Shown here piece after piece: positions 1 through 64,000 of a stretch of DNA of 64,000 bases. The position numbers and the translations under genes are program-made. Source of the DNA: Squalus acanthias (lineage: Eukaryota); assembly GCA_030390025.1 (NCBI GenBank), contig CM059431.1, positions 103,728,001-103,792,000 of the forward strand, given 5' to 3'. Under the pieces are notes generated by a model. It was not told the DNA's origin, made no database searches, and worked only from the letters and a program-made list of their open reading frames with translations. The first letter of the stretch is position 1, and the number at the start of each line of letters is the position of its first letter.

Positions 1-740
1 TACTCCACTACGAAGTCTCGTGCTTACTCGAAACATGTTGTTGTGAACCAGAGGAGAAAGGAGGTTGACTACTTAGCATTGTGTTAATGGAGTTTTGTAG
101 AGCAGGAAGAGTAGGCAATGGTTGGAGTCAAATAACCCAGCCCAAAAAAATGTACAGGACAATTCCCTCCGGGTGCTGCAATGGACTTTCAACCGGAGGC
201 TGGCAAGTTCTTGGCCTAACCTTCATTTGCCAATAGCTCTGTCCTTACTGAGTGATTTTTTTTACCAGTTCGATGTCAGATTGTTGAATGAGCTTGATAT
301 GACATTGAGCAGGGAGGAGTTGAAATACTGACACAAGCGGTCCCATCCCACAGAAGCTCACTTTCTGCAAACCAAGTTATTGCAAGAGTGACAGTAACAG
401 TGACAAAGAAAAATTACACATGTCCGATCTGCACAAAATATTCTTTTGGGTTCAGTGTCACCGGGCATTCCCATAAGAGGATTTTACGTTCCCTACGCTT
501 AGGAGTTTACCTATATTGATGAATATTTAGTCATGTGATTGAGTCAGCGTGAACTGGAAGCGTAACAATAACATGTCCAACAATGAACCAAGAAACTGCT
601 CTAATTTACATGAAATATATAAATGAACAGAGTACAGTTTCAATGAAGTTCAATCCACTGTTGCTCCTTATAGCAACAAAAACAATAAATTATGCAAATT
701 TAGTGAGTGATATGAGCCTAGCTTCACTTTACAAGTCAGT

Positions 741-1545
741 GGGGGGCGATTTTCGACGGCTCCTTTAGGCACTAAAGAGCCTCCGAGATGGCCAAGATGG
801 GGTCTTGCGCTGAAACGCCGGTTTAGCCCACGTTTATCACAAGGCGCCATCTTGGTAAAGGAGTTGAAGCGCGTGCTAGGGACGGACACCCGTTGGAGCT
901 TTGAGGGGCTGATAGTGCTCATTAACGAGGCTGCACGGCATTTTGGTGTCTAGCACTTGAACTAACGCCCTCTCCTAACGGCCTGCTAGTGCTCATTAAC
1001 GAGGCTGCACGGCATTTTGGTGTCTAGCACTTGAACTAACGCCCTCTCCTAACGGCGACAAGCTGATTAGGAGTTAACAAGTCATTGTTGAGGATTTCGA
1101 GCTCTACCTAGAGGTACATCACCGTTTACTGTTCACTTGCTGCTGAAGGTTTGAAGAGGACTTTTGAAAGACATCGGGAGACTTTCTGGGACACTTTGTC
1201 AAGACCTCACCAACACTCTATCAACATTTATTACGGAAATACTCTTAGGACTTCACCTAAAAAGAGTAAGTGCTGTGCTGCTCTACCTTATTGGACACCT
1301 TATAGGAGTCACCATCTTGCTCGGGGTCCCCCTTGGGGAGGAAGGAATGTGAGGAGGACTTGAGGCCAGGCAGACCAGCTGCTGCAGGAGAGAGGGACAG
1401 GAGGGACAGGAGGGCGAGGTGGACTCCTTCCCCCCTGCGGGTACAGGACATCCCTCGTCCTCTGGACCTCCTCCAACAGAACCTCCAGTGCCGCGTCCGA
1501 GATCCTGTGCGCCCTCTCACTCGGTCCCCGAGCCATCTATCGAGC
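741..1545. mobile_element. Internally deleted Harbinger-like DNA transposon remnant
   Basis: GC-rich end GGGGGCGATTTTC at ~741. Minus ORF 1309-1536 (RAHRISDAALEVLLEEVQRTRDVLYPQGGR) matches the start of the Myb/SANT protein at 29661-30059 (RAMRFSDVALEALVVAVERRRGVLLLQGGR). Right end not identified. Confidence 0.55.
913..1056. repeat. Perfect 70-bp direct repeat, period 74
   Basis: TAGTGCTCATTAACGAGG...CTCCTAACGGC at 913-982 and 987-1056. Confidence 0.95.
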
Positions 1546-2992
1546 ACTCTGTCAACTCATGTTGAAAACCATGATCCTTTATACACCATATTTTGACTAC
1601 ATCAAAGGAAAATGTCAAAATGACGTACCTATTTCCCAAATCCTTTGAAAACCGAATATCTATGTAAGCAGTTTGCAATTGTTTACCTCAGAACCACTCC
1701 CCCTACACGAGACTTCCTGACTTAACATTTGCTAGCATCTTTGAAGTCAAAGTTGTACCAACAGGTACCTGTAGCTAATGGATCCCTCCCCATGTTTTAT
1801 TACCCTAAAACTAAACCATTCATGGGTGACGTCATTACTCACACTTATTCCCTTAAACAAGCACTTTATATCTCAGAAAACACGCAATGCATTCCTTTTA
1901 CCACACTTCAAAGTCATCCTGTTTATATCTGGGAAAGCCTGTTGCTTTAAGATACAAAGAAGTTCGACCGTTAACCCTTAACTCCCCAAGATGTCCAACA
2001 TACATCCCTCCAGGATGTCCAACACCCATCAGTGCCAAATTACCATGACAACTGCGAGGCTGGACAACAGGAGGTCTCCCCCAACTCGGCAGTGTCAACT
2101 GGCTGAGCTCCATCTTAGTTTGACATTATTGAACTGCCATTTGATAAAGTTGCTTACCACTAAACTGCTCATCCGCGAGAAATTTGAAATTTGTACTGCA
2201 AAGAAAAATGAAACGCGTGATAGGAATTTCAGTGCAACAGGGAATGCGTGCGACGGCAGTGATTTATGTCACTGGCGCTAACACTTATCGCTGTTATTGA
2301 GTTGTTTGGTGAAAATTAACTGTTAGAAATCAGGGTTTACAAGTTTGGCATTATTTATGATTGTAATTAGTATGGCACTTTGATGAATTACAATTTTAGC
2401 TGTGCTTCTCGACATTATTGCCATTTGTTCTTCAAATTGAATCAGAATAATAAATTTACACTGGAAAGAGATTTTTTTTTGAACTTTATTGAAATAATCA
2501 CATTCAAAGATGCAGGCTTTGAAGGGATCAAGGCGCCTATATATCTGAATTTCTTGGTTTCTTTTGCTCTAATAGGATAACAAGGGAATATCATATCGTA
2601 TGCTTTTCTGAATTATTCATAAAATGTTCCTAATCTTCTCGAACTCCATGTGCAGGAATGCCCTGGAGCATAAAGTCACAAATCCTCAAGAAATCTTTTG
2701 GATTGAGTTTTGGGGCATGGTTGAATTAATTAGGTTCGAAAATCGCAAAAAACTAGCAAAGTACAAAATGTCAAGTATACATTCAGTGGCAGGAACATAA
2801 TGTGTTGTCAATAATGGAATGCTTTCTTTTTTTTAAAGAGAAAAAGTAGCTAAATAAGCAGATGTAATAAAAATTGGAAGCACAAAAAACGCTAAATGAA
2901 ATGACAGTACAATTACATGGATGGCTACAGGGCAATCATTGAAATACAAGGACAAGAATTAACGAGGTGAGCACTTCTGAACTGATTTCATA

Positions 2993-3778
2993 GCATCATA
3001 GAATAGTACAGCACAGAAGGAGGCCATTCGGCCCCTCGAGTCTGCGCCGGCTCTTTCGAAGAGCAATCCAGTTAGTCCCGCTCCCCCGCTCTTTCCCCAT
3101 ATCCCTGCAATTTTTTCTGCTTCAAGCATTTATCCAATTCCCATTTTGAAGGCTACTATTGAATCTGCCTCCACCATCCTATCAGGCAGCGCATTCCATA
3201 TCCAAACCACTTGTTAGGTAAAAAAAGTTTTTCCTCATGTCGCCTCTGGTTCTTCTGCTAATCACCTTAAATCTGTGCCTTCTGGTTATCGGCCCTTCCG
3301 CCATCGGAAACAGTTTCTCTTTATTTATTCTATCTAAACCCTTCATGATTTTAAACACCTCTATCAAATCTCCTCTTAGCCTTCTCTGCTCTAAGGAGAA
3401 CAACGCCAGCTTCTCCAGTCTATCCACAAAACTCTAATCCCTCATCCCTGGAACCATTCTAGTAAATCTCTTCTGTACCTTCTCCAAAGCCTTCATGTCC
3501 TTCCGAAAGTGTTGCACACAATACTCCAGCTGGGGCCGAACTAGTATTTATAAAGGTTTAGCATAATTCCTGGCTTTTGTACTCGATGCCTCTATTTATA
3601 AAGCCCAGGATCCCACATGCTTTATTAATTGCTTTGTTAACCTGTCCTGCCACCTTCAAAGATTTGTGCACAAACATCCCCAGGTCTCTCTGTTCTTGCA
3701 CCTCCTTTAACATTGGACCATTCAGCTTGTATTGTCTCCCCTCATTCTTCCTACCAAAATGTATCACCTCACACTTTC
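2993..3778 (-). mobile_element. CR1 LINE 3' fragment
   Basis: Minus ORFs 3182-3427 (LFSLEQRRLRGDLIEVFKIMKG) and 3558-3767 (HFGRKN...QRDLG); CR1 3' UTR GGCCGAATGGCCTCCTTCTGTGCTGTA. Confidence 0.9.
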
Positions 3779-4079
3779 TCTTTCCACATTCGGAAAGATT
3801 TGTAATTTCCTAAAAGTAGAGGGAACTAAGGATGTTCAGGGAAAAGTGGTACAATGAAACCTTTAGGATCATGCAATATCTCTCAGGAAAATAGGGACCA
3901 AGAGCTTCATGATTTCCTTTGTCAACAGGCTTGGATGGGGTGCTAAGTATGGTTGAGTGAACCAAAAGCAGTTCATTAAGCAATGGGCATGAGTTAGTGG
4001 TCAGCAAAGCAGGCTACACATCATTTCACAATTACACATGACAAAAGGAAGCTTTTTTATCAGCTTCCACAATATATAC

Positions 4080-4760
4080 ATTAAGAGGGTGATTAGAATG
4101 TGGAACTCGCTACCACAAGGAGTAGTTGAGGAGAAGAGCCTCGATACAGTTAACATACACCGCCAAATAAATGGAAGTGAATCTAGGATGAGATTTGTAA
4201 GCAATTTAAAGAGATTTGCAGGAGTGACACAGTTATAATAACGGGAGACTTTAACTATCCGAAAGCAGACTGGGAAAGCAAAACGGGTTCTGTAAATATA
4301 AGACAGTCACTAATAAATCCAATAGGGAATTCAGGAAAAACTTCCAAAGACCAAACAGGCTGGGGCTCTTTTCTCTAGAAAAGAGAAGACTGAGAGGTGA
4401 CCTGATAGAGGTCTTTAAAATTATGAAGGGGTTTGATAGGGTAGACATAGAGAAGAAGTTGCCACTTTTGGGGATGTCCAAAACTGGGGGCCATCAATAT
4501 AAGATAGTCACTAATAAATCCGATAACGAATTCAGGAGAAACTTCTTTGCCTAGAGAGTGGTTAGAATGTGGAACTCGCTACCACAGGGAGTGGTTGAGG
4601 CAAATGAACACATGAGAGAGAAAGGAATAGAAGGTTATATTGATGGGGTGAGATGAAGAGGGGTGGGAGGAGGCTCGTCTCGAGCCTAAACACTGGCACG
4701 GACCAGTTGGGCCGAATGGCCAGTTGCTGTGCTGTAAATTCTGTGTAATTCTATGTACAT
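4080..4760 (+). mobile_element. Rearranged CR1 3' fragments
   Basis: RLRGDLIEVFK-coding and RMWNSLPQGVVE-coding segments; tail GGCCGAATGGCC...TGTAATTCTATGT. Confidence 0.8.
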
Positions 4761-4974
4761 CAAGTCAATGGACTGAAGTCAAACAAACCTTGTGCTTTTT
4801 CCCTTACCTGGTACATAGAGAGAGAGAAGCCTGAGCTAAGGATCATAAGATCAAAAAAGAGCAAGATATAGAAATTGCTAGCATATTTATCTTTCAAAAA
4901 TCACAGCCACCAAGGTATGAGAATTTCAGGCGCCAGTGATGTACTAAGCAGCAGCCTCATACCCAATCCCGTCA

Positions 4975-5545
4975 GGTACAAAAAGTAATGAAAAAGGCTA
5001 ATGGATTGTTGACCTTGATCTCAAAGGGGTTGGAATACAAAAGTGAGGAAGTGATGCCTCAGTTGAGCAGAGCCTCAGTCTGGAGAACTGTGCTCAGTTT
5101 TGGACACCGAATCTCAGGAAAGTTTTATTGCCCTTGGAAAAGGGCACAGCGCAGATTCACCAGAATGATACCAGGAATAAAAGGGTTCAGTTACAAGGGC
5201 AGGTTGCGTAAACTTGACTTGTACACCCTTGAGTTTAGAATGTTGAGGGGCGGTCTAATTGAGGTGTTTAAAATGATAATGGAATCCAATAGGGTAGATA
5301 CAGAGAAACTATTTCATCTCGTGGGGGAATCCAGAATGAGGGCATCATCTTAAAATTAGGAGTGAAATTAGGAAGCACTTTATTCCACACAAAGTGATAG
5401 TAGAAATCTAGGACTCGCTCCTCCAAAGGGCTGTTGATGCTGGAGGTCAATTGAAGCTTTCAAGACTGAGATCGATAGATCTTTGTTGGGTAAGGGTATC
5501 AAGGACTATGGAACAATGGCGAGTAAATGGAGTTGAGGTACAGAT
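4975..5545 (+). mobile_element. CR1 LINE 3' fragment
   Basis: ORF 4988-5353 KKANGLL...QRRFTRMIPG...LRGGLIEVFKMI. Confidence 0.85.
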
Positions 5546-5726
5546 CATTCTCCTGGTCCCAAGAAGCGGCCTACTGCTCCCTGAAATCTCACTCCCGCCC
5601 ATCACGTCATTTCCTCCGGCTTCAGGCGGGAGTGGATGCGACGCTGCCAAACTTAAAGGAGACCCCGGGGGTTAAAATGGCCCAGACCTCAGGCTTGGCA
5701 GCGCCATTAGGCACTACCCTCCTGAC

Positions 5727-5865
5727 CAATGTTCCCTCAGCTGTCTGTCGGTCCCACGCTGCCCGGAACCGGCTTTTCCAATGTTAAATTTAGCGCATGC
5801 GCGAAACTGTGAATGGGCCCCTTAAAGCGGCCGCGCACCCGAAAAAAAAATTAGGGGGAACACTG
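5727..5865. mobile_element. hAT-type MITE with 8-bp TSD
   Basis: Ends CAATGTTCCC / GGGAACACTG; perfect TSD CTCCTGAC at 5719-5726 and 5866-5873. Confidence 0.85.
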
Positions 5866-5926
5866 CTCCTGACCCGGCTTCGGCACTCCTGCCCCAGGTT
5901 AAAATCAGGGCTTTACTTTCTTATAT

Positions 5927-6372
5927 AAAAGAAAGAACTTGCATTTCTATCGCGCCTTTCACCATCTCAGGACGTCCCAAAACACTTTATAGCCAATGAA
6001 GTACAGTCACTGTTGTAATGTAGGAAACGCAGAAGCCAATTTGCGCACAGCAAGCTCCCACAAACAGCAATGTGATAATGACCAGATCATCTGTTTTAGT
6101 GATGTTGATTGAGGGATAAATATTGGCCACCGGGGATAACTCCCCTGCTCTTCTTTGAAATAGCGCCGTGGGATGTTTTACGTCCACCTGAGAGGGCAGA
6201 CGGGGGCCTCGGTTTAACGTCTCACCCGAAAGACGGCACCTCCGACAGTGCAGCACTCGCTCAGCACTGCACTGGGAGCATCAGCCTAGATATTTGTGCT
6301 CAAGTCTCTGGAGTGGAACTTGAACCCACGACCTTCTGACTCAGAGACGAGAGTGCTACCCACTGAGCCACG
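5927..6372 (-). mobile_element. tRNA-derived SINE with Deu-type core (SacSINE1/AmnSINE1-like)
   Basis: Minus strand: A box TGGCTCAGTGG, B box GGTTCAAGTTCC, core GGAGGTGCCGTCTTTCGG.TGAGACGTTAAACCGAGGCC, L2-like tail. Confidence 0.85.
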
Positions 6373-6763
6373 TGAGAAATGTGTGAGCTTCGGATCCCAT
6401 GATCGACACCAGCTGCTACTCCTCTCATCCTCTTACTGCGCCTGTGTTTCCCTACTCAGTGCTGATGTAGCTGAATTACATTTTCCCCAGTGCAGAGAGC
6501 CACGTAGTACATTTTCTGCCCTGTAGGTGGAGCATGTAGTGCCCACCAGTACGTTTGGGACCTTCTGATACTGGTGGGCACTGCAAGTACTTTGGAGTGT
6601 TTAGAACCAGAGCAATATTATCACTTAGTTTTATAAACTTCCTTCTGTTCCTTTTTTTTTTAGCCGAGTGACTGCTGCCAACGAACCAGAAACTGTGCAG
6701 AAATTTTCTGCACTTAAATCTGTGGTGGTTTAAGTATTAATGTATTATAATATCGTAATAATA

Positions 6764-7202
6764 GTGTCAGCTGTGGCTCAGTGGGGAGCACCCTCACCTC
6801 TCAGATCAGAAGGTTTGTCGGTTCATAGTCCCACTCCAGAGACTTGAACACAAAAAGCTAGGCTGACACTCCCAGTGCAGTGCTGAGGGACTGCCGCACT
6901 GTCAGAGGTGCCGTCTTTCAGATGAGATGTTAAACCGAGGCCCCGTCTGCTCTCTCAGGTCAGACGTAAAAGATCCCGCGGCCACTATTTCGAAGAAGAA
7001 CAGGGGAGTTATCCCTGGTGTCCTGGGCCAATATTTCTCCCTCAACCAACATAACAAAAACAGATGACCTGGTCACTATCACATTGCTGTTTGTGGGACC
7101 TTGCTGTGCGCAAATTGGCTGCTGCGTTTCCCACATTACAACAGCGCTTTGAGACGTCCGATGGTCGTGAAAGACGCTATATAAACGCAAGTCTTTCTTT
7201 CT
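6764..7202 (+). mobile_element. tRNA-derived SINE with Deu-type core
   Basis: TGGCTCAGTGG at 6774; core GAGGTGCCGTCTTTCAGATGAGATGTTAAACCGAGGCCCC; tail GCTATATAAACGCAAGTCTTTCTTT. Confidence 0.85.
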
Positions 7203-7451
7203 AATATTGCAGGAATCTGTGGAGCTCTGGGTTGCTTCACTAATAATATCGCGAGTTGGATTAAGTTTAACTGCATAATAATTTTGCGGGGGGGCGGAGG
7301 GCTGCGGAGATTTATTCGCTTGAAGCGTGAGCTCCGTGTGAAGGGAAAGAAGAAGAAAAGTAATGAAAATGGACATTTGCTGAGTTTTGTTGGCGCAGAT
7401 TTTCTTTCCCTGACGTGGCTATGTTCGGCAGCAGTGAACTCTTTTCACCAC

Positions 7452-10400
7452 CCGCCCTGCCCCGCCCTGCCCCGCCCAGCCCCTCCCCTCCTCGCCCCTC
7501 CCCTCCCCTCCCTGCCCTTCCCCTCCCCTCCCCGCCCCTCCCCTCCCCACCCCGCCACTCCCCACCCCGCCCAGCCCCTCCCCTCCTCGCCCCTCCCCTC
7601 CCCGCCCTGCCCTTCCCCTCCCCTCCCCTCCCCGCCCCTCCCCTCCCCACCCCGCCACTCCCCACCCCGCCCAGCCCCTCCCCTCCTCGCCCCTCCCCTC
7701 CCCTCCCCTCCCTGCCCTTCCCCTCCCCTCCCCTCCCTGCCCCTCCCCTCCCCACCCCGCCACTCCCCTCCCCACCCAGCCCCTCCCCACCCCTCCCCTC
7801 CCCTCCCCGCCCAGCCTCTCCCCTCCCCTCCCCGCCCAGCCTCTCCCCTCCCCTTCCCGCCCAACCCCTCCCCACCCCTCCTCTCCCCTTCCCGCCCAAC
7901 CCCTCCCCACACCTCCCCACCCAACCCCTCCCCACCCCTCCCCGCCCAGCCTCTCCCCACCCCTCCCCTCCCCTCCCCGCCCAGCCTCTCCCCTCCCCTT
8001 CCCGCCCAACCCCTCCCCACCCCTCCCCTCCCCTTCCCGCCCAACCCCTCCCCACACTGCCCCTCCCCACCCCTCCCCTCCCCTCCCCGCCCAGCCTCTC
8101 CCCACCCCACCCCGCCCAACCCCTCCCCACCCCTCCCCGCCCAACCCCTCCCCACCCCTCCCCTCCCCGCCCAGCCCCTCCCCGCCCCTCCCCTCCCCTC
8201 CCCGCCCAGCCCCTCCCCGTTCCTCCCCTCCCCTCCCCGCCCCACCCAGCCCCTCCCCACCCCTCCCAACCCCCACAGCCCCTCCCCGCCCCGACCCGAC
8301 CCTCCCCTCCACGCTCCTCCTCTCCCCTCCCCGCCCATCCCCTCCCCTCCCCTCCCCATCCCCGCCCCTCCCCGCCCAGCCCCTCCCCTCCACGGCCAGC
8401 TCCTTCCCACCCCTCCCCTCCCAGCCCCTCCCCACCCCTCCCCTCCCCTCCCCCCCAGCCTCTCCCCTCCCCTCCCCGCCCAGCCTCTCCCCTCCCCTTC
8501 CCGCCCAACCCCTCCCCAGCCCGCCCCTCCCCTCCCCCCCAGCCCCTCCCCGCCCCTCCCCTCCCCGCCCAGCCCCTCACCGCCCCTCCCCTCCCCTCCC
8601 CGCCCAGCCCCTCCCCGTTCCTCCCCTCCCCTCCCCGCCCCACCCAGCCCCTCCCCACCCCTCCCCTCCCCGCCCAGCCCCTCCCCACCCCTCCCAACCC
8701 CCACAGCCCCTTCCCACCCCTCCCCTCCCAGCCCCTCCCCACCCCTCCACTCCCCTCCCCGCCCAGCCTCTCCCCTCCCCTCCCCGCCCAGCCCCTCCCC
8801 TCCCCTTCCCGCCCAACCCCTCCCCACTCCGCCCCTCCCCTCCCCTCCCCTCCACGCCCAGCATCTCCCCTCCCCGCCCAGCCCCTTCCCACCCTTCCTT
8901 CCCAGCCCCTCCCCACCCCTCCCCTCCTCTCCCCTCCCCCCCAGCCTCTCCCCTCCCCCCCAGCCTCTCCCCTCCCCTTCCCACCCAACCCCTCCCCACC
9001 CCGCCCCTCCCCTCCCCTCCCCTCCCAGCCCCTCTCCTCCCCACCCAGTCCCTTCCCACCCCTCCGCTCCCAGCCCCTCCCCTCCCCTCCCCGCCCAGCC
9101 CCTCCCCTCCCCGCCCAGCCCCTTCCCACCCCTCCCCTCCCAGCCCCTCCCCACCCCTCCCCTCCCCTCCCCTCCCCGCCCAGCCCCTCCCCTCCCCGCC
9201 CAGCCCCTTCCCACCCCTCCCCTCCCAGCCCCTCCCCACCCCTCCCCTCCCCTCCCCTCCCCTCCCCTTCCCGCCCAACCCCTCCCCACCCCGCCCCTCC
9301 CCTCCCCTCCCCGCCCCGCCCAGCCCTTCCCCTCCCCTCCCCACCCTTCCCCACCCCTCCCCTCCCCACCCAGCCCAGCCCCTCCCCACCCCTCCCCTCC
9401 CCTCCGCTTCCCGTCCAACCCCTCCCCGCCCAACCCCTCCCCACCCCTCGCCGCCCAGCCCCTCCCCACCCCTCCCCTCCCCGCCCAGCCCAGCCCCTCC
9501 CCACCCCTCCCCTCCCTTCCCCGCCCAGCCCCTCCCACCCCTCCCCGCCCAGCCCCTCCCCACCCCTCCCCGCCCAGCCCCTCCCCGCCCAGCCCCTCCC
9601 CGCCCCTCCCCTCCCCTCCCCGCCCAGCCCCTCCCCGTTCCTCCCCTCCCCTCCCCGCCCCACCCAGCCCCTCCCCACCCCTCCCAACCCCCACAGCCCC
9701 TCCCCGCCCCGACCCGACCCTCCCCTCCACGCTCCTCCTCTCCCCTCCCCGCCCATCCCCTCCCCTCCCCTCCCCATCCCCGCCCCTCCCCGCCCAGCCC
9801 CTCCCCTCCACGGCCAGCTCCTTCCCACCCCTCCCCTCCCAGCCCCTCCCCACCCCTCCCCTCCCCTCCCCGCCCAGCCTCTCCCCTCCCCTCCCCGCCC
9901 AGCCTCTCCCCTCCCCTTCCCGCCCAACCCCTCCCCACCCCGCCCCTCCCCTCCCGCCCAGCCCCTCCCCGCCCCTCCCCTCCCCGCCCAGCCCCTCACC
10001 GCCCCTCCCCTCCCCTCCCCGCCCAGCCCCTCCCCGTTCCTCCCCTCCCCTCCCCGCCCCACCCAGCCCCTCCCCACCCCTCCCCTCCCCGCCCAGCCCC
10101 TCCCCACCCCTCCCAACCCCCACAGCCCCTTCCCACCCCTCCCCTCCCAGCCCCTCCCCACCCCTCCACTCCCCTCCCCGCCCAGCCTCTCCCCTCCCCT
10201 CCCCGCCCAGCCCCTCCCCTCCCCTTCCCGCCCAACCCCTCCCCACTCCGCCCCTCCCCTCCCCTCCCCTCCACGCCCAGCATCTCCCCTCCCCGCCCAG
10301 CCCCTTCCCACCCTTCCTTCCCAGCCCCTCCCCACCCCTCCCCTCCTCTCCCCTCCCCCCCAGCCTCTCCCCTCCCCCCCAGCCTCTCCCCTCCCCTTCC

Positions 10401-11022
10401 CACCCAACCCCTCCCCACCCCGCCCCTCCCCTCCCCTCCCCTCCCAGCCCCTCTCCTCCCCACCCAGTCCCTTCCCACCCCTCCGCTCCCAGCCCCTCCC
10501 CTCCCCTCCCCGCCCAGCCCCTCCCCTCCCCGCCCAGCCCCTTCCCACCCCTCCCCTCCCAGCCCCTCCCCACCCCTCCCCTCCCCTCCCCTCCCCGCCC
10601 AGCCCCTCCCCTCCCCGCCCAGCCCCTTCCCACCCCTCCCCTCCCAGCCCCTCCCCACCCCTCCCCTCCCCTCCCCTCCCCTCCCCTTCCCGCCCAACCC
10701 CTCCCCACCCCGCCCCTCCCCTCCCCTCCCCGCCCCGCCCAGCCCTTCCCCTCCCCTCCCCACCCTTCCCCACCCCTCCCCTCCCCACCCAGCCCAGCCC
10801 CTCCCCACCCCTCCCCTCCCCTCCGCTTCCCGTCCAACCCCTCCCCGCCCAACCCCTCCCCACCCCTCGCCGCCCAGCCCCTCCCCACCCCTCCCCTCCC
10901 CGCCCAGCCCAGCCCCTCCCCACCCCTCCCCTCCCTTCCCCGCCCAGCCCCTCCCACCCCTCCCCGCCCAGCCCCTCCCCACCCCTCCCCGCCCAGCCCC
11001 TCCCCAGCCCTCCCCTCCCCTC
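7452..11022. repeat. C-rich pentamer (CCCCT/CCCCG/CCCAG/CCCCA) array with ~1419-bp higher-order duplication
   Basis: Rare markers recur at offset 1418-1419: GACCCGAC 8293/9711, CACGGCCAG 8391/9809, GCATCT 8861/10280, GTCCAAC 9413/10832. Confidence 0.95.
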
Positions 11023-11571
11023 CCTGCTGTCGAAGTTTCGACTTCCGAGTAAGACTCTTGAAACAGTATCGTCAAAGACAGGCTTTATTATTTACTTGCT
11101 TGCAAGCAGATTGCACCACAGTCCAATGGCTACGATGACACTTTGAAAAATTCACAGAAAATGGAACATTCTTATACACTGAAAACACAAGCTTTCCATA
11201 TCACATGACATGTTGTTTATGGTAAGCTAAGTTAAAAGTTAAAAAAAACATAAAAAATGCCTTACGATGAGACTAGCTAATCTCTACAAAATGGAGTCTA
11301 TCTATCTGTTCTTCTTCTCCCACCAAGGCCAAGGCACCTGGTTGTTTACTTCACTAGTCCTTGGTTATCTCAAGTTGATTAGAAGAAGCCTTTTTTCTCT
11401 CCGTACTAGCAGACTATGAAGACAGCATAGTCTGCAAAGTCAAATTCATCTCCATGAGAAGTCATAAACAACTTTATCTTTTCCCAAACAAGTCAGAGTC
11501 GGCCATTTTGTATCACTCTTTGTCTCTAGGAAGCCATTTTGTGTCCGAGAACAAAAATACACTTCCACACC

Positions 11572-13012
11572 ACCCAGCCCCTCCCCACCCAGCCCCTCCC
11601 CGCCCCTCCCCTCCCCGCCCAGCCCCTCACCGCCCCTCCCCGCCCAGCCCCTCACCGCCACTCCCCTCCCCGCCCAGCCCCTCACCGCCCCTCCCCTCCC
11701 CGCCCAGCCCCTCACCACCCGTCCCCTCCCCGCCCAGCCCCTCACCGCCTCTCCCCTCCCTGCCCAGCCCCTCACCGCCCCTCCCCTCCCCGCCCAGCCC
11801 CTCACCGCCCCTCCCCACCCCGCCCAGCCCATCACCGCCCCTCCCCTCTCCGCCCAGCCCCTCACCGCCCCTCCCCTCCCCTCCCCGCCCAGCCCCTCCC
11901 CGTTCCTCCCCTCTCCGCCCAGCCCCTCCCCGCCCCTCCCCTCCCCCACAGCCCCTCCACACCCAGCCCCTCCCCGCCCCTCCCCTCCCCTCCACGCCCA
12001 GCCCCTCCCCACCCCTCCCCTCCCCGCCCAGCCCCTCCCCGCCCCTCCCCTCCCCTACCCGCCCCGCCCCTCCCCGCCCCTCCCCTCCCCTCCCCGCCCA
12101 GCACCTCCCCTCCCTGCCCAACCCCTCCCCGCCCCTCCCCTCCCCTCCCCGCCCAACCCCTCCCCGCCCCTCCCTCCCCGCCCAGCCCCTCCCCGCCCCT
12201 CCTCGCCCTGCCCAGCCCCTCCCCACCCCTCCCCATCCCTCCCCAACCAGCCCCTCCCCGCCCCTCCCCGCCCAGCCCAGCCCCTCCCCACCCCTCCCCT
12301 CCCCACCACTCCCCTCCCTCCCCGCCCAGCCCCTCCCCATTCCTCCCCTCCCCTCCCCGCCCAGCCCCTCCCCACCCCTCCCCGCCCAGCCCCTCCCCAC
12401 CCCTCCCCTCCCCCCCAGCCCCTCCCCGCCCAGCCCCTACCCTCCCCGCCCCTCCTCTCCCCTCCACGCTCCTCCTCTCTCCTCCCCGCCCAACCCCTCC
12501 CCTCCCCATCCCCGCCCCTCCCCGCCCAGCCCCTCCCCTCCCCGCCCAGCCCCTTCCCACCCCTCCCCTCCCAGCCCCTCCCCTCCCCGCCCAGCCCCTT
12601 CCCACCCCTCCCCTCCCAGCCCCTCACCGCCCCTCCCCTCCCCGCCCAGCCCCTCACCGCCCCTCCCCTCCCCGCCCAGCCCCTCACCGCCCCTCCCCTC
12701 CCCGCCCAGCCCCTCACCGCCCCTCCCCTCCCCGCCCAGCCCCTCACCGCCCCTCCCCTCCCCGCTCAGCCCCTCACCGCCCCTCCCCTCCCCGCCCAGC
12801 CCCTCACCGCCCCTCCCCTCCCCTCCCCGCCCAGCCCCTCCCCGTTCCTCCCCTCTCCGCCCAGCCCTTCCCCGCCCCTCCCCTCCCCCACAGCCCCTCC
12901 CCACCCAGCCCCTCCCCGCCCCTCCCCTCCCCTCCACGCCCAGCCCCTCCCCACCCCTCCCCTCCCTGCCCAGCCCCTCCCCGCCCCTCCCCTCCCCTAC
13001 CCGCCCCTCCCT
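11572..13012. repeat. Second C-rich pentamer array with 30-bp subunits
   Basis: Runs of CCCGCCCAGCCCCTCACCGCCCCTCCCCTC; internal duplication at offset ~942 (GTTCCTCC 11902/12844). Confidence 0.95.
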
Positions 13013-13407
13013 TTCTCTCTTTCTTTTCAGTTGGTGAACAAGCAAAAAAAACACTGAAACTGCGCATGTGCAACTATTTCAACTTCGATGGCAGCAGCCG
13101 CTGCCTTGTTTTAATGGTTAACTCCTTTATTCGTTGGGCCTCTTGAAAAAAGGGGGGGCCACATTTAAAAATAATGGTTTCCTGTTGATGACACTGGGAC
13201 CACCCAACGTCTCCTTACTCATGGAAAAGGCGCAACACATTTTCTCAGACGCTCTGCACTAAATAAATGAAAGCCTCCCATTGCAAACTCTCCATTGCCA
13301 CCAGAATTCTGCCGGATAGCAGCGGGGAAGGACAGAAGATAAAGTTGCCACTTGTCAGAATCGTGCTCAATGCCTAATTGTTGGGAGGTATGAATATTGA
13401 CTTTCTT

Positions 13408-13540
13408 AAGAACGTAAGAAATAGGAGCAGGAGTTGGCCATGCGGCCCCTTGAGCCGGCTCCGCCATTCAATAAGATCTTCGACCTCAACTCCACTTTCC
13501 CACCCCATCCCCATATCCCTTGATTCCCTTAGTGTCCAAA
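13408..13540 (-). mobile_element. CR1 3' UTR fragment
   Basis: AAGAACGTAAGAAATAGGAGCAGGAG...CTCCGCCATTCAATAAGATC, the reverse complement of the tail at 25020-25121. Confidence 0.75.
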
Positions 13541-14059
13541 AAGCATTTGCATTGCATTTCCAGTCGACTCAGGCTGTTATGCATGCAGCAGTCTGAATAG
13601 CAATTGATAAAACGGCACCGTATCTTTAGGTAGCAGAGCACAGTTCTTTTTTGCCCAATTACAACGTTGAGCAGATCAATGGCTTATTAAAGTATATCAG
13701 ACTGGGGCACAAAATTAACATATAATTGACTCGGCGTCCGATCAGTCAAATCGTGCTGCTCAAATATTGTTTGAATTTGTTTCTCAAGATGATATTAAAG
13801 CTATACTGATCCGAAATTCAATTTGCACAGTTTTAAAGTTCAGAATTTTAGCCCTTTCCTTGCCAAAATATAAACTGTATTGGCAGAGGAGTTCCACTTG
13901 AAAGACATATTCATCTTTCTGTGCGAGACTTTGATCTTGTGCACACATGGCAGTCACAACTTGTGCTGACATAGATTCAACACCAATAGTTCCTGCCCCA
14001 GACCAGTTGAGAACTAGCTTTACACAAATCCCTATCAGCAAACGAGTGTGACCATGTAC

Positions 14060-16221
14060 ACGGGAATGGTAGTGTAGTGGTTCTGTTATGGACGAGTAAT
14101 CCAGAGACCTGGACTGAGGGCTGAATTTTGCGGCGGGGGGGGTGGGGGGGGGGGTGTCAGTGGGCACGATCGGTGGCGGGTTGGGTGGGAAAGTGATTTT
14201 TTTCCCCGAGCGAGTCGGGACCCCACTGTGAACCCACCGTCACGTGCCTTTACTAAATGTCGGGTCTGCCAGTGCTGAGCAGACCCGACACGCAGCGGCG
14301 AGGGAGGCAATTAAAATCATTAGTGACTTGCTTACAGCCACTTATCAATGTTTTTTCCCCAGTTTTTTGAATTTGACAGGTCGCCCACCGGTTTCCCGCT
14401 GTGCCTAGACCTCGCCTGTGAAGCTGAGGCGGGAGGTCACTTTCCCATTGAATCAGCTGATGAGTTGACAGCTTCAAATGTCAAGTCAAAGTTCCCAGCT
14501 GATTGAGAAATGTTGCCTTAACCATTAGCTTCTTTAAACTGCAATTCCACTACAGATTCAGAATGCTGCAAGTCTTTACACAAGTCTCCATCCAGTCTGA
14601 CCTCATTACCTCTCCCACCATTGACATATCGCTTCTGTCATCTCTACTTCACCTGCCATCTATTCCATCAGCATGGGTGCCCTTGAAACTCTCTCAACTT
14701 GGTCCTCAGAATCCCCCCACGATCAGCCCCAACACCAGCATCACCAGGCACACCAGCAGCACCAACAACAACACCAACCTTCTCCGCAATCACCTGATGC
14801 TGCACAGGACAGAGGGTGTCAGCACCCGACCACATTGCTGCCCGGGAGGCCAGGGATGGCCTCACCATGGCCAGATTTACTTCACTTGACACTGTACACC
14901 CTGGCTGCCACATGATGCACAAAGTTGGCACCACCGCACACCAACACCATAAAGCATCCCTACAATGCCCAAGCCATTCCTTTCACACTCATCACCATTG
15001 TGGGGAGTACCGTTATGTCTCACCATTCACTGCAACTCACTAAGCCACTTCCAAAGGTGCACACGAATCTGTCCAAGAACGCAAAGTGTTGAAAATAAAG
15101 GTTTCAATGTTTGACAACACATTAACAGAAACTTTACATGAACGTTGCATAAAACACCCAAGTGCCTATCCTTGTGTGTTGTTAGTTGGTATGATTGCAT
15201 TAGGATGAGGGTGAGTGTGAGGGGTGGCTAGTGAGGTGGGGATGTGATAATGTAGATAGAGAGGGATGGGTGGAGGTGCAAGGTAAGTTGGTGTGAGTAA
15301 GGATGTGCAGGAGTAGGGTAGGGAAGGCAGAGTGATGCGGATGTGATGAGAGGCACAGCAGGATGAGGTTGAGTGTGGCTTTGTACGAACGTTTCGTGAT
15401 CTACTGAAATCATTGAAACATTTGTGGCACTGCACCCAGGTCCTCCTGACCACATCCCTGCTTGTGCCCTCCTCTGCAATGTGCAACCAGGCTGTGTTGA
15501 TCTCCTGGGGAGGTCTTCTCTGCCCATGGGAAGGGAACAGGACCTCCCTGTGTGCTGTGACTCCCTCCAAAAGCCTGGGTGCAGCCCTGCACCTCTGTGC
15601 AGTGCTTGTCAGTGTTTGCAGCGCCTCAATGCTGTCGAACACTGACAGCACAAATGTCAAATTAAAGTTGGTCATGGACCCTTTAAGGAAACTGGCTGGT
15701 GACGCGTCATCGAATGACGTCACCAGACCCGCTTCCTCTAATTGGCCGGGAAACGCGCTGGGCGGGCTTAGCAAGCCCAAGCAAGGTAAATTCATTCTAC
15801 AGAGCGGCCTGGAGCTGGCAGCGGGGCCAGGACCCGCCATCGACATCGCCCACCACGGACCCGCCGAGGTTCGTAACATCCAGCCCTAAGGATCTGGAGA
15901 TATGAGTTCAGAATCCCACCACGGCAGCTGGGGAATTTAAATTCAGTTAATAGAATAAAAAGCTAGTATCAGTGATGGTGACCATGAAACAACCGGATTG
16001 TTGTAAAAACCCATCTGGTTCACTAATGCCCTTTAGAGAAGGAACTCTGCCGTCCTTACCCGGTCTGGCCTATATGTGACTCCAGACCCACACCGTTGTG
16101 GTTGACTCTTAACTGCTGTCTGACTAGCAAGGCATTCAGTTTTTCAAGGGCAATTCGGGTGGACAATAAATGCTGGCCTTGCCAGCGACACCCACATCCT
16201 GTGAATGAATAATAAAAAAAA
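14060..16221 (+). mobile_element. tRNA-headed SINE split by a Harbinger insertion
   Basis: Head TGGTAGTGTAGTGG at ~14067 resumes after 15889 (GAGTTCAGAATCCC); tail CAAGGGCAATT...TGCTGGCCTTGCCAGCGACACCCACATCC. Confidence 0.7.
14118..15886. mobile_element. Non-autonomous Harbinger element
   Basis: Imperfect TIRs GGGCTGAATTTTGCG / CGTAACATCCAGCCC; flanks TGA/TAA; minus-strand Myb/SANT remnant (AWLHIAEEGTSRDVVRRTWVQCHKCFND); plus ORF at 14673 begins MGAL like the transposase at 27913. Confidence 0.8.
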
Positions 16222-16224
16222 GTA

Positions 16225-16665
16225 TTGCCTTTCCTGTATAAACCAATAAGGAGACATCAAGCAAAAGTAGCCCCCTTTTTAAGAGGGGGCACAACTAATA
16301 AGCAACTAAACCATAAAACAAAGGAAACTCATAAAATTAAATAATAATATTATTATCGATGTCCACTATGCACTCTGGTGCTTACCGGTCGCGGAAGGCT
16401 TCAAACATACAGGCGGACACCGCGCGCTCTTTCTCCAGGGCCACCCGGGCGCGGACAAGTCCGTGGAAGAGAGGCAGGCAGCCAGAGCGATCATCCCCCT
16501 CATCCCCTCACAGGCCACGTCCAACCTGAACCTGCTGATATCCACCTTGGCCAGGCCCAGGAGCAGGCCCACAAGGAGGTCCTCCTCCTTCGACTTAATG
16601 CACCCCACCCTCCACCCTCCCCACCCCACCCCGCCCCGCCCCGCACTCGTGCACAAGTATGAGAT
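16225..16665 (-). mobile_element. Tx1/L1-clade LINE 3' end
   Basis: Minus ORF with EDLLVGLLLGLAKVDISR; a shifted frame reads LFHGLVRARVALEKERAVS, resembling Tx1 ORF2 C-termini. Confidence 0.6.
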
Positions 16666-17290
16666 CCCTCCGGGCTAGGCTGTAGACTAATTCCCAACCT
16701 TTGACTCCAATGAGCTTTACAAAATATACCACCTTCTCAAGGGCAATGAGGGATGGACAATAAATGCTGGCCTTGCCAGCGATGCCCACATCCCGTGAAT
16801 GAATAAATAAATACAAAATTAGATAACAGGTTCTCTTTTGTCTTCTTGGTCTAGACACAAAAGGCATCAAGGGGTATGGGGAGAGAGCGGGAATATGGTA
16901 TTGAGATCGAGGATCAGCCATGATCATATTGAATGGTGGAGCAGGCTCGAAGGGCCGGATGGCCGACTCCTGCACCTATTTTTCTATGTTTCTATGGTCA
17001 CTGCTGATGAATAATAATCAACTCTTATGGATTTGATGTTTATAATTGGTCTAATTTAAGTTCTGAATTTCAAAAAATAATAGGCTGAGATTGTTTAATT
17101 ATTTGATTAGGCCAAAAACAACGTATCATAAAAATTTTATATGTTTTTAAGGACAGTATTTTTCTGAGGTCACTGACGAAATACTGAGGGTAACCGTTGA
17201 TCACTTTCACCTATCGTCAGCCTTTGGATATAACCAGATCAAAATAGAACAAGTAACAAAACAGCAAGTAATCAAAAAGGCAAATGGATT

Positions 17291-17869
17291 TGTTAGGGAG
17301 AAATTATTTCACTCCAGTCTGTTTATAGGTAAAAAGCAAAAAACAGTTTATTTAATATTCAGAGATCCCTGGGAGAAGTGGTACAGAACCTTGCTTGGTC
17401 TGATGGCTTCACTTCTCGACCTCTCATTGTCAATGACAACCTTTTATTGAAGAGTTGTCCAATCACATAGTTACAAAATATCACATGATTACAAGTATGT
17501 CCATTTCAAACTTAAACAGCTTACAATTAATTCGTTATATTCTAAACAATTTATGTCAGTTCAAGCTAAATCATTAATTCGTTATATTTTAATTCAAACT
17601 AAATAATTATGTTGCAAACTAAACCATTAATTCGTTATACCAAATAATTATGTTGCAAATTAAAAGCATTAATGACGTGTATATGTAATCTTGTTAGAGG
17701 CCCAGTGTCTGGGTTTTGCAGTCTTTCATTGTGTTCATGACCTTGATTGTTGCTAAGTATCACAACGCTCAACCAGGCCTTATCTCCCACCTGGCTTCCC
17801 TTCGGTTTCATACAGAAAATGAGAATTGGTTTTATTTTAATTTAAAGTGAGTTCAAATTAACTCTTTCA
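17291..17869 (-). repeat. 3' LTR (579 bp)
   Basis: Minus strand TGAAAGAG...CCCTAACA, directly preceded by the purine tract. Confidence 0.97.
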
Positions 17870-17880
17870 CTCCCTCCTTT
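17870..17880 (-). promoter_or_regulatory. Polypurine tract
   Basis: AAAGGAGGGAG abutting the TG of the 3' LTR. Confidence 0.9.
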
Positions 17881-18024
17881 CGGTACCTTGCCAAATTAAA
17901 AATTCTGGTCAGGGATACCGACTTTCCCGCATTTATCATCCCCGGATTATATCTGTGTTGATAAATTCGCCTCTCCCTTCTATCTATCCTCGGTGTCGGG
18001 TGTCTGTATGAAAAGGAAAGAGCT

Positions 18025-19008
18025 TTACATATAGATATCCTGTAGTGGCTGTTCATTGCTTGGTTCAATAGTGACTACAGCAACCGGCATCATTCTGTCC
18101 ATAGCTGCCTTACAACATGCATTTAAAATCATCAAGGTAACACGGAATGCTATTCCAATTACAAGTCCATGCATCAAATATGAAACCCATGACCCCCCAA
18201 ACAACCATCCCCACCAGTTTGCTCCTGCGGTTTCGTGTAACTTCCGAACTTCCCTCTGTATGTGCTCAGCCAAATCAGTTATATTTTCTGAACTGTCAGG
18301 AATGTATGTACAGCACTCTGTCCCAATCAATGCACATGTTCCCCCTTTTTCTGCTAGGAGGTAATCAAGTGCCATTCGGTTCTGTAGCGTCACTGTCCTT
18401 ATCGCTACCATCTCGGCGTTCATGTCTGTTAGAGCTTCTGCTGTATCATTCCCAACCTGTTCTAAAATCTCTGCCAACAACCGTATCTCTTTAATAGCTC
18501 TTGCGACTCCGTATGGAGGTAGATAGATCGCAAAGTATTTTTCAGCCTCATTAATTTCTCGTTTATAACGATAGGCTGGGTGTTCCTTGAGGTTTAGGCA
18601 GTGGTGTACAAAGGGCACGACATACCCCAGATAACAAGACCCCGTCCAATTGAAAGGGAGCCACGGGTAAGCTTTATGTCCACATATGAAATAAGTGTTA
18701 TTATAGGCTTCAAACCTACTCCATATGCTATTCATCATCATGATTTTACCCTTCCATGGCCCCCCACTGGTTATGTTTGGAATTGTACCGAGATTCCACG
18801 TCCCATACGTGAGTGATGCACCACTGTACCTGCTCCTGGTCCTTTTTAATTTGTATTTCTGCTCACATCTACTCCAACCCAATGTGAAGCAAATCAGAAT
18901 GATGCATAATGCCCAGATCAATCCCCTTATCAGGGGCCATTCCCATTCTGTGTACGGTTTCCACTCTCCCTCATTTCTTATACCCGGTATTTGTTTTGTT
19001 GCGTCCAT
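18025..19008 (-). CDS. env: Gamma-type retroviral envelope ORF (327 aa) with very short SU
   Basis: Hydrophobic signal LIWALCIILICFTLG, YFICG..AY..LP.NWTGSCYLG motif, furin site RYKR (aa 147-150), immunosuppressive domain LQNRMALDYLLA, CX6CC (CALIGTECC), membrane anchor near the C-terminus. Confidence 0.92.
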   Translation of the reverse strand: MDATKQIPGIRNEGEWKPYTEWEWPLIRGLIWALCIILICFTLGWSRCEQKYKLKRTRSRYSGASLTYGTWNLGTIPNITSGGPWKGKIMMMNSIWSRFEAYNNTYFICGHKAYPWLPFNWTGSCYLGYVVPFVHHCLNLKEHPAYRYKREINEAEKYFAIYLPPYGVARAIKEIRLLAEILEQVGNDTAEALTDMNAEMVAIRTVTLQNRMALDYLLAEKGGTCALIGTECCTYIPDSSENITDLAEHIQREVRKLHETAGANWWGWLFGGSWVSYLMHGLVIGIAFRVTLMILNACCKAAMDRMMPVAVVTIEPSNEQPLQDIYM

Positions 19009-19010
19009 TT

Positions 19011-19830
19011 CTACACTGGTGAAGGGTTATAGATCTTTAGCTGGGTCCAGTGTTTCCACCTTCCCATTCCCTTTATATCAATACAGGCACACGTGTCTCC
19101 ACTGATAAGGACCGGCCCATCTTGGGGCAAACCCCTGTTTTGTAGGTAGGACCTTAACCATTACTTTTGTTCCTGCAAAGGGAACGTTTGTTAACGCAGT
19201 CAAGTCTAAATTTTTATCCTTTTCTTCCTGTCTTTCTCTAACCTGCTGTCTCATTTCTTTTAACTGCTTGCTTAATTCAAGGACATATCGGCGGATCCTA
19301 TCCTGTAAGGGTCCTAGTTCCTCTCCCCCCGTGATAATTCCATAAGGGAGTTGCATTGCTCGCCCTGTCATTAATTCATAGGGAGATAAGCCTGTCGTTC
19401 GATTAGGGATAGCTCGCAATTTCATCAGGACTGCGGGCAGAGCATCTACCCAAAATTGGTGGGTTTCACTCAGAGCCTTTGCTAATGCGGTTTTTAGGGT
19501 TCGGTTCATTCGCTCCACCATCCCAGAGCTCTGAGGACGGTAGGGAATGTGGAATTTTTGTTTTATTTCCATCCATGCGCAGATATTCTTTACTACCTTT
19601 CCCGTGAAATGGGTTCCCTGGTCAGAGTCGATTTGAGTAGGAACCCCCCACCTCGGTATTATTTCTTCTGCCATTACCCAGGCCACTGTGGCAGCTGTGC
19701 AGTTTCGTGTGGGGAAAGCTTCCACCCATCTTATGAATTGATCTATTATCACTAAGCAGTATACCCTTCCCCTTGAGATCGGTAGGGGTCCCGTAAAGTC
19801 TATTTGTATCTTTTCCCAGGGACCCCTTAT
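19011..19830 (-). pseudogene. pol: Retroviral integrase core and C-terminal domain; no HHCC domain; frameshift near 19100
   Basis: PWEKIQIDFTGPLP...IDSDQGTHF...SSGMVERMNRTLK (D-D-E), WAGPY, then shifted frame WKHWTQLK ending in a stop at 19011-19013. Confidence 0.92.
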
Positions 19831-19984
19831 TCAAATTCAATTCATTGTTCCGGTGTTCCAATTCTGCCCCGCCTGGGGTATCCTCTGTTTCTTCTATCTT
19901 TCCTGATGTTACCCCGCCTGGGGTCTCCTCTACATTGCTTTGGATCTTCTCTTTCGGTGTGCTCAATTAATTTGTTGGTGCTGG

Positions 19985-20406
19985 TTAGTCATAGGCATGA
20001 GTACCCAATTGGCTTATGTATCTTACTACATAGGTTACATATATCAAATACACTATCATTACAAGTTGGAGAACTACCAGAGCGTGTGAAATAATACAAA
20101 TCTAAGGGTGTGCTGATGTATTAAGCCCAATATCCCACCAGTTTGAGTTGTCCCCTATGCTGTCAATTTCAATATCTATTCTCAAATTGTCTTGCTCCAA
20201 AACATAAAAATGCTTTAGGGAGGAGTTCAGTCGCATCACAAGCTTACTGAATTCTTCAGACACAGGGGAATGCAGTATCCGAATTGTGCCACATAATTGT
20301 GCAGCTCATACTTAAAAATGTGTTGGTTGATGGGACAGGTCCTGTTAGACCCATAAAGCATGGTAATTGCAGTAGTGGTGACACAGGAGGCACCACCAAA
20401 ACCACC
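19985..20406 (-). pseudogene. Decayed C-terminus of a second type I membrane glycoprotein (env-like)
   Basis: Manual translation with one frameshift and one stop: GGASCVTTTAITMLYGSNRTCPINQHIF..YCIP/SEEFSKLVMRLNSSLKHFYVLEQDNLRIDIEIDSIGDNSNWWDIGLNTSAHP*ICIISHALVVLQLVMIVYLIYVTYVVRYISQLGTHAYD*. Confidence 0.6.
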
Positions 20407-21989
20407 TCATACTGGATTCGCACTGGTTTTTCCCACGCTCTGTTACCTACAAAACACAATTATTACAGTCACAGTTAAATTCAGTCTTACAATCATTTCA
20501 AGCGACATTACAGTTTAACATCTAGTCAACAAATCATGGACTTAAAAGATTCTCCAGATCTCTCTTTTACTCATATCCATCTTGTGGATAATTCTTACTA
20601 AACATGATTTCTCCTTAGCCCTCAATTGTCCCAATCCAGATTCCATGTAACTCTCCACTTCAACTTCAATTTCAATCCCTCTAACAGGTACCAGTGTATT
20701 TAACTCTATTCTGATTGTTTCATTAATTAGTTAGTTTCTCGACGGAGTATGTGTCAATGCTTTAAAAGTTGTCTCGCTCTCCTGAACCACATTAACCATT
20801 TCATGTTTTGCTGTTATCAAGTAACTGAGCATGTCTGAGACCCGTTCTTCAGTGCAGATTCAACATACATTCCCGGATGGCAACTGCCTCACATGTAACA
20901 AATCACATTTGCACACTCATATCGGTATCTCCATCATGCCACATGTGCCTTTCTCGGGCTTTCAGGTATCTTTTCAAAAGATTGTCTGGAGGTCTTTGTT
21001 CATCTTCCTCTGCATGGTCCCGATGTCTTTGATAGTGGCCAGGCTATCAAATTCAGTTTCCTTAAAAAGTTCATTATAGGCAGGGACACAAATGTCTCCA
21101 AGAGAAAGCTATCAATTTACTATTCTTAACTACATTTTCCTGACTTTCACCAGAAAGTTTGGAAAATTCTCAATTAGTGGTGTAATTCTCCTGTTTCTAT
21201 CTCACCCTCAATCACTTCCTTTCTCCATTTTACACATCCTATTAATTACCATTCATATCTCATTCATGAGCCCTGGAGGAACTTTACTGTCCAGTACAAT
21301 ATTTAAGATTGAAAACATAGATCAAACATTCTCACTTGGTCCAAGTTATTAACACTTTTTATTTATCATTATTTTAGAGGATCTTTTATTTTTCCAAAAG
21401 TAACCCAATATATAGTGCCTGAGTTCATTTCGTCATTTCAAAATTATCCCGAAATCCAAACAGCAGTACTGTTGAACTGACAGGTCTTGTCAATGTTCAA
21501 TTTCATTTCTATAACTTAAACAGCTGTCAGTGGAAAGGGTTAACTCCTTTGCAGGGTTTTTTTTTAAGAAGGCGGAGCAAAACATTGTCAGACGCACGCA
21601 ATTGCGTCATTTCACGTAACTGAACACGAACAGAAAAAAACAAAACAAACCAGTACATGCTTGTAGAAAACCATAAATTACATCATATTTCTTATTGTCC
21701 TTTCTTCAGATGCCTTTCCAAAATACTGTAAAAACATTGAATATAACTGGAGAAAAATTCGTTTTTCACATTTAAGCAAATCAAATCACACTGCTTTGGA
21801 AGATTTCACCATAGCAACCGCGACTCCAAGGTTAAATCTTAGACCGAAACTTAATCTTTGTTAAACAAACTTTTGTTCTTCTCAGTTTTACACACCAGCT
21901 TAACTTAAATTGTAGTTCAAAGTTTTTTTTCTAATTCTTGGGTCACAATTTGTTGCAGCCACACATCGTGGCATTGCCTTCGCTGCTGG

Positions 21990-22166
21990 ATCCCTCTTTA
22001 ACTAACTGTTGAATCGGCTCTGCTTTCCCTGCAAAGTCTGATATAAAACTCCTGTCTATCCCTGACAGTAAAAGCAAATTTCCCTTGTGATTCCTCTGCC
22101 TATGGTATGGACCAGAACCCGTTCTGTATCCAAGACTGTAAATATTTTAAAGTCTGGTTTCAGACC
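21990..22166 (-). pseudogene. pol: Reverse transcriptase remnant (primer-grip/thumb region)
   Basis: Fragments GLKPDFK..., HTIGRG and RSFISDFAGKAEPIQQLVKEG resemble the CR.FI.DFA..A.PL..L.K thumb motif; no YxDD found. Confidence 0.6.
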
Positions 22167-22789
22167 ATTAAATATCTTATTCAATGTGGTCTACACAAAT
22201 TTGCACCAACCAGAATTTCACCGTGCACAATAAAAGTCTGGTTTTAATAGGTTAATTAACCACAATAACTCCAATTCAATCTAGATCAAAATTTTCTTTT
22301 AAACTAACCAGTATCAAAGATAAAGAAAGAAACCATAGCCACATTAACAAAGAAACAATTACCCATTCCTTGTAGACATTCAAATTCATTTTTTTCTTCC
22401 AGGCACATTGGCAACTGTGACTTCAAGGCTGAAGCTTATTTTTTTGTAAAACAATTAACAAACTCAAAACAACAAAACAAGTTTTCAAAGGGTTAAACAG
22501 TTTTTAGCTCTCTGTACAAAAGAGTGGGTGGAGCCAAACAAAAATGACAGACACCTTTTTAAAGACAGACTCTCAGACAAAAGAAATACTGCAACTCCTT
22601 AAACATTCACAGTCAGGAAAACTTACACTTTAACACACACTTTCACATAAACTTAGATCCCAGCATTCCTTTTAAGATTCCTTTCACTCAACAAATCTTG
22701 TGTTTTATTTGTCTCGGCACAGACATTAATAACTTCCATGTCGGTAAAACTTTAAATTTCTCTCTTTTTCTTTTTACATGGTATCTCAG

Positions 22790-23274
22790 CAGCTTTCCTG
22801 GCTTTCCAAATCCCTTTTTCTTTGTCTAAGCTGAGTTTCAGATTGGTTAGCCTGCAAATTAGATCTTTTCCTTCTTTATCTTTGGTTTGTCGGACGGGGC
22901 AAATCAGTTAAAGATACTGATGCTCCTGTATCAACTAGCATTTCACACGATTGGCCCCCTAATGCTGTAACATAGACTCGGTTATCCGAGCCTCCTTTTA
23001 CTGGGGCCACCTCCCGTAATTGACTCTTCTCCTTTGACTTGAGGTACTCCATAAAGTCCCTTCTATTCTCCAGACTGAGATAAGCGCCCTGTGTCTGGTC
23101 CACGTCTCCTTTCTTCTGCCAGCAGTTATGACTCTGGTGTCCTAGCTTACCACAATAGTCACATCCCCCTTTTTTTCCACTCCTGCAATCCTTCGCCATA
23201 TGTCCCATCTTTCCACAACTATAACAGCTCCCCTGAATCCTCTTGTCCTCATCATTTCTGGCGCCTTTCTCCAT
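22790..23274 (-). pseudogene. gag: gag nucleocapsid (two CCHC knuckles) followed by aspartic protease remnant
   Basis: CYSCGKMGHMAKDC and CDYCGKLGHQSHNC; MLVDTGASVS active-site motif; GKDLICRL (GRDL-like) in another frame at ~22850-22872. Confidence 0.9.
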
Positions 23275-23873
23275 AATGTATTAATATCGTTACTAGCTTA
23301 CCGCTTTCCGGCCACGACTAGTAACTCGTTTTCAGAGGTCTGCCTATCATCCACCATAAGTATGGTGGCGGCCCCGACTTGGAACAATCTTGCTCACAGA
23401 GGTGAGTTTTGGGCAGCCACTTGGCCCCTTTCACATGTAGCCATTAATACATTATCACAACACGTCATACAATCCAACAGATCCCGCAACGCAACACAGC
23501 AGAGAGGTCTTACAGATTCTTTTGTCTGTCTCGGATTCCCAACTAACTCTGGCCGTCACATGGGGCCCAATCGCCCTCTTAATTTCGGCTCAGTATGGGT
23601 CCACGAGACATTTATAGTCCGAAATAACACATCAGGCTTCAAATATCTTAACTACTATTAATACGTTTGGTTAACCTTATTATTTCAATATACAAACACC
23701 TTATGCGCTACCTAGGTTTTAATAAACTGTTTCTTACCCGTCACAGACACCAAATTCATTAGATACTGCGGTTTGCCTTCACACCGCCCTGCCAAGTGAC
23801 CCAATTTCTGGGTGGTCAAAGATTTGACTACTCACCCTGTTCACTGGTACAGGCGGTCTTTCAGCTCCGAAGT

Positions 23874-23891
23874 ATCCTGCCGACTACGCCA
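23874..23891 (-). promoter_or_regulatory. Primer-binding site, tRNA-Ser
   Basis: TGGCGTAGTCGGCAGGAT two nt after the LTR end; complementary to the vertebrate tRNA-Ser 3' end ATCCTGCCGACTACG-CCA. Confidence 0.92.
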
Positions 23892-23893
23892 AT

Positions 23894-24471
23894 TGTTAGG
23901 GAGAAATTATTTCACTCCAGTCTGTTTATAGGTAAAAAGCAAAAAACAGTTTATTTAATATTCAGAGATCCCTGGGAGAAGTGGTACAGAACCTTGCTTG
24001 GTCTGATGGCTTCACTTCTCGACCTCTCGTTGTCAATGACAACCTTTTATTGAAGAGTTGTCCAATCACATAGTTACAAAATATCACATGATTACAAGTA
24101 TGTCCATTTCAAACTTAAACAGCTTACAATTAATTCGTTATATTCTAAACAATTTATGTCAGTTCAAGCTAAATCATTAATTCGTTATATTTTAATTCAA
24201 ACTAAATAATTATGTTGCAAACTAAACCATTAATTCGTTATACCAAATAATTATGTTGCAAACTAAAAGCATTAATGACGTGTATATGTAATCTTGTTAG
24301 AGGCCCAGTGTCTGGGTTTTACAGTCTTTCATTGTGTTCATGACCTTGATTGTTGCTAAGTATCACAACGCTCAACCAGGCCTTATCTCCACCTGGCTTC
24401 CCTTCGGTTTCATACAGAAAATGAGAATTCGTTATATTTTAATTTAAAGTGAGTTCAAATTAACTCTTTCA
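23894..24471 (-). repeat. 5' LTR (578 bp)
   Basis: Matches 17291-17869 with 5 substitutions and one 1-bp indel by eye. Confidence 0.97.
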
Positions 24472-25121
24472 GAATGTTGGCCTTTATTTCAAAGGGGTTG
24501 GAGTATAAAAGCAGGGAAGTCCTGCTACAACTGTAAAGGGTATTGGTGAGACCACACCTGGAGTACTGCGTACAGTTTTGGTCTCCTTATTTAAGGAAGG
24601 ATATACTTGCATTGGAGGCAGTTCAGAGACGATTCACTAGGTTAATTCCAGAGATGAGGGGTTTGACTTATGAGGAAAGGTTGAGCAGGCTGGGCCTATA
24701 CTCATTGGAATTTAGAAGAATGAGAGGTGATCTTATTGAAACATATAAGATACTGAGGGGGCTCGACAAGGTAGATGCAGAGAGGATGTTTCCACTCGTG
24801 GGGAAATCTAGAACTCAGGGGCACAGTTTTGCAATAAAGGGTCGCCCTTTTAGAACTGAGATGAGGAGGAATTTCTTCTCTCAGAGGGTTGTAAATCTGT
24901 GGAATTCTCTGCCCCAGAGAGTTGTGGAGGCTGGGTCATTAAATACATTTAAGGTGGAGACAGACACATTTTTGCAAGATAAGGGAGTGAAGGGTTATGG
25001 GGAGCGGGCGGGAAGTGGCTTTGAGCCCAAGATCAGCCATGATCTTATTGAATAGCGGAGCAGGCTCGAGGGGCCAAGTGGCCTATTCTTGCTCCTATTT
25101 CTTATGTTCTTATGTTCTTAT
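24472..25121 (+). mobile_element. CR1 LINE 3' part; its 5' continuation lies at ~17262-17290
   Basis: ORF 24543-25055 RPHLEYCVQFWSPY...RMRGDLIETYKI...WNSLP; tail (TTCTTATG)n. Confidence 0.92.
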
Positions 25122-26884
25122 GAATAACAATTTCACTGTTTCCAATTTCCTTTTCTTGGTGTGTCCTCCTATTTGTGGGACATACTGCGTAATACCTCAA
25201 AAACACAAGGAAAATACAGGAAGAAAAGGCACTTCAGGACAACTGGAAAAGTCTGATCATGATCTGGGAGCAGTACAATTGGAGTTCAGAGTGACACCAC
25301 TGTGTCAGCCAGTGAGTTGAAAGTGGGGCGGAACTTATGACAGGACTCACAGCAAGCGGTCTATTTGCTCAGTAAACGGCGACGCAAACAAGGTCTATTT
25401 ACTCAGCAAACAGAGTCTATTTAAACAGCGCACCGCAGCAAACAATCTACAGAGTCTATTTAAAAAGAGTCTCTACAAACCACAGCAAACAGAACTCACG
25501 ACCGAAACTACAGCAACGTCTCCCGATAAAAGCAGGATTATTTCTCCAGCAAAATGCAGTGAGCGGAGGATAGTTACAGAATACAAATTATGTGCGTAAA
25601 ATCAATCCCAGTCACTTGCAGCAGTGCGGTCTCCAAGCGTGATTGACGGGGGAATTACCCAATCATTTCCATTCTGGCCAGGAATAGTGGTGTCACTCTA
25701 TGCAGCTGTTGGAGTTTGGTGGTGATTACAATGTTGCAGTCCTTTTCATGACTGTCCAAATGTTAAATGTAAACAAACGACTATAAAAAGGATCGTCCCC
25801 TTGCTCTATACCTGCACTGGTAGAACACTTGAGCCTGATACCTGATTTAAAATGCTGGACCACTGAAATGCTGGTAGGACTGGGGAGATCAGTGACTCCG
25901 GGAGACTCCAAAGGAGAACTGTTGCTTATGTTCATCAGGACGGTTGGGAAGAATCAGATTCCATTGATGTGGTCCCGTTAGCAGCTCCTGCTGTACATAG
26001 CATACGAGGAGGTCATGGGCACTGCTGTGAAAACACTGAAGGGCATTCTGATGCAAGTTTTCTTTTTATGAGTTCCTGCATAGTTTCAGCATGAATAATA
26101 AAACATAGCAGAACATACGGCTGCTTTGATAAAGAAGCCCTATAGCTTTCAGATTAACATCACTCGTCATCTGTCCAGATATATTGTATTCAAAAAAACA
26201 TAGGATAGCGAAGCCCCATAATCTTATTACAAAGTTGATGACTACACGGCTATCAAGCGACACCAAGAAGTACGAGTCCTGGGTTCTTTTGAAACTTAAC
26301 ACCAAAAAGGGAACAGTAAAGATTTAGGGAACAATTGCAAATATTTGAAGGAGAAAAAAATCGCAGGGAATGGGGAAAGAGCAGGGGAGTGGGACTAACT
26401 TGATTGCTCTTCGAAAGAGCCAGTGCAGACTCGATGGGCCGAATGGCCTCCTTCTGTGCTGTACTGTTCTACACAGCACACATTAAAATGGATCTGCATT
26501 TCTGCATTGTAATTTAGTGGTGGTAGTAATTCAACCCAACCTATCATAAATTAGATGGAATTATGCTAATTTACAACTTTAGCTATTGGATATTAATGAC
26601 TTGACCTTTCTTCCTGCTAGATTTATATTTTTCATGAATGTTTATGCTAATCAAGGCGAAGGATGTTGGCGGTGGGACGTTGCTTTTTACTTTTGAAAAA
26701 CCGCAGTCAGTATCAGTCACTCCCAGGATCGGTGTGACCAAATGTCGAGAGTACAGTTCTCCCTGCTCTTCTCCACAAATGTAGGCTGGCTCCAACCATA
26801 GAAGATCAACCCCTCAATGTGAGTTTGTCTACTTCCCCTGCCAGCTATCCCAGTGGCATCTCTGAGTGATAGTTCAGTGATAAA

Positions 26885-27369
26885 GTTTTACAAGCATGAT
26901 ATCAGGACTGAGAGGTTCTACCTCTCAAGAAAGACCAAACAGGCTGGGGCTCTTTTCTCTTGAAAAGAGAAGTTTGAGGGGTGACCTGATGGAGGTCTTT
27001 AAGATTATGAAAGGCTTTGATAGGGTAGACGTAGAGAAGATGTTTCAATCTGTGGGGGAGACCAGAACTAGGGGCCATCAATATAAGATAGTCACTAATA
27101 AATCCAATGGGGAATTCAGGAGAAACTTCTTTACCCAGAGAGTGGTGAGAATGTGGAACTCGCTACCACAGGGAGTGGTTGAAGCGATTAGCGTCGATGC
27201 ATTTAAGGGGAAGCTAGATAAGTTCATGAGAGAGAAAGGAATAGAAGGTTATACTGATAGGGTGAGATGAAGAGGGGTGGGCGGAGGCTGGTGTGGAGCA
27301 TAAACACTGAAATGGACCAGTTGAATCGAATGGCCTGTTTCTGTGCTGTAAATTCTATGTAATTCTATG
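26885..27369 (+). mobile_element. CR1 LINE 3' fragment
   Basis: ORF 26896-27270 LFSLEKRSLRGDLMEVFKI...WNSLPQGVVEA; tail ATTCTATGT repeats. Confidence 0.9.
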
Positions 27370-27912
27370 GTTCACATTCCCTTCCTACTCTCCAAATAAA
27401 ATCCAAATAAACTCTTATGGCCTAGAGATTGGAGGTGTTAGCGCCGGCCGTTAAGGCCCGTTTTGGCAAAAAAAAATGGCGGCCGCCTCACTTCCGCCCG
27501 CTTCCGGCAGGTCCTGTGGTGGCCGCCATTTTCAGCTGGCAGGGAGCGCTGCGGATGTTCGCACTCGCAGGAGATATGTAGAATATGCAGATTGTGACGT
27601 CAGTGAGTGTGCAACGCTCACCTGACGCCCATTCTGCCATTTTCGAGTTCGCCACTCCACTTACCGGCCTGTGTTAATGATGACCAGCTGACCAAGCATG
27701 GACAAGCAGGAAGGAGCCTCCAGCAGCGATATTTAAAGTGATCATCAGCAACAAATTGCAGCTGGCATGCTTTTTCAGTTCGACTGGCTCTGTGTAACTT
27801 TCTGCAACTCCTGCCGCTTTCTAAACTTGTTTCAAGTTCCTGAGGTGATAGGGAGTGTTGGTGCAAGTGGAGAACGCCTTCATTCTCACTTAAAGGCTTC
27901 TGCTCACACCAC

Positions 27913-29102
27913 TTGGGGGCTCTACTGGCAGTCCTCCTCGCGCTCGAGTATCTTTGGGAGAGGGAGCGGAGGCAGCGAAGAAGAGAAGATGTGTGTAGCG
28001 GGAGGAGGAAGAGGGCCAGGAGGGCTGTCAACAGCAGGCATTACCCACCTAGGCTCTTCCGCAAGCCCTTCTCTTATCTTCACTTAAGCGAGGAGCAGTG
28101 TATTAGGAGACTCCGCTTCACCAAAGAGGTGGTCACAGAACTCTGCCACCTCCTGCAACCAGACCTGCAGCCTCAGACCAGGGCGACCACGGCTCTCCCA
28201 GTGTCAGTCAAGGTCACCGTGGCCCTCAATTTCTTCCCCAGTGGATCTTCCAGTCTGCAGCAGGAGACATAGCTAATATTTTGCAGTTTACCGTTGCTGC
28301 ATTCAGGAGGTCACAGAGGCTCTCAATACCAGAAGAAGGGACTACATTGTCCTCTCTCTGAACAGAGAGAAGCAGGAGGAGTGCACATGTGGCTTTGCCA
28401 GAATAGCAGGCTTCCCCATGGTGCAGGGCACCATCGACTGCACCCACGTGGCTTTGCGGGCGGCGCATAACAATCCTGAGATCTTCCGTAACCGCAAAGG
28501 CTACCACTCACTTAATGTGCAGTTGCTGTGTGACCACACACAGCGCATCCTGATGGTCAATGCCCACAATCCTGGCAGCAGTCATGGAGCCTTCTTCCTG
28601 CGTCAGTCCGGTGTGCCAGCAATCTTCCAGCTACCACGTCAAACCCGAAGGTGGCTACTCGGAGACAAGGGCTATCCGCTTTCCACCTGGCTCATGACTC
28701 CCCTCCGCAACCCCAACACTCCTGCCCAGCACTCATATAAGGAGAGCCATGCCACCACCAGGAACATCACTGAGCAGACCATCGGGCTGCTGAAGCAATG
28801 GTTCCGCTGCCTTGATCGCTTTGGGGGGAGCTCTCCAGTACTCGGCTGAGTGGGTGTCCCATTTCGTTGTGGTCTGCTGCATGCTTCACAACTTGGCCAT
28901 CATGAGGATGCAGCCCTTACCAGCAGGGATTGTGGGACCACCTCAGAAAGAGGACGAGGGAGAGGAGGAGGAGGAGGAGGAGGGGGAAAAGGAAGAGGAG
29001 CAAGAGGAAGAGAAAGAGGAGGAGGACAAGAAGGAAGGGAGGAGGCAGGAAGCAAATCCCCCTTCCACACGGGCTGCCCGTGAACGTCTCATCAGACTCT
29101 GA
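27913..29102 (+). pseudogene. Harbinger (HARBI1-like) DDE transposase, frameshifted
   Basis: LSEEQCIRRLRFTK, GTIDCTHV, RNRKGYHSLNVQ, PGSSH, LLGDKGYP, RNITEQTIGLLKQWFRCL, CCMLHNLA and an acidic tail across three ORFs. Confidence 0.92.
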
Positions 29103-29360
29103 TTCAAGTGAATGAAACCCCAGATCCCCCTTGTTCACTGCATCCCCATCATAACATCCCTCTGTCACGGAATGTCACAGCATCCTCCTGGGCACAAAAC
29201 CGAAATGAAAGCAGAAAGGCACAAGGCTCAGGTTGTGGTGAGGGTAGTGGGGAGGAATGCAAGATATGCATGCCTACAGCATCAGCAGCTTGTAAGTGAG
29301 AAGAGATTGTGGGATGAGGGCGGAGTGGGATGTGAGAAGAAGGATTAGGAATGACCATAC

Positions 29361-30059
29361 CTTTATTGTCCCCAAGGGCTTCAACTTCACCCGGCCCCGG
29401 TGAATTCCCCTCCAATGATGTCGAGCACCGTCTCCTCCAGTTGGCTCAAGGTCTCTAAAGCAACGTGGCCGCCTCCCTTCTGCCGCTACTCGTGGCGGTT
29501 GTGAGCTACCTTGGCCTGCAAGAGAAAGAGAAGTGTGTCAGTGTGGTGCAATGTGTTTGAGTGATGTGCCTGCCATAGTTGAATAGCTTCAGTGTGTGCA
29601 AGGTGTCAGATGTGGGTGTGAGTGGTGCAGCAGTGGTACGGTTGTGAGGGTGAAGTGAAGCTATGATTGGGAGGTCTGAGTGTTGATAGGTAGAGATTGT
29701 TGGTAGGTGAGTGATGGGGGTGTGGTGCATTGAGCAGTGTGTGAGGCTTGTGGTACACATGGTGGGATATGGCATTGACTGAAGTCTTCACTCACCTTAA
29801 CCTGTTGTTTGAGGTCATTAAACTTCTTTCGGCACTGTGTCCAGGTCCTTGGTGTGACACTGTTGGCCGCGAGGTAGGCAGCTATCTCTTGCCAGAGCTT
29901 TCTGCAAGTGGGCTTTGATGGCTTCCTGCCGCCCTGCAGGAGCAGGACACCCCGCCTTCTCTCCACTGCCACGACCAATGCCTCGAGAGCCACATCCGAG
30001 AACCTCATGGCTCGTTGTCTGTGTTGTTGCTGAGTCACGTCTTCAAACTGCAATGACAA
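29361..30059 (-). pseudogene. Harbinger Myb/SANT DNA-binding protein (NAIF1/MSANTD-like), two exons visible
   Basis: Exon 1 RFSDVALEAL...WQEIA...RTWTQCRKKFNDL ends at 29796 before GTGAGT; acceptor TTCTCTTTCTCTTGCAG; exon 2 (29515-29361) AKVAHNRHE*RQKGGG...LSQLEETVLDIIG then GTATGG. Confidence 0.85.
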
Positions 30060-30344
30060 TGAGGTGCTGCTGCATCAAAGCACCTCCCCTTTAAATAGTG
30101 GAGTGAGGCTCGGCCAAACGTTACTGGCCATTAGACTGCACCTGACATTGGCCCGCCTGTTGAGCGCTTATCCAATCAGCAGTGCGTTTAGCTCTGCGAT
30201 CAGCACTCCAATCATGTAAATGAACAGGTAGCACGAATTTTGCATGCTGCCTGCACCACTTTGAACGCGTGCAGCCAAACAAGACTGGCTCATGTCACCG
30301 CCTGTTTTTGGACCACATCCAATTTCTAGACCGTTGTATTTTAT

Positions 30345-30785
30345 TAAAGCAGCCCGCTTGATTGGCACCCCATCCACCACCTTAAACATCCACTCCCTCA
30401 CCGGCGTACCGTGGCTGCAGTGTGTACCATCTACAAGATGCACTGCAGCAACTCGCCAAGGCTTCTTCGGCAGCACCTCCCAAACCCGCGACCTCTTCCA
30501 CCTAAAAGGACAAGGGCAGCAGGCGCATGGGAACACCATCACCTCCAAGTTCCCCTCCAAGTCACACACCATCCTGACTTAGAAGTACATCGGCCGTTCC
30601 TTCATCGTCGCTGGGTCAAAATCCTGGAACTCCCTCTCTAACAGCACTGTGGGAGCACCTTTACCACACGGACTGCAGCCGTTCAAGAAGGCGGCTCACC
30701 ACCACCTTCTCGAGGGCAATTAGGAATGGGCAATAAATGCCGGCCTTGCCAGCGACGCCCACATCACATAAACGCATTAAAAAAA
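30345..30785 (+). mobile_element. 3' fragment of a CR1/L2-related LINE family with a GGCCTTGCCAGCGACGCCCACATC tail
   Basis: KAARLIGTPSTTLNIHSL coding; same family as 33470, 39810 and 57800. Confidence 0.8.
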
Positions 30786-30882
30786 AATTCAGTTTAGTTC
30801 ATGTACGCGTTGGAATTTAAGCTGTGCTTAATGTTAAATGGTAAATGCAAAGTAGTGGTAAATTGCAAAGGCAGTAAAATAT

Positions 30883-31438
30883 TGGGCCTGAATTTGTGGT
30901 CGGAGGCTTCCTGATGAGGGATTCCATTTACGTACAGAATCCTCATGAGCATAATAGGAATCACCCAAAAAATACCTTTTAACAACACTGAAATAAATAA
31001 AAATCATCACATGTTTAAATTACTTAAAAATACAATTTAATTAAACATTTAAAACAAAAATTACATTTTTTGAAAAACAAATTTAAACATTTTTCAAGGG
31101 GAAAATAATAACATAACTTATTTGACAGGTTTTTGAATGTTAAAATGATTTAAAAAATGTTGTTGTAATATTTACTTTCACTCTTAGGCTGGTAAAAGAA
31201 GGCCTTACCCGTGCTTTTACCAGGTGTAAGAGTTTCACGGGCGTTCGCTGGGCAGAAATAGCCCGACTCTCCGCTCGCGAATGTCCACTTCCCAGGGATG
31301 CGGTGGATCTGTCAAGAAGATTCTTGACAGATCACAAGATCCGAGTTTTCGTGGGTGCGCTTCACATGGGGAAACCCGGAACTTGCGGGGCACTTACGGC
31401 CGCGTACGTGGCCATAGGCTCCGGAAAAACCAGGCCCA
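30883..31438. mobile_element. MITE (probably Harbinger-derived)
   Basis: Inverted ends TGGGCCTG / CAGGCCCA, GC-rich subterminal regions, AT-rich core. Confidence 0.55.
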
Positions 31439-31629
31439 TGTATTCGTGGGACGAGTGTCCAGAAATATAAACCACAAAGGATAACCCAGTCATTAATCGC
31501 CCAACAGCAGCAAATTGAAACCAACAGGTAAAATCCTTCAAAAAAAATTAAAAGATTTTCCCAGGCTAATCTCTGCTCCAACTGCTAAGAATGAATTTGC
31601 ACATTTGGTTTGGAAACTATCTCACTGGT

Positions 31630-31972
31630 CACTCCAGTGCAGTGCTGAGGGTGTGCTGCACTGTCGGAGGTGCAGTCTTTCAGATGAGACGTTAAACCGA
31701 GGCCCCGTCTGCTCTCTCAGGTCGATGTAAAAGATCCCATGGCCACTATTTCGAAGAAGAGCAGGGGAGTTCTCCCCGGTGTCCTGGCCAATATTCATCC
31801 CTCAATCAACATAACAAAAAACAGATTACCTGGTCACTATCACATTGCTGTTTGTGGGAGCTTGCTGTGCGCAAATTGGCTGCCGCGTTTCCCACATTAC
31901 AACAGTGACTACACTTCAAAAAAGTACTTCATTGGCTGTGCTATCTAAATGCACGTCTTACTTTCGTTCTTT
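31630..31972 (+). mobile_element. Deu-type SINE, 5' truncated
   Basis: Core CCAGTGCAGTGCTGAGGG...GATGAGACGTTAAACCGAGGCCCC. Confidence 0.85.
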
Positions 31973-32148
31973 TTATCTTTCCCTGTTTGGTGATAGTCGT
32001 GTTGAGAGGAACAAAAAATGAAAAGAGGCATGCAAGGGGCTTTTAGTTTTCAACAAACCTGAACCCAACCTCTTTTCACTTTTAAATCGGGTCTTCTCAC
32101 GGATTTTCTCCTTAACAGACCGTTACCAACGTTTTGATTTTACAGCAC

Positions 32149-33050
32149 TGTTAGAAATAGCTAAGTTACGGCCATCTCTGGTCACTTTAAATAATCAGGT
32201 TCAAGTGCAAACCAATATGGTGGGTATATTGTGTTTAATCAGTTTAAGACGGAATATAACACATCAGTTATACAGCAAAAAGCATATGACCGTGACAAAA
32301 AGCTGATCGGACAGATGGTTGACACACGTGAGCAATTCTCTTCTTCCTTTTGGCTAAGCCTCCTTCTCTCTCTCTTTCGCTTCCGTCTGTGAGTACAAGC
32401 TGTCGAGACGTCACTTTTATTCTACTTTTAGGGGTGGGCCTGAACCGAGATATTGACAAGACCATTTGACCTATAGAAGTTCCCCATAAACCTAAATATC
32501 CAATGGGACTTCTAGTTCTTTGTCTCGATTCTTGTGTCAAAACCCGCCCTCAAGATGTCTTACGATTTTGACCACATGTCGATCTCTGTTTATATTTTCC
32601 CAGGGTTTCCTTCCTGTGGAATTCGTGTCTTCTCTCTTTCGTCCGTATCCTTCTTTGATCTCACGAGTCCCAACCAGAAACCTGTTCGCTTCAGAGTGTT
32701 ACCCCCTTTACGACGTAGCAAATGTTTACGTTAACTTCCCCAAAACTTCCTTCTGTTATCTTCGCAAGCAGTTCTGTTAAGCCGACTTCAAATCCTACCT
32801 TTGCATTATACGCAAAATACATAAACAAGGTTCAAGTCTTAACTTAAAAACAACAGATAATCGCTCAGCAACAGGGAGATTGTATATACCCTCCGTAGGA
32901 AACCAAAACATTAGCACTTCGAAGCATTTATCTGTCCCAAGGAGATTTTCTGTCTGCAATTCGAACATAACCATTTAAAGACAGCATTTTTTGCGACACA
33001 GTTTTAATCGCATAACTCTATACATTTTTAGGCATCGTTAGTTTCTAACA
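32149..33050. mobile_element. Solo LTR (902 bp)
   Basis: TGTTAGAAA...TTTCTAACA 9-bp inverted ends; perfect 4-bp TSD GCAC. Confidence 0.85.
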
Positions 33051-33469
33051 GCACAATGTAAATTTCTCTCTGCAGAAGGTTAGCGGCAATAGCAGTTTAT
33101 TTGCTTTGTACGTGCTCCCTCAGTCACTTATTTGGGACAGCCTAAGGCAACTCATCCAAGCCAAAGATTCCCATGTGCTCCACTTGTGGCTGTTACTTAG
33201 CGAGTGTCTGCAAAGCGCCATAACGTTCACACAGTGTGCTTCAGGACTCAGCACAGAACCATAATAGGTCATTTAAAACTTCTGCTTCACCTCTCACTGC
33301 TGTGCCAGCTGAAGCAAGCTCGTGTAATTTAAAGCAGAAGGGTTAGCGCACGCAGACTTGCGCTGCCTTTCTTGAACAGTCATGTTGGAAATCTTTTACA
33401 ACGCTCTTAGCAAGTGCTCTCGGTTTTGCAGCCAAGTTAGGTATATCAGTAAACATCAATGCAGTCCCC

Positions 33470-34310
33470 CGCCATCAACATCCCTGGGGGTCACCATTGA
33501 CCAGAAACTTAACTGGACCAGCCACATAAATACTGTGGCAACAAGAGCAGGTCAGAGGCTAGATATTCTGCGGCGAGTGTCTCACCTCCTGACTCCCCAA
33601 AGCCTTTCCACCATCTACAAGGCACAAGTAAGGAGTGTGATGGAATACTCTCCACTTGCCTGGATGAGTGCAGCTCCAACAACACTCAAGAAGCTCGACA
33701 CCATCCAGGACAAAGCAACCCATTTGATTGGCACCCCAATTGGAAATATATCGCCATTCCTTCATCGTCGCTGGGTCAAAATCACGGAACTCCCTCCGTA
33801 ACAGCACTGTGGGAGTACCTTCACCCTCCCTAAACCTCTCTGCCTCTCTGTCTCTCTCTCTCTCCTCCTTTAAGAAGCTCCTTAAAACCTACCTCTTTGA
33901 CCAAGCTTTTGATCACCTGTCCTGATATCTCCTTATGTGGTCTAGGTGTCAACATTTTTGGATAATCGCTCCTGTGAAGCGCCTTGGGACGATTTACTAC
34001 TATGTTTGCAATAGTGCACATAGAATCATAGAACATAGAATGATACATTACAGAGGGAGACCTTTCAGTCCATCGTGCCTATGCCGGCTCTTTGAAAGAG
34101 CCCTCCAATTCGTCTCACTCCCCCCTGTTCTTTCCCCTTCAAGTATTTATCCAATTCTCTTTTGAAAGTTACTATTGAATCTGCTTCCACCGCCCTTTCA
34201 GGCAGCGCATTCCAGATCGCAACAACTCGCTGCCTAAAAAAAGATTCCTCCTCATTTCCCCCTCTGCTTCTTTTGCCAATCACCGTAAATCTGTGTCCTC
34301 TGGTTACCGA
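33470..34310. mobile_element. Cluster of LINE fragments (CR1/L2-related +, L2 +, CR1 -)
   Basis: LGVTIDQKLNWTSHI...YKAQVRSVMEY; L2 3' end; CR1 WNALPERAVEA on minus. Confidence 0.8.
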
Positions 34311-34756
34311 TAAATCTGAGGGCATAGTGAAGATACATCCATTTTCTCTGGTAATTTTGGTGGGCTGGTTGGTTGGCATGGATCCTAACTGACCCATGGC
34401 AGCACAGGGGTGTGTATGTCCCTCAGAATACAGTATGCGGCAATATTCGTCTCAAATTAATAATGATGTTGAATCAATTGTTAAAGGGAAACCCGTGATG
34501 CCTTGCAGAAGGTTTCTGCATTCCTGTGTCAACTCTTCTTTCCGTGAGGTTTACGATAAGCAAAATTATTTATTGTAGACTGATGAAAAGGTGTAGACTG
34601 GGTTAAAAAGTATCATCAGATTTTAAACACATATGTTGAAGTATTGCTAGTTAATTGTTACTCTTCATTTGTTTTCACAACAGTCCCTGTGTTCATTGTG
34701 CTCCCTGAATCAATGACTATATTATTCTCCCATTCCCGCAATGTAAATCCCAGCTT

Positions 34757-35228
34757 GAAAGAAAGACTTACACTTCTATAGCGCCTTTCACGACCACCGG
34801 ACGTCTCAAAGCGCTTTACAGCCAATTAAATACTTTTGAAGTGTAGTCACTGTTGCAATGTGGGAAATGCGGCAGCCAATTTGCGCACAGCAAGATCCCA
34901 CAAACAGCAATGTGACACTGACCAGATCATCTGTTTTTGTTATGTTGATTGAGGGATAAATATTGGCCCCAGGACACTGGGGAATACGCCTCTGCTCTTC
35001 TTTCAAATAGTGCCATGGGATCGTTTACGTCCACCTGAGAGGGCAAATGGGGCCACAGTTTAACATCTCATCTGAAAGACGGCACCTCCGACAGTGCAGC
35101 ACTCCCTCAGTACTGGCACTAGGAGTGTCAGCCTAGATTTTTGTGCTCAAGTCTCTAGAGTGGGACTTGAACCCATGACCTTGATGACTCAGAGGTGAGA
35201 GTGCGACCCACTGAGACACCGCTGACAG
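34757..35228 (-). mobile_element. Deu-type SINE, full length
   Basis: Same head, core and tail as 5927-6372. Confidence 0.87.
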
Positions 35229-35754
35229 AAAGAGAAAGGACAGGTCACAATCTAACATCGAGGCCCTTCATCAGAACTGATAACTTCGCATGTGTATGCG
35301 AGGAAGCCACTGAAACTCACACTGCCTGAATCCTAATGAGATGGCGATCACATGGTGACTCCACAAATCCCAGCCAGAATGGAGATGTTTGGGTAAGTCC
35401 CCCGTCAATCTCGCCTGGAGACCGCACCGCAGCAAGTGACTGGGGTTGATTTTACTCACGTAATTTGTATTGTGTAACCATCCTCCACTCACTGCACTTA
35501 GCTGGGATAATCTCCCTGCTTTTATCGGGAGAAGTTGCTGCAGTTTCATGTTCATAGAGATTCTTTGTAAATAGACTTTGTTTGCGTTGCTGTTTGCTTT
35601 GTTTGTTTTAAAATACACCGTTTGTGCCTTGAATCCCGCCCTGCCTCCAACTCTTGGCTGAAACAGTGCTGCCAATAGACACTCCGATCTTTAAATCACT
35701 TCCACTTTGATTTATAACATAGAGCTGTAGAACTCTGTGAGTACGAGCATGAAG

Positions 35755-36255
35755 AGGATTTGGAGAGGGTACAGAAGAGATTTACTAGAATTGTTCCAGG
35801 GATGAGGGATTACAGTTACATGGACAGACTGGAGCAGCTGGGGTTGTTCTCCTTAGAGCAGAGAAGGCTCAGAGGAGATTTGATCGAGGCGTTCAAAATC
35901 ATGAAGGGTTTAGACAGAGTAAACAAAGAGAAACTGTTTCCAATGGCTGAAGGGTCGATAACGAGAGGGCACAGATCTAAGGTGACTGGCAAAAGAACCA
36001 GAGGCGACATGAGGAAAAACATTTGTACGCAATGAGTGGTTAGGATTTGGAACGCGTTGCCTGGAAGGGTGGTGGAGGCAGATTCAATAGCAGCCTTCAA
36101 AAGGGAATTGGATAAATACTTGAAGGGGAGAAAATTGCAAGGGATACGGGGAAAGAGCGGGGGGAGTGGGACCGACTGGGATCGCTCTTCGAAAGAGCCG
36201 GCGCAGACTCGATGGGCCGAATGGCCTCCTTCTGTGCTGTACTATTCGATGATTA
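35755..36255 (+). mobile_element. CR1 LINE 3' fragment
   Basis: ERVQKRFTRIVPG...RRLRGDLIEAFKI...WNALPGRVVEA. Confidence 0.9.
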
Positions 36256-36829
36256 TACGATATTCCATACCGGGTCTGTTGTCTGGCTAGTGATGGATAC
36301 AATAGCAGACAGCAACAGCCAGATTGTGCTTTGCAGTTGATGTTGATGACATCCCCGTGGAAGTATTTACACGTGTGGCTTTCACAGTGAACCACCAGCA
36401 GATTTTGCAGCACTTTCCAACACACAGGACTGCAATTTCACTGGAGTGTTAATTTGAAAGCCAAATTACTGCCACAGAAACACTCCCAGTGCCAGCACTA
36501 CATTACAACAGCGACTACACTTCAAAAGCACTTCATTGGCTGTAAAGCGCTTTGGGACGTCCTGAGGTCGTGAAAGGCGCTGTAGAAAATGCAAGTCTTT
36601 CTTTCTTTCTAACGCTGGAATACACTCCTAAATCGTTCAACGTTATATTTGTCTTCCAGTCCTACTTTGTGCATTTTATTACTTGTTAAATAAATATCAG
36701 CTCAGAGGCTTCATTCTGCGTTGCAGATTTTATGAAGTTGAGACTGAACAGAGCTAAATGCCCAAACTCATAGTGGCTTGGCAAACAAGTAACAATTCAG
36801 AGCATTAGCTGCTTTAGATTTTTCTCTGC

Positions 36830-37072
36830 TGTTTTATTCGTTCCTGGGATGTGGGCGTCGCTGGCAAGGCCGGCAAAGTTTGTCCACTCCCCTAGTTGCC
36901 CTGCAAAGCTGGTGCTGAGGCTTCTCCTTGAACCGCTGGTACAAATGAACTGCTTGCTCGGCCACTTCAGAGGGCAACTAGGAGTCAACCCTGTTGGCTG
37001 TGGGCCTGGAGTCACACAGAGAGGCCCAGACCGGGTAAGGACGGCAGGTTTCCTTCCCTAAAGGACATTAGG
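36830..37072 (-). mobile_element. SINE fragment of the 14060-16221 family
   Basis: GGGATGTGGGCGTCGCTGGCAAGGCC tail and CCAGACCGGGTAAGGACGGCAG core in reverse. Confidence 0.7.
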
Positions 37073-37451
37073 AAGCTAAGCTTATTGTCTGTTTTTGTTG
37101 CTGATATTTTTTACCTGACGGGTTATTGACTGGTAGAAGTATCTGCCAAAATCCACTGACGCCTTTGTTAATGAGTTACTGACAATAAATCAAGTCAGGA
37201 CAAATAACGAATCTCCTAATTTTCAATTTCTGTAAAAGATGAGAGAATTAACAATCTTTTTCCAGATATGTGACTTTGAAACGTATAAAAACTGGGTAAA
37301 AAAAAGTCACTGGAGACGGTCCTCTCCATTATAATTTTTTTTTAAAGATAATTGTTCCTCTGGAATCTAGACTGGGTGGTGCAGTGGGTTAACGCGCTCT
37401 GCAACAGGCTGTTCTGGATGTGAATTCAATCCTGACACTGGGTGCTTCAAT

Positions 37452-38470
37452 TGTGACCCTCCGAGATCTCTGCGCTCCTCCGATTCTGGCCTCTTGCACA
37501 TCCCCGATTTCCATCGCTCCACCGTTGGCGGCCGTGCCTTCAGCTGCCTCGGGCCCTAAGCTCTGGAATGCCCTCCCTAAACCTCTCCGCCTCTCTTACC
37601 TCCTTTAAGGCACTCCTTAAAACCCACCTCTTTGACCAAGCTCTCCGAATATCTACCCACGTGGTTCGGTGTCTGGTAACGCTCCTGTGAAGCACCTTGG
37701 GACGTTTTTACTACGCTAAAGGCGCTATATGAATGCAAGTAGTTGTTGTTGATGGATGTGTTTGGTTCTCCTACCCTGGCATACCTTGGCTTGAGGACCG
37801 TAAAAAAAAATCTCGAGGAGAAAAGAAATGGCTGGAGACCTTGGGGTAAGTTTCCCTCTTGTGAAGACCACAGCCATGTTGGAACTGGTTCCGACAACAA
37901 CAACTTGTATTTATATAGCACCTTTAACATAGTAAAACGTCCCAAGGCGCTGCACAGGAGTATTGTAAGACAAAAAATTTGACACCGATCCACATAAGGA
38001 TAAATTAGGGCAGGTGACCAAAAGCTTGGTCAAAGAGGTAGGTTTTAAGGAGCTTCTTAAAGGAGGAAAGAGAGGTAGCGAGGTGGAGAGGATTAGGCAG
38101 GGAGTTCCAGAGCTTAGGGCCCAGGCAACAGAAGGCACGGCCACCAATGGTTGAGCGATTACAATCAGGGATCCTCAAGAGGGCAGAGTTAGAGGAGCGT
38201 AGATATCTCGGGGGGGGGGGGGGGGGTTGTGGGGCTGAAGGAGATTACAGAGATAGGAGAGGGGCGAGGCCATGGAGGGATTTGAAAACAAGGATGAGAA
38301 TTTTGAATTCGAGGCATTGCTTAACCGGGAGCCAATGTAGGTCAGCGAGCACAGGGGGTGATGGGCGAACGGGACTTGGTGCGAGTTAGGACACGGGGCA
38401 GCTGAGTTTTGGATGACCTCAAGTTTACGTAGGGTGGAATGTGGGAGGCCGGTCAAGAGTGCGTTGGAAT
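37452..38470. mobile_element. Two L2 LINE 3' ends, tail to tail (+ 37452-37750, - 37893-38470)
   Basis: GPKLWNALP and IQNSAA coding; tail AAAGGCGCTATATAAATGCAAGTTGTTGTT-like. Confidence 0.85.
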
Positions 38471-39809
38471 ATTGGCTGTTCCAGTGCATTTCCTACTCTT
38501 TACTCCTGAGGGTCGCTGCGGTTTCTGCATAAACACCAGCAGAGCGATGACCCATGTATATAAATCTGACAATTGCTTGAGGAATATGATCCTCACGGTA
38601 ACGTGGCTGGTTTACCGCCGAGGGTAAACCGCTACCTGATCCCCGCCGGAAAAACCAGGCTGCAGTCTTCCTCACTAATGCACATTCAGCCAATAATTTA
38701 TCACAATTACAGCCTTTTTTTTTGGTTTGAATGAAGCCTCAAATTGATTGTTTAGTTTTATTACTGGACGAGGTGTTGTAAAGCACATGCAGCTGAACCC
38801 TGCAAACTGGCACAGTTCCAGGGCATGAAATTTAATATAATATGTTTCGTTTTTATATGTAAAAAAAAAACACAAAGTCAAATATTTATTGTCCCGAAAC
38901 CTCAGTAGAGTTAATTAAACTTAAATAGAAGCAGTGGTCGGTGTGGAAATCATTGAAATATCACCGGCATAAATTTAATTGCCCCATATTTTCATGGCAG
39001 ACATTTTTTCTTGCATGTTATGTATTTCTGTTGATTATCAAGAAAATGCCTTTGGAAATTTTAAAATGATTGCAGTTTAAATATGCATGAAGTTTTATTT
39101 CTATGTAATTATAATTACCAAAGTATTAAATAAATAATGAATTCAACTGACTTATCCGGCCTTCACATACATAAGGGAATAATGATCATGTCCGCTTTCA
39201 TGAGGTCTAAAAGGACTCATTACTAAGTTTTCCCTGTTAATCAATATATGCATGACTGTACTTACCTTTGGTCGTCCTAATTTGCACCGACAATAGCAAC
39301 ACTTAGTTCATCATCAGGCTGAGGGAAATGAAAAGGTCAGTCTTAAATTTTAAGGTCTTTCTCAATTCAGAACCGCATCAATAAAAATATTGAGGATTTC
39401 CTGCTCTGTAATTTAGTGATGGGAGGTAAGTGCCAAGCTTTTGGTGACAACCTGTATGTTACAGAACACGGTTGACTCCTCCTCATTCAAAGTTGCTCAA
39501 TTCAAATTGTCTACTAATTTTTTTTTTTTTACCACTAATGTTCCAATTTGCTTTGTTTTGACATTGCTCAATTCAAATTATTAGCTAAGTCCATTCTTTT
39601 AACACAAAAATCAAGTGCGAATGCTCAAGAGTAGATTGTATGAGCCATTCATCGTCGTTTTATTAATGGCAACGTGTGTAAAGACTGCAATAACACACCC
39701 GATCATGGGCCTTGTTATCTTAAGTGGTCCCACTGTTATTCTGCAATGGGCTCTCTTGGAACTGCATTTAGTTGGTGTGGCCAGGCTATCAGGAGTGCAT
39801 TCAATCACA

Positions 39810-40470
39810 CCAGTGACCAGAAATTTAACTGGACCAGCCACATAAATACTGTGGCAACAAGAGCAGGTCAGAGGCTAGGTATTCTGTGGCGAGTGTCTCA
39901 CCTCCTGACTCCCCAAAGCCTTTCCACCATCTACAAGGCACAAGTCAGGATTGTGATGGAATACTCTACACTTGCCTGGATGAGTGCAGCTCCAACAACA
40001 CTCAAGAAATTCGACACCATCCAGGACAAAGCAGCCCGCTTGAACGGCAGCCCATCCACCACCTTAAACATTCACTCCCTCCACCACCGGCGTACCGTGG
40101 CTGCAGTGTGTACCATCTACAAGATGCAATGCAGCAACTCCCCAAGGCTTCTTCGGCAGCACCTCCCAAACCCGCGACCTCTTCCACTTGGAAGGATAAG
40201 GGCAGCAGGTGCATGGGAACACCACCACCTCCAAGTTCCCCTCCAAGTCACACACCCTCCTGACTTAGAAGTATATCGCCGATCCTTCATCGTCGCTGGG
40301 TCAAAATCCTGGAGCTCCCTCCCTAACAGCACCGTGGGAGCACCTTCACCACACGGACTGCAGCAGTTCAAGAAGGCGGCTCACCAGCACCTTCTCAAGG
40401 GCAATTAGGGATGGGCAATAAATGCTGACCTTGCCAGCGACACCCACATCCAATAAACAAATTAAAAAAA
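39810..40470 (+). mobile_element. 3' fragment of CR1/L2-related LINE
   Basis: ORF 39674-40408 NWTSHINTVATRAGQRLGIL...YKAQVRIVMEY...IQDKAARL. Confidence 0.85.
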
Positions 40471-40614
40471 AAAATTCTACTTTGTGTTCTGATAGCAAGT
40501 GGAATATATCGCTAATGTGACCCACTTCAAGTACCACACTGAGGCCAGCAATTGTCCTTCTCACCAGGCAATGCGGAACCAGGGAATCTCAGGCTCATCG
40601 GTATGTATCTAGGA

Positions 40615-40922
40615 AGGAAGAAAGAGGGAACCTGCACTTCTATAGCGCCTTTCACGACCTCGGGATGTTCCAAAAGCGCCTTACGGCCAATGAAGTACTT
40701 TTTGAAGTGTAGACCCTGCTGTAATGTAGGAATCATGGCAGCCAATCTGCGCACAGCAAGATCATAAGAACATATGAAATAGGAGCAGGAGGCGGCCATT
40801 TGGCCCTTCGAGCCTGCTCCGCCATTCAACAAGATCATGGCTGGTCCCACAAACAGCAACGTGATAAAGACCAGATAATCTGTTTTTACTGCTGTTGGTT
40901 GAGGGATAAATATTGGCCAGGT
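40615..40922 (-). mobile_element. Deu-type SINE 3' half with an inserted CR1 tail (~40762-40845)
   Basis: GCACAGCAAGAT | CATAAGAACATATGAAATAGGAGC... | CCCACAAACAGC. Confidence 0.75.
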
Positions 40923-41591
40923 CACCTAAAGGACATCTAAGGAGAACCCGACTCCAGGAAGGGTGTTCGCAGGAACGAGCAGTGTGATAATACCTCTGTG
41001 ACCATGTTTATGTTTTCATCTGCCAACCGTGTAAGTTACAATTAGGAAAGGGAGAAGTTCCAGGCCCTCTGTACTGTTCAGTCTGTAGAAGGTGGCTTAA
41101 TCCGATTTTGTGAACTTTATTTTGGATTAGACGGAGCATAAAGGATAATGAGAAGAATGGGTCTGCACTGGAAGAAGAATCAGCCGATTTGACTGACTTA
41201 GATTTTTTTTAAAAAGAGTAAACAATTGGGTAGCCCTGAGTAAGCTGATGGGTATAAAATCATATTTGACATTCCAAGAACGATGGGGTCAATCTTTGGA
41301 AACTGCAAATCTGCTATTTATTTGCGTTTGTGTAATATTTGTGAGTTTTTTCATGTTAATTTGGTTATCTGTGTATTGCAATTTGCATGTGAATTATGTC
41401 TTCTGATTATTACATTGGTGAGGCTTTTAAGTGATTAGTAAAGATTGATTGGTCATGTCAGTAATATACAAAGAACTTACGGCATTGATAGTCTCAGAAT
41501 TAACTGACACCAGAATAATCAGTTCACAAAACACAACATAATTAAGGTTGAGGGAGGCCATTCAACCCATCTATAAAGACTTGACAGTCTC

Positions 41592-42135
41592 CACATCCCC
41601 TTCCCTTCCCCATCCCCCTTCACTCCCCCAACCCCCTTCCCTCCCCCAACTCCCTTCCCTCCCCCACCCCACCCTTCCCTCCCCCACACCCCCTTCCCTC
41701 CCCCACACCCCCTTCCCTCCCCCAACCCCTTCCCTCCACCACCCCCCTTACCTCCCCCACACCCCCTTCCCTCCCCCAACCCCCTTCCCTCCACCACCCC
41801 CCTTCCCTCCCCATACCCCCTTCACTCCCCCAACCCCTTCCCTCCCCCACACCCCTTCCCTCCCCCAACCCCCTTCCCTCCCCACCACCCTTCCCTCCCC
41901 CACACCCCCTTCCTTCCTCCACCCCTTCCCTCCCCACCCTTCCCTCCCCAACACTCCCTTCCTTCCCCCACCCCCCTTCCTTCCCCACCCTTCCCTCCCC
42001 AACACTCCCTTCCTTCCCCCACCCCCCTTCCCTCCCCACCCTTCCCTCCCCAACACTCCCTTCCTTCCCCCACCCCCTTCCTTCCCCTATCCCCCCTTCC
42101 CTCACCAACACCCCCGACCTCGCCCGCTCCCCCAT
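41592..42135. repeat. C-rich low-complexity minisatellite (CCCCTTCCCTCCCCCA-like)
   Basis: Near-absence of G on the plus strand; repeated units. Confidence 0.9.
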
Positions 42136-42361
42136 TTCAGCATCTATTTGTTCCTCAAATGATTCCAGGCTTTTTGACCTCAATGCTCAGCCTGAGAGTT
42201 CATTCTATGTGTTGATCCCTCTTTCTGTAAAGAAGAACGTCCTGATATTTGACTAATTTGCATTATTAATAAGATCTTAGAAATGTTTTAATTTCTTGTA
42301 GGCAGACCACTTTAATTTTTTTTTTTAATTATTTTCATTTCCCATTGATTCACTGTCTCTT

Positions 42362-42655
42362 AAACTCTTGTGCATCCCCGATTTCCATCGCTCCACCATT
42401 GGTGGCCGTGCCATCAGCTGCCTGGGCCCTAAGCTCTGGAATTCCCTCCCTAAACCTCTCCACCTCTCCACCTCTCTTTCCTCCTTTAAGACGCTCCTTA
42501 AAAACCCACCTCTTTGACCAAGCTGTTGGTCACCTGTCCTAATATCTGCTTACATGGCTCGGTGTCAAACTTTCTTTGATAATCGCTCCCGTGAAGCGCC
42601 GCGGGTCGTTTTACGTTAAAGGTGCCGTACAAACGCAAGCTGTTGTTGTTGTTAA
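42362..42655 (+). mobile_element. L2 LINE 3' end
   Basis: Matches 37452-37750; tail GTTGTTGTT. Confidence 0.85.
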
Positions 42656-42939
42656 ACTTCACACATCAACGCTGTCCTCATCCAATCAGATGGATGGATA
42701 GTCTGATTGGGCTTCTCAACATTATGTTTAATGACTTTCAATACGAACCATGAAGAGCTCGATTTGTAGAGTGAGATGTGTCTCTGTGGAGATTCTCTTG
42801 AAGCATACTGTACAGTATAGGATTCTGTATCTGAGATGGAAAACTGTACTCAGACTAGTGGGCTGCAACACTTGCACACTGTGACGGTGTCCATGGTGCA
42901 TCATCCTTCCTCATCCTCCTGAACCGCTCCTCACTGTTT

Positions 42940-43655
42940 AGAACATAAGAAATAGGAGCAGGAGTAGGCCTTTTGGCCCCTCGAGCCTGCTCCGCCATTC
43001 AATGAGATCATGGCTGATCTGATCTTGGGCTCAGCTCCCCATAACCTATCACTCCCTTATTGTTCAAAAATCTGTCTATCTCCACCTTAAATATATCCAA
43101 TGACCCAGCCTCCACAGCTCTCTGGGGCAGAGAATTCCACAGATTTACGACCCTCTGAGAGAAGAAATTCCTCCTCATCTCAGTTCTAAATGGGCGACCC
43201 CTTATTCTGAAACTATGCCCCCTAGTTCTAGATTTCCCCATGAGGGGAAACATCTTCTCTGCTTCTACCTTGTCGAGCCCCCTCAGTATCTTATATGTTT
43301 CAATAAGAACACCTCTCATTCTTCTAAACTCCAATGAGTATAGGCCCAACCTGCTCAACTTTTCTTCATAAGTCAACCCCTTCATCTCAGGAATCAACCT
43401 CGTGAACCTTCTCTGAACTGCCTCCAATGCAAGTATATCCTTCCTTAAATAAGGAGACCAAAACTGTACGCAGTACTCAAGGTGTGGTCTCACCAATACC
43501 TTGTACAGTTGTAGCAGGACCTCCCTGCTTTTATACTCCAACCCCCTTGCAATAAAGGCCAACAGTCCAGTTGCCTTCCTGATTACTTGCTGTTCCTGCA
43601 TGCTAACCTTTTGTGTTTCATGCACAAGGGTCCCCAGGTCCCTCTGTACTGCAGC
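42940..43655 (-). mobile_element. CR1 LINE 3' fragment, same family as 24472-25121
   Basis: ORF 43008-43676 VRPHLEYCVQFWSPYLRKDILALEAVQRRFTRLIPEM. Confidence 0.92.
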
Positions 43656-43859
43656 ATATTTGATATGGTTAACCACACCATCCTCCTACAACACCTCAGG
43701 AGGTGGTTCTTTTCCCAGAGAAAGGTGGACCTCTGGAACAGGCTGCCGGCTCGCGCGGGTGGATGCCTATTCGCTGGATTTCTTCAAGCAAGAGCTGGAC
43801 CTGTTTCTGTCTGGGGCGGAGATCACCTCTTATGAAAAGTAGGTGCTACAAAGAATTAT

Positions 43860-44080
43860 CAACAACAACAACAACTTGTATTTATATAGCGCCTTTAACG
43901 TAGTAAAACGTCCCAAGGTGCTTCACAGGAGTATTAAAAGACAAAATATTTGACACCGAGCCACATAAGGAGAAATTAGGGCAGGCTGGACAAAGAGGTA
44001 GGTTTTAAGGAGCGTCTTAAAGGAGGAGAGAGAGGTAGAGAGGTGGAGAGGTTTAGGGAGGGAATGCCAGAGCTCAGGGC
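43860..44080 (-). mobile_element. L2 LINE 3' end
   Basis: AACAACAACTTGTATTTATATAGCGCCTTT tail in reverse. Confidence 0.8.
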
Positions 44081-44545
44081 TAGAGTGATCTCCTGGACTA
44101 GTCTCAATCGCCTGGCCGGGGGTGGGTGGGGGGGGGGGGGGGGGCGGGGGGCGGTGGTTAGGGAGGCATTGGAGAGGAATTTCCCAGATTTTATCCCCCA
44201 AATTGACCAATGATTTTATCTGTTTTTTTTCTCTCCCAGGAGATCACAGGGTTTTGGGTGGGGTGGAGAGTGTATATATTGTGATATACAAGGTGTTACA
44301 ATTGTGTGGGACTGACTGGATGGATCAGATGGTCTTTTCCTGTCTGCCATTGTTCATCTGCTCCATTGCCCAGCTCCGTGGAACCGTTTTTTGGATGGTT
44401 CCATTCCTACCTATCCCAAAGCAATCTCCAGCAACGGCGCTGGTTGCTCCCCCACACTAGCAGCTGAAACCATTGACTTAGGGAAGGATAACTTTTTAAA
44501 TGACCAGAAATTTAATAACTTGAACAGCTAATATAGGTATAATAT

Positions 44546-44842
44546 AAGGGTTCTGACAAAAGGTCATCGACCTGAAACATTAACTCTCTTTCTCTCTCCA
44601 CAGATGCTGCCTGACCTGCTGAGAATTGCAAAGGTTACTGAGAGCATGCAACGTGTTTTTATACTAGACACCTGTAGATTTGCACCATCGCAATGCTGTA
44701 CACAAGGAGTTCTTGGTATCCAACATTGCCAAAGGAGAGGAAGAGGAATTGTTAAGGGGAAGCTAAATAAACACATGAGGGAGAATGGAATAGAAGGATG
44801 TGCTGATCAGGTGAGTATTTCCAGCATTTTCTGTTTTTATTT
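44546..44842 (+). mobile_element. Penelope-type terminal repeat remnant with hammerhead-like core, interrupted
   Basis: CTGACAAAAGGTCATCGACCTGAAACATTAACTC then CAGATGCTGCCTGACCTGCTGAG; resumes TGAGTATTTCCAGCATTTTCTG at ~44812. Confidence 0.5.
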
Positions 44843-46746
44843 AATATAGGTATTACTCCTGTTCCCCCTCTTGAAAACTTCTCTACTTCATGTAAGCAAA
44901 TTATTTATAGTGATAATCAGGTTTGATGTACTATAAGATGGCAATGATCTTAAATCTAACAAACGCAAATGCTTCCATATCTCCAATTAATGGGCTTTAT
45001 TATTAGACCATCGCTATCAATTTTGTAGGATTTAGAGATTTGTTTTTTCTGCTTCCCAGCAACGCTCTGCCTCCTCCTTCTGATAGCCGGAAAACAAAAC
45101 AACGTAACTCCTAATATGTTAGTAAGTGAGACTTTAAAAAGTGACAATCTGGTAACAGGACCAGCCTGCTTTGTATTATATACAGGCCTGTCTGAGTGGG
45201 AGGCTATTAGATTCTGAATTAAAAATATTATCTAAACCACTGAACTCTTGAATCAAAACTGACCCTCACAGCACCAGCAGTTTAAATTACCCATTTTGCT
45301 GTTAACAAACCTCTGACAAGCAAAGGCCTTGGGAGCATTTAAGTGAGTGCTAGACAGCGTGGCTACCTGCCAGCCCATCCATCTATCCAGCTTTCCAGGG
45401 GTACAGGAGACGTGTGACGCCTTTACAATGGCGAGATGCCATCACAGGTTGGTGGAGTAACAATTCTCTGCACGGTAAAGAATGTTTGCGGATATACGTA
45501 AACACTGCCTTGCTGTCTAATTGGCAAACCGAAGAAAATGTTACGGTTACAATTGGTTCCTGAAGCACCACGTTTGATCGTGAGGATGGAATATAATGCA
45601 GAACTGTTAGTTGCAAAAACAAATCTACCTGCACTAAGAGATAAGGGGACAACATTCCTTCAGTTGGATAGAAGGTCTAAGGCTGCCTATGAATTTTACC
45701 CGGGGAGATTGTTCCTTCTGTAGCTTTCCTCTAGTATAATGGATTTGATTGGCAGATGTGGCAAAAGTCAGATAGGCTGTAGTTTCCGGGCTTAAAGAGA
45801 AATAAAGGCCGAGAAATTGCTCACCTTGGCGTCGGCCGTTAACACTGGCTTCCTGGAAAAAAATGGCGGCCGCCTCGCTTCCAGCTGCTTCCCGTGCGGG
45901 ACACGTCGGCCGCCATTTTGGTAAGGGCCATAGCACTGCCGTTGACAGCGCTGGCCCCTGAAATGTACATTAGTAGTTCGCGACATCAATTGGTGTGCAA
46001 CGCCTCACTTGACGCCACGGCTGCCAACTTGGATATTTTCGCTCATCATTACGCCGGGTCCTAAGCACGCTCAGAAAAGCATGCATGAAGCAGCCCTGCA
46101 GAGATGCTGTCAGCGCTTCTTAAAGGGACACACACAGATAAGTTTGGAGTTAAGCTTTTTGGACTGTATTTTTTATATTTTATTGAAGTCGTGGCTTGGT
46201 GTAAAAGATGTTAAAAGTTTTTAAAGAGTATAGGGAGTGCTGCTGGACGCTTGCAAGGATTCGGATCGTAAAGGAAGGCCTCTGAGAAGACAGAAAATGC
46301 TGAAATACTCAGCAGGTCAGGCAGCATCCGTGGGGAGAGAAATAAAGTTAACGCCTCAGGTACAGATGCTGTCTGACCTGTCGAGTATTTCCAGCATTTT
46401 CTGCTTTTATTTCGGATTTCCAGCATCTGCTCGCAGAGGGAAGAGGAAGACGCAGAAGAGGAAGGAGCAGAAGAGGCAGGCATAAAAGAGGAAAAAATGG
46501 AACGAAGGATGCAGCCCCTTTCTGGCTGGGAAATCCAGGAGGGAAACATCCACCTGCAACCCCCAATTCCCCATTCAACATTTGTCCCACACCTTACCTT
46601 CCCTCTGTTACTGACCATCACAGCATCCTCTTGGCCACGGTGCTGAAATAAAAGCAAACTTTCCAATCCAACATTATACATCTATCCATCTAATTTGACA
46701 TCAAGAAATCAACTAATCGCCTGTGTGCATTCCCTTAGTGAGTCTC

Positions 46747-48441
46747 TGTAAGGTTTCCAAAATTTACAGATCCCCAAAACCTAAGGAAAAAGGACTTTGG
46801 AACTACCTCAGAGTGATAGTATTGTATTTGGGCCTAACCTAAGAGACTGTAAGACCAAAAACCAAGTTTTGGCATTTTAAAACTATGTCTGGGCCTGTAA
46901 AGGAGCAAGAGGTGGGTCGACCTCTGTAAAAGCAGTTTTGGGTATTGCAGTTAATTGCAATGTCTGGGGAACCGGGATGACCTCACTCAAAGGCCCAACA
47001 AGCATTAACATTTTGACAATAGACCCCAGGAGAAGACAGTCCCACCCAAAACAACAGGTCCCATCAAACCGATTACAGGGCCCATCAGGAAACATGCATA
47101 ATAGAGCACCCAGGACTAGGCTATAGATCAGCCTAGGAACCCAAAACACAAAACCAATCACCAGCAATCAGCCAAGGAGATCGACAGGATGCAAACCATC
47201 CCAAAACCCATTTAACACTTACAGAGCAGTTACTGGCAGCAGGCCCACCAAATTCAGACGATGAACTGAACAGATTCGGCGGGTAGATAAGGCCATATTC
47301 AATGGGTGAGATTGAAGGCCTGTTAAAACCCAGTTAACGTGCTAGTAAATCGTTACCGATTTACGAGCCCGCCAAAACTAGACAATGAACTGAATAGATT
47401 TGGCGGGTAGATAAGGCCACTTCAATTCTGTATAATTGAAGGCCCTCCAAGCACACACCGAGGAAGAAGAGAGAGAAACACCACAGTTCAAAGTCGTTGG
47501 GCCGAGCAGTCAGTCACAACCAGTGGTCATCAGAAGGAAGAGAGACCAAGAAGAAGAAGGCCCGAGCTGGAAGCGAGTCGGCATCGCTCACCACTTAGAC
47601 ACACCTGAGTCCAGCTCGCGAAGACACCACCTTGACGGACCTCCAACAACGGCCCCAACACAGTCACCCAGAGCAATAAGCAGCAACAAGTCACCAACGG
47701 CTCCACGAGGTCGACCGACACACTAAACAAGGCTTAAAGCCATCGCGGAAACCAAAGGCCTCACGAAACCAACAACCGCGCATTACCCCCAACTGACCGG
47801 GTAATCGCAGGCCACCGCGACCAACAAAGACCAACTCCAGGGAAGAAAACCCGAAGAATCGCAAAGTTTCCACACTACAAACTATTCCTGACTTACCCCT
47901 GGGTAAGATTTTCCCCAAAGACTCTAAGCCCTACTGCTCAACTAAAGAAATTGGGTACTCACCAGATAGATCCATAACGACATCCTACCGCATCAGCGGA
48001 CTCGCGAAGACGGACCAGAGACCCAGGTGAAATCCTCTACCGCGTACGGGGTATGGCAGACACTAACCGCCATAAACAGCGAACCCCAAAACCGCGATTT
48101 AGCCCAACTGTCAAAGGATTGGTGAGCATTATCCCTGGTCCTTCAAAACCTAACTTAACTAGTAAAGTGGGGTTGGGAGGGGTGAAGTATTGTTCTACTG
48201 TCATTTCCCTCGCTTGTACCGAAGTGTTCCCCACCTTTAGAGTGATAAGAGTGTTATTATTTGTGTCTTACCTTTTAATAAAGATTGAAGTTCTTTCATC
48301 AAACTCAGTTGTCTGCTGCACCTTTTGTATCACAACCCCCAAATAAGTCCAAGGTCTAGAACCAAGGGAGTGGGAAGTGGGAGCGATTCGAACCGCTCAG
48401 AAGTCAGAGGTAAAGCTGACACAAAAACACCACCCCCTACA
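46747..48441 (+). mobile_element. Solo LTR (1695 bp)
   Basis: TGTAAGG...CCCCTACA; perfect 4-bp TSD TCTC; TATAA at 47431; AATAAA at 48277. Confidence 0.85.
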
Positions 48442-48807
48442 TCTCTTGCGTGTGCCTTTGCCTATTCCTACTGATGTCACGCAGTGATACCCCAGTGGCT
48501 GCAGTATGACTGGTGGAAGGTGAGGGACACTGCAGATGGCCTTGCAGGACGACCTCGAGGAGCTGGTGGCTCGGAGTGTCAAATCGAAGTGACGGTGTTT
48601 CTTCTTCCTCTTCAGCACTGTCCTCTCCCTCTTCTTAGTCAACCACTGGCTGGGCAGGCTGCATTTCTTGGGTGTCTGAAATGAGGAAGGCACAAGGGTA
48701 GAGTCGTGGTGAGGGGAGGGCGGGAAAGCAAGAGCTCCATGCTTACACCATGCGCACCAAGTAAATCAGAAGATATTGTGGGATGAGGGGGAAGTGGGAT
48801 GCCAGAA

Positions 48808-49254
48808 AAGAAAGAAAAGAGAGAAAGACTTGCATTTATATAGCGCCTTTCACGACCACCGGACGTCTCAAAGCGCTTTACAGCCAGTGAAGTACTTTTT
48901 GAAGTGTAGTCACTGTTGTAATGTGGGATACGCGGCAGCCAATTTGCGCACAGCAAGCTCCACAAACAGCAATGCGATAAATGACCAGATAATCTGCTTT
49001 AGTGATGTTGATTGAGGGATAAATATTGGCCCAGGACACCGGGGATAACTCCCCATCTCTTCTTCAAAATAGTGCCATGGGATCTTTTACGTCCACCTGA
49101 GAGAGAGCAGACGGGGCCTCAGTTTAACGTCTCATCTGAAAGACGGCACCTCCAACAGTGCAGCACTCCCTCAGCACTGCACTGGAGTGTCAGCCTAGAT
49201 TTATGTGCTCAAGCCCCTGGAGTGGGACTTGAACCCACAACCTTCTGACTCAGG
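48808..49254 (-). mobile_element. Deu-type SINE
   Basis: Same core and tail as 34757-35228. Confidence 0.87.
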
Positions 49255-50354
49255 AGGAGAAGAAGGATAACATATGAGGATGCCAAGCATCTTGCATCCT
49301 TTGAGCCCCACCGCTGGCCAAGGGCTCAGCCATGCTCCTGCCAAAAATAGCCAGCACTGTCTCCTCCTACGGGGTGAGGCGAAGCTAGGAATTGGAGGCG
49401 TGCCTCGTGCTGGTACAGATTGTTGGTAGGTGAGTGATGGGGGAGTTGTGCAATGAGCAGTGTGTGAGGCTAGTGGTGCAGTTGGTAGGTGACGGCTTTT
49501 GAAGATGCATTCACTGACCTTGACCAGTGGTTTCAGGTCATGAAGCTTCTTTGAGCACTGGATCCCGGACCTGGGGGCAGAGTCAGCCTCGGTTGTCTGG
49601 TCCTACTTTCTGGAGGGCCTATGGGTACAGGACCTCTCTTGCAGTGTTGACCCCCTGCACAAAGCTGGAGTGTTGCGTGTGAGACCCTGGGTGCCAATTC
49701 CCTGACGTGCTGAGCCATTTGTGTTAGAGCTGAAGCACTTGTACCATTCTTTTATGTGCAGAATTATTTTTAATGTTTATTTTTTTCCAGAAGCAGTTGA
49801 GCTCTAAGGGCTAAAGACTGCCTATTTTTAAATGATTTTTATTTTTTCATTTTAGTAGGCAGTTCCCCTTTAAGGGATCTGACGTAAGAAAACTACTAGG
49901 CACTTGGTCTAAGCATTAAACAAAGCTTTAATCAACTGTTTTCCAACATGGAGGTCTAGTTGTGTCCTTTTCTAGTTCCTGTTAAAGAATGTCCTGAGCA
50001 AGCTGGGCCCATGCCTGAGTAGTTATACTCTCCCTGGACAGCGCCAGCAGCAGGCCGTCCAGTATTATTTCATAAGTCATTTCCACATGAATGACAAGAT
50101 TCATGTCAGGTTCGACACTGCTTTCTAAAATGACAGGCTAGCTTTAAGAGAACGCTGCCTCGCTCCAGGGACGTGACGGCCATGCTACATTGGGCCTCCT
50201 GCTGAACGCACCACCCGAAACAGCGTGTCACACTGCCAGTATAATGTAAATCAGCAGGCAGCGCCACGATACTGGTGCTGTCTGCGCTCTTTTTTCAGGC
50301 GGCCGTTAACTTCGGCCCGCGGTGGAACCGGCCCACATGAATTTCGAGGCCAAG

Positions 50355-51400
50355 TACTTTATATCGAGCCTTTCACGACATCAGGACGCCCCAAAGCCTT
50401 TTAAAGATTTTGAAGTGTTGTCAGTTTTTGTAATTTAGGAAACGCAGCAGCCAATTTGCACACAGCAAGCTCCCACAAACAGCAATGAGGCAATGAGGCA
50501 ATGACCAGATAATCTGTTTTAGTGATGTTGGTTGATGAATGAAAATTGGCCCAGGACACCGGGGAGAACTCCCCTGCTCTTCTTCGAAATAGTGCCATGT
50601 ATCCATTCCCAGATGTCATCCCCAGCATTGAAGTTTTGACCACGCTCGATCAGCTCCGATGGACGGGTCACATCGTCCGCGTGCCCGATACGAGACTCCC
50701 AAAACAAGCGCTGTACTCGGAGCTCCGACACGGCAAGAGAGCCCCAGGTGGGCAGAGGAAACGCTTCAGGGACACCCTCAAAGCCTCCTTGAAAAAGTGC
50801 AACATCCCTAACGACACCTGGGAATTCCTGGCCCAAGACCGCACAAAGTGGAGGAGAAGCATCCGGGAAGGTACCGAACACCTCGAGTCTCTTCGCCGGG
50901 AGCAAGTGGAAGGAGCGCACGTCAACCCAAGCACCGCACCCACCCGCCCCTTCAACCACCGTCTGCCCCACCTGTGACAGAGGCTGTAGATCCCGCATTG
51001 GACTCATCAGTCACCTGATAACTCATTTTTAGTGTGGAAGCAAGTCATCCTCGGTTCCCAGGGACTGCCTAAGAAGAAGAAGAAGGAGAGTGCCATGTGA
51101 TTGTTTATGTCGACATGAGAGAACATAAACATAAGAAATAGGAGCAGATTTGGCCCTTCGAGCCTGCTCCGCCATTCAATAAGATTATGGCCGATCTTCG
51201 ACCTCATCACCACTTTCCTGCACGGAGAGGGTAAGACAGGGCCTCAGTTTAACATTTGGCCAACTCCGAAAGACGGCAGCGCTCCCTCAGTGCTGCACTG
51301 GAGTATCAGCCTAGGTTTCTGTGCATCAAGTCTCTGGAGTGGGGCTTGAACCCACAACCTTCCGACTAACAGAGGTGAGGGTGCTGCCCACTGAGCCACT
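50355..51400 (-). mobile_element. Deu-type SINE interrupted by RTE and CR1 insertions
   Basis: Tail at 50355-50600, core resumes at ~51225, head to ~51400. Confidence 0.8.
50601..51088 (+). mobile_element. RTE-clade LINE 3' end
   Basis: QLRWTGHIVRVPDTRLPKQALYSEL..GKRAPGGQRKRFRDTLK...AQDRTKWR; (AAG)n tail; 10-bp TSD AGTGCCATGT at 50591 and 51089. Confidence 0.9.
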
Positions 51401-51494
51401 GAGAGCATAATAATTTTGTAGAATCTTTTATATAGTAAATCTCTTATTTCGTACATGCATCATACACTTTAAAAAATAAAACCTGACCTCAGGA

Positions 51495-51754
51495 TAGGGT
51501 TGCCAACCCTCCAGGATTGCCCTGGAGCCTCCAGGAATTGAAGATTAATCTCCTGGACACTGCGGGGAGCAAAGCCCGGGAGAAAAATCATAGGGGTATT
51601 AAAAAATGTTTTAATTTTTTTTCAATTTGTTTGAATTAGTGATAAAAAATATTCGATTTTGGGGAAAGGGCAGTTTGACTGAGCGGGGAAGTTGGAGGCA
51701 GGAGGTCTTGTGATGAAACCTCCAGATTATGTCCGACCAGAGTTGGCGACCCGA
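51495..51754. mobile_element. hAT-type MITE (TAGGGTTGCCA ends)
   Basis: TAGGGTTGCCAAC / GTTGGCGACCCGA; related copies at ~51997-52430 and ~60385-60798. Confidence 0.7.
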
Positions 51755-54179
51755 GCTCGGGGGGACTAATGTGTGCGGAGTGAGTGCTGAGGAAATTAGC
51801 CGCGACAGGTCAGTTCTTTTGCTGCTTGCAGTCCGCTTTGCAGTATTGCAAACCACATTTATTCTGCAGTAAGAACATTTTTAATAAAATAGGGCAAGAA
51901 TTCTTCTGAGTTCTCGATTAGAATGACCAGGCGAGGGTGTGAGAGCCGCCTTAAAGTGTAAACAACGTAAACTTTCCATAAAAACCGCAGTTAGTATGGG
52001 GTCGCCAACCCTCCAGGGTTGCCCTGGAGTCTCCCGGAATTGAAGATTAATCTCCTGGACACACTGCTGTGAGAAACCCAGGGGAAAAAATCATTGGGGT
52101 ATTAAACAACATTTTTAAAATTTTCTTTGAACTCTTATTTATTAGTACTAAAAATATTGGAAATGGGGATAAAAGGCTGTTTGACTGACAGCCAAGAATC
52201 ATCCAATCAGGTAACAAAGAGTCTATTCACTTTCCAATTGGCCGCGGGAAGGCGGAGCGCCGCGAGGATGGATGTGCTGGGCGACCAATGGCGGGAGTGT
52301 GGGGGCGGGGCGTCGCAAGGATGGACGTGCTGGCCGACCAATGGCGGGAGTGTGGGGGCGGGGCGGTGGAGGCAGGAGGTCACATGATGAAACCTCCAGA
52401 ATACGTCCATCCATGTTAGAATGGTGATCAATAGAGTCCAGGAGAAATATATATCACTGAAAAGCAAGAACAAACTAGCCAGCAATGACACACCGTGGAT
52501 GAATAAAGAAATAAGGGCTAAATTGAAACTAAAAAAAAAGAGGCATACACTAAGTACATAGACATCAAAGGAGAGATGACAAAAGGGAAAACAAAAAGGT
52601 TAGGAAAGAAATAAAAAAACACTTAGGAAGGCAAAGGGAAACTACAAAATTAAAGAATATAAAAAGAAATTGTAAAGTATTCTACAGACACATAAATAAA
52701 GAAAGAAAAATCAGGATAGAGATAGGGCCACTAATGGATACACATGATAACCTCACAGGTAATGAAAACAAAATGGCAGAAATGTTAAATAATTACTTTG
52801 CTTCAGTATTTACCAGGGAGACTAACAAGGTGGACATGATATTGGAAGAAGAGATCAAAAAACATATAAAGACATTTAAGATAGAAAGCAGGGAGATGGT
52901 TGATAATCTAATCAGACTTAGAGAGGACAAAACCCCTAGTTTGGATGGATTGCATCCGGGCATATTAAAAGTAGTTATGGAAGAGATAGCTGAGGCACTA
53001 TTGCATATGTATAAAATTTCATTTGATAAGGGATAATGTCAGAGGACTGGCGGACAGCTAATGTGATTCCTATATTTAAAGAGGGAGTTAGAACAATTAG
53101 CTTAATGTCGGTGATAGGAAGTTAATGGAATCCTTATTCAAAGATGTAATAGAAAAACATATAGAAACTGAAAATATAATAAAGAGTGGTCAGCACGGAT
53201 TTCAAAAGGGAAGTCATGCTTGACCAACCCTATTGAATTCTTTGATGAAGTAACAGAAAGGGTAGATAAGGGTAATGTAGTAGAAGTAATATATTTGGAT
53301 TTTCAAAAGGCCTTCGATAAGGTAACACATAGTAGACTCATGACTAAGGTCAGAACATGTGGAGTAACAAGATAAGTAGCAGAATGGATAGCATGCTGGC
53401 TACAAAACAGAAAACAGAGAGTAGAGGGTTCAAGGTAATTACTCAGACTGGCTAAAGGTGGTAAATAGTGTTCCACAAGGATTGGTGCTGCGACCACTGT
53501 TCTTCACAATTTATGTAAACAATTTGGACTCGGGAATCAGAAGTACAACTTCAAAATTTGCAGGCGACACCACATTGGGTGATGTAGTTAATACAGGGGA
53601 GGACTGCAACAAAATACAGGAAGACATTGATAAACTTGCAGAATGGGTGTGTAATTGGCAAATGAACTTCAATATAGAGAAGTGTGAGGAGGTACGTTTT
53701 GGTAGAAACATTAAAGAGGCCACATGCTCCTTGGTAAATAAGTGTCTAAATGGGGTAGAGGAATAGAGGGATCTGGGGGTACAGATACATAAATTACTAA
53801 ATGTAGCAACGCAGGTTAATAAGGCCGTAAAAAAGCAAACAAAGCACTGGGGTTAATTTCTAGAAGGTTAGAATTGAAAAGCAGAGAAATTATGTTACGC
53901 TTGTATAGAACTTTGTTAGATCACACTTGGAGTACTGTGAACAGTTCCATGTTACAAAAAGGATATGGAGGCACTGGAGAAGGTGCAAAAAACATTTACT
54001 AAGATGATATCAGAACTGAGAGGTTATACCTAACAGGAAAGATTGAACAGGCTGGGGCTCTTTTCTCTAGAAAAGAGAAGACTGAGGGGTGACCTAATAG
54101 AGGTATTCAAGATTATGAAATGGTTTGATAGGGTAGACGTAGAGAAGATGTTTCCACTTGCAGGGGAGACCAGAACTAG

Positions 54180-55020
54180 TATCATAGAATGGTTACAGCA
54201 GAGAAGGAGGCCATTCGGCTCGTCGAACCCGTGCCGGCTCTCTGCAAGAGCACTTCAGCTAGTCCCACTCCCCCGCCCTTTCCCTGTAGCCCTGCAAATT
54301 CTTTTCCTTCAGGTACTTATCCTATTCCCTTTTGAAAGCCGTGATTGAGTCTGCCTCCACCACCCTTTCAGGCAGTGAATTCCAGATCATAACCACTCGC
54401 TGTGTAAAAAAGTTTTTGCTCATGTCGCCTTTGGCTCTTCTGCCAATCACCTTAAATCTGTATCCTCTGGTTCTCGACTCTCTGCCAATGGGAACGGTTT
54501 CTCTCTATCTACTCTGTCTAGACCCCTCATGATTTTGAACTCCTCTATCAAATCTCCTCCCAACCTTCTCTGTTCTAAAGAGAGCAACCCCAGCTTCTCC
54601 AGCCTATCCACGTAACTGAAGTCCCTCATCCCTGGAACCATTCTTGTAAATCTTTTCTGCACCCTCTCTAAGGCCTTCACATCCTTCCTAAAGGTCGGTG
54701 CCCAGACTTGGACACAGTACTCCAGCTGGGGCCAAACCAGTGTTTTATAAAAGTTCATCATAACTTCCTTGCTTTTGTACTCTATGGTGGAAATTTTGCC
54801 TACCTGGGCGGGTCTGGTGTGGGCAGTGGCCCATGTCGGGTCTCCACCCCACTGCCAAAAATAACAACAGTCCCACCCGCCCCACCACCGATCGCGCCCG
54901 TTACCACCCCGGAAAATTCCAGCCAAAGCCTCTATTTATGAAGCCCAGGATCCCGTATGCTTATTTGACCACTTTCTCAACCTGCCCTGCCACCTTCAAC
55001 GATTTGTGCACCCATACCCC
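54180..55020 (-). mobile_element. CR1 3' fragment nested in the longer CR1
   Basis: PQLEYCVQVWAP...RRLGGDLIE on minus; host CTAG duplicated at the two junctions. Confidence 0.85.
54785..54925. mobile_element. Small MITE nested in the nested CR1
   Basis: Ends TGGTGGAAATTTT / AAAATTCCAGCCA interrupt TTGTACTCTA|GCCTCTATTT. Confidence 0.6.
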
Positions 55021-56329
55021 CTAGAGGCCATAAATATAAGATGGTCACTAATAAATCCAATAGGGAATTCAGGGAAAACTTCTTTACCAAGAGAGTGGTG
55101 AGAATGTGGAACTCGCTACCACAGGGAGTAGTTGAGGCAAAGATGCATTTAAGGGGAAGCGAGATAAACACATGAGGGAGAAAGGAATAGAAGGTTATGC
55201 TGATGGGGTGAGATGAAGAAGGGCGGAAGGAGGCTCGTGTGGGGCATCAACACCGGCATGGACCTGTTGGGCCGAATGGCCTGTTTCTGTGTTGTAGATT
55301 CTACGTAATTCTATGTAGAATCATCCCATTCAACACATCAAGTTTGCTCCATCTTATAGGTTCTGTTTCAGAATCCGATCTATTATTACATTGAAAAGAA
55401 TGTGATGTATGACAGGGGTATATATTCGCATTGTATTGCCAGCAAACCAGAAAGCATAGTATCTCTTGCCTTCTTAGCACACGACATATTTTAACTTACT
55501 TGCAGTAATAGCGGATGATGGCAGTAGCTGACTGCAGTCATCCTTCACTGCTCTGCCCCTGCTTTTTCAATCGTTGACCAAATATTACACAGGTACAAAT
55601 AAAGGCGCTCTAACTACCAACCTTTCCTCATTTCCTCGTGTTTCATGAATTAGAAACCACTTTGCACGGGGCTAACAAGCACCTTGTGAAATTCTTTCTT
55701 CAAAATCGCACCTGTTTTTTTTTGCTCCAGCAGTCACCTTACACAGAGGAGCAATCAGGATCAAATGTGTAACAGCAGGAAAGTGGCACTTAGCCAGGCT
55801 GGTCATGAACTGAAATAAGGTTCTAAGTGGAGCCTTAATTCCACAGTGGCAGGACCATAGCCAGTGGTGAGAATGGTACAAATATCAAACCAAGCTTCCA
55901 CAGAAAACACATTGGGGGAAAAAAAAAACACAGGTGCTTTAAGAACTACGATTTAGAATTTCTATCTTGGCAGACACTGGTCCACTGTTTTGACAGGAAA
56001 TTTGTTGGAAATGTACAGAATTACAGCCAAAGCACTAATACCATAGGCCGATCTTGCTGGAGTGGGGCATCTCGCGGTGTGCCCCATTAGTTAGACTTCT
56101 TCGTGCATGTTTAGATTTTAAATATTTTTGCCCACTTTGCTGGAAGTGTGAGCTGATAACGGTGCAGCGAGGGCAGCGGGGCGTCTGGGGCTTCGGTGGC
56201 GCGCGGCGATGGCGCACTAGAACGGAAAGGCCTGAAGATCGTCCTAAATTGGTCCTCGGACCTCATCATTAGAATTCCGGTGATAAGGGCCTAACCAGTT
56301 TCAGCCGGCGCAGAGGCCTAGGGGTAAGT

Positions 56330-56890
56330 TAGAATCATAGAATCATAGAATGGTTACAGCACAGAAGGAGGCCATTCGGCCCGTCGAGCCCATGCCGGCT
56401 CTCTGCAAGAGCACTTCAGCTAGTCCCACTCCCCCGCCCATTCCCTGTAGCCCTGCAAAATTTTTTCCTTCAGGTACTTATCCAACTCCCTTTTGAAAGC
56501 CACGATTGAGTCTGCCTCCCCAACACTCTCAGGCAGTGCATTCCAGATCCTAATCACTCGCTGGGTAAAAAAGTTTTTCCTCATGTCACCTTTGGTTCTT
56601 CTGCCAATCACCTTAAATCTGTGTCCTCTGGTTCTCGACCCTTCTGCCAATGGGAACAGTTTCTCTCTATCTACTCTGTCTAGACCCTCATGATTTTGAA
56701 CACCTCAATCAAATCTCCTCTCAACCTTCTCTGCTCTAGGGAGAACAACCCCAGCTTCTCCAGCCTATCCACGTAACTGAAGTCCCTCATCCCTGGAACC
56801 ATTCTCGTAAATCTTTTCTGCACCCTCTCCAAAGCCTCACATCCTTCCTAAAGCCCAGAATTGGACACAATACTCCAGTTGAGGCCGGTT
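56330..56890 (-). mobile_element. CR1 3' fragment
   Basis: RTKGDMRKNFFTQRVIRIWNALP; (AGAATCAT)n tail in reverse. Confidence 0.9.
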
Positions 56891-56904
56891 TAAGCATATG
56901 GAGG

Positions 56905-57232
56905 GAGTCATGGGAGAGCCTGGGTGCAGCCATGCACCTCTGTGCAGTGTTTGTCAGTGTTTGCAGCACCTCAATGCTGTAGAACACTGACAGCAAAACT
57001 GTCAAAATCAATTTGCGCGCGGTCCCTTTAAGGAAAGCAGCTGATGACATGTCTTCAAGTGACGTCATCAGACCCACTTCCTTCAATTGGCCGGCAAACG
57101 CGCTGGGCGGGCTGAACAAGCCCAATCAGGGTAAAATCATTCTACAGAGCTGGCTGGAGCCGGCAGCGAGGTCGGGAACCGCCACCGACCCCGGCCTCAC
57201 CGGACCCGCTGAGGTCGGGGAAATTGCGGCCA
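56905..57232. mobile_element. Terminal fragment of the 14118-15886 Harbinger family
   Basis: Close match to 15570-15886. Confidence 0.8.
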
Positions 57233-57574
57233 TAGCCACAGAAGTAAAATGTGATGCAAAGCCAAGCGTAGGCTTTGATAAAATGCTCAGCACAGCAGAT
57301 AGAGAGAGGTCAAGGATGCATTCAGACACTGAAAAGTACAATTCACGAATTCTGCAGCTCAAGTAATGAATAAATCAGATTGGTAAAAAAAAGGCATTGA
57401 AACAAAACATGGTAAAAGGAAACACAACTAAAGAGGAAAAAAAACAGAAATCAGGAAGTTACAGATGAGGGAAGAACTACAATGAAAACAAAGAGGTTGA
57501 GAAGGCAGAAAAGGCTACAACTTGATTCTCAAGCCATGGCCTCCATCCCATGCATACTCACCTCTGTACTATTA

Positions 57575-58250
57575 CATATAATTACATAGAATTTACAGTA
57601 CAGAAACAGGCCATTCGGCCCAACTGGTCCATGCTGGTGTTTATGCTCCACACGAGCCTCCTCCCACCCACGTCACAGAATGATATAGCACAGAAGGAGG
57701 CCATTCATCTACCCCTATCAGCAGATCCTGCTATTCCTTTCTCCCTCATGTACTTATCAAGCTTCCACTTAAATGCATCTATGCTATTCGCTTCAACCAC
57801 TCCAGGACAAAGCAGCCCGCTTGATTGGCACCCCATCCACCACCTTAAACATTCACTCCCTCCACCACCGGCGTACCGTGGCTGCAGTGTGTACCAATGA
57901 CAAGATGCACTGCAGCAACTCGCCAAGGCTTCTTTGGCAGCACCTCCCAAACCTGTGACCTCTTCCACCTAGAAGGACAAGGGCAGCAGGCGCATGGGAA
58001 CACCCCCACCTCCAAGTTCCCCTCCAAGTCACACACCATCCTGACTTAGAAGTATATCGGCCGTTCCTTCATCGTCGCTGGGTCAAAATCCTGGAACTCC
58101 CTCCCTAACAGCACTGTGGGAGCACCTTCACCACGCGGACTGCAGCGGTTCAAGAAGGTGGCTCACCACCACCTTCTCAAGGGCAATTAGGGATGGGCAA
58201 TAAATGCTGGTCTTGCCAGCGACGCCCACATCCCATAAACGAATAAGAAA
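57575..58250. mobile_element. CR1 tail (-) joined to CR1/L2-related LINE 3' end (+)
   Basis: GGCCATTCGGCCC tail; QDKAARLIGTPSTTLNIHSL. Confidence 0.8.
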
Positions 58251-58679
58251 AAGTATATGTCGTAAGTTTAAGTGGGCAATAATGTGTTCTATGTACATAG
58301 GGCTGAGATTGCAGAATTTTGAAAGAATCATTTTGGGCATCTCTGGGCTTTTCTTGTTATTGTTTAGTAGTTTTTTATTGAATGGGTCTGCAGTTTGGTT
58401 GATGAAATAGATAAGAGCTATAGGTGTAGTAGGCCGAGTGCCTTTCAAATTGAGTCACATAATTGCAAATGCTCACACGATCAATGTCCGTCAATTAGAA
58501 ATGATTTATGTCCAATTCTTAGATTAAAAGCTGCACAAAATAATGATCTAAAGGGACTTACTCTAACGAGCAAGGACCTGCACAGGGATGCTCAGCTCAC
58601 TACAGGCACCCCCTAGAATGGAGAACTCCTCTCCTTACTTGCTTTAAGAGTGAAATGGACCTACTTCCTAGTTGCCATG

Positions 58680-59480
58680 GTGAGATGAGAAGAATTATTT
58701 TTATGCAGCAAGATGTTGTGATCTGGAACGCGCTGCCTGAAAGGGCAGTGGAGGCAGATTCAACAGTAACTTTCAAAAGGGAATACTTGTAAAGGAAAAA
58801 TTTGCAGGGCTGTGGGGAAAGAGCAGGGGGGAGTGGGACTAATTGGAGAGCTCTTTCAAAGAGCCGGCACAGGCACGATGGGCCGAATGGCCTCCTCCTG
58901 TGCTGTAAGATTCTAAAAGAAATCACTATTAACTGGCAACCTCACCGCATGTGGCTCGGTGTCAAAATCGCTTGTCCGATAATCGCTTCTGTGAAGCAGC
59001 TTGGGACGTTTTACTACATCAAAGGCGCTATATAAATGCAAGTTGTTGTTGAGGTTATTTAAAAAAAAAATTAAAACTAAGTCCCCTGAACAAGCACCAG
59101 AGATATACCCACCTGCCCCATACTACAACAACTTGCATTTATACAGCACCTTTAACGTAATAAAACGTTCTAAGGCGCATCACAGGAGCGATTATCGGAC
59201 AAAATTTGACACCGAGCCACATAAGGAGATATTAGGACAGGTGGAGGTAGGTTTTAAGGAGCGAATTAAAGGACGAGAGCGTACTAAAGACGTGGAGATG
59301 TTTAGGGAGGGAATTCCAGAGCTTGGGGCCCAAACAACTGAAGGCACGGCCGCTAATGGTGGGACAATGATAATCGGGGAGGCGCAAGAGGCCAGAATTG
59401 GAGGAGCGCAGAGATCTCAGAGGGCTGTGGGGCTGGAGGAGGTCACAGAGACAGGGAGGGGCGAGGCCATGAACTGTTTG
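58680..59480. mobile_element. CR1 tail (+), then L2 ends (+ 58935-59050, - 59120-59480)
   Basis: Family-specific tails as above. Confidence 0.75.
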
Positions 59481-60592
59481 AACCTAGAGTTTTGATGAAA
59501 TTGCATTCTTATCTATGTATGCAGCTGTTACAGTAACTAACTCGAAATCTTTACTTTTAGGTAGTTCGAGCGTGCACTTCATAATATAAACTGCCGCTGA
59601 ATTCACAAAACTGAGAAGGAAATTTGTGCCCCAGATTAAAAACCAGGCCGCCTGTACAAATCACCCACCAAAGTGATTCGTAATAATTTGTCTGCACTGA
59701 ATGGAGAACTAGAAATAACTGGAAATAAAGCAGCGATACTGTATTTAGCAAGTGGACAAGCTGCAAGTTTAAGGCCTGTCAGGGGTTTCTCCGATACTGG
59801 TCCCCGTTACACACAGTTCTTGGCTCAACCTTTGATTTGTTCGTTTATTGAACGCACACACACAATTACTTCTCCAGTATAAATCCCTACGATTTATCTA
59901 CCAACCTTCAGTATTTCCTGGCCCCCTCTGAGCATGCGATGGCCATATCAAAATGTATGAATTGTTCCTGGTATTGTCCATTGATTTGAGATATCTTTTT
60001 GACAATGCAACCCTCCCAAAGTGACTGCATGTGCGAAGCTGTTGGTTTCTGTTGGCTTTCGTATTCAAAAGGTTCGAGGGCCCGGCCCATTGTCTAGGCC
60101 TGCACTGAAACTGGTTATTCGGGGGCCATGGTCTAAGGTGGACAATGTAACCCCTTAAGGTACATGAATATGCAGATGTTCTTGTTCAGACTTTAGATTC
60201 GTATATTAGATTGTCTGTGATCCAGTCTCTTTAAGGTTCGTAGTTTTGGCTGCAATGATTGAGTTAACCCTTTATTGCCGAGCCCTTTTTGCGGGCTGTG
60301 CACTTCTGGGTTTTTATATTTCATAGTCCAATATTTTTACCGTTGTGGTGGGGGGGGAATTGATCCTACAGGCCCTGGAAATCTAGGCGTGGGTTTGCCA
60401 AGCCTCCAGGATTGTGCTGGAGTCTCCAGAAATGTAAAGATTGATCTCGAGGACACTGCTGCCAGTAAACTCATAGGGCCATTAAAGAAGTGTGGGTTTT
60501 TTCCATTGCATTTGTCTATTAGTTATAAAAAATTTTGGAGATAGGGGGAAAAAAAGGATGTTTGACCAGGTGGGGCGGTTGGAGGCGGGAGG

Positions 60593-60747
60593 CAATGTTC
60601 ACCTCTGGCGCGGGCACGCGGTAACGGGAAATGTCCCGCGCACCGGCTTTTACATCATAGGTACCGCGCATGCGCAGAAATTTAAAGGGACCGCACATTA
60701 AAAGAAACAGGCCGCGCAGAACGAAGCGCAGCTCACGGGGAACGTTG
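60593..60747. mobile_element. hAT-type MITE nested in a TAGGGTTGCCA-type MITE
   Basis: Ends CAATGTTC / GAACGTTG; TSD GCGGGAGG/ACGGGAGG; shares the GCGCATGCGC core with 5727-5865. Confidence 0.7.
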
Positions 60748-60984
60748 ACGGGAGGGCAAGTGATGAAAGCTCAAGTCCAACCAGAGTTGGCCAGCCTACG
60801 TGAGGAGAAAGAGAGGGTGGGAGGCACAGGCAGCACAGATGGGTATCTGGGTCATTAGCAGATCTTAACACATTTGCCCTGGTCAGGAACGACCAAGAAT
60901 GCTTCTGTTTTTTTTCTGGTTACCGGGACGCTGATATAACATTTTGTCTTGAATAAAGCAACAATGAATTGAGAGATTTTTTAA

Positions 60985-61265
60985 AAAAATTCGTTCCTGG
61001 GATGTGGGCATCGCTGGCCAGGCCAGCATTTATTGCCCATCCCTAATTGTCCTTGAAAAGGGTGGTGGTGAGCCGCCTTCTTGAACCGCTGCAGTCCGTG
61101 TGGTGAAGGTACTCTCACGGCACTGACTTTGTCGTAGCGGTTTGGTACAAGTGAGTGGCTCGCTCGGCCATTTCAGGGGGCAGTTAAGAATCAACCACAT
61201 TGCTGTGGGTCTGGAGTCACATATAGGCCAGACTGGGTAAGGACAGCAGATTTCCTTCCCTGATA
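60985..61265 (-). mobile_element. SINE fragment of the 14060-16221 family
   Basis: Tail and core in reverse. Confidence 0.7.
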
Positions 61266-61551
61266 CATTTCTCACCAGCAGATAAAGAAAAAGAAAGACT
61301 AGCGCCTCTCACAACCTCAGGATAGCCCAAAGCGCTTTAAAGTCAGTGAAGTACTTTTGAAGTGTGGTCACTGTTGTTTGCCTGTGATTGCTCAGACAGG
61401 GGCTGAAATAAGATGAACGTGTAAAACTGCCTGTAGTACAGCATAATTGGTGTTAATATGATACTCTAAATCCCATTTTATTGCATCACGCAAGCTCTAC
61501 AAATATTAAAAACAAATCTTTATAAACCATGGCTACCAAACCAATTAATAA

Positions 61552-62150
61552 TAACAACAACAACAACTTGTATTTATATAGCGCCTTTAACATAGTAAAA
61601 CGTCCCAAGGTTCTTCACAGGAGTGTTATAAGATGAAAAAGTTTGACACCGAGCCACATAAGGAGAAATTGGGGCAAATGACCAAAAGCTTGGTCAAAGA
61701 GGTAGGTTTTAAGGAGTGTCTAAAAGGAGGAAAGAGAGGTAGCGAGGCGGAGAGGTTTAGGGAGGGAATTCCAGAGCTTAGGGCCGAGGCAACAGAAGGC
61801 ACGGCCACCAATGGTTGAGCGATTATAATCAGGGATGCTCAAGAGGGCAGAATTAGAGGAGCGCAGATATCTCGGGGGGTTGTGGGGCTGGAGGAGATTA
61901 CAGAGATAGAGAGGGGCGAGGCCATGGAGGGATTTGAAAACAATGATGAGAATTTTGAAATCGAGGCATTGATTAACCGGGAGCCAATGTAGGTCAGCGA
62001 GCACAGGGGAGATGGGCGAACGGGACTTGGTGCGAGTTAGGACACGGGCAGCAGAGTTTTGGATCACCTCAAGTTTACATTGGGTGGAATGTGGGAGGCC
62101 AGCCAGGAGTGTGTTGGAATAGTCAAGTCTAGAGGTAACAAAGGCATGGA
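61552..62150 (-). mobile_element. L2 LINE 3' fragment
   Basis: ORF 61720-62067 IQNSAARVLT...LHWLPV...FKIL...LHGLAP...RAFC..GPKLWNSLP. Confidence 0.92.
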
Positions 62151-62437
62151 TGACACTAATAATAAGAATAACACTAATACAACATCCATAAATCCAGAGG
62201 AGAACCTTTGTGTTTCAAATTCCAACAAGGTTGTACAAGTAATATTCACTGTCCATTTGGATATCATTCATAAATTCAAAGCTGGCAACCATTTTATATC
62301 TGCTTCATCAGTTATTCCAGAGTATCGTGAGGTGAAGAATATTCTACAATGTGACAAGCTGAAAACTGTATTGTTTGCAAATAGTCACAATGGCACTGAT
62401 ATTCTGAATCTGCATGTAAACGCCAAATAAATAGGTG

Positions 62438-62886
62438 GAAAGAACGACTTGCATTCATATAGCGCCTTTCACAACATCCCCAAGTGCTTTACGGCCAATG
62501 AAGTACTTTTGAAGCGTAGTCACTGTAGGAAACACGGCAGCCAATTTGCGCACAGCAAGCTCCCACAAACAGCAATGTGATAATGACCCAGATAATCCGT
62601 TTTATAGTGATGTTCATTGAGGGGATAAATAGTGGCCCAGGAAACTGAGGAGAACTCCCCTGCTCTTCTTCAAAATAGTGGCCTTGGCATCATCTACATC
62701 CACCTGACAGGGCAAACGAGGCGTCAGTTTAACATCTCATCCGAATGACAGTACCTCCGACAGTGCAGCGCTCCCCTCAGCACTGGGGGGTGCCGGCATA
62801 GATTTTGTGCTCAAGTCTCTGGAGTGGGGCTGTGATCCCACAATCTCTCCACCTCAGAGGTGAGAGTGCTACCCCCCTGAGCCACA
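62438..62886 (-). mobile_element. Deu-type SINE
   Basis: Same architecture as the other copies. Confidence 0.82.
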
Positions 62887-63537
62887 ACATGGAGCGGTGC
62901 TCAGAATGCTGCACATGCAAAAGGAGGCTTTCGACACAAAGCTCCTTGAGGCACAGTTGAGTAAAATGCAGCTCTTTTGAGATTACAATAATCTTACAAT
63001 ACAAAATGGAGCATCGGAATGATACAGGCATTTATAATTTAGGAAGCATTTTAACCTTTCATTCCTGCCACAGACAATATTGGAGCCATTATTTTCATCT
63101 GTTTAGTAGATTTTGTTATGTTTGAATTGTCGTGTTTGGAGCTGCAATTGCACTTAGTGTGATTTGCCTTCATTAGGTTCTGAGGAAAGATCACACGTTG
63201 CAATAATAAATGTGTCAGCTCAGTTTACATGCTAGAAAACGTTTGTGTTTAGTTTACAATGTTGTTTAACATTTTAAAACTTTAGAAAAAGCGACTAGCA
63301 TGAAAAAAACAGCCACTGCATCTGGTGAGGTAAGGATTGAAAGAATGTCAATGCTTTTTTAATGGGATAGTTACTCTTCCTTCTTCCATAAGAGATTTAT
63401 ATCAATGCAGTGCCTTGGGACGTTTTACTACGTTAAAGGCGCTATATAAATGCAAGTTGTTGATGTTTACTGGAGCTGCCTGTCGATTGTACTTGGCTAA
63501 TGTTCTCTTCACTACTACAGTAGACTATGCAAACATG

Positions 63538-63805
63538 GGGCGGTTTTAACCCGACTCGCTCAGCAGAAACCTGGCGGGCGGGCAGTTAAAATCGCCCCGG
63601 CTCTTACCTGTCCGAAAGCCGCCAATGATCGCAGCATCTGCAATTTTAACCTGCTCTCCTGAGCAGGCAGCAAGGACACACGCCCGGAGCCAACAGGGTC
63701 CTTCTTTACATCTGCGCATTGAGGCCCGATGACATCATTGAGACCCGACTGTGATTTTAACTCAGGCCCGAGCGGGGGAATCCACCTAGAGTTAAAATCG
63801 GGGCC
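63538..63805. mobile_element. MITE-like element
   Basis: GGGGCGGTTTTAAC with inverted GTTAAAATCGCCCC and GTTAAAATCGGGGC; related to ~5560-5912. Confidence 0.5.
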
Positions 63806-64000
63806 ACATCATTTTCTTTTTAACTCTACTGCTAATCATTAAGACACTCTTTAGCTAGATGTTCGAGTTAGAGTTTAACACAGAGAGAACGCATGTCCAT
63901 ATTCTCCATATTCATTTTTCATTGTAAAAACAAGTTAAGGTAATGCGTTTATAATAATTAAATTGCAACCTGTCATTTCTGTCAGCCAGCCAGCCAGCAC

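Follow-up and report, generated by a model that had tools for sequence, protein, structure and literature searches.

A decayed non-gamma envelope fragment upstream of integrase in a non-autonomous provirus of Squalus acanthias

A defective provirus in the 3.7-Gb genome of Squalus acanthias retains, upstream of its integrase, what appears to be the dead C-terminus of a second envelope gene. The fragment is very probably the 3' end of an older env from a lineage resembling that of locus L036 in the same genome, stranded when recombination added an integrase and a gamma-type env behind it. The odd gene order is most likely the scar of a template switch and not the mark of a virus with two working envelopes. 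The provirus lies on the minus strand of the window, the whole 64,000-nt stretch of DNA that was analysed, and is bounded by LTRs at 24471-23894 and 17871-17291 that are 99.0% identical across 580 nt. Its features, from 5' to 3' on that strand, are listed below.

23894..24471, minus strand: 5' LTR, ~580 nt, 99.0% identical to the 3' LTR
23874..23891, minus strand: primer-binding site, sequence read directly
22879..23246, minus strand: Gag zinc knuckles and protease stub, DNA identity 92% to the pol-bearing family L041
19829..22505, minus strand: decayed non-coding core, ~98%, common to two different LTR/gag/env families
21945..22175, minus strand: three collapsed RT/connection scraps, from comparison with 12 pol loci of the genome
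19985..20406, minus strand: the remnant, a dead env C-terminus, non-gamma and probably F-type, with homology significant for ~20310-20090 only
19821..19828, minus strand: 8-nt microhomology at the core/integrase crossover, from base-by-base comparison of two junction forms
19081..19830, minus strand: integrase core without the N-terminal zinc domain, DNA identity to L041 93% over 19828-19282
18025..19026, minus strand: shortened gamma-type env frame, 333 aa, with ISD and CX6CC
17291..17871, minus strand: 3' LTR

The primer-binding site (23874..23891) is presumably tRNA-Ser-like. A possible 4-nt target-site duplication with one mismatch flanks the provirus (17287-17290 and 24472-24475), and the 5' LTR is abutted by a LINE fragment that we take to be CR1-like. 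Elsewhere in the window, C-rich tandem arrays with a 5-nt unit and ~80% GC (7370-13060) give spurious Pro-rich and Gly-rich open frames of more than 1200 codons, and the broken frames at 27844-30074 are presumably Harbinger-like transposase and Myb/SANT-like.

Pfam analysis of the six frames of the element returned rve, rve_3, TLV_coat and zinc knuckles only, with no match to capsid, RT or RNase H. The LTR pair and primer site are retained, the essential genes are gone and the element is multicopy, as is characteristic of a non-autonomous ERV. Tiling with 120 pol relatives, none of them a named SnRV protein, placed the protease stub at 22989-22879, the RT scraps at ~22180-21970 and the integrase from ~19830, with zero coverage between ~21970 and 19830; a reading of the core as merely decayed pol was rejected on account of this uncovered stretch. 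The core measures about 2.7-3 kb, contig depth suggesting a 5' reach to ~22870, and contains mere scraps of RT. These scraps match pol families of this genome (12 pol loci compared), the last of them showing 91% identity over 55 nt to L036, a family that bears a non-gamma env. The preliminary description, made from the window's letters, had put the remnant between RT and integrase, which holds only loosely: RT is present as three scraps (22175-21945) with no Pfam RT match. The gag-pol-env order is broken in the window, where the remnant stands before integrase, and normal in L036/L045. The gamma env frame (18025..19026) is 333 aa long, compared with 528 aa for the other helper family, and its opening part is homologous to a small membrane ORF that follows integrase. 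In the L033 family a small ORF with a hydrophobic stretch lies between integrase and env (L044:231-602); its homolog in the window (~19030-18870) continues in frame into the shortened gamma env.

The remnant is read on the minus strand in two frames. Positions 20406-20269 encode a CVTT...NRT-CPI segment; positions 20266-19985, in a different frame, encode a heptad with NSS, then WW and NTS, and, after a stop at 20104-20102, a hydrophobic stretch that leads into a short tail. The parts follow one another as Cys segment, HR2-like heptad, Trp-rich membrane-proximal region, anchor and short tail, confirming the layout of cysteines, sequons, heptad, WW, anchor and tail first proposed. Also confirmed was the absence of ISD and CX6CC, both present in the env downstream. 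The peak 19-residue hydropathy is 2.49. Hydrophobicity by itself proves little about an anchor: the six frames of the core hold 101 segments free of stops, and 7 of these score at least 1.8. We compared 21 other copies, namely 20 close copies out of at least 40 (1323 candidates) and the divergent copy L043, which is 92% identical to the window core. CVTT, NSS, WW and NTS were kept in all 21, NRT was present in 20, and the Cys of CPI occurred in 4. The frameshift near 20265 that had been described recurs in L011, whereas most copies are broken near 20357; the frame of L043 is also interrupted, between CVTT and NRT.

Homology to an envelope was established within the same genome. The 91% match of the last RT scrap to L036 led to a search 3' of integrase in three pol loci. 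L044 contained the start of a gamma-family env and L046 proved to be interrupted; the third, L045, which is contiguous with L036, contained a different envelope, placed normally behind integrase. Read by eye, this L045 env lacks ISD and shows a basic site of furin type, then two heptads separated by a long region with cysteines, and last a membrane-proximal stretch rich in Trp. In a blind tBLASTx with the whole element, this env matched exactly at the remnant. BLASTP against it gave E 1e-9 when the natural frame of copy L043 (142 aa) was the query and E 1e-5 with the window piece. The 20266-19985 piece scored 72 (shuffle mean 28), a value reached by 0/1000 shuffles; the score of the L043 frame was likewise reached by none of 1000, and that of the remnant with six-frame correction by none of 300. 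Scores of the window piece against two gamma-type envs, 29 and 36, were at chance level (333/1000 and 64/1000 shuffles), and the score of the L043 frame against one gamma env was reached by 18/1000. Six-frame-corrected and frameshift-aware tests concurred, with significance confined to about 20310-20090, that is ~80 residues at ~30% identity. The CVTT piece alone was not significant (61/1000 shuffles), its best match falling in the colinear place. Pieces upstream of the remnant scored in or near the shuffle range against the L045 env (best 3/60 for the window and 1/60 for L014, uncorrected), and a by-eye likeness of 21000-20400 to the upstream part of the env was dropped on these scores.

These comparisons support the remnant as a piece of an envelope that does not significantly match gamma-type env; the proposal of an envelope relic unrelated to the gamma env is borne out by the shuffle-controlled homology. 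As the identity is only ~30%, the L036/L045 env is a relative belonging to a different family. The direct parent of the remnant was not found, L045 being a distant relative. Scoring of 138 candidates gave 145 matches to L045-type env in this genome. The locus itself (L045:770-2699, G000:C10, contiguous with L036) represents a non-gamma env family that is abundant and lies downstream of a pol of retrovirus type.

In a 37-row tree without named references, the L036 RT fell into one clade (96/88) with the gamma-env families of the genome, L033/L037, and by eye it is without lokiretroviral RT motifs. Judged from these features, the related pol genes resemble those of ordinary retroviruses and not those of lokiretroviruses.

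The remnant is dead, is changing neutrally and makes no envelope. The stop before the anchor was found in 20/20 close copies and is absent from L043; no preserved frame, a point on which the preliminary description was to be judged, occurs among the close copies. Nineteen of the 20 upstream-frame stops of the window are common to at least 18/20 close copies, and 17 are common to L043. For the heptad-anchor frame, pN/pS was 1.06 against L043 (22 differences) and 0.86 when pooled over the close copies, which are not independent, and for integrase it was 0.21 against L041 and 0.09 against L033. The remnant was already broken in the amplified master RNA. Because the integrase-less L043 and the window have 17/20 upstream stops in common, decay preceded the join. 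There is no sign of a function for the remnant. The idea of one recombinant carrying two unrelated envelope genes is upheld as regards recombination and the two env types, but not as regards a second functional env, the remnant being dead and the gamma env shortened.

The junction supports a recombinant origin of the element. Compared base by base, the window matches L043 as far as 19821 and, from 19828 onward, the pol-bearing L041, the two matches overlapping by 8 nt. In L043 the core (92%) extends to 19821, with no integrase beyond it; a purine run occurs within ~200 nt after the core end, and the locus is interrupted just beyond. Both junction forms are recurrent: the integrase-less 3' end of the core was found at at least 40 loci, and the core joined to integrase through the 8-nt microhomology at at least 40 loci (for each form 40/40 scored matches, essentially full length). 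Contigs of run X12 also diverge from the reference at 19821.

The same core resides in two shells. Five of the 20 close copies have the window's LTR, gag and env; the other 15 have only 22505-19210 in common with it and carry a different LTR, gag and gamma env, of which the env and LTR are also found downstream of the intact pol of L033. LTR pairs of the copies are mostly >97% identical. In the 15 type-B copies (L013-L030), the core plus integrase sits within the second LTR/gag/env shell; a 528-codon gamma env frame is kept in 3/15 and a 501-codon frame in 1/15, and RT is gone. All 5 same-shell copies have ~300 extra bases, GC-rich in L025, that are missing from the window at 23260-23261. In four public runs from four organisms, summed contig depth, which is not copy number, was generally higher over the core than over gag, integrase and env; the excess was about tenfold or more in X7 and X9 and uneven in X12 and X19, and the RNA labels of the runs are guesses. 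In X9 (guessed RNA), summed depth over window positions 19830-22870 was ~1e4-3e5, compared with ~2e2-2e3 elsewhere, which may reflect high transcription or high copy number. A look for expression brought up no RNA data set.

The L045-type env and the remnant are probably F-type, on the basis of a by-eye comparison with lokiretrovirus Env; scored F-fold tests were negative or uninformative. In an unscored comparison by eye, the L045 env and the Loki-Xtr Env, as given in the accessible part of the PMC7947760 supplement, have an ordered set of short motifs in common: a basic cleavage site followed by a heptad, a leucine-IPVV strand followed by N-x-G, and an LN-x-C cysteine pair followed by CG and then one more cysteine. 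A furin site/fusion peptide/HR1/Cys-rich/HR2/anchor layout can be read by eye in L045, and the remnant keeps its C-terminal part with significance. A Pfam scan of fragments (remnant, L045 env) found no fusion-protein family and no Foamy_virus_ENV, PDB sequence searches gave nothing with E below 0.04 and no match to foamy Env, and a strict first look for PF00523 across the genome, of low sensitivity, gave 0/7 candidates. An F-like type, as first suggested, is plausible by eye against Loki-Xtr Env and drew no scored support from Pfam, PDB sequences or PF00523. Structure prediction, one of the checks originally proposed, was uninformative: the single-sequence model had a pLDDT of 31.5, and a fold search with that poor model gave 0 matches at E<=0.001. 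Atlas returned for the L045 env sub-threshold matches only, to mixed viral glycoproteins (best 0.86, recognition 1525); its capsid matches for the remnant were rejected for low recognition (1704). When the 444-codon upstream read (21600-20269) was searched with phmmer against 1.84 billion proteins, the single match was a tandem-repeat artefact. A word-indexed search of longer proteins only yielded 0/52 candidates for the remnant and 0/2020 for the L045 env, and no relative was present among 3 and 362 pattern matches in viral and metagenome contigs. The F label does not imply a lokiretrovirus, because F-like Env is known in both foamy viruses and lokiretroviruses.

Blank results in every scored F test, together with the mixed sub-threshold Atlas matches, favour an env of neither gamma nor F type (for instance epsilon-, snakehead- or Ovex1-type, if the fold differs), and the epsilon env is described as structurally distinct in the accessible part of PMC3758190. 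We nevertheless consider this unlikely, since the Loki-Xtr motif order, the Cys-containing region between heptads and the furin-like site fit the F-like architecture of foamy Env, as far as it is set out in the accessible part of PMC11468914. Such an env would touch the type label alone and is compatible with the same recombination history. Derivation from a lokiretrovirus proper is less likely still. The by-eye motif order common to the L045 env and the Loki-Xtr Env (accessible part of the PMC7947760 supplement) speaks for it, but the RT of the family with the homologous env groups with gamma-env families (96/88, in a tree without lokiretrovirus RT), the loki RT motifs are missing from L036 by eye, and the core RT scraps match the same gamma-env-grouping families. 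A lokiretroviral source, to which the preliminary description had pointed, is accordingly unsupported.

A true two-envelope virus, whose ancestor expressed both a non-gamma and a gamma env and whose first env decayed later, would explain why both env types occur inside one LTR-bounded unit at many loci, and the stop before the anchor is missing from one divergent copy, L043. That copy, however, is the integrase-less form and has 17/20 upstream stops in common with the window, and the join cuts into integrase; we regard such a virus as very improbable. Least probable of all is a captured host membrane-protein exon, or a set of chance features in AT-rich junk. Hydrophobic stretches are indeed common in core DNA (7/101), one cysteine is a minority state among the copies, and protein database searches were empty; yet the match to a retroviral env of the same genome is significant and shuffle-controlled, and the anchor-bearing frame gave 0/52 word-sharing host-protein candidates in a weak search. 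A host membrane protein as best match, which had been named as the sign of gene capture, found no support in that search (0/52).

Stranding of an older env by recombination could have come about as follows. The source would be an older retrovirus of the L036-like lineage, with a retrovirus-type pol and a non-gamma, probably F-type env, as the env homology suggests. An L036-like provirus would have lost nearly all of pol and given rise to a non-autonomous RNA in which the env remnant was normally placed near the 3' end. The stops in common indicate that this region was broken before the present copies diverged, and it is now changing neutrally. After co-packaging with a gamma-env helper, RT may have switched templates at the 8-nt microhomology that is observed ~155 nt past the remnant, a switch by which the element would have gained the integrase core, gamma env and LTR of the helper. 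Further switches would have brought the core plus integrase into the two LTR/gag/env shells seen in the two families, and recent spread of both shells by complementation in trans would accord with established retroviral biology. The remnant would have been carried as a passenger, possibly beside cis signals that aid packaging.

On a broader reading, towards which we lean only slightly, a retrovirus lineage of this cartilaginous fish that is neither loki nor foamy carries an F-type env at more than 100 loci, its close RT relatives have gamma env, and the element keeps both sides of an F-to-gamma replacement, with the old env upstream and the new env appended at the mapped crossover. If true, this would support the view that F-like Env is an old condition in one more branch of retroviruses, where gamma-type env has overwritten it, and the swap would be datable. 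Since the old env is lost, swaps are usually inferred from conflict between pol and env trees; a single genome here shows the displaced env, the crossover and the two parental forms together. The remnant has also led to an abundant family of non-gamma envs that went unrecognised in the Pfam, PDB-sequence and protein-database searches run, and this L045 family is probably an object of more value than the remnant itself. Were the L045-type env F-like, it would add a retroviral branch beside foamy viruses and lokiretroviruses and bear on the ancestral status of F-like Env in retroviruses.

The finding is a variation on known env swapping and non-autonomous ERV biology. Lokiretrovirus Env is a class I envelope related to F that has a furin site, heptads and an anchor, and lokiretroviruses were found in 0/6 cartilaginous-fish genomes, according to the accessible part of PMC7947760. 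The L045 env, which the remnant matches, shows motif parallels by eye with that Env; in contrast to lokiretroviruses, the associated pol here is retrovirus-like, and in the window the gene survives as a dead piece placed ahead of integrase. Foamy virus Env has an F-like 'class Ib' core, so that true retroviruses can bear F-like fusogens (PMC11468914, accessible part). Unlike foamy viruses, the window element has Gag zinc knuckles, and the related families here have gag and pol in one frame with a stop between. Incongruence of pol and env by recombination, typically with gain of a gamma-type env, is reported for class III/SnRV-related ERVs in the accessible parts of PMC8278194, 10.1101/2021.11.23.469661 and PMC3758190, and gain of gamma-type env by this route is well described there, including in fish and class III ERVs; the accessible parts of PMC8672886, PMC4422223 and PMC2717909 served as background only. 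We found no report of a displaced non-gamma env kept upstream of integrase in the literature outside subscription journals, bioRxiv supplements and the SnRV primary paper, which could describe this env type. XtERV-S has a tRNA-Ser primer site (PMC8278194, accessible part), like the one that we take the window element to have. What sets the window recombinant apart from XtERV-S and other env-swapped ERVs is that the displaced env is still visible inside it and that the swap took place in a non-autonomous element. Complementation in trans is named as a mechanism for the amplification of non-autonomous ERVs in the accessible part of PMC10435555. Like such elements, the one described here lacks matches to capsid, RT and RNase H, has LTR pairs that are nearly identical and is present in many copies; it differs from other non-autonomous ERVs in that a single core occurs in two helper shells and also without integrase.
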